From the NCBI GenBank assembly GCA_965113315.1, contig OZ220367.1: a stretch of 64,000 bases of DNA, one strand, 5' to 3'. Position numbers and translations under genes: made by a program. Under the pieces are notes generated by a model, which saw only the letters and a list, made by a program, of their open reading frames with translations, ran no database searches and was not told the origin of the DNA. Below, piece after piece: positions 1-64,000 of this stretch. The stretch is from Podarcis vaucheri (taxonomy: Eukaryota). Position 1 is the first letter of the stretch. Each line of letters begins with the position of its first letter.

Positions 1-229
1 TCCACTGTCCCTCAGACCTTGGAGGGTGGATGGCAGACTATATTTTGAAAAAAGAAAAAGAAAAGAACGAATTCCTATGCCCCACAAATAACCCAGAGAT
101 GCATTTTAAATAAAAGGACACATTCTGCTCATGTAAAAACATGCTGATTCCTGGACCGTGCATGGGCCGGATTTAGAAGGCGATTGGCCCCCGTATCTGG
201 CCCCCAGGCCTTAGTTTGCCTACTCATGC
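1..229. mobile_element. End of a non-autonomous hAT-like DNA transposon, truncated by the window start
   Basis: Ends in gggccggattt...ggcccccaggccttagtttgcctactcatg, which resembles hAT/Charlie-type termini. The other end is outside the window. Confidence 0.4.
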
Positions 230-269
230 TTTTTAGTGTGTTGATAGATCACTCTAGGGGCAGCTTTAC

Positions 270-830
270 TTGCCTTCACCAGCTTGGGAAGGGGGGGACT
301 TTGGGACTGACATTGACAAGCATAAATGGAAGGGGCTATGGTCCTGCCTCCCATTAAAGATAAACTCTGCTTGCCTTCAAGAAGTGTCCCTTAAGGTTCT
401 CTTCTACTGGCATTGGTTTCCAACACTGCTCTCCAAGATAAACAAGTCTTGATCGCCATTATGTTGGAATGGCTGTGGAAATTATGATTCTTTTATCATT
501 CATGGTGGGCCTGCAATATAATGCAAAATAAAAAATGAGAAAATGTTTTTGACAGCGTCCCTTCCATTATGGACCAGGAATTGAAGCCTATCACATCCTT
601 AGTCCTATTACCATGAGCAGAAACTTAGTGATTAAGTTATTTTTGTTGACAGCTGCACAACTGACTGTGGCTTGTTACTGGAAAGTGGAATCAGAGCCAC
701 CAGTGGAGACCTGGATTAATTATTCTAGGACATAGCCCTCTCAGATTGTCTTAAACAGAGAAGGCGGCCCATCAGGGTGTGTTAAAAAGGGACAGTCTTG
801 AGGAGATTTGGTTTTTGTTATCTTAGTCTC
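270..830 (+). mobile_element. Old, decayed L1/Tx1-clade LINE fragment (ORF2 C-terminal region)
   Basis: ORF 270-452 (WEGGDFGTDIDKHKWKGLW...LQEVSLKVLFYWHWFPTLLSKI) parallels the ORF2 C-terminus of the intact L1 in this window (WARDLGHSIQLEDWEKVW...LKENIMKMVYRWYITPAKLSKM). It is followed by a frameshifted CWNGCG...HSWWAC zinc-knuckle remnant. Confidence 0.65.
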
Positions 831-989
831 CCAAGCACCTATGTGGGGAGGCCACATGGGGGTTCACTGAAAGTGGGTTAATGCATGAGGCATAGGATCC
901 TTGCAGAAAGATGAATCTCCAAATGCATGAGTAATATTACATTTACTGGTACTTTCCTTGCTTCGGTGGTAGTAGTAGAAGAAGAAGAA

Positions 990-1003
990 ATTAATTTAAT
1001 TAA

Positions 1004-1035
<32 letters not shown>

Positions 1036-1370
1036 AATAATATTTATACCTCACCCATCTGGCTGGGTTTCCCCAGCCACTCTGGGTGGCTTACAGTACA
1101 TATAAAAACATAGTAAAACCTCAAACATTAAAAACCTCCTGATACAGGGCTGCCTTCAGATGTTTTCTAAAAGTCAGGTAGGTAGTTGTTCATTTCCTTA
1201 ACATCTGATGGGTGGGCGTTCTACAGGGAGGATGCCACTGCTGAGTAGGCCCTCTGCCTGGTTCCCTCTAGCTTCACCTCTCGCAGTGAGGAAACTGTCA
1301 GAAAACCCTCGGAGGAGGACCTGAATGATGGGGTGGAGACACTCCTTCAGGTATACTGGGCCGAGGTTAC
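990..1370 (-). mobile_element. L2-like LINE 3' fragment with (TAAA)n tail
   Basis: (TAAA)n at ~1005-1035 followed by tatttatacctcacccatctggctgggtttccccagccactctggg. Reverse-complement relatives occur at 29800-30020 and 33770-33880. Confidence 0.6.
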
Positions 1371-3873
1371 TTTGCTTTGTTCAGGTTTGTAACTGAAATA
1401 AGTCTGTGTGCTGTTTGTAATGTTTAATGAAAATAATAAAATTCTCTTTTAAAAAATCTTATTCCTAGCCCTATTTTCCACCCACCCACAGTGACTTCGA
1501 GTGGAAAAAATTCCACTGTTATATTTTTCTGTGCAATATTTTCCATTCCTAAAAATACATTTTCCCCATAAAATTAATCATTAACATAATGAATCAAATA
1601 GCTGTTAGTTGTAATGTTGTAATTAACTTTTTCCAGATGATTGTCCCTAGGAAGTACTTGCACACAGGCCTACATACAATTTCAGTACCTTAATTTTTTC
1701 TTAAACTTTAACTAACGTATCCTAATAAAAACAAATTCCAAACAAATTGCTACCCAAGTGTGCTTTATTGATCCCCGCCCCATTCAGATAAATTTAAATG
1801 CTTTTGTTTTTTTGTAAAATATTTAGTATTTATGCAGCGTGTAAAATGAACATTGAATACTTTTGATTAAGGTTTATTTACCAAACAGAAATGAATGTGC
1901 CACATCACCCCTACTCCCAAGTGACTTAAGTTTAAGTTGAGTAAAGTGAGCTAGAAGTTGACAAGCAGGGTGCTATTAAAGAAGCAGGAAGCAAAGAAAT
2001 AAAGGAGAAAGTGCGAGCTGAGAGACAGGTTTTGCTTCCTCACCCACTCACTTGCATGTACCCGTCTGCCTCTGTGGCTCAGGAGTAGAGTAGGTAGAGA
2101 CAGAAGCAGACAAGCAAAAGAAAAAGGGATCGCTTTGTTTTCTGTTCACCCCCCTGCCCCCACAATGCAAGGAAAAAGAACAGGGGCAGCTGATTGGGAG
2201 GGGCAATAGGTTATACCTTTTGCTCCTTCCTGAGTTGCAGCTGCAAAGCTGAACCATAGCTGGCCTGAATCACATATTATGAATATGATTTTGCAAGGCA
2301 GTTGTGCACTGAAGCTGCTGGGTGTTTAAGCAGCAGCTATGGCTATAGTACCTTAGTCTGGAACTGGCGCTCATTGCCAGTGCAGTGACCACAGATTAGT
2401 TCAGAGAAAGAAAAATCATTTTTGCCTGGACACTTCTATACTGGCATGCCAAAATATTTCAAAATTTCAAATATTTTTAGGGTTACAGCTTCTAATGGAT
2501 TACTCATATCAGTTTTGAATTAAATAACTGATGAATCAGTTAAATTTGCATATGGGAAAGCATTATTTCTGAAGCACAAAACATGTTTACTTAATTTTTA
2601 GAGATGCACACATTTGTCCTTGTAGGCATAATCTTGGTAAAGGCATTCCTGTGTTTGAGAGAAGGGAGAATGCCTCTGAATAAGTTGGTTGGCACCTGAG
2701 GGTTTTATAAGCATTGGAAATTAAAAAAAAAAAAATCCTTCTGTCCAGTTTGATTAGGGGTATCCTTTTAGTTGATCAATATGTTATACTGAATTTTTTT
2801 TTTAAAAAAAACACATTGCTGTGACCCAGGCCAGTGGCCCATCAATTGGGTTATTATGAGAGATGTTTCTAGCATGTCAGACTCTAGATTAAAATTATTT
2901 TGCTATAGTACTTTGCCTTCACTTGAGAATTTGACATCTAACCAAATGTACCAGGATATACTAGAAAACTTCGTTGTTCATATGATTTGACTTGCAGTCT
3001 ATCTTCTGTTCTAAAATCCAAATGTGCTTCCTGAAATACATGTGTGTGTGTATTTGTGAAGGCTAAAATCTACTTGGTATTTGCACTGTATAAGAATGGC
3101 ATGGGAGGGGGAATTTAACACTAACATGATTTCCCCCCACATTAAGGTTAGAGTCCTATAACCACGTAGCTAGGAGTGAGCACTGTTCAGTATTCAGTTC
3201 AGTGGTTTTTGCTTCTGAGTTAGGCATAGGATTGCACTGTAAAATAACTTTTATCAAGGAAATACTGGCTCAGTAGATAGTTTCAGGAGCTTGTCCTACA
3301 CTCGAGTAGGACCCTGGTAGAGACACATGCCCGAGTGGCATGTTCTCTCCCTCCTGGTCATCGTTCGGGAGCGTCAAAAGCTTTTTTCTGCCCAAACATC
3401 ACAGTGACCGATGCCAACAGACATCGGCACACTTAGGGATCTGCAGAGTTTGCGTAACAGAACTCAGCAACTCAGTATTTTGGCTAATCAACATGGCTCC
3501 CTCTCTCTGTAGCATAAGACAGCAAAAAGAAAGAACAAAGGACAATAGTCCCACTTCATGGAACACAGTAACACAAGCATCCTGTCTCCCATCACTTCCC
3601 ACACTGTGGAGTCAAAACATACACCGTCATGTGAAAGACAACAATCCCATGACTGCAATCACGGAGCAGGAATTCCAACAGATAGTAGGTTTGCCTATGT
3701 TGCACATGAGGCCTGCAGAGAGGTACAGCTGTGAAAGAAATAATCTAAAAATACATTGCTGAAATGTTATACATGAGTGAGCAAAAAGGGATGAGAGGAA
3801 TTAGCTTTACAGAAAGCCGTTGTATCATTGCCATCCTGTTTCATTGGGTCATCTACTGTGTCTATCTGGGTGG

Positions 3874-4286
3874 CAGGGCTCGAAATTAGCAGGGTGCCAG
3901 GCCTAAAGATTCGTGCCTAAAGAATCTCCATTTGTGAGCACCTCAAAAAGGCTGGGTACTATTTTTGTGTGTGCCTGGCTGACACTGATTTGTGCCTGGC
4001 TGACTGATTACTGAAATGCATGTGCTTTGAAGCCTCGGAGTATATGTTAAGGATGGACAATATGTTAAGGAGTTTAGCAATAAATAGTAGAGTGTTTTGA
4101 AAACTGTAAACATAATTTCTACTAAATTGTGATATTAACAATGTGTCATTTATGTGAATTGTGTATTAGTTTGTGCTTATCCAAATAATAAATAAAAAGT
4201 GTTGCTGCCCCTCCTCCCCGGGCAACTAGACATTCTGTTTTGGTGCCCACAGGCTCCTAGCTTTTCTATCCCAGTTTCTAACACTG
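3874..4286. mobile_element. Non-autonomous hAT MITE
   Basis: Imperfect TIRs cagggctcgaaatt / agtttctaacactg. 8-bp TSD ctgggtgg (3866-3873) / ctgggtag (4287-4294). Confidence 0.7.
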
Positions 4287-5007
4287 CTGGGTAGTGATTA
4301 TACTCCTATTTTATACCAACCAATTCAGTTTCAGATTGAAACCCGGACACGAGCATCTACTTCCCATCCAGGCAGGGGTGGGTGCTCACTACCAGCTATT
4401 GCTCTGGAAAAATTCTGGGGACTGGGCCTTCAAGTAAAGGACCCTGAGTGCCCTTGCTCCTGTAACTGCACAAGGTCTACTTCCAAAGTGTGCTGTCAGA
4501 TACCTATGGTTTTATAGAGTGGTAAATAAGTGAGTGTGATATGCAGTATATGCTCATCAAGAATTCTGAGAGGGCCCACCTGAACTCTGTTTACCTTCCT
4601 CCTGCAGATGCCCAAGCTCACATATGTGTGCTGGCAGTGTGTTCGGACATTAGGGGAAATAAAATCTGCACAAACATCCCAACTCTACCTCTGTCTGTTG
4701 TGAGAGAAGGTCTTCAATGGAGTGATACTGAATGATGTCCAGCCACTTGGCAATGAAAATGCACTTATGCAACTGGCTTTCTGGTTTCTCTTCTTTCTCA
4801 TCCAGCTCCCTGCACACACCCCAAATCTGCTCCAGATGATCCCCCAAGACTCAAGAGCAGATTTTGGAGTTGTGGGGAGTTGTAGTGGGGAAGAAAAGAT
4901 GAAGGCCTATTGTGTGAGTGGGCATCTGCTCATGATATGATGGACCTCATTCATGGTTATAAAATCAATCAGCATGTTTATAGAAGAGATACCTGAAATA
5001 TCTCATG

Positions 5008-5236
5008 GGAGCCAGTGTGATCTAGTGGTGGTGTGTTGGACTGTAACCTGGGAGACCATGGCTTGAAATTCCACTCAGCCATGAAGCTCATGGAGTGACC
5101 TTGGACCAATCACAGTCTCTCAGTCTAACCTACCCTGTAGGGTTGTTGTGAGGATAAAACAAGGAGGGGGAAACTTTGTATGACATCTTGACTTCCTTGG
5201 ATGAAAAGTGGGATATAAATGTAATAAAGAAATAAA
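5008..5236 (+). mobile_element. tRNA-derived CORE/MIR-like squamate SINE
   Basis: tRNA-like head (gggagccagtgtgatctagtgg...), gtgaccttgg core, gggttgttgtgaggataaa motif and A-rich tail. Confidence 0.65.
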
Positions 5237-8062
5237 TGTTTGTTTAACCTAGGTTTAAGTTGATTCCTTTTAGTAGTGCTAGTGATAGATTCTTCTAGAT
5301 CATTTTATCCTATATAGTAGTTTTAATCAGTCTTACCCATTCCTACTTCCAAAGGATTCCAAATATGGCTGTCATAGGAGAAAAGGAGGACATTTGCAGG
5401 TGCATATTATCTCCTCTACCCCAAGATACAGCTCGGTCATGATTCTTGTGTTGTTCAAGCTGAGGTAACTACCCTCACTTCCTTCTCAGATCAGATAAAG
5501 ATATAAAGGAAAGGAAAGGCAGTAAAACACACTTTTTAAAGAAAATGTTTCCCAATAAAGGAATGTATTCAATGCTGCATGAACAACCTCCAGTCACACA
5601 ACAAGGTCTTCCCTTCTTCTCTGCTCATGCAACCCTCAAATCTATATCAGAGGTACTACAATGGTCTGGAGCAAATTTTGAAGTGCAGGGGAGAGGAGGG
5701 GAAAGTTACATTGCACAAATGGAGTAGTAGCATTGGATATAGTCCATAGTGTTTAAACTACTCTTTACATTTGGTAGTGTGAATTGGGCTGCTGTGCATG
5801 AGCCTTCTTTGAGTGCAATCAAACCAAGTTTAGCTGTTTAAACAGTGCAATCCTATGCATGTGTACTGTACTCAGTTGCAAGTCTACATTGGTTAAAAGG
5901 ATTGTAATGTATGCCTTAGGCAAGCATCCTGGCGTAGATAGTTCCTATGGATGGATGTGACCACTGAGAGGGCCCCCTCTCTCATTGCGACCCTCCAAAT
6001 TTCACTTAAGCTGGTAACAAATCCATGCAACAGAGGCCACCTCTGCCTCCCAAAGCACTCCCAGATAAGGGACTGTAGCATTGAAGCTTAAATCATGTTG
6101 GAATCAGAATAACTAAAGGAGCTTAGCTTGGGATCGATTGTACCCTCTTTTATTAGTTGCTATACTAGAGAAGCTTACTGCTTGCTTAATACATTTTTAT
6201 TACTGTACTGGTCACTATTGTGTTGTTTTATATAGCTGTGGTTCTGTCAGCTAAACCTGTTGTCATTGACCGTGTTACAGAAGTAACAAAGGGCATTCTC
6301 ATTTTTTCATGAAGCGTTTAATCCATATTTGCTTACTGCTGCTATGGAAAAGACAAGTGTATCAGTAGAGAAGCCTCCTTAGGTTGCATGTTGTTATATT
6401 TATAGCACAATAGATCCCTGACATGGTTGAAGTTTGAGTGCTTTCCATGCATCTCTGCCAATGCATCTGTTTTCTCTTAATTTATTTTCAAAGATGCCAG
6501 AATGAGTGCATGGAGACTATTTTGCCTAATAAAGCAGAGACATTATGAAAGTGCATAAAGGATGCTGTACTGTTGCTTTTTTATAGTGGTAAAGTGAGCT
6601 GTGACTATAGCTAGGGCTTTGTATTGCTTCATTCTTTGGTGAAAATCAAATGTTGATTAGGATGCCAAATAATTTTGACGTTAATCTTCTGATGCTACAT
6701 TTTTTTCAGTTTAACATATCTTCCATATTAATTTAGTGTTCAACAGTAGGAGATTTCCTGGGGGGCGGATAAGTATTTCTGTATCCCTGTCCTTAAAGCT
6801 TATTGTCTTATAGAGAAATGCTGGCTCATCAGAACATTGCCAGAGTAAGGTCCCCCCCCCCCCAGCCTGTCACAGTGTGAATCAGCCTTCCTGGACAAAG
6901 GAAGTCGTGGATGAACAATAAAATGTACATGTAATATACAGCTCTATGTTACTGAAATTAATTTTATATTTGTCTGTGCTTTACATTGGCTTCACTAGCA
7001 CATAATGCTAAACTATGGTTTGGTTTAACTTGAAGTTCCAAGTGCAGGAATGAGAAGGACTTTGCCAGTATTTACTTTTATGTTTGCCCCACCCAACTTG
7101 TTCTTGTAAGCAGATTAGGGATCATGATCTATCACAAAATAATCAGTTTCAAATCAAGGTGACTTGTTTTCCCTCCCTCCCAACTCTACAACTCTATGAT
7201 TCTGTGATTCTAGTTCATGAAAAGGCAAGATTAGGGGAAACTGGAAGTAAACACAGACAAAAAACTTGCTGTTGTATGGGAGGAGTAAGCTTTGCTTGGG
7301 TTAATTCCAGCTAACATATACAGCACTGAACCATAGTTTAGTGTTACATGTGAACCCAGCTAGTGTATAACAAAGATAAGTGACTCTCCACTTCATGTTT
7401 GTTTGAGACACATTGACCATACCATACAATAAGATGCTCTCTTCTCCCCTTTTGCACTCCCAGTTCCCCTTTTCAGTTCTGTGTTCATGGTAACTATAAT
7501 TTACCTTTATGTCTGAAGGAGGCAAGCTATGGTCAGTGTGAGCCATTGTTTACTTTCAAACCAAAATGAGAAACTATTGTTTGAACTGAGCTTGTAATGC
7601 TGGTTTGTAGGCAAACTGATTAGATTTAACAGCACACTGTAGTTACCCTGAACCTGGATGGGAGAAAACAAAGTACCAAGTATCTGTACAGAACTTAAAT
7701 GGAGTTTGCTGTGGCTCTTATAATGGTTAATGTACTAATGGACTGTAAAGAGCGGTATTGAAATTGTTATGTAATTGCAGCCATGTCCAGGAATCATTTG
7801 CACAGTTTGCTTATTTGTATTGGGTGCGTGCCATTTACCGGTGTATATATACACAGTATAACCAATAACAAATCCATTTTACTGTTTGCATCTTGGTTAT
7901 TCCCCTGTAATTGGTAGAATATCTATTTCATCAGAGAAGACAGCAGCCTCCCTAGAAAGCAGAGCAGAGGAAATCTTCAGAATATAAGTGATTTTAATGA
8001 CAATTGTTCAGCTTAAGCAAACAAGTAACACATGTAGAGAGCACTGCAGATAATTCAAGATA

Positions 8063-8477
8063 CAGTGGTGCCCCGCAAGACGAATGCCTCGCAATACAAA
8101 AAACTCGCTAGACAAAAGTTTTTTCCGTTCGCGATTTGCCTCGCAAGACGAATTTTCCCTATGGGCTTGCTTCGCAAGACGAAAACGTCTCGCGACTTTT
8201 TTTCTTTGACTAAAAACAAAGACATGTTTTGTTTATAAAGTTAATTTATTTTCCCTTAAATTTTTGAACTGCTCTTTACAGTATGTGTGACTTTAAAGAG
8301 CAGTTAATAAACTGTTGTTGTACCAAATTTGGCTTTGTTTGGACTTTTTTTGACCATAGGAACGCATTAATTGATTTTCAATGCATTCCTATGGGATTTC
8401 GTGCTTCGCAAGACGAAAAATTCGCTAGACGACAAAAATTGCGGAACGAATTAATTTCGTCTTGCGGGGCACCACTG
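8063..8477. mobile_element. Tc1/mariner (pogo/Tigger-like) MITE
   Basis: Perfect 22-bp TIRs cagtggtgccccgcaagacgaa / ttcgtcttgcggggcaccactg, with TA on both sides. Confidence 0.9.
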
Positions 8478-10626
8478 TATGAGCTACACTATCAAGTGCT
8501 GTGGATCACAGACTTTAATCGTAAACAAGTTCCACTGAAATCAATAACATTTCTGAGTAAACATTTTTAGCATTATGCTATAAGTTTATTGTGAAACCAA
8601 GATGCCTCGATTCCTGAAAACAGACACACATCAATAGATATGCTTCAGTAAATGTTTCTAAAATTCTCCTTTAAAAAAAGAAAAGAAAAAAAGCTTAAAA
8701 CTCCTAATATTTCCCGCTTTCAGCAGAATAACTCTATGAACCAGTGCTGAGATGCCATTTTAAGAGGTTAAATTACTTTCTAAATGTTGCTGTGAAGCAG
8801 AAGGGAAGGGAAAAGATCAAGTTACTCATTCTTCATTCCAGAGCCTACCACTACACTTGAAGGCTGGAGACATGCTGGCTAGAATACACAGTTGCCAGTC
8901 GTCTTTAGCCCTGCCCCCACTCAGGGGAAAGACCAAAAGAGATTTTCTTTAAAGGGGGCCTGGAAAGGGAAAACAATTTTTCTTTTCTCCAGGAATTTTT
9001 AAGTGCAGCTGCCATATCGTCTACTATGCTGATCATATAATCACAGTTGTCATGTTTTTAGTTATTACTTTGCCAAATTTTACTTTTATACGCGTATGAA
9101 AGTTTGGTCCCTTTACTTTTTGTTCAGGGTGAACAAAAACTAACCTATCTAGTTGATAACTGTGTGCACGAGGTGGCACTTTATTCTTATTTCTATGTTC
9201 CGTTATAGAAGGAATAGAGGAAATTGCTTGTTGACTTCTCTCTCACAAGGCTGCATGCACTCTTACATAGTAAAAGAAATGCACCATTAGTAATAGTTAC
9301 ACATTGACGTGTATTTTCTCCTCATGCTCAAAAAGCTCTTCAGCTCAGTTGTAATCAAATGAAGCAAGAAAGGCTTGCACCTCTTTCTTCTCTCCCTCAA
9401 TATTTTTCATTCCAGTCAGGACAGTATGCTCCTGTCCTGGCCACGTCCTGTAAGAACATACCTCTTAATGGTGGAGAGGAGGTTGCAGGGAGGGTGGGGT
9501 GGGAGGAGAGAGATGACAGCTTAATCAGCAAGGGTCATACATTTTGGGGGGTCAATTCAGAGAGGCAGGCATGGTGATCAGATGGTTATGTTTATTACAA
9601 TATTGCTGGTTTCCCATAGCTGATCAGGGACATTGGTAGGAAAAGAGTTGGTCTTGAGCACAGCTTATGATGTAGAGCAAAATAAGAACAATGACGAATC
9701 ATGATTTTTGTTTCTCAAGAGGCTAAAGTTTCCCATTATGCCAATAACTTTGACTTCTCCCTTTTAAGACACATTTATGAAATTGATGAGACCATATGAG
9801 GATTAATATATATGGGGCAGATTGTGAAAGCAAGGGTGGGGAAGGCACATCAATCTAAGTTTATACAAGCTGGTGATTGAAAGATGTCTGCCATACACCT
9901 TGAATTTGGAAACACACAGATGGTGGTTCAATCAGTTTAGTTGGGAGGGGAGGAGGAATCCAGTTCAAACTATTTGTGTGAGGCACCACTTGCCTTTAAT
10001 CTTGGGACTACATAAGCAAATGCACAATTTTATCCATGCAGTTAGCTACTTAAAAATCAAAGGTTGCCTTACATGAATACATTTGTAAGAAATATGTCTA
10101 ACTTTAATGGAACATTGCTTAAAAAATTCTCTCAACTTTTTGTGTTTATACTAAGTCGATCATTCTTACAGCTAGTAATACCTGCCTTTAAAATAAATAA
10201 ATAATGTCTTGCATGGCTATTTAGTACATTGAGTTCCACAAAGATGTGATGTTAGTTTGCAGACATGCAAAATATGGACTTTCTATTTTTAACTCGTGCA
10301 GTTAGTTGTATGCATGCAACAGAACCGTGAAAAAAGAATGATACCTTTGATCACTTTATTGCTAGTTAAAGATGTAGTGACTGAAAAGTCTGCTTTTATT
10401 ATACTCCAAGTGTGGATATACACAGGAAGCACTGTGTAAAAGTCTCAGCCAGATTGAAATATGCGTGTTTCTGAGATTTCTCTGACCATTTCTTTAAGTT
10501 GCGAGTTGGAAAAAAGGCTCTCGCAGTTTTTAGCAAAGTATTGTCACAGACTGCTGTAACTGCTTGTGGTCCTGCAAAAATTCTATAGTCTTTTAAAGTC
10601 GTTGGCTACAGTATTTTTGTGAAGTA

Positions 10627-10877
10627 CAGTGGTACCTCGGGTTAAGAACTTAATTCGTTCTGGAGGTCCGTTCTTAACCTGAAACTGTTCTTAACCTTAA
10701 CCTGAAGCACCACTTTAGCTAATGGGACCTCCTGCTGCCGCCGCGCTGCCGCCATTGTGCAATTTCTGTTCTCAACCTGAAGCAAAGTTCTTAACCCGAG
10801 GTACTATTTCTGGGTTAGCGGAGTCTGTAACCTGAAGCGTCTGTAACCTGAAGCATCTTTAACCTGAGGTACCACTG
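10627..10877. mobile_element. Tc1/mariner-type MITE (cagtggtacctc family)
   Basis: TIRs cagtggtacctcgggttaa / ttaacctgaggtaccactg, TA flanks. A close sister copy lies at 21624-21841. Confidence 0.9.
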
Positions 10878-11691
10878 TAGCCCTATGATGGGATGTACAC
10901 ACACTATTGTAAAGTATTTAGTTTCTGTGTTTGCAAAAATTAGAGAAGTAATGAAATTGGCATGTATAGTTAGTAAACAGCTTCTGAAACATCCCTCAGA
11001 ATATGTAATCCATAGACATAACCACAGGAAAAATGGGGGGGGGGGGTTCAAGATGTCTTGCCATAATTTGGGGAAAGAGAATAATTGTGGCCAGTTCAGT
11101 TCAGTTCAGTTGCAGTATCTAGCCTCTAGTTTTTATCCCACAACTGATTCACATTTGAAAAACTTTATTCCCCTATTTTTCCCCTGGCAGTACTACAATA
11201 GCACCTGCTTCTTATATGAAGCCAACACAAGTAGTTGCTTCTCTTCCTAAGATCAGCCTTAAGGCATTGAAATTCCTAGGCAAGCATTTTCCTCCCTTGT
11301 TTACCCTTAATACAGGAGAGGTAGAATTGAGGTTTGATTCTTTCTGCATGCCTAAATCATGCAATCATGGAAATAGGTCTTAAGCAGATTTTTAAAACAT
11401 GGGGAGGAATTCTTAATATTTTGGATTGGTAACCTTTTTTGTATTTTGGAGGAAAGAATAGATGAACTGAACTTGCTTATTAACAAATTGAGCGGCATTT
11501 GTGGGAGCGGCATACTGTGGGAGCGCTCCTCCATCTTGATTGCAATTACTTATCAAGTGGAAGAAGCTTCACTTTACTGTGTGTTATATGCCCTCTGAAC
11601 TAACACAGGCTGCTTTATATCAGTTCTGTTGTGAAGTTCATTGAACTTCCTTACAGCTCATTGAAGTTTGTGCCACTCTTCGATGAAAGCC

Positions 11692-11692
<1 letters not shown>

Positions 11693-11722
<30 letters not shown>

Positions 11723-11808
11723 GTCATGTCCGACTCTTCGTGACCCCATGAACCAGAGCACACCAGGCACTCCTGTCTTCCACTGCCTCCCGCAGTTTGG
11801 TCAAAACC
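11693..11808 (-). mobile_element. 5'-truncated RTE-BovB LINE 3' end
   Basis: (CAA)n tail on the minus strand and the BovB-type 3' sequence ttagtcatgtccgactcttcgtgaccccatg. 10-bp TSD atgaaagcct at 11683-11692 and 11809-11818. Confidence 0.8.
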
Positions 11809-14414
11809 ATGAAAGCCTATGGGTCTGCATTTCTGAAGCAGCCCTTCCCACAAGCCTGCATTTTCTTCTTGCAGAAGGTGATCAAGTCAGTGATTTTAGC
11901 TATAAGGTGTGGCAATAGGAGAGGGAGTTATCAAGGATTGAGTCACTTCTGGTCTCCTTGATGGTATTGGGGTGGGGCTTTAACTGGCCCCACAGTTTTC
12001 CACAAAACGTCTCAGGATTCCATCTGTTCTAAACCTTGGGCTTGTTTGTGGATGTTATTTTCGCACACATTGTGACTGTGGGAAATTTAATAAGGTCTCA
12101 AATAGGACATGTAGGTTTGTCAGAAAAATGATATAGCAGATATTCTGTTGGTGTCAGTACAGCAAGAACCTATTTTCAGTGGTTTATATGAGTTCCAACA
12201 GACATTAACAAGATTAATGAGATTTCAGCAAATGCATAGGAAAAACACTTTATGTTTTGGCTTTATAATTATATTCTATAGTGTGTGGAAAAAACAAGAA
12301 TTTTCCAAATATAAAAAGAGTGTTTGATAATGAGGTTTAATGTCAGCCTGTCTATTCAGCAAAGACTGCAGTCTTTAAGAACTGGTGTTATCTGATATTT
12401 GAGTTAGTTTCGGGTTGCTCCATTTTACACAAATTTATTATTGATTCCCAAGGCCTGTTAAACCAATGATAGGAATACTTACGAATGTGCATGGAGGCAC
12501 AACATTATGACCTTCTTGTAATGACAAATGTTATTATGAAGCTTTGATGTAGCAATCCTGAAACTTAATTTTTTGAGGGCTGAGTGCTTGATTGTCTGCT
12601 CACGCCAAAGGCAGAACTGCACGTGTTAACCTTTGGAATTAGCTTGAGTCAGGCTCATTAGCTTGCTGTGTTCAGCTTAACCAGAACATTATGGACAATG
12701 TGGAAGTCTTTCTTTAGCACAGGACTGGGGAACCTGTGACCCATCAATTGCTTTTGGACTACAAATTTCATAATAGAATCCTAGCAACCTGACCATTGAC
12801 CACATTAGTAGGGGCTGAGAAGAGATGGTGACTAACAGCCTCTGAAGGACCACAGGTACCCAGACCTTCAAGATTTTGAACTCTACATGCTGACACAATG
12901 TAGTTGGACAAAAATCGACTTCAAAATCCTAAAGCACTAATGGGGCACCTGTGGTTCTCCATATGTCCCACTTTTGATTTAGGATTTAGAACCCTTATTT
13001 TTGCCCAGCTGCATATCAATATGCATGTGCAACAGCATCATTTTTATGTTCTTAGTGTTTTTTAATAGTATTGAAGTAGCATAATTTATTGCATAGTCAT
13101 GCAGCCTTTCTGGCAGCTGGTAGGAGTATGCTGCAGGCCATGTTGCATTCCCACTGGAGGTGAAGAGCAACCATCAATTGGTGTCAAAATACGCTCGTAA
13201 CTTTTCAGCTCTTTCACTTGATGGCATAACAGAAGGTGGGGTGAACATATTTAGTGTTTTTGAAGTAGGTACATAACAAGCTACAGAGTCTGTGGTTCCC
13301 AGATTGTGTGTTAGCCTTTGTGTAGACATTTTTCTCAGCTGCTTCTGCCTTCATCAGTGTTATGTTCCTGTGTGTGTGTGTGTGTGTCAGACAAACCTAT
13401 CCATCTTGCTGGGGTGGGGAGGAAGTTTACAGTAGGTAGAGTCTGTGCAGAGAATTGTGTTCCTCTAAAGATTCAGCCCAGCATAATTATCCTACTTTTC
13501 AGGAGTGGCTTGCTGTAGTTATACAAACCTACTTCTCAACCTCTTCCACTTCTCCCCCACCCTATCAGCCATATAGCTGCTATACAGAGTCCAGGAGCCA
13601 GCATACTACCCCGCCTTCCAAAATATGTATTCACAATGCAAGATATCTCCTCTTAACTTAAAGCCAACTTTGACCATTTTAATCACTTGCCTTTCCCCAT
13701 AGAACTGCTTTTTTATTTTTTTTAAAAAAGAGATGGGAATGCAATTTTGGGGAGTGATTGTCAAAATAGAGCTTATTTATGGCAACAATTTATTTAAAAC
13801 TGAGGGCCAAGCTAGGAACTATTACAGGTTCTTTAAGGCACTAGATCACATAGGAAACTGAGAGAATATTTAAATTCCTGAGTGATAGCGTTTTTAGAAG
13901 CCTCAGCAAACAGATGGCTAAGATTCTTCCAGTCCTTCCCTAAGTTAACATAGTTACTACACCAAGTTTTATATCCCCACTTCAATTGTTTTTGTTTTTG
14001 ACTATGCCAAGACTATAGAAGTCTGTTGGTTGTCATCCTGAATTATATACAGTTAATTGAATATGAAAATTGAGCCTGTATGTATGTAACACTTTGAAGA
14101 ATTGTGTTGTTGTGCATTATTACAGATGATGGCGAGCATCCAGATAACTACTTTAGGCATATCCAACATCTCAGGCATGCCTAGTGGGATTTTTGATCTC
14201 TTCATGGTGTTATCACAGACTGCTTTTGAAAGCCCCTTCAAAGTACTTTGCTACACAGTACAGAGAGGCTGTGTAGTGTTAGTTTGTGTTATTTGCAGAC
14301 TAACATTTATGCGCACAAATACTCTATAGCTGGTAGGATGAAACACATAGACATCTTTTTAGCTCTTAAAAAGCCTGCTTAAAATTAAATTCCAACTCTT
14401 TTCCTGTCTTACAG

Positions 14415-14535
14415 CTTTAAAGAAATATGCATTGTTACAATTTTATTTTGGAATTGATGAAGTGGAAATACAGATGAAACAAGTTTGCAGGATATCAACT
14501 CTACAGCACCATTTCATCCCACTCATCAGCAAAAG
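14415..14535 (+). other. BMPR1A: BMPR1A non-coding 5'UTR exon (putative)
   Basis: Acceptor ctctttttcctgtcttacag| and donor aag|gtaac, 121 nt. The sequence gaaatatgcat...ttggaattgatgaagtggaa resembles the human BMPR1A 5'UTR exon 2 as I recall it. Confidence 0.75.
14427..14477 (+). CDS. Upstream ORF (16 aa, MHCYNFILELMKWKYR) in the BMPR1A leader
   Basis: ATG at 14427 and TGA at 14475-14477, inside the putative UTR exon. Translation is not shown by the sequence. Confidence 0.5.
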   Translation: MHCYNFILELMKWKYR

Positions 14536-15043
14536 GTAACAAACATCCATTCAAAAAGGGGCTCAATTCAAATATAACATTCTTATGGGCTGTTGGATTA
14601 GAAATGTTAACTTTTATTTAAAGCACCAATATCCTGCCTATCTTAAAAGTTCAAGGTGGCTAGCAAAATTCTGGGGGAGGGGGGCCTATAATATATCTCC
14701 GGGTCAGATTCAAAGCTGCAAATAAACAAAACAAAACAAAAAAACAAGAACCAGCCTTCCTTGCTGTGCTGGTTTTTTAGTCCTCACTGTAGCAGGAGGG
14801 CATGAGTTTCATTACAGGCACTTGAAACATAATTGACAATCAGCGTCCATTGTATTTCATATTTGAAAATATCATATAAAATGCCTGTTGGCTCTCCTTG
14901 TTGGAGAGGCTGATTAAATCTCTTTTCAGGCACTTTGTAAACTTCTAGGCAAACTATCAACCAATCCTACTGGTCAGAGTGGCTGAGAAGATCAAAAGGG
15001 ATGGTGCCTTAACCCTTGGCAGAAAAATAATAATAGTTTAGCA

Positions 15044-15179
15044 CAGGCTTCCTCAGCCTTGGTCCTCCAGATGTTTCTGGCCTACAACTCCCATAATCCC
15101 TAGCTAGCAGGACCAGTGGTCGGGGATGATGGGAATTATAGTCTCAAAACATCTGGAGGGCCGAGGTGAAGGAAGCCTG
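15044..15179. mobile_element. Short hAT (Charlie-like) MITE
   Basis: TIRs caggcttcct / aggaagcctg, palindromic interior, perfect 8-bp TSD gtttagca (15036-15043, 15180-15187). More degraded relatives at ~12720-12870, 34715-34850, 40550-40675, 54675-54800 and 56850-56990. Confidence 0.9.
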
Positions 15180-15374
15180 GTTTAGCATATGATATTTAAA
15201 AATAGTCTACCTCAGTTCAGATGTTTTTTATTGCTGTTCCGTTTATGGGGTAAAATTGGTCCAATATCTGATCTATCATTACATGCAGAAGTTTGTTCAT
15301 GGTTGAACGCATAATAATGAGTCTCAGCAGAAACTGGCCCAGATAGATGGACATTAGTATGTCATTGTTTAAAT

Positions 15375-15833
15375 CAGTGGTTCTCAAGCTTTTTTCTCTG
15401 GGCCACACCACACCACATTATTTTATTGATAAGAAGTACATTGCAAAACAAGAAGAAACAACTACTAGCAGTGCTTGATTTATCATATAGAAAACAACTA
15501 CTTCATAACATGATCATGGGACATCCAGAAAGTGTGAAACAATGCAGCTACATAAGAACATGACTCATTTCCAAAATATAATTCTAAATGAGCCTCTTAC
15601 ACATGTATGTTAAGTATGTATACAAACTCAATAACAGGTGTGAGCTTGCAGTATCACTTGATGCTCCTAGTCTCATTTTGAAAAGCTAGTTATTCATATT
15701 TTGAAAATAGAAAAATATTTTGACATTATACTACACTAAAAGGTTTCTTTGATTGTCGTTGAATCTTTGCAGCACACTTTCCAGCCTCTCCCGCCACACT
15801 TGTGTAGTGCACCACACCCTCTGAGAACCACTG
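15375..15833. mobile_element. Non-autonomous hAT-Charlie element
   Basis: TIRs cagtggttctca / tgagaaccactg. 8-bp TSD gtttaaat / ttttaaat. Confidence 0.8.
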
Positions 15834-17138
15834 TTTTAAATGAATGGTGATAAAATCTTACTGGCAAAGTTATACTTCTGAGTATTTTTAAAGAGAAAGG
15901 TCCTGTTCACTCTCTAGTTTGAAAGATAGGCTTGGATACATTTATCCCCTTCAGAATGCTCTCATTGGATAAGGCACAAAAGGGAGTTTGCAGAAGATAC
16001 TGATGAAGTAATAGTAAACAAAGTCCAAGGGAACAAATAGCAGGAAAAATTCAGGGCAACTTAAAGGAAAGATATGAAAAAAATCATCTATGATATTGAA
16101 ATTTGGGACATAATGGTGAGTGTCAAGTAGAATAAACCCATTCTAGTAAAACACTTAGCTTGGTATTACTGTAATTTTCACTTGCTATTAAAATGAGATA
16201 ATTCAATAATTAAAATTATGATTCTGTTTCTGTTCAGATAGCTTTCATTGTACTTACTTTTGTGAGAAGTTCTGGATCCAGTATCTAGTTTTATTTCACA
16301 TTCAGTTTTAAATTGTGTGTATTTATGTTGCAAATACTGAAATTGTGGAGAAACATAACAAAAGATTCATAAAAATGCATCATAGGGAAATTTAGGTAAA
16401 TATTGTGTACATGGCAAAATATATAATGATCCCAAGCAACATTTCCTTAAAATATGTGTCCCTTTAAAATTCACACTCATCTTCCACAGAAATGAAGCAC
16501 TTGCTTTCCTTTTCAAGCACATTATAATTTTACGCTAAGGAACTTTGGGATTCCTCATAAAAAGCCCCCGCCCGCCCCGATATCAACACTGCTTAGCATT
16601 GATTTTCATGAATTGGGGGGTACCATGAAACAACTTTATTTTAACACTTAAAAAAACTAAGGGAAAATACAAGTCTGTTGCTATAGAAGTGTGAACGTTA
16701 TCTTTGTACTCTGTTTTGTTCATCTACTGAAATTTTAAGATTGGTTTTAGAGTCTGTTTTGAAACTGTTTTTAGAACTACCTTGTTTTGAGCTTCAGGGA
16801 ATACATTTTTGTGAAAGAATGTGTCCATAGTTGTTTAGTCATAACACATTTATGATACCTAAAAATACATAGTTGCCTGTTTATCTTGCTCTAACTTGAA
16901 ATCAACCACTTACTTGTTAAGAGAGACAAAACAGGAGTCCTTACAAACTTGAATTAAATGTTGCTCCACAACTTCCTCTACTATCAGCCAACTGTTCTGC
17001 TCAACTTAATAGTTTTCTGATACCCTTTGTGGGCAACACTGAAAACTCTGGTATTTCTGTTATTGAAACTCCTTTGGCCATAGTTCCTAAGGACAGTTGC
17101 TCACAATGCACTCATTTAATTCCAATCAGTGCAAAATA

Positions 17139-17403
17139 CAGTCATACCTCGTGTTGCGTTCCACTCTTCTTACGGACTTTCAGCTTACGAATGTGGCAAA
17201 CCCAGAAGTATTTACTTCTGGGTTCGCCGCCCGCGCATGCACAGAAGCAATCTGCGCGCTATGTGCAGAAGCGATCTTCGCGCACACGCAGAAGTGATTG
17301 ATTGCACCTCGCACATGCACGGAAGAGGCGCTCTAGTTGTGGACTTTTCGGGGTGTGAACGGCACCCTGAAACGGATTAAGTCCGCAACTAGAGGTACCA
17401 CTG
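17139..17403. mobile_element. Tc1/mariner-type MITE
   Basis: ta|cagtcatacctcgtgttgcg ... cgcaactagaggtaccactg|tg. Confidence 0.8.
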
Positions 17404-17820
17404 TGGGTTTCATTGGCCGAGTTTGAACATCATGCTTAAACCATAGTTTCAGTATTATATAAATGAATCTGGGCATGAGCCTTGGGTTTGCCCTCTCTTT
17501 TCTAGTTCAGGCATGAAAATGAGATTGGAAGAATCTGCTTTCAGGTTAAAATAACCATGGTTGTCACTACAGTTACTCTAGAGTTTGGTTTATTGGAACA
17601 AGTTAGAATCAATCCATGGTTTCTGATCCTGGCTTTTCCTGTCTGTTGTTTCCTTCAGACTTCTCATAATGAAACACTCCAGCAGTATAACAGCACACAA
17701 ACCTGATGTTGGGAATTGTTGGATTGACTTTAGATCTTTTCAGTTTAAATGGTGATCCTAAGATAACTGTGCATCTGAAAGGGCCAGTTCAGAGTTCCCC
17801 TCCATCTACTTCTATTAGAG

Positions 17821-17822
<2 letters not shown>

Positions 17823-17851
<29 letters not shown>
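17823..17851. repeat. (GA)n microsatellite
   Basis: Direct read. Confidence 0.95.
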
Positions 17852-17855
<4 letters not shown>

Positions 17856-18261
17856 ATTTGCGTTTAGTGGGAATGGTTTGAACACAAATTCTGGAATGTG
17901 TGTTAAAGTATTTTTCACCTCACATTAAAAGGTTGCATCTGCTTTGACCATTAGTTTCATTCCAGTAGTCCTTAACTCACTGAATAAGTAGTTTCTGTCA
18001 ATCCTTTTGCCCTCATTGCATTGGTGTAGCTAGGTTTTTCGTTAGGGGGGCAGGCAAGGCATTTTTTTAGGGGATCAGCCAAAGTTGTTGAGCTTTTTGA
18101 GAGGAAAGCACTGGTAGAAATATTGCCCAAAAGGCATCTGCTCCCCACCCCCACCCCGGCTATGCCCATGCTTCACTATACTCCATTCTTCAGCAGGGAA
18201 AGATCCATGAATGCCACTGTTGGTAACTCACACTCTTGTGTGACTCTGTTCTTCCACAGCA

Positions 18262-18503
18262 CAGTGGTACCTCATGTTACGTACTGGCCCCCTTAAGAAT
18301 GCTTCAGGTTTTGCGCTCCTCTAACTCGGAAGTAGGTGCCCCTTGTTGCGAACTTTGCCCTGGGATGCGAGCGGAAGTCGTGCTCCAGCGGCGCGGCAGC
18401 AGCGGGAGCCGCCGTTAGCAAAAGCGCGCCTCATGTTATGAACGGTTTCCGGTTACGAACGGATCTCTGGAACAGATTAAGTTTGTAACCGGAGGTACCA
18501 CTG
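18262..18503. mobile_element. Tc1/mariner-type MITE
   Basis: cagtggtacctcatgttac ... gtaaccggaggtaccactg|ta. Confidence 0.85.
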
Positions 18504-18668
18504 TAGTTTGCTCACTCTGGCTGTGGGTACTCTTTCCTGTCCAGACAAATGGAGATACTACCCTCTTTTCACCAATCGGGAGGAAATCTGCTCCTTTGGA
18601 AACAGAATATGCCATGCAAATAGCACCTCAAAACATAAGGACATTTAATAAATGTGCAGCATGAAAAT

Positions 18669-19620
18669 ATAAGAAGCGCCTGTTGCATCAAGCCAGTAGC
18701 TCATCTGGTCCAGCATCCTCTTCTCACGGTGGCCAAACAGTTGCCTGTGGGAAGCCTCCTCTCTCCTGTGGTTTCCAGCAACTGATATTGAGAAACCCCA
18801 AAGTGGAGGTAGAACATAGCTACCATGGTTAGTAGCCATTGATAGCCATATCTTCATGAATTTGTCTAATCCTATTTTAAAGCCATTGAAGTTGGTGGCC
18901 ATCCTATGGGAGCAGATTTCATAGTTTAACTGTGCACTGTGTGCAGAAGTATATATATTTTTTTGCCTGTCCTGAATCTTCCAACATTCAGCTTCATTGA
19001 ATGTCCCCTAGTTGAAAGACAGAGACAAACCTGTCTCTATCCACATTCTCTACACAATGCATAATTTTGTACAACTCTATCATGTCTCCTCTTATTGATC
19101 TTTTATGAAAATCCCAAAATGTTAAAACCTTTCCTCATGGGGAGCTATTCTATCCCATCAATCATTTTTGTTGTTCTTTTTGGAGCCTTTTCCAGCTCTA
19201 CACTGTCCTTTTTGAAGTGAGATGACCGGAACAGTACTTAGTATTCAAAGTGTAGTTGCATCATAGATTTGTATAATTGAATTATATCAGCAGTTTCATT
19301 TTAAATTCCTTTCCGAAAGTTCCCTAGCATGAAATCTGCCTTTTCTGCAGCTACCCACACACACTGGGTCGGCATCTTCATCAAGCTATTCTCTCCCAAC
19401 TCCAAGGTTTTGCTCTTGTCAGTTACCACCGGTTCAGACATCAAGACCATGTATCCTATGCGAAATTAAGTCGTCTCCCCCTGCATCATTTTTATACTTG
19501 TTTACATTGAATTGCATTTTGACATTTTACAACCCATTCACACAACTTTTAGAAATCATTTTGGAGCTCTTCACAGTTGTGATGTGTTTTGACCATCCTG
19601 TACAATTTAGAATCATCAGT
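18669..19620 (-). mobile_element. Degraded CR1-clade LINE 3' fragment
   Basis: Begins ataagaagcgcctg...catctggtccagcatcctcttctcac. The minus strand has CR1-like ORF2 remnants (e.g. FKIGLDKFM in ORF 18645-18902). Confidence 0.65.
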
Positions 19621-21623
19621 TCCTCAGTTCTCACTCTATAAAATGAGTGCATTAATTACCTTGTGCATAAATGAGAAGGAGTTGCTGTGAAATAGATCAT
19701 AATTATAAACAAAAGTGTGTTACAGCCTGGTGTTGATAAATGCTAGGGCTCTGTGTAATACTACTCTTAGCTTAGCAGTTGGTAATGCAAGAATAATAGA
19801 GTGAGCTGCGTGTATTGCTTCTCCCACTTCCTTGGACTCCCCCACCCCCCCTCCAATGGTAGAGAGGAAGGGAGGAAGTTCCACAGTCTGATTCTGATTA
19901 CTTAACTATTGTAAAGCAACCAGGAGTATTAAATCTGAAATGTCGGTGTTGCCCCTCTACATTCTTCGAGTTAGATTCACAAATGTTAATGAAATACTAA
20001 CGAGTTGGGCAAATCTTCTGACCCAAAGTTCATCTGCGTAAGTCCTGAGATGACAAATTGTATGGTCTTAACTTATCATTCTACACTTTCACTCTTCAAA
20101 CACTTTCCCATAACTATAGCTGGGGTTCCCCCCTCCCAGCAGATATGTCACGTCTACCCCATTCAAAATCTTAGAAGCCAGTTCCACAGATTAAAATCCG
20201 CAGAGCACATGGGGTCATGCCCTATGTTTTTAATATATTGCACCCTTAAAAATGTGTTGACAATTGATTTCTCTCCTCTTCATCCCAAACACCCCCTCCA
20301 AAACCCAGCCCTATCTAATTCAAAATATTTGTTTCCCTTAAATATTCTGATAGTTCTTTGTTTAATTGTCTGGAATGTCGCTGGCATACAAAGAAGGCTG
20401 AAAGTTGTAACACCAAGTTTTCTTGCACTGTGGGTATGCAAGAATTTGTGTGCCTCATTCTTCTGAATTACTTAATATTTTATATAGCGACACTGAGCTG
20501 CATAACAACGGCTTTTAACATTTTATCCTTAAATAAAGTCCTTCACTGTTTTGTCTGTAGGGGATGGCAGGAGGGGGAGATTGCTTACTGAAGGAGAAGA
20601 CAGTATTCTTATGCTAATCCAGTCTGTGGATAAGGAGCAATGCAGCCATGCAAACAATGGAAGTGGAGCCAGAAAGTCTGCTGTGTAGTCTAGCACGCCT
20701 TGAAAAGCATATGAGACAGGGCGCCTAGGGCTGCTTAAGGGGAGGGGCCCAAGAAAAGGGGAGCGCTTTACTCCAAGTTATTTTATGGAACTGGCAGATG
20801 ACCAAAGAAAGGAACCTTACTACATAGACAGAGAGAATTAAGATGAGGGGGATGAGAGAAAGGAGTTTCTGAAATCTGCTTTTCAGTTCTCATAGACTAA
20901 AACCCTAGCTTTGGCTTTATTTAATGTATGGCTGCAATTGAACCCTCAAATTCAGCTTGAAAAGATTTTGACATAAAACCATAAATATTACAAAAAGCTT
21001 ATTTTAAGAGAAGATGCTGACTTTGAACAGGGTTTTGTTAGATTTACATGGTTAAAATATCTGATCACACAAATCACTGACCAGCAAAATGCCCAATTCT
21101 GTTAATTGCCTTTATATTTAACTTCTGGCAGTGTTTTATTTAATTTATTCATACTCAACCTTTCAAAATCTTCATCTGCACACTCTATACAGTTAGAAAT
21201 GAGGCATACCATCCAGCTGGAGTTCTACTTAAGTGGCTTACCTATTCCTGAAGGAATGAATGTTGTAATCTAAAGTTATCAGCTTGCATGTCTTGCTAAA
21301 GAATGATAGCAAGCATTTCTTCTTGGCTTATTATCTTTTCAGTATTCTAATACTAGGTAGTAAAAGCGAGATGATGAATTCTTAGAAATACCAATTGTAT
21401 AGCAAATTAATATCCTTTTTTGAACGCTATGATTTCTCTGCACAAGGGGCAATAAAGTGGGCACCTGGAGAATTCATTCTGTAACATAATACTAACATTT
21501 ATTAATGGCAGTTGGCAATTCACCATACTTTAAAGGGAGGGCTGTTTAAATTCCATAGGTAAGGTTTAAGTATCATAAATAAATATGAACCTGCAGCAGA
21601 TTATTTTCAGTTTTCAGTATGTG

Positions 21624-21841
21624 CAGTGGCACCTCAGGTTAAGAACTTCTGGTGGTCCGTTCTTAACCTGAAACTGTTCTTAACATGAGGTACCATTTTA
21701 ACTATTGGGACCTCTCGCTGCTGCCGCGCCGCCACCCCGCGATTTCTGTTCTCATCCTGAAGCAAAGTTCTTAACCCGAGGTACTATTTCTGAGTTAGTG
21801 GAGTCTGTAACCTGAAGCGTCTGTAACCCAAGGTACCACTG
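21624..21841. mobile_element. Tc1/mariner-type MITE (sister of 10627-10877)
   Basis: cagtggcacctcaggttaagaac ... taacccaaggtaccactg|ta, with interior nearly colinear with the 10627 copy. Confidence 0.85.
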
Positions 21842-21945
21842 TATTGAATTTTATGAAGTGAGGGGCTTCAAGTTCAGAAGTTATCTGTCAGTGGGCAACA
21901 ACGCTGAGCGAATGGAAGTTATCTCTGCCACCTTTTCCCTGACTA

Positions 21946-22134
21946 CAGTCATACCTTGTGCTACAGACGCTTCTGGTTGCGCATTTTCAGGTTGCGCACC
22001 GTGCCAAACCCGGAAGTACCGGAACGGGTTACTTCCGGGTTTCGGTGCATGTGCAGAAGCACAAAATCGTGCTTTGCGTAGAAGCGCTAGATTGTGACCC
22101 GCACGGATCACGTTCGCAACCCAAGCGTCCACTG
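21946..22134. mobile_element. Tc1/mariner-type MITE
   Basis: ta|cagtcataccttg ... ccaagcgtccactg|ta. Confidence 0.8.
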
Positions 22135-22440
22135 TACTTCACTGAGAAAAGCTCCTTCACAGGGCAAAGGAAGTGCCTCTCCAGTTCAGCATGGCTGCCA
22201 GGCAGCCATGTTTAATGAACAGCACTATCTTCTTTGTTTCTCTTTTTTAGATTTTTATTCAGTTTTTCATTTGCTTATATTGGTTACAACTTAATTACAT
22301 ATTTACATTTTTTTGAGCTTCCACCAGCACCTCCCACAATCATCCATTGTTCTTATTTCCTCGCATTTCCCTATATAGTATTGCTAGTTTACCATTAGTT
22401 TACACCTCTCTATTCCTATCTTGCAATATTCCTTACCGTA

Positions 22441-25400
22441 TTACAAAGTCTCTTTAAACCCCACTAGCGTTGTTTGTTGATCACATATAGTTCCCAGATA
22501 TGCCGCAAACTTCCCCCAGTCCTCGGTGAATTTTTGATCTTTTTGATATCTTATTCTTCCAGTCAATTTATCTAATTCCGCGTAATCTATAAGTTTCATC
22601 CTCCAGTCGCTCAGGGTCGGCATTTCCTCCTGTCTCCACCTCTGGGCCATCAGTATTCTTGCCGCTGTCACAGCATATTGGAACAATTTATAGTCCCGTC
22701 TTTTTATCTCTCTTCCTGTTATACCTAGTAGGAAGGACTCTGGCTTCTTAACAAACGAATAACTAAAGATCTTTTTCAATTCACAATAAATCGAATCCCA
22801 GAAGCCCCTCACCTTCCTACACTCCCACCACATATGAAAGAGAGATCCCTCTTTTTCTTTGCATTTCCAGCACTTATTACATGTCTTATACATTTTAGAC
22901 AACTTTGCCGGTGTGATGTACCACCTGTACACCATCTTCATTATATTTTCTTTCAGTGCTGTACATGCAGTGAATTTCATATTTTCGTTCCATACCTTTT
23001 CCCAATCCTCTAATTGTATGCTGTGACCAAGATCTCTGGCCCACTTAATCATAACCGACTTGATTTCCTCGTCCTTTGTTTGCCATTCTAAAAGTATTTT
23101 GTACATTTTCGAAATTATCTTCACATCATTGTCAATTATTTCTAATTGAAATTTAGACACTTTTTCTATATATCCCCTTTCTTTTAGATCCTTGTTAAAC
23201 ATTGCATTTGCCTGGAAATAATGTAACCAATCATAGACCTGCTCCTTCACTTGTTCATATGGCTTAAATTTCCATTTTTCCCCCTCTTTCACTACCAAAT
23301 CACCATAAGTTATCCAATTTGATCTCATATTCGTTTTTTTTACCGACATTACCTCTAGTGGAGACAGCCAATGCGGAGTTTTGAATTCCAGAATATTTTT
23401 GTATCTGTCCCAAACCTCTATTATGGAGCCCCTAATAACATGATTAGTGAAACTTTGGTGGATTTTCTTCTTCTCCCGCCATAAATAGGCATGCCATCCC
23501 AATCTATTATCATGGCCCTCTAGATCTAACAGTTTATTATTATTTAGTTTTATCCACTCCTTTAGCCAGCAAAGACAAGACGCCTCGTAATAGAGTTTTA
23601 GATCTGGCAGGGCAAAACCGCCTCTTTCTTTTGCGTCTGTCAACAGCTTAAATTGTATCCTTGGCTTCTTGCCCTGCCAGATATATCTCGAAAGCGTTCT
23701 TTGCCAGTCTTTAAATACACTTATTCCCCTGATTATAGGGATCATCTGGAACAGAAATATCATCTTTGGTAGCACACACATTTTGACCGCTGATATTCTG
23801 CCCCAAAAGGACAGTTTCATTCTACCCCAGGTTTCTAAATCTTTCTTTATTCCGTTCCACACCTGAGTATAATTATTCTGATATAGATCAATATTTTTGG
23901 GGGTCAACCATATTCCCAAATACTTTACTTTTTTGGCCACATCAATTCCTGATTCTCGTTGCAACTCATCCACCAGAGTCAGATCAATATTCTTAGCCAT
24001 TAATTTTGTTTTTTTCTTATTTAAAGTAAATCCAGCCATTTTGCCAAACTCTTCTATTTCCTTCAATGCCTCATTCAAGCTGTTTTTTGGTTCTTCAATC
24101 GTTATTACTATGTCATCCGCAAAAGCTTTGATCTTGTATTCATTTTTACCGACTGTAACCCCCTTTATATTGTCATTGTTCCTTATTGAACCCAGAAGGA
24201 CTTCCAGGACTGTTATAAATAGTAACGGCGAGAGAGGGCACCCCTGTCTGGTACCTTTCGATATTTTAAACTCTTCTGTATATACATTATTCACAATCAA
24301 TTTAGCTCTTTGTTCCGAATAAATTGCCCTTATTCCGTTGTAAAATTCATTCCCCACTTCCATCATTTCTAAATTTTTTAACATAAATTCCCACGATACA
24401 TTATCGAAAGCCTTCTCTGCGTCCACAAACATTAATAAGGCTTGCTTCTCAGTCCTTACAGACAGATATTCCAAAATATTAATTATGTTCCTAACATTGT
24501 CTCTCATCTGCCTGCCCGGAAGGAAGCCTGCCTGATCTACATGGATTATTTCTTGCAATATCTTCTTTAATCTCTTTGCTAATATTCCAGCAAAGATCTT
24601 GTAATCTGTGTTTAACAGAGATATTGGCCTATAATTCTTTACTTGTGTCAAATCAGTGTCTTGCTTTGGAATAAGTGTAATAAAGGCCTCTCTCCACGTT
24701 CCGGGGATATCCTGTTGTTGTAGTATGTTATTCATGACTTCCTTTATTGGTACTATTAGGGCGTGCCTCAGTTCTTTGTAGTAACTAGATGTTAAACCAT
24801 CTGGTCCTGGTGCCTTCCCTTTCTTCAGTTCTTTTATTATTTCTATTATTTCCTCATTTACTATTGGGGCGTTCAGTCGGTCTTTCTTATCTGTTGGGAT
24901 CTTTTTCACATCTTTTTCCTTTAAAAATCTTTCTATTTTCCTCATGTTATTCTTTTCTCTATTGTTATATAAATGTTTATAGAAATCCAAAAATCCTTTC
25001 CTAATGGCTTTGGGATTCTCAACTTCTTCTCCCTCTAAGATGATTTTATTAACTGTGTTTTGTTCTTTCCTTTTCTTAATTTGCCACGCAAGCCATTTGC
25101 CGGATTTGTTAGCGAATTCAAAGTTTTTCTGTCGAAGCCTTTTGATATTCCATTCCACCTCTTTGTTAATAATCATTGCAAATTGTGCCTGCAGGACTTT
25201 AATATTCTCTTTTATTTTTGAGCTGTTTGGGTTCTTAGTTAATTTTACTTCATTATCCATTATTTGTTTTAAGATCTCCTTCTTCCCTTTCTCCCTATTC
25301 TTATTCTTAATCGCATTCTGTTGAATAAAGAATCCTCTTATAACTGCCTTGCTTGCATCCCAAACTATGCTCATTTTTGTGCCTTTGTTCATATTATCTG

Positions 25401-26205
25401 TAAAGTAGTCTATCAATTTTTTCTTAGCCTCCTGAACAAGCTTCTGGTCAGCTAAGAGATAATCATTAAGTCGCCATCTGAATGATCTTTCTTCATATCC
25501 TTTAACCTCCATTTTTATTGGGCTGTGGTCTGATATTGTTTTTGGTTGTATCTCAATCTGTCGAATTCTTGGAGTTAGCTCACTGGAAACCCAGATTTGA
25601 TCAATTCTTGATAAAGACTTGTTTGGTTCCGAATAAAACGTAAATTGCTTCTCCAACGGATGTCGAAGTCTCCATATATCAATTAAATTAAAGTTTTTTA
25701 TCATAGTAAAGAAAGTCTTGGGCAATTTTCCTTCTCTACTTACGTCTTTTTCTCTAAATCTATCGATTTCCAACGAGACCACCCCATTCATATCCCCCAT
25801 AAGTATCATTTTTTGGTCCATGTATTCAAACAATTTCTCTTCCAAGTTTTTATAAAAATCAGTTTTATTTCCATTAGGTGCATATATCCCAACAATTATT
25901 ATTTTTTCTCCTTGCCATTTAATCTGTATTGCAATTATTCTACCTTCTTCATCTTTGAAGATTTGTTGCGCCTCAATGTTCTTTTTTACATATAATACAA
26001 CCCCTCTCTTTTTCCCTTTATCAGAGGACACAAATTCGTTTCCTAATCTATTGTTAATCAATATTTTCCTGTGCTTCTTTGCCACGTGTGTTTCTTGGAG
26101 GCAGATAATATCAAGATTTTTCTTTTTTAGGCATTGTTCGATTTTGTTTCGTTTTTTCTTGTCATTCATACCGTTAATATTCCAATTCCATAATTTTAGC
26201 GCCAT
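22441..26205 (-). CDS. L1 ORF2p: APE-type endonuclease, reverse transcriptase and C-terminal zinc knuckle (1254 aa, uninterrupted)
   Basis: EN motifs WNING, LQETH, GIYAPN, GDMN, SRIDQ, SDH. RT motifs KAPGPDG, YRPISLLNTDYK, DAEKAFD, GTRQGCPLSPLLF, FADD, YLG. C-terminal CWKC...HMWWEC. Confidence 0.97.
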   Translation of the reverse strand: MALKLWNWNINGMNDKKKRNKIEQCLKKKNLDIICLQETHVAKKHRKILINNRLGNEFVSSDKGKKRGVVLYVKKNIEAQQIFKDEEGRIIAIQIKWQGEKIIIVGIYAPNGNKTDFYKNLEEKLFEYMDQKMILMGDMNGVVSLEIDRFREKDVSREGKLPKTFFTMIKNFNLIDIWRLRHPLEKQFTFYSEPNKSLSRIDQIWVSSELTPRIRQIEIQPKTISDHSPIKMEVKGYEERSFRWRLNDYLLADQKLVQEAKKKLIDYFTDNMNKGTKMSIVWDASKAVIRGFFIQQNAIKNKNREKGKKEILKQIMDNEVKLTKNPNSSKIKENIKVLQAQFAMIINKEVEWNIKRLRQKNFEFANKSGKWLAWQIKKRKEQNTVNKIILEGEEVENPKAIRKGFLDFYKHLYNNREKNNMRKIERFLKEKDVKKIPTDKKDRLNAPIVNEEIIEIIKELKKGKAPGPDGLTSSYYKELRHALIVPIKEVMNNILQQQDIPGTWREAFITLIPKQDTDLTQVKNYRPISLLNTDYKIFAGILAKRLKKILQEIIHVDQAGFLPGRQMRDNVRNIINILEYLSVRTEKQALLMFVDAEKAFDNVSWEFMLKNLEMMEVGNEFYNGIRAIYSEQRAKLIVNNVYTEEFKISKGTRQGCPLSPLLFITVLEVLLGSIRNNDNIKGVTVGKNEYKIKAFADDIVITIEEPKNSLNEALKEIEEFGKMAGFTLNKKKTKLMAKNIDLTLVDELQRESGIDVAKKVKYLGIWLTPKNIDLYQNNYTQVWNGIKKDLETWGRMKLSFWGRISAVKMCVLPKMIFLFQMIPIIRGISVFKDWQRTLSRYIWQGKKPRIQFKLLTDAKERGGFALPDLKLYYEASCLCWLKEWIKLNNNKLLDLEGHDNRLGWHAYLWREKKKIHQSFTNHVIRGSIIEVWDRYKNILEFKTPHWLSPLEVMSVKKTNMRSNWITYGDLVVKEGEKWKFKPYEQVKEQVYDWLHYFQANAMFNKDLKERGYIEKVSKFQLEIIDNDVKIISKMYKILLEWQTKDEEIKSVMIKWARDLGHSIQLEDWEKVWNENMKFTACTALKENIMKMVYRWYITPAKLSKMYKTCNKCWKCKEKEGSLFHMWWECRKVRGFWDSIYCELKKIFSYSFVKKPESFLLGITGREIKRRDYKLFQYAVTAARILMAQRWRQEEMPTLSDWRMKLIDYAELDKLTGRIRYQKDQKFTEDWGKFAAYLGTICDQQTTLVGFKETL

Positions 26206-26224
26206 CTTTTTCCAAATTAAGTTA

Positions 26225-26263
26225 TTTATCTAATTGATTTATCTAATTGATTTATCTAATTGA
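26225..26263. repeat. Three perfect copies of a 13-bp unit (tttatctaattga) in the L1 inter-ORF spacer
   Basis: Copies at 26225-26237, 26238-26250 and 26251-26263. Confidence 0.95.
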
Positions 26264-27298
26264 TTATAGTCCGACTTCTTCCTGTTCCTCTCCCTCCTCC
26301 TCCTCCTCCTCCTCCTCCTCCTCCTCCGGTTCTCTGTCTTCCCTTTCCTTTTCCACCCAATACCTCCTCTCCAGTGGATCGACTCCTCCAACTGCTCCTC
26401 TTTCTTCTTCCTCCTCCACCATCAACTCCTTATATCGCCTCTGAAATTTACTTGTTTCCTCCGGGTTGATAATCCTATGTTTCTTGCTTTTGTAGGTAAA
26501 TGAGATCCCTTGAGGGAACTCCCATTTGAATTCAATCTTGTTTTTCTTGAGAATTTGGACCAATTGCTTGTATGGGTCTCTTCGTTTCAAAAGTCTTACT
26601 GGAATATCTTTGAAAATGATTATGTAATTCCCATCAATATTTAGCCTTTTTTCTCTATTTTTTTGTAGAATTAGGCTTCTCATGTCTTTATCTTTAAAAG
26701 TAATCAAACAGTCTCCCGGCGTTTTCTTTATTCTAGATGTTCTTGTTCTTATTCTGAATGCATTTTGAACCGATCTTTCTACTTCTTCTTTTTGTATTGC
26801 CAACCATCGTGCTATTTCTATTATCAGTTTCTCTCTGATGTTTTCGCCTTGTATTTCAGGGACTGCTCTCAACCTAAGATTTACCTCCCGTTGCCTCAAT
26901 TCATTCATCGCGATTGCGTCCCATAATTCTTCTTGTGTTTTATTAACTTCCGATAATCCTACTTTTAGTTTTTCTTCCTCCCGTTTCACTTCCTTCATTT
27001 CTACTCTTGTTTTTTTCATTCCTTCTTCCAGAGATTGTGTTCTTTTGGAAATATCTTTAATTTGACCTCTTAGCTCTTTTACAGTTTCCTCTATCTTTTG
27101 GTCCATTTTCCCAATTCTCATATCCACCTGTTCTATTCTTGTATTCACATGCTCCAATTTGTCCTCCATATTCTTTTCACTCTGTCTAATTTCAGCAAAC
27201 ATTTTCAAAATTTCTGTCTTAAAATCTGCATCTGGTTTAGATCCCCTCCTATCTCCTGGTGTCCCGCCCTCTGCACCCTTCTTAGGCACGTGAGACAT
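26264..27298 (-). CDS. L1 ORF1p (coiled coil, RRM, CTD, acidic tail; 344 aa from the first ATG)
   Basis: Heptad-rich N-terminal half, NLRLRAVPE RRM start, IIIFKDIP...KRR...L...I.F.W.FP CTD pattern. It lies directly upstream of ORF2. The first ATG is at 27298 (the ORF track starts at an upstream GTG, 27331). Confidence 0.9.
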   Translation of the reverse strand: MSHVPKKGAEGGTPGDRRGSKPDADFKTEILKMFAEIRQSEKNMEDKLEHVNTRIEQVDMRIGKMDQKIEETVKELRGQIKDISKRTQSLEEGMKKTRVEMKEVKREEEKLKVGLSEVNKTQEELWDAIAMNELRQREVNLRLRAVPEIQGENIREKLIIEIARWLAIQKEEVERSVQNAFRIRTRTSRIKKTPGDCLITFKDKDMRSLILQKNREKRLNIDGNYIIIFKDIPVRLLKRRDPYKQLVQILKKNKIEFKWEFPQGISFTYKSKKHRIINPEETSKFQRRYKELMVEEEEERGAVGGVDPLERRYWVEKEREDREPEEEEEEEEEEEGEEQEEVGL

Positions 27299-29519
27299 CC
27301 TTCCAATATAGCCTTTAACGGCAATTAGCACCCCCTAGTATTGTTCAATTTTATGTCAGTTCCCTCCTTACTCACTCACAACCTTCGTAATATAGTTCCC
27401 AGTCCCAAATTCCTCTGGATTTAAGTTAGAAGAATCGATATTAACCTTTTTACCAAAGGTTGCCAAGTTCCTCCCCCAAATCGTGGAAGAGTGATTTGTT
27501 TCGTCTGGGAAGCTTCAAGGAAGAGAGGGGGGGAAGAAGGGGGGGAAAGGGAAAGAGTTTATACTCCGGTTATACCACGGGGGACTAGAGTCCCATATAG
27601 AGGGGAGTACAGAAGATCAAAGTTCAAAGTTCCAATCGCAGAAAGAGGCAGGAGAGAATCAATCCTCTGCCCCCAATTGGGGAATCCGTATAAGTTCTTT
27701 TAAAGTAGTTGTAAAACCTGGTTTAGTTCGGATTCCCAGCCGGGGAGTCAAGTGGTGCACAGATGGGAAGTGAGGTATTAGTTGCGTCCAAAAAGTTCCA
27801 TAGAGAGAAGGCAAGGGGAAGAAAAAAGCAGAGAAAGAGAACAGAACAGAAACCAAAAAATCTTCTTGCCACCAATTAGGCTAGTCCCTTTAGATATCGT
27901 AGTTTTCCCAATTATAGTCCGGTTTTGCCATAAAAAATTCCAGATGAGTGCATATAAATAATAAGAAGGAAAAAAAAAAAGTGAAGAAAAAAAGAGTTCC
28001 AAATTCAAGATTCAAGTCCTCTTCCCCCAGTCCAAAATTGAAATAGCAAAAACCAAAAGGGAGAATAAGAAAAAAAAAAAAAAAAAAAGGAGAAAAAAAA
28101 TATATAAAGATATGTATATATATAATAACCTTCTACCCCAGTTGGGCTATTCCTTGTAAGGTTTATAAAGTAATTGTAAAATTATTCAGTCCAGTTCAGT
28201 CTTTAAACAAAGAAGTCAGATAAAACACATATGATAATTTAGACTGATTGAAAAAAAAGATGTAACTTAGCTGTAATTACTCTTCTAGCCACTGGGTGTC
28301 CTAGATTCCTAAAGTTAGCTGGGTAAGCTACCAAAAAGAAAGGGGGGGGGAAGGAAAAAAAAAAGAAAAAAAACCCCTAGTATCGTGAAAAAGAGGGTTT
28401 CAACTACCTGTCCAGTTCCTCAATTCTCTGATGCCATTTAGAAACCAATACTTTGAATTAAGTCCAAGTGGGTTACATAAGAGGCACCCACACAAAGAAT
28501 TTTGCAGAGCAAGACAGGGACAGGAACGGAAATAGCCCGAAAAACTGACCGTATAATGGAGTCAAAAGCACTTCCTCTATTACGCAGCCTTTTTTTAAAA
28601 AATAAAAAAAAGAAAAAAAGGAGTTAAGGTTGTTCTTTTCAGCTTCTTCTTTCAAAGTTCCAAAAAGGACCTTAGAGTTCCCACTCTTAACCATCCGTTC
28701 CCCCCTTTTAGCTTAAGTTCTTCTTTCTCAATCGAAGAATTAGTTTGTATTAGACGGTTTGTAGCAGCTTTGAGGGGGGAAAGAAACTGTAGCCGCTAGC
28801 GGCAACACATTTTCACTTTCGGCAACTTTGCTTCTCCAACGCGTACAAATTGATTGGAGATAGCGCTGGTCTCGTAGGTAAATATGATCCACCGGTGCTT
28901 TCCTTAATACCCCTGGTTTGTCTTGGAATTGTTTTGAGCCCGGGTTCCTTAATTTCGAGAATTGTGAGCTCCCCCGGCAAGCTCGGGGCTTCGTTTTCCG
29001 GAGTTAGCTATGGCTTCCCCTTAGCCCGCTTCTCCTCCCCGCCGCTCTCTTCGCTCCGTGGAGTTACCTGACGGCCAGGTGGTCTGCGTTTTGGCTCTCC
29101 GCGGGAGCCTGAGTGTCTGTACACCCTCCAGACACTACTTCGGGGGGTCGCTGCGCCCTAAGACCCCCCTTAATCCTCCGAAAAACCCGGGATTCTCCGC
29201 CTGGAAGCAATCCCCGCTTGCTATGGCGTCGCTCACAACCGGAAGCTCCAGCACTATCTTCTTTGTTCTTGCCTCCTACCCACCCTCCTCACTAAGGAAA
29301 AAAATCCTCTGCGAGACAAAGGGAGTGCCAGCTGTGTTAGCTCCATGTGGCTGGTGGGCAACAACAGCTGAGTGATGACAGGTTGCCTTGGGGATGCCAA
29401 GGAACGCCTTTGTCGGTGCTGGTATGGCAGCCCCCAATCTAAGCAACTTATACACTGGATGACAGTAAACCCACCAACAAATCACAGAACATGTCTGTAG
29501 GCACAGAAGTGACATATGA

Positions 29520-29592
29520 ATAGATCACAGAATTTTAGAGTTGGAAAGGTACCCTTAGGATCATCTAGTCTAACCCCCCTGCAATGCAGGAA
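29520..29592 (-). mobile_element. CR1 LINE 3' end fragment
   Basis: tagagttggaaaggtacccttaggatcatctagtctaacccccctgcaatgcaggaat is the reverse complement of the CR1 3' end at 63380-63447. Confidence 0.7.
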
Positions 29593-29799
29593 TAGGCAGC
29601 TGTCACAAATTGATGATGGTTTTCAGTGGATCCTTTGTCAAAATTAGGAGCACCTGTAAGGATGATTTGATGAGTGGGGAAAGAAACCATGAAAAAAGTA
29701 TATAGCATTCAGACTATTCTAATGAATCTGGCATGCGCATTTACACTCACATTCTTTTTCTCTTTCTTGATTTCCTTCCTTTTCCCTCTCTCCTGACGC

Positions 29800-30020
29800 T
29801 TGTAGTGCCGTTCATTCCCCACAGTGGCACCTGCCCTGTGGAACACCCTCCCAGCAGATGTCAAGGCAATAAGCAACCATTTTACTTTTAAAAGACAACT
29901 GAAAGCGGCCCTGTTTAGGGAAGTTTTTAATGTTTGATGCTGTATTGTTTTTAATATGCGGTTGGAAGCTGCCCAGGGTGGCTGGGGAATAAATAAATTA
30001 TTTTTATTATTATTATTACT
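29800..30020 (+). mobile_element. L2-like LINE 3' fragment
   Basis: gtggcacctgccctgtggaacaccctccc...gccctgtttagggaagtttttaatgtttga...gcccagggtggctgggg followed by a (TTA)n tail. Same family as 990-1370. Confidence 0.6.
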
Positions 30021-33003
30021 ACCACCACTACTACTCATTTTTACTTCATTTTTCCCTCCCCTTTCCCTCCTCATTCAGTTACTCCACTTTCCAGTTACAC
30101 AAATTCTGATTTGATAATTGAAAATCATATAGAGCTGAAAGAGGAAGTGAAAAAGAGCATTACTCTTCTAATTTTGTTCTTAAGTTCTAGTACTTTCGGA
30201 GGGGTGGTGGTGTGGTAACCACCCTCATCACAAAGTGGGTAGTGAGCCAGGGATAGGACACTATTGCGTGTCACATGGAGTATCACATTGGCCACTCCAG
30301 TTGTGAACAAACATGGCAATTTAAAATCTTTTAAAATATTCTGAAATGCACAGTCCTCTGTTATAGGCAAATTGTTTGTAATGCATTTTATTAATATCAA
30401 ACAAGTGCATGTAAATCTTACATAGCTGATCCTAAAACATTAAGCCAGTTCATTTTGTTCTTTAAATTGCACCCAGAAACCCTCCTAATCAAAGCATTTC
30501 TTTGTTGAACATAGCCTCATTTTTTGCACTTTAATTACTTCATTTTCTTTTTTATTACAACGATTACATGGCATTGAAACAACTCTGAAAGGCTTTTTCC
30601 TCTGGCTCTCAGAGAACTCAAATGTCTGAGCATCTTTCAGAATGTATTAGAGAAAAGCTTTAAATGGCCAGGATAAGCAAGGGTTTATTTTAGGAGTATG
30701 TGTTAGCCCTTGTTGATAGGGTGAGGTAAAAATCAAGTAAGTTAGTATGCTACATACAGGAAACACAAACGACCAAGGTCTGCCACTCTAGAAGCATAAG
30801 CTTAGTGTAACTAAATCCTAGTGGTTTATGCAAGTTAGCTGTGCCACAAGTTATGTGGTAAGGTGAAAAAACACCAGCTCATCAGCCAGTTGATCCCCAG
30901 GGAAAACTGCAATCTGGCTCCGGATATGGGTCATGAAAGCAGGATTTGCAGCTCTGCCTGCCTGCCTGCAATCTCTGATTCTTCAAGGGGGAAAAGAAAG
31001 TAAAAAATAAAATAAAATAATCTTAAAGTCATGGTCATTGTCTTAGGTTCTTACACTTGGTTCTAGATAAACTCCTCATCCCTTATATATAATCAGCTTA
31101 ATTTTGGATACATGGGTCCTTTTAACCCTATTGTTTTTGGGCCATCAGAAGTCAAATGCTCACACATCCAGGAGAAAGTCCAGCAATGTTGACTATTACT
31201 GGTGTGGGGACCCCATATTTGACAGTCTTTTGTGCTGATTTGTGTGAGTTCACACATTTTACAGTGTCTTGCACCCAAGGAAAGCTTTGGGCTGGATGTG
31301 ATTCAATGCCACCTTGTTGAGGACACTGTCCTGGATCTGTGGGTATATGATTTATGGTGCCCAAAAATATTTTGGGGTCACACACAGTTTCTTAGTCATT
31401 CCTATGTTCTTGGACTATATTTGGCATGTGAATGCTATATTTTGACACTGACTTGCACTGAAGGAAAGTGTTGGGCTGGATTCAAATACCATCTTATAAA
31501 AGAAATTTGAATGCTTCTTTTGGGATGATTCAAAACTTACGACGGGGCGTACAGCCCAACTTATTAATTTTTAAATTGTTATCTGAGGTCATTGTGCATT
31601 CATGACCATTACACATGCACAACAATTTTGACTGGGGAAAATTATTCTGGAACTGAAAGGAGACAATCTGCCAGTCATGGAAACGTGATTCAGGGATATA
31701 AAAACTTTAGGTCACTTTTTTAAAAGGTTTTCTAAATAAGAATCGATTCTGTGACAATATTCAGGGCTGTGTACAGTCTGAAATGGCACAATAAAGCAAA
31801 TGTAAAATCAATACAATAAAAGCTGAAGACTTTTTGAAACAGCAACACTATCCGAGACCTAAAGGCTAAAATACTCATTGAGACTTTTAAAAGAAGCTTT
31901 AGGTGGAGATATTCTGGATAACTATTATACTCTGGGCATAGCCCAACGTTGAATATGCATCAATTGCTGTACCCACAGATAGGCTATTCCATTGCAGTGG
32001 TTCTATTTCTTGTAGTGAGGAAGCTGCTTTGTTTCTTCATTACTAAGAAGTCACAGATGTGTGAAAAGTAGGCCACAGGTCGAAGGCTGCATGCCCCCTG
32101 CATGCGCAAATTGAAAGTGACAGACACCTCTATGCTCTGCCAGTAATTTGCCTCCATGTTAAATGCCTATGAAGCAGTAATTAAAATGAAAAGTTCTTGG
32201 GTCCTGCCAACAGACAGATTGAGTTATTTATGGTAGAAGCAGCCACTAACAGTAATTGCAGCACATCCTTGAACAAATACAAGTTTTTTTCATTCAAGAA
32301 TAGCGCCAGGCTGACAGGGGTCAGGAGGTCAAGCCCACTCAAACAAGAGGCCAAAGAAAGGCAAAATCAGTGTTCTGTTCATCTTAACACAGAATCTGTA
32401 TTGTCTATATTAACTACCTAGGTGTCCAAATTGCTGTTTATTCCTCTGAGACCTAGTTAGGCCCTATTAATCATTTCAAAAACATCACTGTGAGATTACT
32501 AAAAGCTGCTACATTTTAATATAACCATGTTTGCCCACTTTGTTTCTGAAGTGTACTTCAAAATGGTAGAGCAAATTTTACTGCCTTCCTTTTTATGCAG
32601 TTGAGCAAACATTGGAAAAGTGTTTTCTAGACAGCTTTGTATTTAAAGAAAAATCTTTTTTTTCTAGTAGATGTTTGTGCACTGGTGTGTTAGAATGGAA
32701 TTACTATCATTTTTTTAAAATTCTAAGTTCTACAGCAATTTCACATTTTTAGCTACATAGATGTTATCAATCAGCTAGTTGTCAACTATTAATTTTAAAA
32801 TGTTGTATAGTTATCCAATGGATTAAAATACAAATAGGTCATATTTTAGTCTTTTAAATATACTTGTACATGTTTTATCACTTCAAGCTTTTACTGTATC
32901 TTGTCCATTTGATACCCTCCTACCGTTTTCAGGGTTTGGGGAAATTGCATAATTTTATTCATCTGTTCAAAAATGCAATTTTGTTTCGTTTCTTTTTTTC
33001 CAG

Positions 33004-33150
33004 AAAACAAATTGGAATAATTAAACCATTGCTTCAACTGGCCACCAAGTCTTCTAGCAGATTTTGCTAAACAGTCCAGCTTAGAACTTGTCAAGCAGCA
33101 GGGCAGTTTGCCAAAGTTGACAGTGCACAGGAAGGATTTATATTCGAACA
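33004..33150 (+). other. BMPR1A: BMPR1A 5'UTR part of the first coding exon
   Basis: Strong acceptor ttgtttcgtttctttttttccag| ending at 33003. The sequence aaagttgacagtgcacaggaa...gaacaATG resembles the mammalian leader as I recall it. Confidence 0.75.
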
Positions 33151-33217
33151 ATGATTTGTCTGAAAGTTTACATCAGATTGCTGGGGTTCTATGCAGTCAT
33201 CATTTCTCAAGTTCAAG
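33151..33217 (+). CDS. BMPR1A: BMPR1A coding exon 1 (signal peptide MICLKVYIRLLGFYAVIISQVQG)
   Basis: ATG in acaATGa context, 67 nt, donor G|gtaaag. Matches the BMPR1A signal peptide pattern YIRLLG..IIS.VQG. Confidence 0.92.
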
Positions 33218-33769
33218 GTAAAGTCATACTTGTAAAACGTTTGAAAAAGAAAGTTTTTTGATGTATGGAATGTTCATGTGCATAGCCAACATTTTATGTT
33301 TTAACTGCAGTCAGAAATAAATGCAGATAAGCTGCTGTAGTTTTTGAAACGTAGAAACAACATGAAAGCTGTTGAAATGGAAGACTTTTTGTGCACACCT
33401 GAAAATGGTTTCCATCTTTTTCAGCAACTCTCAAACCCTCTGCTTTGAAACAAAAAACATCAGTTACATTTTTACAGAAAGGGAGATTTCTAACATAACT
33501 TTCATACAGAGTCTATGAAACTGTCTGTTGTTAACAGGACATGCTGCCTACCTTTTAGTACTATGATCCCACTTTATTGGTAATATATAAGAGCTGGTTA
33601 CCAAGAAGCAGGTTTTCTTGGTTAGTCTTCTATTTCAAAACCAGTACTTGGGGGGGGGGGCTGGTTAACTATAATAGACCTTAGTACTGAAAGCTGGGAA
33701 ATGTTTTGATTTGGTACATGCTTCTTAATTGACTTTCATTGACATGTTAAGATTTTGCTATAAAAAAAT

Positions 33770-33842
33770 ATTCCAGGTTCTGTTTGATGTTTTAATTTGT
33801 TGGAAGCCTCCCAGGCTGGAGCAACCCAGTTAGATGGGTGGC

Positions 33843-33880
<38 letters not shown>
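33770..33880 (+). mobile_element. L2-like 3' end with (TAA)n microsatellite tail
   Basis: gttggaagcctcccaggctggagcaacccagttagatgggtggc followed by (TAA)n at ~33844-33880. Confidence 0.6.
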
Positions 33881-35372
33881 TTGTTATTATTTATGCAGTT
33901 CATACTAAACTCAATGATAAAATTCCTTTGTATTTTAAATGGTGCAGCATTTGCATCTGTTGACTAATTTCCATCTCTATGGACAGTCTTAATTCAGTGA
34001 AAGCTTCAGATATTTCTGAGTTAATGTGGCGGCTATAATATTTTTAGACGAAAGGCCCTAAAAGAAAAAGGGCACAGTGCACTTAAGGAATCTAAGCTAT
34101 CAAGTTCTTTCCTCACACAGGGAAGATTACCTAGTGAATAGCACACGATGCTAGTCAGAAGAGTCTGCTAGCCTCCTTTTGACAAGGAGGGAATCAGGGT
34201 AGATATGGTTGTTTTTATGAGACTAATTACTTGAGACTAATTGCAAAGTCATTATTCAGGTATAGGCCTCTCTGAATCACCCAGAAGACTATGTAAACCG
34301 TGAGCTGAGTCATGGAAAAAGTCAATCAACTGAAATTTATAGGCATAGGCGAAGGTTCATTTAAGCGAGAAAGCAAAGATGTTAGAGATATCCAAAGATA
34401 CCTGCCTGTTTTATTTATTTAAAGTATTTAAATACTGCTGCTCAGTTCAACCTCATTAAGTGGTTCACAAAAGAATATCACAACAGGCATCATTTTAAAA
34501 AGTTACAATAAAATGGAAATGCAACTGGTTGTTTAGAAGAAGCAGTAACAACGTTATTTGGCTCCTGGACTCCGTTGAGCATGCTCAGTCCTTGGAGGGC
34601 ACAATGTTGGTGAAGGCTAACTTAGATTCTGTGCCCATTATGGTAATAGTAATTGAAATAATATTCTGATTTTATGAATATTTGTTAGAGGAAACTCAGT
34701 TTAATCTGAGAGATGTGGCCTTCCCAACCTTGTGCCCCCCAGATGTTTGGACTACAACTCTCATCAGCCTCAGCCAGTGCAGCCAATATTCAGGGATGAT
34801 GGGAATTGTAGTCCAATAACATCTGGAATGCCACAGGTTCCTCACCCCTGCTATAGAAGTATTCCTACGCATGATCCTAAGCAAAGTAGAAGTTTGTACA
34901 AATTTAGTAGGAATAAAAACTCAACAACCAAATGAAAATTTTAAACACCTTACTTTTTGAGATAATGTCAAAAAAAGAGAAATGCATTTGGAATTCATTT
35001 CCATAAAATTTCATATAATTATCAGGACAGAACTAACATTTATGTTATTAAAACATAAGTATTGTATTATGCTCAGCTGCCTGCAATATCAGAATGTTAA
35101 CATTGATATTTCAATTACCTATGCTAATTTATGTTTATGCTTGTTAATTTGAAAGTTAGATTTTAAAAAAATTAAAAAGAAATCTGTGGTGGTTCACTTA
35201 CAGGTAAATAAGTTTTCAAGTTAGGTTTTAAGTATGCAAATGAGCATTCCAGGTTTGCTTTGGGACCAAAACAGAAGGACTATACAGAGGCTACTGCAGC
35301 CGAGAGTTCTAAACCTTCAGTGTAACCCTGCCTTCCGAAACAAACCATTATTTTTGTATCTACATTATACAG

Positions 35373-35535
35373 GGCAGAATCTAGACAGCATGCTCCATGG
35401 GACAGGGATGAAGACTGATCCTGATCAGAAAAAGCAGGAAGATGGAGTCACCCTAGCTCCAGAGGACACGTTGCCCTTTTTGCAGTGCTACTGCTCAGGG
35501 CACTGTCCAGAAAATGCCATTAACAATACATGCAA
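35373..35535 (+). CDS. BMPR1A: BMPR1A coding exon 2 ([15 protein letters not shown]...[17 protein letters not shown])
   Basis: ag|...|gtaagt, 163 nt, activin-receptor-type ectodomain start. Confidence 0.97.
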
Positions 35536-35789
35536 GTAAGTGTTGTGGGCAGAATAAAGACTGTTTCCTCATACGTACAAGTTATAGTAAGGTTAGAGGT
35601 TTCAAATATTTTCACTGTCCGTTCTTGTTTCTCAGTTCCCTTGTTCCACCCTTTTTCAGTTCATATACTATTATGGTCAGGTGAAATGACTTTCTGAATT
35701 GAGGATTGGTTAAAAGCTTTTAATATATTTCTTAGAATTTGGCTATACCTTGTCTGTGGCCTCTGAGGAGACACAAACATGGTTTCTGT

Positions 35790-36725
35790 ACCTGCAGAAA
35801 ATTTCATTCAGGAAACCTACTGTCTCCCAATGTACCTTTTTAGTGGCAATTACATTGGTGAGGAGTGTGATGACGAGTGTGAGTTATAAGTGTGCTCCAA
35901 GTGTTGAGCTCCCATATTTGACTCCCATACACCAGATCAGAGTTGTACTGAAACCAGATATTTGTTCTTTCCCAAGGTTGCCTCTTCGTTCCACCACAAT
36001 GAGGCCATTGTCTTCCGTAACCTAGCTTCAGAGTTTTGAATGTTTATTTTTCCAGAACCAAAAGCTTCTTGAGTAGTCTGGATCTGTTTATTTGTTATGA
36101 GGGTGCCAGACCCAACATTTCACCCACTAGTATCTTCAATGGTTCACCCGTGCCTATGCTTACAGACCTCCAAAGTTCCCTACTCCAAAGTGAAGCCAGA
36201 GCTGTAGTGACTTCCATGGTATTCCTCCAAGGTCCACTGCTGGACCTCCACCATGCTGCTACTTGGCTACAACCTTTGGTTTTCATCTGTAATCTGCTTG
36301 ATTACAAGGCAAATGGAACTGAGCAATGTCTTTTGGAAGGGCTGCACTTGCGTCCTTGACCTCATCGTATCTTTCCTGCCTCTAGTAAGCTAGCTTGCTT
36401 TACTACCCGTATGTGTGCAATAGCACAGAGACCACAAAGAACGGGTTGCTTACTTGTAACCTGAGACTTTCCAATAGTCATCTGTGCAGACACACAACCC
36501 ACTCTCTTTCCCCACGGTAGATGTAAGTATGGTTGTTATCTCCTGCATAGGGCTGTGGTTTTTGAACTGATCAAGAATGCAGGAGCTCTGTCCCTGAATG
36601 CGTGAGCATGGGAGGTGGGGGCAGGGCACTTGCCAAATCTCTAGACTAGCTTACATGTCTGCACATGTGTGTCTGCACAAATAACAACTCAGAGAACTAC
36701 AGGTACAGCTAAACAACCTGTTCTT
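35790..36725 (+). mobile_element. Decayed DIRS1-like tyrosine-recombinase retrotransposon (YR remnant plus ICR/right terminal repeat)
   Basis: Frameshifted peptides FLVAIT, PYL..H...VVLKPD, YFSRTKSF...LFICYEG and RAVVTSMVFLQG...AATW resemble vertebrate DIRS1 YR motifs. They are followed by an imperfect inverted repeat, 36437-36496 / 36666-36725. Confidence 0.7.
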
Positions 36726-37794
36726 CTTGCATAGCATAAGGGGATCTGATTTGGTCAAATCGTTGGTCACATTAGAATTGTTGCTTTTTATTGCCCTCTA
36801 GTGTTTGTTTTTTATATAGTTTCTATATCCAAGTATTACGTTCATGTAGTTGATAAATCTAGTAGATATAATTTTTAAAATGGAAAACCCATCAAATAAT
36901 TTTGAAGGCATATGTTTTGATTGGTCATAAATGTCCTATTAAATGTTATTAATACTGAATTGAAAGATTTCTTACTTTTTTATTACTGACCCGACGGGGC
37001 CGTTTTACCTTTAGCTGCCTTGAATCTCCAGGCATTCAAAGGCTGAAATCTCAAGTACAGCTAATGGGAAACAAAGTCTATTGAAATCAGTGATACTGTT
37101 TATGTGTGGATAGGATGAGAATGAAAAAAGAAAAAGAAAGAAAGTGGGAAAAGTTCTGTAGCACCAAATTTTAATGATATCTATTTGGTGAAACAGACTT
37201 GGATCTTGGCACATATGTTGAGGGAGATTAATCTAGACTTCATTACTTAATTTTGTGCTTGAGAGTAATTGAAGAGCCGTATTTCAGTTGGCTTCTCTTA
37301 AAAACAGTTCAAATTATGAGATGCAGTCAGAGAAGCTTTCAGATTTTGAAAACATTGAATTGTTGTTTGCTTAATTACTAGGCCTTGAATAAGAATTGGT
37401 TTAAGTGCTGATTTTTGCAGGCAATAGAGGATTGATTTTCCATGGGTATGTACAATATTTTCAGTGTCACATGATAGGCATGACTAATGTATAGGAGGAG
37501 TCTTAAAGGTTTTTTCATAATTATCATTAATCTTAGAATGTAGTCTTCAGGAATAGCTCATCTCCCTGGAGTACCTCCCTGGAGTACCTACCATGACTTT
37601 GCCACACCATTAAGTAAACCCAACCCTGTTTTATCTGTTCTGAAGTCCCTTGTTTCCTTTGAGTGCAGTATCATGAGTGCCATGTGTCCATTATACTGGA
37701 AGGAAGAATACAAGACAATAATCTAATAGATATAAATAGGTTGGTTGAATGCAGAACAGTACACGGAGAACTGAAGTCAATTCATCTGTTCCAG

Positions 37795-37897
37795 AACTAA
37801 TGGACACTGCTTTGCCATAATCGAAGAAGAAGAAAATGGCGAAATTACACTTGCTTCAGGCTGCATGAAGTATGAAGGCTCAGACTTCCAGTGCAAG
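37795..37897 (+). CDS. BMPR1A: BMPR1A coding exon 3 ([34 protein letters not shown])
   Basis: ccag|...|gtattc, 103 nt. Confidence 0.97.
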
Positions 37898-38189
37898 GTA
37901 TTCCAACTGTCTTCTGTTGCATGTGAACCCAGGCAGCTCCTCACACTTAATTCCAACATTTGCTGTTCATGCAAGTAATTTGCTCCAAAAGCCTAAAATT
38001 GGGAGATTTATTTCTTTGCCAATTTTATTGTTTCGAACATTAATACTTTGTCTTAAAATCTTTACAGCAATCTACTTAGCAAAAATCTACATAGCTTTAA
38101 TCTTTCCCTTTGTTGTAACTTATGTAGCTATAGAGGGTTGTTCAGAGAATACTTGTGACAAAATAGGCATCATTTCTTTTTCTCTACAG

Positions 38190-38289
38190 GACTCTCCAAA
38201 AGCACAACCACGACGGACAATTGAATGCTGTCGGACAGATTTCTGCAATCGAGATTTGCAGCCCACATTACCTCCTCCCATAAGTCCAG
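38190..38289 (+). CDS. BMPR1A: BMPR1A coding exon 4 (DSPKAQPRRTIECCRTDFCNRDLQPTLPPPISP)
   Basis: ctacag|...|gtatgg, 100 nt, CCxxxxCN cysteine box. Confidence 0.97.
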
Positions 38290-39359
38290 GTATGGTGCTT
38301 CCTAGTATTTCCAGAGTAGGGTTTGAAGGTATGTGAGACCACCACCTGCTGAAGATGATCAGGCTGGATCTGGTTAGTGCCTGGATGAGTGTCCACCTGG
38401 GAAATACATGCATGTCACACAACCTTGGGTTCTGCAGCAGAAAAAAATGTGGACCATAAATGGAAGAAAATGAATAAATATTCCACAGGCAGGATCCTTA
38501 GGGATGTGAACCAGGTTTTTGCATGGGCACTAGGATTTCTGTCACAAACCCTTCCCACTAGTCCCCTTGACTGCAGCAGCTAAACCCAAAGCAGCATACA
38601 GCATCAAAAAGTTGGTTTATTTCAGCATAAACATAATGGGAGATAAAAAGTCTGGGGAAATAGAACTATCTTTGCTTGGCACCAAAAAGATGTTGGAATA
38701 GATACTGGGTGAATTCCAAAGATGGTGTCACAGCCAATAAATCCCTCTCTCCAACTACCAGCTGCATAGCCTCAGGCAGACAGAAGACTAGTTATGAGGG
38801 AATGCTACCCTTGGGGTAAATTCTCCCTCCCACTCCTGATGTAGATATTAAAGGGGATGGCAGAAAGGAACCCTTTGGAGCCCCATAGTATAAATGCCAG
38901 TCACACTGCACCACCTTCTAGAATCAGCCCTCTGTCATTTTATGTACTATATTTATTACAACTAAATATACAAGTCATTTCATATGAGGATCTCAGTACA
39001 GGCCAAGTTGCCTTTTCTTCCTTTGGATGCGATAGAACCAAGTTAGCTGTGTTTGCTGTTCTGCCAATGCTGATACTTTGCATTGACTATCATATTTGTT
39101 CATCACCCCAACCAAGATTGAGGAGCTTGGAGACCTTAAAGTGATTATAGCATCTTGACAGGCAAACAGTGACATGTTGCCAGTCAAGAGATCACTACCG
39201 CTATTCTCATTAGGCTACCAAAAAAACTATCCAGCCCTCTCAAGGGGCTCCAGAGGATCATTAAAAATTTAGGATGCCGCTTGCTGTTTGGAAAGCATTT
39301 TTATGGATGCGCGTGAGGACCTGCCCCCAAGCTATCAGCATTGTTCGGGCTCATTTGTG

Positions 39360-39560
39360 AATGAGGATGTCCCTGGTTCAAATTTCAGCTCTGTCATGAA
39401 CTCACTAGGTGGCCTTAGGCAAGCAACTCACTCTTGGTATCTTCCCTCCCATCTGCAACATGGAAATTAATAGTACTAACTTGACTTACAAGTTTGTTGT
39501 AAGGATTTCAGATAATGCATGGGAAGTGCTTTGACCACTTGAAAGTGGTAATGTTAATTA
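39360..39560 (+). mobile_element. MIR-like SINE remnant
   Basis: ctggttcaaatttcagctctgtca...ggccttaggcaagcaact...catctgcaacatgg...gttgtaaggatt...aagtgctttg, a MIR core pattern. Confidence 0.55.
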
Positions 39561-40211
39561 TCGTGATTATTATCATCACAGTCATCAGTGTTGCTGCCTT
39601 CAGCAGTCTCCCCACCACTTTCCTGATTTTTCACCAGTCTCAACTTTGCTTTAATTCACACCCCCGAAAAGCGTGTATTTATTTCCTGGTGCAGTAATAA
39701 GAAAGTAGTAAGCATAACCTGTACCTTAACTCCCCCCCCCCCCGCCTTGCTTCTCTAACTTGTTTTTCAATAGTTATTGTGTTTCATCAGAGGAAGCTAA
39801 ACCAAGCTGGATTGTCAGAGGAGTGGTAGTGGAAAATGTCCTGTAAATCACGCACTGAAGTCTTACTGCATTTGATTAAAAAGAATGAGTGAATTCTTAA
39901 AAATAAAAATGGGGAGTTTTGTAATATAGAACCAGAATAGCACTTCGTATGACTTGATGTTCACAGAATTAACAAAATCTGACTCACGTTTCTAGCACAC
40001 GAGTACAGGAGCCCTATCCTTGGGGATCCCGCATGCCTACTGATTAAAAGGAGGCCTTCCACACAATTGCTGTATATGTAGCTATGTAAGAGTTGCAACG
40101 TGCAGTGTGGGGATGGATAGCTTTCCAATATTCCCTAAGTTTGTCTCATATTTCCGAGAGATAAATTTACCTTTCATTTTAATTATATTAATAGTTTGTT
40201 CCTTTATTTAG

Positions 40212-40311
40212 GTGGCATCTTTGATGGCAGCATACGTTGGATGGCTGCATTTATTTCTATGGCAGTCTGTATAATAGTTATGATCATCTTATTTAGCTGT
40301 TTCTGCTACAG
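40212..40311 (+). CDS. BMPR1A: BMPR1A coding exon 5 (transmembrane: [33 protein letters not shown])
   Basis: tttag|...|gtaaaa, 100 nt, hydrophobic helix. Confidence 0.97.
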
Positions 40312-40774
40312 GTAAAAATCTTGTTGGGTGATATCCTATTTTTCATGCATAGCGTATTGCAGATTTGTTGCTAACTAGTTAGATCACTAAGAATGTCTGG
40401 AGGTATTCTAGAATCAAACACAGTTTGATTTGCATCACTGTGAAAATAGTCATATGTATGGAAACCAATCTGACGTGAAACTTGACACAGACAGCTCACT
40501 ATTGTGTGCACTCTACATATACTGGAATATAGGGGTGTGTTTCAAGCATATGGCCTTGTCCCCACCCTGCATCTAGCACCCTCTAGGTACTTTTGGACTA
40601 CAGCTCCCATCAGCCCTTGCTAACATAGTTAATGATTCGAAACATCTGGATGTCACCAAGATGGGGAAGACTGATTTAGAGCACTGCATGTGATCTGGGG
40701 TATACCCTTTTCTATGGCAGTCAGTCTATTTATGGTTGTGTTTGCATACACACCATATCACATACATACATACC

Positions 40775-40845
40775 AGGGGATTGGACTAGATGATCCTTGG
40801 TGTCTCTTCCAACTCTACAGTTCTAAGATTCTTTGATTCTATGAT
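40775..40845 (+). mobile_element. CR1 LINE 3' end fragment
   Basis: ggattggactagatgatccttgg...cttccaactct...gattctatga 8-mer-type tail. Confidence 0.7.
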
Positions 40846-41804
40846 CTGATGTTCCATATGCAAGGCGGGAGAATGGGGAAAGCAGAGGAGACTCGGTATT
40901 GTGCTCCATCCTGTGCATGCACCAGAGGACTCTGTGAACTGATCCTTAGACTACAATCCTATACACGCATAATTGAGATAAAGCCCCATTGGGACCTACT
41001 TTTTAGTAGACATATAGAGGATTGCCCTATCGGCCTAATACAGAGTAAAGATAGCAATCTGAGCAGTATGTGACACTGGCATTTTTAAACCCTATAATTA
41101 GGCAACTCTTAGCATGATACTATTTTTGTATCATATTTAGTGTCTTACCTCTGAAACTTGCCATTTGTAACTCATCTTGGTTTTGTTTTTTAGAGCAAAG
41201 TTGCAATCTGGCTCAGTCACTTGCTGCATCAGCACTTGAGAGCTTAGAATGGATTATAGCAGCAGCTATGCAACCCACCCACCCACCAGCCATGAAACGT
41301 TGCCTCAGTGCCAGCATTGCAGAAAGGCTACAGTGGCACCACAAGCTTATTCATTGTCACACATATTCAGGATTAGGGTGCCACCGTCCTAATTTAGCTA
41401 TGAATTGCTCAGTTTGATCTGAGTTTAACTCTGTACACAGTAAAATCAGAAGGGGACCTTGAACTTGTGCTCTTCTTCCCACTCTGCTTAGCATGCAGAG
41501 AACAAACTGGGAGATCCAACGATTTGATATGTGGGTTTAATATCCAGAGCCAATAATAATAAAGGAGACCACAAATTCAAATGACATTGGCCCCTCAGTT
41601 CAGGTATTCACTTCCGCGTGCTGTTTGCATTTGTCAGGCAAAATTGAAAACCAAGAAATGAAACTATATAGACAACATTTGTTCACTGATGCAAAAATTG
41701 ATTAAAAAACCCGGCAGTGCGAAATGTTTTTGGAATTATGGCACTGTATGCATAGTTACTTAAAATAACACCATGTTATATCAAGATGTGTTTTTCCCCC
41801 CCAG

Positions 41805-41949
41805 GCATTATTGCAAGTGGGTAGCAAAGAGAGGATGTTATAATCGTGACCTGGAGCAGGGTGAAGCCTTTATTCCGTCTGGCGAGTCACTTAAGGATCT
41901 TATTGACCAATCACAGAGCTCTGGCAGTGGTTCAGGACTTCCTCTGTTG
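41805..41949 (+). CDS. BMPR1A: BMPR1A coding exon 6 (GS domain: [18 protein letters not shown]...[12 protein letters not shown])
   Basis: ccag|...|gtaagc, 145 nt, [10 protein letters not shown] box. Confidence 0.97.
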
Positions 41950-43399
41950 GTAAGCCAGTGCTTCTTCAGCTGAGAGTTCTTTATTTTACAGCAGTCATGT
42001 AGTTAACAACTTGCCTGGAGTTTTTTGAAGCTGAGTGAGGAGGCTGGCAAGGTGGGATAGATTGCGCAGTCTTTCTTCTCTGGGCCTGCTGAATTTCTAT
42101 GCTGTCTTCAGAGGACGGTACTTCCCCTCCTCCATGCTTGCCTGGCACTACTAGTCTCCAAGCATGCTAGTTTGTTTTTTTTTTAAAAAAGACACACAAC
42201 TTATTGGGAAGGCAGTTTTATTTGGGGGGTGTGTGTGTGGAAATTTAAATACACAATTTGTTTGTTTAGAAATAAATCTGAAGAACCTATAAGGGAGAGG
42301 TGGACCCTGACCCCAGATCTTTCAGTCCCCTAGGTTGAAGCCACATTAGGTGGAAGATGGACTCCCTGGGTTGGGAGAAAGGAGCCTGCACTATCTCCTC
42401 AGTCCCTGCTGGGCAAGTCTTCAGCTAGTCTGTCCTGCTTTCTGCTTAATCCCACAGTGTAGTTCCCCAAACGGGGAAGGTTTCTGGGAAACTGATTCAC
42501 CAGTCAAAGTAGATCGTCAAACCATTTGGGATATGCAGAGAAAGTATTCAAGAGAGACAGGTTTATAAAGTTAAATAATAGTTTCTGCTAGTTTTTCCTG
42601 TACATTTGGAAAATTCAGGTAGGTCTTAAACTACAAGCATGTGCAAAACATCATGGGAGGTCAATGCCTCCTTTCAGGAAGGAGCAGCTGACATCTTTAT
42701 ACAGAGAAGGGCTTTTTTTTCCGGTTTGGGGAAAAGGGGAGCAGAGGTGGAAATAGCTTGTCCAGTCAGCTCCCGGAAGGCAGAGATTTCAGCCCCTGAT
42801 TATGGGGAATCGGTGAAAGAAGTTTGTCACAGTCAGATGGGTAGTCTTGGGGACTGCCTCAGCAATGGTCCTTAAATAAGTAGGGCAAAGTACTCAGGGT
42901 GTGGGAAGCACATATGACACTGACTGGAACAATTATAGATGGAAACGAGGTGAGTGTGGATGTCTCCTGTCCCTCACTCATCCTAATCAGGGTTCCTGGA
43001 GCCAAGTTATTAGAATACAGGTTCTGGCCAAGTGGGTAAACCAGTTCTTTATGGGGTAAAAAAAAACAAACAAACAAAAAATCTCACACAGTTTGATCTT
43101 AGGTTAAAAGATAAACATCAGATTGTTGAAGACATGTTTATGTCGGAACAGGGTTTTTCTGCACACCGAGTCTTCTCATAGTTCCAGTGAAATTCATTTC
43201 ATGTTGTGTTGACCCAAGACCAAATATTTCAAATATGTGGATTGGTTCCATAAGCAACAATAAGAAAGAATTCATTTCTTGATCTGGTTATGATTTAGCT
43301 TGTTAAATTAGTGGCAGATTTTTGTTTAACTTGACAGCTCCTTTTTAATGAATTGTTTGAGTATCCACTATTTTCTGTGAAAAAGCAATGTCCGAATAA

Positions 43400-43663
<264 letters not shown>

Positions 43664-44249
43664 TGAAAACTGTTTTTGGATCAAGATGTAGTGTCATTCT
43701 GAGAAGAAAGACAAAACCTGCTAAAATCTGTTAATAATGTAGTTCATCTGCAAAGTAGAAATCCTGTTAAATTGAAAGGGATGACGATGGGTGTTTTCAG
43801 GGTTGTTTTTTATGGAAACTGAACTCTGTAGTACTTTCCAGTCACTCCCACGGCAAAACTCCATTTATCCTCAGCAGAACTACTGCTAAGTTAGGAATCT
43901 GAGATTTGTAGTATGTGTAATTTATTTATTTTTCAAATGTATACCCTACTTTCCTGACTAACCTGGAGCCCTAGTAATTGAAAACATAAAGCAACAGAAC
44001 AAATGCTAAAAGCGTTATCAAACAATAAAAACAAATCAACAGCAGATTATGAAATTGCCTCTTCAAAGTCAGACTGTACTAAAAAAAAACACCTGGCAGA
44101 TTGAGAGGTCTTAATTCTCTTCCTAAAAGACCACAAGTCTTTTAGGCTTGTGTTTTGTTGCCAGGGAGTTAGATGTTTAAATGGGTTGGAATGGTGGAAG
44201 AAACGTCACAGAAACGTCTGCTCAATATTCATCCCTGGCACAGTGTTAA

Positions 44250-44600
<351 letters not shown>

Positions 44601-45403
44601 TAGGTAATCCAATCCTATCCTTTGTAAACTCGTGGAGGTCTCTGTGCAAAAATCTGAAAAGTGTGATGGATTCATTTGGCTGGTTCACAACTGCAGAATC
44701 TTTGTGCATAACAGGAATGTTCCCGAAAGAATAAATATTTTCTTTGCAAAAGTGGACTTGGGAAAGAATAATTGAGACAAGGTATAGCCACAAAATGTTC
44801 TTGGACTAGAGATCTCGGAATGTCACGCACACAAAAATAAATTACCCTTCTTTCAAAGAAGAGGGAGACAAATGTTGTTACTGTTCAGCATTCTATTCTT
44901 CCGTGGCAGTTTCAGACACTTCACTCCCTTTAATGCTCAGTTTGAAACAAATTGAACTGATAGCTATAAATTGCATCCAATATGCATTCATCTACAAATA
45001 GTTTACTTCATAAAAATTCTCCATGCAGGCTGTTTAAAAGACTCCTTACTCCTGTGATCTTCACATTAGCAGGCAGGTTGGTTATGCTAGTCTTTATTTA
45101 GCAGATTTATAACCTACTACTTAAGATATTTTCTGAACAAGACAGCTTGCAAGGTACACATCCAAAAATAACCAATAAAATATAATGCAATAAATGATTT
45201 AAAATATCTTCCTAGTAATACTGTTCAGAGCCATCACAAAAACAACAAATAACCCAGTGTAACTCAAGGGTACAAAAAAAAGACCATATCACCATTTCTA
45301 TGGCTCATCTTACAATTAGCCACTGAAGATCATGGCAAAGAGGTGGGTCTTAAAGGCCCATTTGAAAGTATTGGTGGATGGGATTTGCTGCTATCACGTA
45401 GTA

Positions 45404-45622
45404 CAGTGGTACCTCTGGTTGTGAACGGGATCCGTTCCAGAGCTCTGATCAGATCCCGAGGAATTCGCAATCAGAGGTGCCGCTTCTGCGCATGTGCACG
45501 GCGTGGTTTAGCACTTCTGCGCATGCGCGTGCAGCGAAACCCAGAAAAATACTTCCGGGTTTGCCACGTATGTATCCCGAAGGATACGTAACTGGAGGTG
45601 AACGTAAGTAGAGGTACCACTG
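45404..45622. mobile_element. Tc1/mariner-type MITE
   Basis: ta|cagtggtacctct ... agaggtaccactg. Related to 61531-61777. Confidence 0.85.
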
Positions 45623-46141
45623 TTTTGAGTTCCGCAACTGCGGGGCCACCACCAAAAAGCATCTATTCTGTGTGTCAGTCATCTATCTGGTAGCCATTGG
45701 CAGCCAGGAAGTGAGTGCATGGAATTCCACCCAGGTTTGGGGCTGTTGAAGCAGCAACACAGCACTCTTCTCACCAGCCAAGTCAGCTTCTATGCTGCCT
45801 GCAGAGTACGTGGCATCCCTTCCTCTGTGGACACTACGGAAGCCAAACTGGCTGGCAAAGCACTTTTCTGCAACTGCCACCTGCTTCCTTTGCTAGGAAT
45901 GCTTGTGGGCCTCATGGACCCTTCTAGCTGGCACCTTTTTTTTTATTAGTCTGCTTATTGCTCATAAAACGAACATTTTTGCAAGCTGATATTTTCTAGG
46001 GGCTTAGTACCAAGGCTGTGTTACACTGTTTAAAAAAAACACTAGTTTAACAACTGAAGGAAAAAGCTTCATTACTGTAGCTGCTACTTCTTGTTGCATG
46101 CTAGTTTTACATGATTTCAACCATACAACATTTTATGTTAA

Positions 46142-46336
<195 letters not shown>

Positions 46337-47262
46337 TAGTCTTAAAATATGATAATGCGTATGTCCTAAGTCAGGAGTGGGGAACCTTTTTTTGCTTCAT
46401 GGGCCAAATCCTTACCAGGATCTGCATCATGGGCCAATTTTAATAGTTGTCAAAATCCCTTACACTTAAATCGCAGGGACTTAAGAGGGAAAGCAAGAGA
46501 AGATTCACAAAGCCTTTTCCAGGTCTCTTTGTTCTTCCCTTTTAAGTCTCTGAGATCGGAGGGGGACTTGTAAAAGGCTGTAAGAAATCCCTGTGCCTCC
46601 TTTTGAGTGAATAGCAGCTCTGGAGCTGTCTTAAAGCCTCTAGACCCCAACTCTTCCTTTTCTCCATGAATCCCCTAGCACTCCCCACCCCCTGTCTTAA
46701 CAATCAAGGGATGTGCCAGGCAATCCCCTGACTGCTAAGTGTATGTGCTGCACACACAATCTCTCTTGCCAGCAACATGGCCTCCAGAAATTGAAATCGG
46801 TGACTCTGATTATTTATAAAGTTAGTGTTGCTCTGTACATTAAATACTGCTACTCCCAGCATTCCCTTTTTCTACCAACCCAACTTGTGTGGGGCTTGGA
46901 GGGTAGCATGGGTAATGGGGAAGGCAATATGGTTTTGTGACAAAGCAACCTGTCTCTCTATTTTGCCCATTCTGTCAAGTGTAGCATCTGTTGAGATCAG
47001 CATGAATGTTCTCTTTTAGTTTCTCCTTTCTTTGCTGTTCCCTATTCCCTTGAATGTGCAGGTGTCTCAGCCTCTGTGTATGCCCCCCACCCGAACTGCT
47101 TGCAAGTAGGGGGGAATATTTCCTTTTGAAATGCAAAAATAAGAGCCTCTCTTAAGTCTGGTAATGGCCTAAAATCAGAAGCAGGTTTGGTATATTAGTC
47201 TTGTCTGCAGCACATGGGATAATTTTGAATTGCATACTTAAATTTATATCATTTATTTGCAG

Positions 47263-47393
47263 GTATTGTTGAAGAGTACCAACTACCCTATTATGACATG
47301 GTGCCAAATGATCCTTCATACGAGGACATGAGAGAGGTCATATGTGTTAAGCACCTGCGCCCTATAGTATCTAATAGATGGAATAGTGATGAG
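47263..47393 (+). CDS. BMPR1A: BMPR1A coding exon 10 ([43 protein letters not shown])
   Basis: tgcag|...|gtaagc, 131 nt. Confidence 0.98.
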
Positions 47394-48019
47394 GTAAGCA
47401 TGCTGAAAGAAGGAGAATCTAGTTGACAATTCTTTTTGCCCCACTTACGGAAATAAATTTTAGATTTGAAGGGAAACATTAACTTAGAAGTTTTCATTGT
47501 TTGCTGATTGGAATTCTCCCCCCCCCCCCAAGTCTTCACACTTTTACCAGTAAAACCTTTTACTATTAGTTATCATAATGCATGAACACTACCAACATTT
47601 TATTCTTCTCTTATTAGAAAAGGTTTACTTATCTGCTGTGCACATTAACAATAATTAACTCCAAACAGCAACAGTATTTCACTTGTATTTGATATTAGGC
47701 AGACATCTTCACTATATTGTTTTTGGTGCCTGCAGAAAACTTTTTTGTTTCGGCACACCTTCCCAGAAATGTAAATTTGACATGTTTTTAAAAACATAAC
47801 TGTATTTGATTATGTATCTTTTTTAAATTGATGGTTTTAGTTATCTTTTGCATTTTTAAAGTCATTGTTTTTAACATTTGACTTTATTTCTTTTGCAGTT
47901 CGCTTGTTGGTTCATTTTTGTAAACCGCTTAAAAGCTTTGATTTAATTATAAAAGCCTATAAGTGGTTTAGAAAAATGAACCAACAGTTGTTAGTATAGC
48001 AGTGTACAAATCCTGTTAA

Positions 48020-48187
<168 letters not shown>

Positions 48188-51100
48188 CCAAGAAATGCCA
48201 TTGGACTGCTATGCCTCTTCACTCAAGCAAGTATAGGGTCTGGTGGGATGGGGCTGGGTCTGATTTTCAGCCCCCTTCCTCACCACTTTTACAGGCTGCT
48301 AATATTAAATCTTTCAGTACTTTGTAGAAAATGGTATCCACGTACACTATATGGTATACATGTGGATAGCCTCATTTTACTTTTTTTGTTTTTGTTTTGA
48401 GCTGCGTTGAGATTTTCTTCACACTTTCAAACTCCCCTAAAACTCATTGAGTTCTGAATTTCATATTCAGATGATAGTGCTTTCTGTGAAAGCCGTAAGT
48501 TAAATGAATTAAACAGCGGAGGTGGGGGGAATAAGCTTTTTGCCTACCTGATGATACCTTATCAAGTCTTGGTGGATTAGCCTGCAGTCTGGGGTATAAA
48601 TAATTTGAAAATTCCTTATGCCTTTTATGGTTTTGTGTGGCCGTGCCAGGATTTTTCTGATGCCATTTGGAGTACCTAAGAAGCCATTTAATTTCATGCA
48701 AAACTACTATTTTCTTTTGCAATGCCTTGGCTCAGCATATGGAACCTATTTGGATTTCAAAGAAAATCAATTTCTGCCTTCCTCTGTGCTGCATGGAAAA
48801 ATTATATACGTTTCATGACCAAAAACCAAAATGGCTACTATAAACCTATGCAGTAAGTCACCATCAAGTGTGATGTGAAGAACAGACCAGAATACAATTC
48901 ATACTCCCAGTGCTATGAATTCCCCAAAGACTGAGCACACAACATGGAACAGTTAAACGTCTCCAATAATTTAAGTGCCTGTAATCTTGTACTGTAAACT
49001 GTATCTTAGCTAGCTTTAAAAAAGGGAAGTTATTTATATAGTGTTCAGTGTACTTTTATTTGCTACATACCTGCTCTTTTGTATATGTGTAAACATAACA
49101 TACTCACATCTGAAAATAATGAAACTTAATAATCATATTCAAGGTGAATGTGACTTGCAGAAATGTTGGATAGTCTGTCAAAGTATGTGCATGATACTAC
49201 AAAGATATAAAAATTTCCCTTTTAGAGGCATTCATTAAGACCCTTAATGCAATATTAGAGTGAATTCAAATAAATGTGAGGATGTGTTAAAATTTTGTTC
49301 TATAGGTTGCAAACAGTAAATGGTCAGGCAAAGGATTGCAGTATTTTTTTTTAATTTATAGATGTACAAATCTTATTTAACATTTCCTTAAATCATTGCT
49401 TTTTCAGTGATGCCTTTAAAGTATTAGTATCAGCTGAACAGTTCACGGGATACATAAGCTATTAATTAATTTATTTTGAATGCAGCAAGTCACAGACAAT
49501 ATTGTGCCACGGATCTTGAGCAAAGGTGTGTCATTTCTTTTCCGTCCAGTACCAGGAAAGCAATTGGGCTGACGTTCTAAAATGTCTTTTTGTTTTGTTT
49601 TGCACAGGTAGCTGGTAAATATTTGCCATAAATCAAATTATTACACTAGACTACTGCTTTCAGGGAACGCTTTCCACCGTTAACTGACATGTTTAAGAAC
49701 TTCTGCATGGATTGCTGTTAGTCACAGAGTATTTTGAAGATTCAAGAATTGTTTGTAGGTATACTCGGTCCGCTTGCTGGGCCTGTTTGGTCTCAATATT
49801 ACATTCTCGTAAGCAGAGTATATACTCTAGGACAATTTCAGCTATCCACTATGGCTCTGAATAGCAGAGGAAGATCAGTAGTGGTAGACGCTTGGGAAGC
49901 CTGTCTGCTTTTACTGATCATCTTGAGGCACCTCTGACGTAATCTCTTGAGGAACCCCAGGATTCCTGGGAGGGCAGATTGAAAACTGATGTAGGCTATA
50001 TTAAAATACAATGTTAACAAATATATGTTTACAAGTTTTGTCAGAATAGTTGGTGAGGTGTATATTTTCCATCATCCAGAATGGAATATTTGTTTTCTTG
50101 TTTTAAGTGCCATGTAAGTTGGGTAGCTTTTTTAGTGGTGCATTATATGCTGACATTTAATTTTAATATTGACTTGAGAATCTAAAATAAAGCAAATGCC
50201 AATACTATCTCAGAGCCACTGGGTTGCATCCAAATTAAGTTATTTGCGCTTAAGCCACATTTTCTCCCAATGAGAACTAACTTAGTAATGACTAACTTTT
50301 CACATTGAATTCAGTGGAACCTAAGTTTAACTAACATGGTTTGGATTTAGTCCATTATTCCTAGAGTCCAGACATATCTATGGACTATTTCATGTCCCTG
50401 ATACTTTCTTAGGAGACATTTTAGCTAGAGCAGAGGGAATAGCCCATTATTTCTGAACACATTGCATTTTGTAGTAGAAGCAACAGATGTCTGGCATTTC
50501 ACTTTCTAATTGGAAGCGCCACATTCCTTCCAGCTATGCAATTAGTAGAAATGAAATTTGCCTCAAAAAGGCTTGAGATTGTTAAACAAGTTTTGAAATA
50601 ATTTCCTTCCAAAATTTAGTACCATTAACATAATGTTTATGAAAATTTTTGTTCTTTTAGCTAGCTCAACTGTGACCTTTGCTAATTTTTTCTTCTTGAG
50701 TTCACATGGAAGTAAGATTCAAAATCTCATTTACTAAAGTAAATTTTATTTTTGATCTCCTGCCCTCCACTCCTTGGCAATTTTACATAAGAGCAAGGGG
50801 AGAAATTGTACTCCGTTGTCTTCATGGTACTAATCATTCTGTGTCCATGTTTCTTTGGATCCCTTCTACCAGCTGTATGAATGTCCCACCAATTTTGGGG
50901 TTTGTTGTTTAAGGGCATCTTTAACACCTCTGTGGATCACCTTCTTGATCTGACCAAAGCTATGCTTGGAAGTCATTTGTTTCACTCATACTAATTCAGC
51001 AGTTGTAAAAATGTTTGACTAATTCATGATTGTAAATTAATTTTCAATTGGGAGTAGATGCAAGTAGCAATTCTGCTACATGGTTGCACTTGATGTGTGA

Positions 51101-53330
51101 TAGACTCCTTCTTACTACTTGGTGGCCAAACAACCTCACATATGAGCTCCTGCAGTGTGGTTTTATCTCCAGGCTACCACCAAATATTCCTGGTGGCAGC
51201 TTGCAGACAAAATGACATATTTCTGATTCACCTGGTGAGCCAATACAACATGAAGGATGTGGCCACTCACAGAGGCATTTTCAAGTGTCCATGACATCAC
51301 AGCCAAAGAGTGAGAAGTGACCTTAAATGTGGCAAAATTGAATTATACCATTGTCAAAAGAATTGGTATGTTTTTCAACATTATTGCCTTATCATAACGC
51401 CAACAGACTCATTTCAGACTTTTTCATGCTAATGTTATCTTTTATTAGACCACGTTTATTATGTGTGTGTGTCAATTCTTTAATTTTGTACTATGCACAC
51501 TAGTTCATCAACAGTGCATTTGTGCCTTGGAAGTATGCTTTTGAAATAATTTCCCACTTGCAAACGAATGTGTACCTTGAAGCTTTGAGAGTATCATGAT
51601 AGATTAATGAAAAAGTATAACGGTTTGATTGCTCCCTTGTTTATTATTATGAAGGAGACTTTTCAACTCTCCCTCTTTTTTAAGGAAGCTGCAGCATTTT
51701 GCAAAGCTGTGCCACCCTTGGGAATTTGAAAGCAGCAGGGGCAGCTCCATTTAAGCCTGTGAGGAAGGTTGGTTAGTGTTAAGAAATTAACCAAAATGCT
51801 GAATGTATTTTGCAGTAAGGAATACTAGAGGAACAAGAATGAATGGAAATCTCCCCTTGGAATTCCGTTTGCTTGTTTTATAAAATATTCCTGAAAGCCA
51901 ATATTGTAATTAAATGTGGGTGGTGTTTTCTGCTCCACAAAATAGTTTTCTCCCATTTACCATTGTCGTCTGAAAGAACTTACTAATTATCTAATAACAA
52001 TCAGCCAAGACAATTGGTATATATTTTGAGTATCACACTTCTTTTTTAAAAAAGCAAAAAGCCATCATTTCAATAAGTTCTGACTAGTGCCATAAAAAAA
52101 CCAAACCTATTTGCTTCTTATGCCATAAAAATGCCTACCTCCATGAATACATTTCCTGAGTGGCTGCTGTCACCTGTTGCTTGATGTAACACCTTCATAT
52201 TCCAAGAATCAGCTTCTTTATGAACCCATAACGCCTGTTTGTGTCGCTAACAGCATCGGTTTCCCATGTCTATTTTGATAAATGCTTTCCCCTGATACTC
52301 TTCTCAGCTCTAAACATTATTTGTCATTGGCCTCATGACACTACTGTCATTGCATCTGTACCTTTCCAGTGCATGGGAAACAGACTTTTCCGTTTCCCCC
52401 ATATATTTGTGAGCACTACAACTTCTCTGTTTAAATAGAGTAAGCTGACACACTACAGATTTGTAGATTGCCTTCTCTGCAGTAATGCTGTCTGACATCA
52501 AGGTGTGATCTGAAATACTAGAACAAAACTTAATTATTTTCACGCTGCATACTAATTTAAATACTGAGTCTTCTGCCCAGTTTCAATGTGAGAGGACTCA
52601 GATTTGGCTGGTCCTTTAGAAAAGTAATTATGTACCTTTTGCCTCGTCTTGTGATGGTAGCTATTGTTGGCCTAGTCATTCATATTATATCATGTCTCCA
52701 AAACCCATTTTGGTGGATTGCAGAAGTTTGTAGAAAAAGAGACGGGACAGGTCACCAGACCCTTCTCTACTACAAGCCTCAGTAAAATAAAAGGGAGATT
52801 GTTGTGTAAACAGGAGTGTTCTTTCACAACTCCCACTCATTCTAAACTGGTGTTAAAATTTCTGGTGGATTGTGCCCAAAATGAAAGACTTATTTCCTGT
52901 ATCAATTGTGGAATTAACGATACTGCAAATGATCATCTCATTGAACAATTGCCTTGTTGTATAGTACCCCTGAATGCAATATAGATGCCCACATACTGTA
53001 TTCATGTTTTGTGCTCTGACTTACCCCATGCCCAATATAAAAATGTACTATATTGTATACAGAAAGAATAATGTAGCTAACCTATAGAAGATGTAAATAA
53101 AAAGGAGAGGGTGAAAGAAGCAGTATGATTATACTCATTTTGTTATATATATACCACAAGTTTAGAATGTTTTTTAATTGTAACAGGCTAAGTGTCTTTT
53201 TGTACAGCATCTGATTTAAAAGGTGCCTTAAGTTTACCATGAATTGCTTTGTTCTGTACACAAATTTATGTCAATGTATCATTTTTAAGTAAATAACCTT
53301 ATTTTAGTAAACATTAGTAATATATTTGTT
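48188..53330 (+). other. BMPR1A: Putative long BMPR1A 3'UTR with several candidate poly(A) signals
   Basis: AT-rich and almost TE-free. AATAAA at 49269, 50186, 52786 and 53096; AGTAAA at 53288 and 53306 followed by a T/GT-rich tract. The true end is not determinable from sequence alone. Confidence 0.5.
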
Positions 53331-53438
53331 TGTTAACCATTGCATATTGGTGATCAAACATCCACACACATGGTTGTATGCCTTGCCTTTATAATCAGTG
53401 CTGAAGGTCATGTCTCACAAGTAATTTGTACTGAAGTA

Positions 53439-53674
53439 CAGTCGTACCTTGGAAGTCAAACGAAGTCCATTCGACTTCCAAAACGTTCGAAACCAAAACA
53501 CGGCTTCTGATTGGCTTCAGGAAGCTCCTGCAGCCAATCAGAAGCTGAGGAAGTGCCATCAGATGTTCAGGCTCCAAAGAACATTCGCAAACCAGAACAC
53601 TCACGTCCGGGTTTGCGGCGTTCAGAAGCCAAAACATCCAAGTACCAAGGCGTTCGGGATCCAAGGTACGACTA
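53439..53674. mobile_element. Tc1/mariner-type MITE between the convergent 3' ends
   Basis: ta|cagtcgtaccttgga ... tccaaggtacgacta|ta. Related to 57185-57410. Confidence 0.85.
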
Positions 53675-54364
53675 TACAAAATAATACTCCAATTGCTTCC
53701 TTACTTCAGTCTTTCCTGGTAACTTTTCAGATGCACCAAAAGTGGAGCCCCAGACATTAAAAATACACAGAACCAGTGAATGATCAAAGTAAAACAGGCC
53801 ATTCATAATTGCAACAATGTGCACTCCCATGTGTTCAAACGAGGGTCCAAAATACCTTGTGAGAAGTTTCCCTCCACCATTCTACAAGAAAAATCTGTTG
53901 AATCTCAGTGCAGAATTATACTTCATACACAGCATCAGGCTGCTGTTAAAAATGTTACCCCTTCCTCTGTTTTGTTCTTTCATCTCCCCTGTAGCATGTG
54001 AGACCGCTTACCTCAAGTTGCGCATTACATACGTGCATAAACCTTAGGATTCCCCTGTCTGCTGAACCTTTTTCTGTAGCATTTATAAAACAAACCACAT
54101 ACATAGTTTAGTTTTATCAAAGTACATGCAGATAATGTATATTCACATTTATCTTTCTGCAGTTTTATAACTTAGCTGGAATCATGCATATGAGGAGTTT
54201 TATTCACAATAATTTGGCCTTGAAATAATCATTTGATGTCCGGTATTTGCACATCTACATGAAACTGGGTTAAATGCTTATCAGTGGAAGTTTTATGATT
54301 CCTGCACTTGAACTATTAAAATGTGCAAAGCAAAACTACAGCCAGGTGTACAAAACAAAGAGTA

Positions 54365-54370
54365 TTTATT
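54365..54370 (-). terminator. MMRN2: Candidate MMRN2 polyadenylation signal (AATAAA)
   Basis: tttatt on the + strand about 660 nt past the MMRN2 stop, followed on the minus strand by ctttgttttgt. Other AATAAA hexamers are nearby. Confidence 0.45.
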
Positions 54371-55028
54371 GAGAATGTACGCAAAGTGATACAGCTCTCG
54401 TAAGTATAGACACCATAATTTCATAACACTTTAGGAATAGAAATGCCTCATTTTTGTTCATCTGAAAGTCCCTCCTGTGTGATTTCTGATATCGCTAGCA
54501 TGCCACTTTTTTTTTATTTAGGAGGGCCTGTCCTGTCCAGGATTTTTTATTATAAAAAAATAAATCTTGAAATTAATGATATTCCACTGGAAACTTATAT
54601 CTAGTGAAGAATGAGCAATATTTTTATAAATAAGACAAGAGGAAGAATAGAATCAAATGCATGATAAACTATCAAAGGGATGGAGTGCGAAAAACCTGGG
54701 GCTTCCTGATATTTCCCATAATCCCTGACTGATCATGGCTAGGCCCAAGAAGAGTTGGGAGTCCAGCAGCAGCTGAAGGCCACAAGTGACCCATCCTTGC
54801 TCTAGCGTTTTTCATAAAGCCTTTGCAACATACAAACTCCATTTCTTCTTCATTTGTGACACCACTAAGCAACAACTGAACTATTTCTAGGAAGCAGCAC
54901 TGAGGCGAATCAAGGGCTGGGACTACATTTAAAAGTGCACACAGCAAAACTCGCCGTCTTTGGGCTAGTACAGGTTAGCCGTGTGTGTATAGCAAAGTAT
55001 CATTTATGACTTTGGGACCTTTTATTTT

Positions 55029-55408
55029 TCAAGTTTTGAATATCAGAAATCCAGCCATGCTTAATCCAGCTGGGTTCTGCTTCGCTCCAGTGCCCTGCAC
55101 CAGTTCAAACCACATGAGCTCACCCTTCTTGAGCTCCACAAGTGCAAAAGTAGCCAGAGAGCCTCCACTTGCCTTTCTCTTTTTGGTGTCGATGAGCGTC
55201 ATTCTTTGCCGGTTGCTGAAGACCAGTTGCCCCAAGGCAGGTCCTGGTGCAAGCTCCACGCTGATGGCAACAAGGTAAACCCCAGTATGAGGAGACTTGA
55301 AGTAGCCGTGTTCAGGGAAATAACCCCCTCCGTAATTAAGATATGTTCCGTTGAGGCTCAGCTCTCCTCTGGCTTCCGAATACCTCACATAAAAGGCCAC
55401 GTAGGTAC
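55029..55408 (-). CDS. MMRN2: MMRN2 (multimerin-2) last coding exon, gC1q domain
   Basis: Acceptor ctctcccccatctag|GT ACC TAC. Encodes VAFYV...YLNYGGGYFPEHGYFKSPHTGVYLVAISVE...GFLIFKT*, a C1q/EMILIN-family C-terminus. Position tail-to-tail with BMPR1A matches known synteny. Confidence 0.93.
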
Positions 55409-57184
55409 CTAGATGGGGGAGAGGGAGAGTTTACATAACAGTGCTTACAGTTATCCAAAGTCCCAGAACATTTCCAGTTTACCAGGCAAGATGCTTTCAA
55501 GTGTGTCCCAGGCCAGGCGTTGAAGTGAGCTTCCATCTCAAAAACAAGGTAAGTCTTCCATTTCCCCAAACTCTTCCCCGCTTGGATATTGAGTACAGCT
55601 GGATAATTCCTGGATTTGCCACTGCCGCCTCCTCACATTACAAAGCCACCCCTGCCCCACCCACCCCCCCTTTTGCCAGGTACTCGGATGAGGCAAGAGG
55701 GGAATGGGGAGGCAAGAGTGGAGGTATTTTTCTTTCCCTCTGACTAGGTTTTTGGGCTTATGGGAGTGGTAGTTGCCCTAAGGGCTTCCGTAACGGGAAA
55801 TATTCCATGGCACACTGTTGGCAACTATGACAGGATAATGGTTTTTTTTGGGGGGGGGGGACCTCTTAGTGTACATTTGTTATAGCTGCCACTAGGTGAA
55901 GAGAAGGGAGGGGATGTTGGGGGGGCAGTGGGGTGGCGAGACCATCTTACCAAATCTGCAGGTTGGCTCTGGAAATTTGTATGGGTTTTCCCAGTTGTCA
56001 AAATGTTGAAACACACCTTTCTAGACTACAGCTCAGGGAAAACAAAACAAAAGCACTATTCTGCCAGGAGATGGAGCTACACTGTAATTCAACGAGCAAA
56101 CTAATTCAAGAAACCACTGTTGAGTTCCGTGCCTCTTTAGCACAAACTCCCTGAGTTATTTTCTTCACCGTTTTACATAATTGGCCGTCTCACGGCACCC
56201 ATGCCGCCCTTTCAGGAAATACAGTAGTTCCAAACAATTCAAGTGGAAACTAAGGTTCGTTTGGATAGGATAAGACTTTAAAATACCCAGTATTATCTTT
56301 GCCCCCATTTGTGAAACTTACAGTATCTTATGTGCCCTTTTGTTCCATGCAAACCCACCCCTGTAAGCAAAAGTGGCACTCCTATAGAAGAGGGAATTTC
56401 AACAACTTTTAAATACTTATTTTCTTTCTGTGCAATGGATTGCCTACTTTCCACGCTCCAAGCAAACTCTGGTTTAAATTGAAAACGCTCATTTGATGCT
56501 AAGCTTCAGAAACTGCTGGCATCATAATGGCTCTTGTGCCTTTGTTAGGACGTGTTCCGTCAAAATTCAGAGTGTAGTGGACTAAATGTTCTCTTCTGTA
56601 CTTATTGACAGGACTGGCTTGATGAAGTCCAGAAGCTTCCTGATCAATAGTTCAGAATACGAGTGGAGTTTGCCGAGAGGAAATACGAAATAGATCTAGA
56701 AGTTCCTGTGGACATGAAGCTGCCCAAAGTGGCTGGGGCAACTCAGCCAGATGGGTGGGGTATTATCATCATAATCAACAACAATATCATATGCTTTAAT
56801 GCAATTGAAATTTAAGAAGTTGCCTTATGCTAGGTCAGGTTATTTGTCTGCCAGGGATGGGGGAATCTTTGGCCCATTGTATGTTGCTAGACTCCAACTC
56901 TCATCATTCCTGACCATTGGCCACGCTGGCTGGGGCTGATGGGAGCTGGAGTCCAGCAGCACACGGAGGGTCCCAGGGCTCCCTGCCCATGGCCAAGCCC
57001 ACAACTGCCTAGTCTGACTGACAGCAGCTGTTCATGGATGTGAACTAGTTCTTTTCTAACCAGGCTTTCCCAAGCTGTAGAACACCCTTCCAGCAGAGAT
57101 TCGGCAGGCATCTCTTGGGAGACTTCCTTTGTGCACCACCCTGACGTTTTGTGAGAGGGCAGTATATAAATACTTTTATAAGTA

Positions 57185-57410
57185 CAGTGGGACCTTGGTT
57201 GCTGAACTTAATCCATTCTGGGAGCCTGACTCCCAGAACCATTCAAAAACCAAGATGCGGCTTCCGATTGGCTGCAGGAGCTTCCTGCACTCAATTGGAA
57301 GTTTGGCTTCCAAAAAATGTTTGCAAACCAGAACACTTCCTTCTGGGTTTGCGGCGTTTGGGAGTCAATTTGTTGGGGAGCCAAGCCGTTTGACAACCTA
57401 GGTACCACTG
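57185..57410. mobile_element. Tc1/mariner-type MITE
   Basis: ta|cagtgggaccttggttg ... caacctaggtaccactg. Confidence 0.8.
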
Positions 57411-57596
57411 TCAATGAAATATTTACACTTTTCTTTTGCATCACCCTGGAACATATTGATGGAGGGTAGTTAAGAAATATTTGAAATATAATAAACTTTC
57501 CCAAGCTGGCTGGGCCTGATGTCCAAAACATCTAGAGGGCCTCAGGTGGGTAAAGCATGATGAGGTTATTATAGGGAGTTGATGGAAGAAACATAC

Positions 57597-59471
57597 CTGT
57601 CTCCAGGATCTCTGCATGTATCTTGTTTCTTCCGTTTAAGGTACCTTCCCTACGACTGCTGGCTTCTTTCTTGTCTCTCATTTTTTGCCCCTCTTGAAGC
57701 TGCTTCCTCATCCTCCTGCCCACCAGCGACTGAATCTTTGTGACATCCAAGCTTACATTTGCAGCGGCTAATTCCTTGTTGCTTCCAAACAGCTTTTGAA
57801 AGATCTGCAGGTGCTCTTCAAGGATTTGCTGGGCTGACGCAAGGTCTTCCCTCAAATTCTCCACTGAGCCACTGAGTGGTTCCACTAGGCTGGCTATGGT
57901 GTAATTACAGCAGAAATTGGCACCATCTCTCTGCATCTTATATTTATGCATCTCCCTGCTGAGGTGCCTAATCTCTTTCTTCAAAGTCATGATATCGTGA
58001 TATGCTGGGTTATCCAGAGGATCCTCCATGGCAGCTTCATGGTTTGGCTCCATGTGTTCCACTCCACTGCGTTGGGTGGTAACCTCCTGCACTGTGTCCT
58101 CTGTTTTCCTTTCCAACATAGGATGCTTAAGAGATATATGGACATTGGGGTTGTCTCCATGGTCCATCATCTCCAAAGAGTGAATTGTCTTCATAAGATA
58201 TTCCAGTGTAAAATTTTGCTCCTTGAGTTCGTCAGAGATTAGCCTGATAGTCTTTTGAAGCTGCTCTATGGATAATTCTATAGGACTTGAGTCCTCTTCC
58301 AACAAGATCTCCATGTTTTCTTCTCCAAGCAAGGCCTTTAGTGCTAGCTCATGTCTCATTGCATCAAACAACAAAGAGTTAAAAGAGCTGTTGAGATATT
58401 TGATATGCCCGTGCATCTTCTCATCATTTTTTTCTAGGATGCCAATATTGTCAGACAGCTTTTCTGCATGAGAATTGAGGAGGGACATGCCACCTTCCAG
58501 CTTTTGACTCTGCTTCTGTTGGCTTTCTAGAACCTGATGTATAATAGGGAAAGCTGCATTAAGATCCTTTAAGCGTGCCTCAAGTTGCTTTATTTCTTCT
58601 CTGTTGACCTGAGTGATGTTCACTAGATCTTCTGTAACAACATGTGAAGATGGTGTTTCGCAATGACATGCTTTCAGAGACCTCTCTAGATCCCAGTGGC
58701 TGTCTTCAATATTGGACAGAGTGTTGTTGAGAGCAAGAATCTTCCTTTCCAGATCATCCCTGTATTCTTCTATTATAAGACTCTTCTCTATTAAATCAAC
58801 TCTGAACTCCTCCAGGTCGTGCTTCAAGGTGGCTTTCAAGTTCGCAATGGAATCGGTTAGTTCTGTGTAGTCCTCATCAGACTCATCAAAAATTTTGGTC
58901 AGCTGCTGTGCATGTGCTGCCAGGGTCTCATTGAGGATCTGAATGTCCCTCTCAATAAATGCTTCGTTTTGGCTGCCAAATTGTATTGGGTATACTGCTA
59001 AATTTCTATTCAGAGTCTTGAGCTCATCTTCAAGCTTGTTCTGCTGCTGTCTCATGTCTGTCAGGCTGCTGTTTAAGGCTGACAAATAGAAGTGTTGTGT
59101 CTTTTGGTGTCTCTTGAGCTTCAGATCAGTGTCTGCTTTGATCATGGTGAGATTGTAGTGTAAGGCTGCCTGCTGTGAGTGCAAATTACTCTCTATTTCT
59201 CTCTTCACATGGTCCACTCTCAAAATGTTGGTTTGAACCTTGGATTCAAACTTCGTTCCCAACTCCTGAAAATCTTTCTTGGGCACGGTGCTTTCTTGGA
59301 ACCTCTCTATACTTTTCCGATTGGCCTCGACATTCTTTGAGAGATTTTTCACGGCAGCAGAAAGATCCTGTAGACTTTTATTGAAGCTTGCCCAGACTGG
59401 GTCGAAATGCCCCTTCAAGAAACTCTGCACATGGGGAAAGAGTGTTTGCTGGAGGAATTGCTCCTGTACTT
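57597..59471 (-). CDS. MMRN2: MMRN2 large coiled-coil exon (1875 nt, phase 1-1)
   Basis: gtatttcag|AAGTA ... ACAG|gtatgt. LQQTLFPHVQSFLKGHFDPVWASFNKSL...VEANR...DFQELGTKFESKVQ matches multimerin-2. Confidence 0.95.
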
Positions 59472-59918
59472 CTGAAATACAAATAAAAACAATATAAGGT
59501 AACATGGGCAGTTATTCCTTTAGAATTGTGTGGCTGCCTTTGACGTCAATTCGGAAACTGCAGCTGGTGCAGAATTCAATGGCCGCACTGCTGGCTGGAG
59601 CAAGACAGTGCAAGAAGATAACACTTTATTGTGGCACAACTGCATTGGGTACCAATTAGCCCAAGCCAACTCAAAAGTGCTGGTTTGGACCTATAAAACC
59701 GTATGCCACTCAGGAACCCCCATAGCTCAAGGGCCACCTCTCCCTACATGAACCACACCAGATTGGTGTGACTCATAAATACAGTTAATAATCATTAGAT
59801 GCCGATGATGGAATCATAGCTCACCCAACCCTGAACACTCAGGCCAGCTCAAGCACTCCCCCAGCAAATATACTTAGGGCAGGACAAGCAGCACATGAAT
59901 TATTATGTAATACAACTA

Positions 59919-60426
59919 CAGTATTTTTCCCTCTATAGGACGCATCCGACCATAGGGCACACCTTGTTTTAGAGGGGGAGAACAAGAGAAAAAAATTCTC
60001 CCCCTCTCTGCACAGTGCCCCTTCAGCGAAGCGGCAGGAGAAACGGAGCCCCTTCCATTGCTCCTCTCGCTTAGTTGAAGGGGCACTGCGCCTTTGCTGA
60101 AGGGGCACCTACCCTTCAGCAAAAGGAACCCGGAGCCTCTGGAGCGCAGCGGGTACTCCCGCTGCACTCTGGAGGCTTCAGGTGGCTATCCTTGAAGCCT
60201 GGAGAGTGAGAGAGGTTGGTGCGCACCGACCCCTCTCGCTCTCCAGGCTTCAGCGAAAGCAACCCGAAGCCTCCAGAGCACGGCGGGAGTGCTCCCACTG
60301 CACTTCGGAGGCTTCGCGTTGCTATCACTGAAGCCAAGGAGCCTGCATTCGCTCCATAAGACACACACACATTTCCCCTTAATTTTTGGAGGGGAAAATG
60401 TGCGTCTTATAGAGCGAAAAATACGG
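59919..60426. mobile_element. Tc2-like (CCGTA-terminated) non-autonomous DNA transposon
   Basis: ta|cagtatttttccctctataggacgca ... tgcgtcttatagagcgaaaaatacgg|ta, with a GC-rich palindromic interior. Confidence 0.85.
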
Positions 60427-61157
60427 TAATTGCCACCCTTCCTTCAGTGAGCTCAGAGTGACTTAAGTGCTCAACACATCCACACACCCATTTTATCATC
60501 ACAGTGACCCATGAAAAACGGGCTAATCCAAACTCAGACAGTGAGCTTGATGACTGAGCTGGGGAAGGAGACTTTGAAGCAGATTTTTACGGCCAGTAAT
60601 TTTGTGTCATGGTTCCCTCTGAGCATCCTTGATTTAGACCAGGAGTGGAAGGCACTTGAGGACAAGGATTCAGAAGGGGAGGAAGAGACTACGTGGCAAG
60701 GTGCAAAACTTGCTGGAACGACTTCACAGCTCCCGTGCAGTCTTTGAACCCTTGCTGCTATTCTCAGACTCCTGAACCTTGGCACTTGCTCTCAGACCGG
60801 ATTTATTGTTGCAGCTCCTTTGCCTTGCAAGAACATCTTGACTATATCCTGCTCTTTTTCCAGCTGCTGAGTTTGTACATTTAGGCTGCTCTACTTAAAG
60901 TATCCTTCTTTACGTACAAGTAAACACACCCGTTATCTGGAGCCAGGACTATGAGTGCAAGGGGTATGTCAAAACTTGCAAATACAAATGCCTCCTCTTA
61001 AACTTCTCCAAGCTAAACGCACAACCATTCTGCATAGGGCTTGGCTTCCAGATCCCCAATGTGCCCTCATTTAGTCACCCTCCAGTTTGTCAAGAGTCCT
61101 GCCCGTCAATGACTTGTGCACGCAACTCTGCCCACCCTTTTGTGGCTGTGCTCTCAC

Positions 61158-61310
61158 CTGATTGGTTGTGGCTCGCTGCTTGCCTTGTGCTGCTGCCGTT
61201 ATAATGAAGCACCTTCTGTAAGACTCCCAAGTTGCTTGTGGCCTGGTGAATATCGTTCTGCAGATCTTCCAGCAGGGCTTCGTGACTTTCTTGGGCTTCT
61301 GCGATATCTC
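61158..61310 (-). CDS. MMRN2: MMRN2 internal exon (DIAEAQESHEALLEDLQNDIHQATSNLGVLQKVLHYNGSSTRQAASHNQS)
   Basis: tttgttcctgccctttgttgtcgggatcag| ... TCAG|gtgaga, 153 nt, phase 1-1. LL.DLQND.H matches MMRN2. Confidence 0.88.
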
Positions 61311-61530
61311 CTGATCCCGACAACAAAGGGCAGGAACAAATGAAACCATTTACGACATACCTCAGCCTGAAACGTAGCATTACTTGGAGGAAAGCATTAG
61401 GAAACACTGCAGAACACCCTTGCACACGGCTAACAGCTGCCTGCTCCACTCTGCCCCCCACTCCACCCCCAGCCCTATAGACCCAGGAGAAATGTCAGGG
61501 AGAACCATTACAATACCCATTGTTCAAGTA

Positions 61531-61777
61531 CAGTGGTACCTCTGGTTGCGAACGGGATCCGTTCCGGAGCCGAGTTCACAACCTGAGCAGAATGCAACCC
61601 GCTTCTGCGCGGTGTGCGATTTGCCGCTTCTGCGCATGCATGTGATGTCATTTTGAGCGACTGCACATGCGCGAGCGGCGAAACCCGGAAGTAACCCGTT
61701 CTGTTACTTCCGGGTCACCGCGGTACGTATCCTGAAAGAACGTAACCTGAACCTAACGTTAACAAGATGTATGACTG
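61531..61777. mobile_element. Tc1/mariner-type MITE
   Basis: ta|cagtggtacctctggttgcg ... gtatgactg. Confidence 0.8.
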
Positions 61778-62000
61778 CAACTTAAGGGAGATTTGGGCCA
61801 TTAGTTTCTCATCCATTTGCAAAGCTCTGTTAGGCTGCAACCCTATGCTTAATATTCAGGCAGCTATGCTTTGCTTGAATAGACCAACACCATACATTGC
61901 AAAAATATTCTATCCTATGAAGAAATGTCATGCAGACGGATAAATGGTTTAAGGGATGCATTATTCTAATGGTGAAACAATATATTGAATTAAAACGTAC

Positions 62001-62075
62001 TCTGGCTGGAGAATTCTTCTTGTTCTTCCTCCCAGCTTTCCGGCTGATTGGTGGACACCGGAAGAAAATTAGGAT
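62001..62075 (-). CDS. MMRN2: MMRN2 small internal exon after the EMI domain (DPNFLPVSTNQPESWEEEQEEFSSQ)
   Basis: ttaatttgcag|ATCCT ... CAGA|gtacgt, 75 nt, phase 1-1, open frame that joins the next exon. It sits where the short Pro/acidic linker exon is expected. Confidence 0.7.
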
Positions 62076-62631
62076 CTGCAAATTAAATTTGCCAAGTCAG
62101 TGATTCTCTTTTTGCAGTTCAGCACTGTGAGGAAGATATTCTTTTCATTTAGGTAGAGTCTGGATCCATAAAGCATTACTCTCTTGCTTCCAGACATGCT
62201 GGTGAATTAGAATTATAGCACCTAATATATAAATAAACATAATTTCCATCAGCATAGTACTTTACGAGTATTCAGAGCACTTGACAATCATTCTGATAAT
62301 CCTTACGACAGCCCTGTGAGGTAGGCCAATATTATCCCCATATTTCAGCAGTTGGGGCAGAATGAGACCAAAGCACATAGGCTAAGGTCAATGCAATAAA
62401 ATAAAAATAGGAACTTTGCCAACTTCTCCAACCTCTTCCAATCTCATCCCCCTACTCTACCAGAAGACGACAAAAATGGAAAAAGATGTGTATCCAGGAA
62501 AAGTGTGTATGAAAATGCACATATTTTATGGGGAAATCACATAAAAATACACATTATATTAGGGGTAACTGCTTGAAAACATGTATATTAGTCAACACTG
62601 CATAAAATGTGTTTATTAGGAGAAATTTGCA

Positions 62632-62980
62632 CAGGGACGCGGACTTATAAAAAATATTGGGGGGGCCTGGAAAAGCTCATGAATAATAAATAAGCTCATG
62701 AATATGCAAATAAAGTGGCGCCGCCTCCTCGTGAGCGAATAGGGGAGAGCGTGCTGCGCCTATTAATCAGCTCCGGAGCGGAAATTGGGTGGAGCTTTTG
62801 CTCGGGAGGGAGGGCAGGAGGCATGCAGGCAGCCCGACCCTGTGCATTTTGGGCTGGGGGAGGGGCGGCGATGGTGCTCTGCTGGAGGGGCGCCGGAGAT
62901 TATTGGGGGGGCAGAGCCCCCCCAAACGAATTTTTGAGGGGGCTCAGGCCCCCTCAAGCCCCATGGAGTCGGCGCCTATG
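62632..62980. mobile_element. GC-rich non-autonomous hAT element nested in an older AT-rich repeat
   Basis: Perfect 8-bp TSD aatttgca (62624-62631, 62981-62988). Imperfect TIRs cagggacgcggact / agtcggcgcctatg. Confidence 0.8.
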
Positions 62981-63088
62981 AATTTGCACTAAATGCTGAC
63001 AATTTTTATGATTTTTCTCAACACCACCACCACCAACAAAACTGAATTTGAGAAATGGGAAATGGGAAAAACCAAAATGGGTAATTCT

Positions 63089-63447
63089 AGCCTGGTCAAA
63101 AGGAGTCTGAGATGAGATATGATAGCCATCTTCAAATATCTAAAGGGCTGCCACATGGAACATGGAGCAAGCTTGCTTTCTCCTGCCCTGGAGGGTAGGA
63201 CTCAAACCAATGGCTTTGAGTTACAAGAAAGGAGATTGTGACTAAACATTAGGAAGAACTTTCTGGTGGTAAGAGCTGTTTGACAGTGGAACAGACTCCT
63301 TTGGGAAGTAGTAGACTCTCCTTCTTTGGAGGTCTTTAAGCAGAGGCTGGGTGGCCACCTGTCATGGATGATCTAGTTGAGATTCCTGCATTGCAGGGGG
63401 CTGGACTAGATAACCCTTGGGGTACCTTCCAATTTTTTGATTCTATG
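63089..63447 (+). mobile_element. CR1 LINE 3' fragment
   Basis: Degraded ORF2 end (DMIAIFKYLKGCH...NIRKNFL) and the CR1 3' terminus ggactagataaccc...cttccaa...gattctatg. Confidence 0.85.
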
Positions 63448-63569
63448 CCCATCCCTTTGCTTCTCCCATCTGAACAAGACTCATTGCTGTTACCTTTGCA
63501 GTGTAGCAAGGAGCAGACTGCACTGCAGTGACACATTGCAAAGGGGGTGACCCAAGGGGCCTTGGGATA

Positions 63570-63954
63570 AAAAAGGTAAAAACCATCCAGGGATCCTTTA
63601 CCTAAATCCAGTCAAAGGTGACTATGGGGTTGTGGCACTCATTTCGCTTTCAGCCCGAGGGAGCAGCGTTTGTCCACAGACAACTTTCCGGGTCATGTGG
63701 CCAGCATGACTAAACCGCTTCTGGCGCAACGGAACACCGTGATGGAAGCCAGAGCACATGGAAAGGCCATTTACCTTCCCGCCACAGTGGTACCTAATTG
63801 TCTACATGGACTAGTGTGCTTTTGAATTGCTAGGTTGGCAGGAGATGGGCAGAGCAATGGGAGCTCACCCTGTTGCAGGGATTTGAACCACCGACCTTCT
63901 GATTGGCAAGCCCAAGAGGCTCAGCAGTTTAGACCACAGTGCCACCCGCATCCC
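63570..63954 (-). mobile_element. Sauria SINE (near full length)
   Basis: Minus-strand tRNA-like head gggatgcgggtggcactgtggtctaa...ggttcaaatccc, BovB-like body gtcatgctggccacatgacccgga and (TTTACC)-type tail. Confidence 0.85.
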
Positions 63955-64000
63955 AGGTCGACTGAACAAGCCTATCACATGCCCAGCACAAACTAGATGC

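What the first reader, a model, noticed from the sequence alone, without database searches (positions are those of the whole stretch)
14427..14477. Probably peptide-conserved uORF in a non-coding BMPR1A leader exon
Seen: a 121-nt exon-like block 18.5 kb upstream of the start codon contains ATG...TGA encoding MHCYNFILELMKWKYR. From memory, not checked: the human BMPR1A 5'UTR has an ATG at the equivalent place reading roughly MHQFNTVLEFMRWKHR.... That would keep M-H-x-aromatic-N-x-aliphatic-L-E-x-M-K/R-W-K-x-R with conservative changes. Inference: amino-acid-level conservation from lizard to mammal would point to a sequence-dependent regulatory uORF or micropeptide controlling a dosage-sensitive receptor.
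Basis: partly seen in the sequence, partly recalled or inferred. Interest (0 to 1): 0.75.

Follow-up and report, generated by a model that had tools for sequence, protein, structure and literature searches.

The report
Ancient overlapping uORFs in BMPR1A leader
The small upstream reading frame in this lizard's BMP-receptor (BMPR1A) leader exon is real and is one of an overlapping pair laid out as in the human gene, where both are already catalogued as ribosome-covered; the pair likely dampens receptor synthesis through where it starts and stops, and a role for the peptide itself is possible but untested.

Summary
The ORF 14427-14477 (16 codons) is real. It lies in an exon whose acceptor is used in 4 of 4 RNA-type contigs laid, 18.6 kb before the start codon of a lacertid BMPR1A. 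Its human counterpart is already catalogued: Ribo-seq uORF c10riboseqorf70, 'conserved', 9 of 16 residues identical, but 29 codons long, PhyloCSF negative, 0 MS studies.

All 4 contigs carry an ATG 20 nt before the junction, as does human c10riboseqorf69, which the catalogue labels 'primatomorpha - young'. Start context, frames and a stop/start overlap are kept; the N-terminal peptide is not.

Peptide-level selection is not shown. Human-lizard differences fall 3:4:4 over codon positions (hand count), 5 of 13 residues still match past the lizard stop, and in three distant contigs the near-identical block runs beyond the ORF. The last five codons leave the peptide reading open.

Best reading: an amniote-old overlapping-uORF brake on BMPR1A translation (0.55). 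Searches of this scan's earlier notes found no BMPR1A finding.

The parts
14415..14535 (+). Leader exon 2 of BMPR1A (121 nt)
   Evidence: AG acceptor at 14413-14414 and GT donor at 14536-14537. Acceptor joined to a GC-rich upstream exon in 4 of 4 contigs. Donor use inferred, not shown.
14427..14477 (+). uORF-B (the finding): 16 codons, A at -3; counterpart of human c10riboseqorf70
   Evidence: The human ORF starts at exon position 13 too, 9 of 16 residues identical (compared by eye).
14415..14457 (+). Exon-2 part of uORF-A, which starts at an ATG 20 nt before the junction in exon 1 (outside the window); 20 codons in all; counterpart of human c10riboseqorf69
   Evidence: Loose ends of 4 of 4 contigs. 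Frame read: 13 codons, then two TGA in a row. The human ORF has 20 nt in exon 1 and 46 nt in exon 2.
14455..14460 (+). Stop/start overlap: two tandem TGA of frame A overlap the internal ATG (Met11, 14457-14459) of frame B
   Evidence: The human uORF-A stop falls on the second TGA position, and Met11 is kept.
14474..14535 (+). Start of uORF-C: its ATG overlaps the stop of uORF-B; it would run 42 codons and end 80 nt before the main ATG if spliced to 33004
   Evidence: predicted splice. The human frame-B residue at this place is Ser, which excludes an ATG there (deduced).
14416..14487 (+). 72-nt block with only 1-2 other letters in three distant RNA contigs, against 13 of 30 differences right after it
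   Evidence: tables 7 and 8; Fisher p about 1e-6. The runs were found by shared words, so the block is selected for likeness.
33004..33217 (+). Predicted first coding exon; main ATG at 33151 (A at -3); no ATG in its 147-nt untranslated part
   Evidence: The acceptor is predicted from sequence; an alternative AG at 32933 exists.
35372..35533 (+). BMPR1A ectodomain coding exon (gene identity)
   Evidence: best matches are BMPR1A chains, E 8e-30.

Best explanation
Exon 14415-14535 is a spliced leader exon carrying two overlapping upstream ORFs laid out as in human BMPR1A, and they likely act as a translational brake through the position of their starts and stops and less through their peptides. 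Scanning ribosomes would first meet the exon-1 ATG (A at -3), translate 20 codons and stop on the TGA that overlaps Met11 of the second frame. Ribosomes that leak past it would meet the ATG at 14427 (A at -3) and stop about 205 nt before the main start. The receptor would then be made only by double leaky scanning or by reinitiation after these short ORFs, so output per mRNA would be held down. The DNA likely stays conserved because several demands fall on the same bases: two start contexts, two frames kept open, the stop/start overlap and the splice acceptor region. Shown: sequence, acceptor use, matching geometry, catalogue calls of both human ORFs. Inferred: joining to the coding exons in the lizard, translation in the lizard, repression, and independence from peptide sequence.
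For: Geometry is the same in lizard and human: first ATG 20 nt before the junction, second ATG at exon position 13, first stop at exon positions 41-46 on Met11. The five letters before the first ATG are the same in human and in 4 of 4 contigs, while only 5 of the next 16 visible letters and 2 of the first 7 residues match (by eye). uORF-B length is not kept (16 against 29 codons). PhyloCSF is negative for both ORFs and MS support is 0. By hand from the two overlapping human peptides, 11 of 36 determinable bases differ, split 3:4:4 over codon positions (chi-square p 0.91). 5 of 13 residues match beyond the lizard stop. In distant contigs at most 2 of 21 bases outside uORF-B differ, where about 9 are expected (p 0.001). 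Three of four callers give non-zero values for both human ORFs.
Against: No reporter or lizard Ribo-seq data, so repression rests on general uORF biology (own knowledge). A flat substitution pattern and negative PhyloCSF are also expected if both overlapping peptides are constrained. The human-lizard conserved core (exon positions 11-60) coincides with uORF-B, and codons 12-16 keep 3 identical plus 2 conservative residues. The similarity score is borderline at the minimum of 12 substitutions (P 0.07-0.11) and significant at 15-18 (P 0.014 or less). Start-site selection alone does not fully explain 70-71 of 72 identical bases in the distant contigs. Only one mammal and four contigs of unnamed organisms were compared.
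Confidence: 0.55

Rival explanations
1. uORF-B encodes a sequence-dependent regulatory peptide (ribosome stalling or a micropeptide).
For: 9 of 16 identical with human, no gaps, and labelled 'conserved' in the human catalogue. 5 of the 7 changes have BLOSUM62 scores of 0 or more (by eye). The tail outside the overlap keeps W13, K14 and R16. Score P is 0.014 or less if 15 or more bases differ. At most 1-2 differences over the whole ORF in three distant contigs.
Against: Stop not kept; negative PhyloCSF; 0 MS studies. No third-position excess in codons 1-12, and the four identical degenerate codons there (His2, Asn5, Leu8, Glu9) keep their third base (hand deduction). Identity also past the stop. 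Several conservative changes are single-base changes that the genetic code buffers anyway.
Confidence: 0.25
2. The exon-1-initiated uORF-A, or both frames together, is under peptide-level selection, so the overlap is a short dual-coding stretch.
For: In the exon-1 part, 4 of 5 variable sites among the four contigs are silent third positions of frame A (p 0.022, post hoc). At exon positions 11-40, frame A keeps 7 of 10 residues with human (P 0.02-0.04). Dual coding would explain the near-invariant DNA.
Against: The 11-40 window was chosen after seeing the data; over all 13 exon-2 codons identity is 7 of 13 (P 0.13-0.20 at 13 substitutions). Only 2 of the first 7 residues match human. PhyloCSF mammals is -163 and the label is 'young'. 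Three of the four contigs are close to each other, so the sites are not independent.
Confidence: 0.1
3. The block is conserved for a reason other than translation (exonic splicing enhancer, RNA-binding-protein site or DNA enhancer), and the ORFs are passengers.
For: Conservation is at base level, abuts the splice acceptor and extends on both sides of uORF-B. The 3' half of the block is purine-rich.
Against: It does not explain the ATG in exon 1, kept with its context at exactly 20 nt from the junction while the bases between have diverged. No stable fold (z 0.54). No Rfam match near a family threshold.
Confidence: 0.1

Closest known systems
Human GENCODE Ribo-seq uORF c10riboseqorf70 (BMPR1A), Sandmann et al. 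2023, PMC10032668, supplementary file 2 (one row seen); also Yang et al. 2024, PMC10908861, file 11
   Same: Same gene, exon, start position (13) and frame; 9 of 16 residues identical; listed as conserved.
   Different: The human ORF is 29 codons and the lizard ORF 16; the lizard stop overlaps a third ATG that human lacks.
Human GENCODE Ribo-seq uORF c10riboseqorf69 (BMPR1A), same tables
   Same: ATG 20 nt before the exon 1/2 junction, same five preceding letters, same frame, stop on the same six bases, 7 of 13 exon-2 residues identical.
   Different: Catalogued as 'primatomorpha - young', whereas a positional counterpart is present in 4 of 4 contigs laid here. One codon shorter; N-terminal peptide diverged.
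Repressive uORF clusters of developmental signalling genes, e.g. mouse Ptch1 (Fujii et al. 2017, PMC5316868; search listing only; Ptch1 detail from an earlier scan note)
   Same: Several conserved upstream AUGs in the leader of a signalling receptor.
   Different: Reported as functionally dissected; in my searches no such test was found for BMPR1A.
Animal conserved-peptide uORFs (CPuORFs; Takahashi et al. 2020, PMC7530721; abstract, outline and three passages seen)
   Same: Short uORF with cross-species peptide similarity.
   Different: Sequence-dependent repression is untested here and synonymous excess was not found in codons 1-12. BMPR is absent from the main text; the supplementary list was not seen.

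Membership tests
Translated upstream ORF in a spliced leader | AUG-to-stop frame wholly upstream of the main start | tested here: met
Translated upstream ORF in a spliced leader | Block is an exon of a mature transcript | tested here: met
   Acceptor joined to an upstream exon in 4 of 4 contigs; three contigs run 935-4351 nt further.
Translated upstream ORF in a spliced leader | Exon is joined to the BMPR1A coding exons in this species | tested here: inconclusive
   Donor use not seen; X16 runs 16 nt into the intron. Inferred from the human transcript.
Translated upstream ORF in a spliced leader | Ribosome occupancy | not testable with these tools
   No lizard data; the human counterparts are in Ribo-seq catalogues.
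Orthologue of human c10riboseqorf70 / c10riboseqorf69 | Same gene, exon position, frame and gap-free similarity | tested here: met
Conserved-peptide uORF (CPuORF) | Peptide similarity across distant species | tested here: met
   9 of 16 identical with human.
Conserved-peptide uORF (CPuORF) | Excess of synonymous over non-synonymous change | tested here: inconclusive
   Flat 3:4:4 in codons 1-12 and negative PhyloCSF, but the overlap confounds both, and the third positions of codons 12-16 are undetermined.
Conserved-peptide uORF (CPuORF) | Conserved stop position (usual for C-terminal stalling peptides; recalled) | tested here: not met
   16 against 29 codons.
Conserved-peptide uORF (CPuORF) | Repression depends on peptide sequence | not testable with these tools
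   Needs reporters.
Structured RNA cis-element | Stable or family-matching fold | tested here: not met
   z 0.54 for the 73-nt block and -0.80 for the exon; three Rfam matches, all far below their thresholds.

The most novel reading that the evidence does not exclude
The BMPR1A leader holds an amniote-old dual-coding stretch in which one or both overlapping uORF peptides are under selection and control receptor dose by sequence-dependent stalling, or by a stop/start hand-over at Met11. The human ORF catalogued as primate-young would then be hundreds of millions of years old, and variants in human leader exons 1-2 could change BMPR1A dose.
Probability: 0.25. Interest if true: 0.6.

Novelty: new member of a known kind. 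Interest (0 to 1): 0.33.

Why it matters
BMPR1A is dosage-sensitive (juvenile polyposis; a pathogenic exon-1 deletion is listed), so a conserved translational brake in its leader is a place where non-coding variants could act. The lizard copy shows that the two-uORF layout is shared with human, and that an ORF labelled 'young' in the human catalogue has an old position and frame. Conserved uORFs in signalling genes are common, though, and both human ORFs are already listed.

Tried and rejected
Own genome: none held.

Orthologue searches: a degenerate DNA pattern found 0 matches in metagenome contigs. Protein searches with the third frame and with frame B read through its stop found no candidate among proteins of 22-70 aa. 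These blanks say nothing about conservation.

Exon 1: its motif is not in the window, so it lies further upstream. The 17-letter downstream loose end of X16 is not in the window either.

Cis-element ideas: RNA structure and Rfam gave nothing. The inverted repeat at 14431-14441 is rejected as the conserved feature, because it sits where human differs most.

N-terminal extension: rejected, because all upstream frames stop before 33151 with either acceptor.

Correction: one search placed the exon-3 acceptors one base late. Its frame and length figures for the third uORF are superseded.

Literature: Mackowiak 2015 (PMC4568590) gave one mouse Bmpr1a row, an internal ORF unrelated to the leader; 7 files were not searched. 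Full-text searches listed no paper whose title or abstract start is about BMPR1A uORFs; the ORF ids occur in 0 main texts. I did not open the listed papers that mention both terms, such as PMC7850738.

Full report
Observation. window:14427-14477 reads MHCYNFILELMKWKYR*. It lies in a 121-nt block, 14415-14535, with a pyrimidine tract and AG before it and GT after it. The main ATG is at 33151. The next coding exon matches BMPR1A ectodomain chains at E 8e-30 and BMPR1B at 6.5e-6. The neighbouring MMRN2 ORF is 96% identical to a Lacerta agilis protein and 75% to the next hit, so the window is from a lacertid lizard. An ORF of this size is common by chance: 45 of 234 intronic 121-nt blocks have one.

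Is it an exon? Of 24 runs listed I laid 4: X16, a close relative whose RNA status is a guess, and X18-X20, RNA libraries with a small word share. Each gave one contig. All four begin to match at 14414-14416 and continue upstream in a GC-rich sequence absent from the window, so the acceptor is used and exon 1 lies further upstream. X16 matches without difference to 14551, 16 nt into the intron, and then differs; it does not show the donor. X18-X20 continue for 935, 3860 and 4351 nt downstream, lengths that fit a full mRNA, but only 30 letters of that part are visible. Joining to the BMPR1A coding exons is therefore inferred from the human gene.

What is already known. Supplementary file 2 of Sandmann et al. 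2023 (PMC10032668; two rows seen, main text not read) lists two BMPR1A uORFs. c10riboseqorf70 starts at position 13 of the same exon, is 29 codons long, is labelled 'conserved', and has PhyloCSF -10.17 (primates) and -97.91 (mammals) and 0 MS studies. c10riboseqorf69 has 20 nt in exon 1 and 46 nt in exon 2, is 21 codons long, is labelled 'primatomorpha - young', and has PhyloCSF -37.18 and -163.29 and 0 MS studies. Yang et al. 2024 (PMC10908861; 2 of 6 places in file 11 seen) list both ORFs with value 2 for RiboTish, RiboTricer and Price and 0 for RiboCode; I take non-zero as called, without having read the legend.

The upstream loose ends of 4 of 4 contigs hold an ATG exactly 20 nt before the junction. 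It opens the frame that reads FKEICIVTILFWN in the window and ends in two tandem TGA. This is the layout of c10riboseqorf69: same distance and same frame, with the human stop on the second TGA. The stop overlaps Met11 of the other frame, which human keeps. The five letters before this ATG are the same in all four contigs and in the human exon-1 sequence printed in a ClinVar row. Only 5 of the next 16 visible letters and 2 of the first 7 residues match. A kept start and frame with a diverged peptide is the pattern of a position-dependent uORF (own knowledge). A third ATG at 14474 overlaps the stop of uORF-B and would give 42 codons ending 80 nt before the main start; human has no ATG there (deduced).

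Is the peptide selected? Evidence against. (a) The stop is not kept. (b) The two overlapping human peptides fix the human bases at 36 of 37 exon positions 11-47 (worked out by hand, not by a tool); 11 differ from the lizard, split 3:4:4 over frame-B codon positions (p 0.91 for flatness; p 0.02 against an assumed 70% at third positions). (c) With 11 random substitutions, 6 of 12 identical residues is ordinary (P 0.40-0.52; score P 0.10-0.16). (d) Read past its stop, the lizard frame still matches 5 of 13 human residues (P 0.001 by chance; not different from 9 of 16, p 0.46), so the whole exon is homologous at DNA level. (e) In X18-X20 the block 14416-14487 has 1, 2 and 1 other letters in 72, against 13 of 30 right after it in X18 (p about 1e-6), and it extends 21 nt outside uORF-B (p 0.001). 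These runs were found by shared words, which biases towards such a block, and the differing positions were not listed.

Evidence for, and caveats. A flat pattern and negative PhyloCSF are also what two constrained overlapping frames would give. Codons 12-16, outside the overlap, keep 3 identical and 2 conservative residues. The whole-ORF similarity score has P 0.07-0.11 at the minimum of 12 substitutions, 0.014 or less at 15-16 and 0.002 or less at 17-18; up to six silent positions could not be determined, so this test is open. Frame A gives its own weak hint: 4 of 5 variable exon-1 sites among the contigs are silent third positions (p 0.022), and 7 of 10 residues are kept in a window chosen afterwards (P 0.02-0.04), falling to P 0.13-0.20 over all 13 exon-2 codons.

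Mechanism. Both upstream ATGs and the main ATG have A at -3. Most likely (0.55) the pair captures scanning ribosomes in series. Because uORF-A covers the start of uORF-B, a ribosome would use one or the other, and the receptor would be made by leak-through or by reinitiation over the roughly 205-225 nt to the main start. Repression is inferred, not measured. Rivals: a sequence-dependent uORF-B peptide (0.25), frame-A or dual-frame peptide selection (0.10), and a non-translational cis-element (0.10). No stable fold or RNA family was found.

Novelty. Both human ORFs are catalogued. My full-text searches (listings only) showed no study devoted to them. The supplements of PMC7530721 and PMC13275300 were not seen and may already list uORF-B as a conserved-peptide or constrained ORF; 7 files of PMC4568590 were not searched. 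Searches of the scan's earlier notes found nothing on BMPR1A, but they include an analogous overlapping pair in SLC20A1. What this window adds is a lizard orthologue and a sign that the 'young' uORF is old in position. This is a new member of a known kind; interest 0.33.

Noticed in passing
window 22444-26229, minus strand: Uninterrupted 1261-codon reading frame with endonuclease and reverse-transcriptase domains: an apparently intact LINE ORF2, antisense, inside the intron between the leader exon and the first coding exon.
   Followed up: partly
window 14536-14551: Contig of run X16 is spliced at the 5' side of the exon but runs 16 nt into the intron and then continues with 17 letters not found in the window; partly spliced RNA or a species difference, unexplained.
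   Followed up: partly
window 14417-14535: The third reading frame is open across the whole exon and holds the ATG at 14474 that overlaps the uORF-B stop; no protein relative found.
   Followed up: partly
window 14431-14441: Inverted repeat ATTGT-T-ACAAT inside the ORF, resembling paired SOX-type sites (motif recalled); not kept in human.
   Followed up: partly
window 14446-14534: The predicted fold pairs the end of uORF-B with the exon's 3' end in a long helix, but z is only -0.80.
   Followed up: partly
window 32933: A second good acceptor 71 nt before the predicted one; using it would add an ATG at 32973 to the leader.
   Followed up: no
window 55032-59511, minus strand: MMRN2 coding exons, tail to tail with BMPR1A.
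   Followed up: partly
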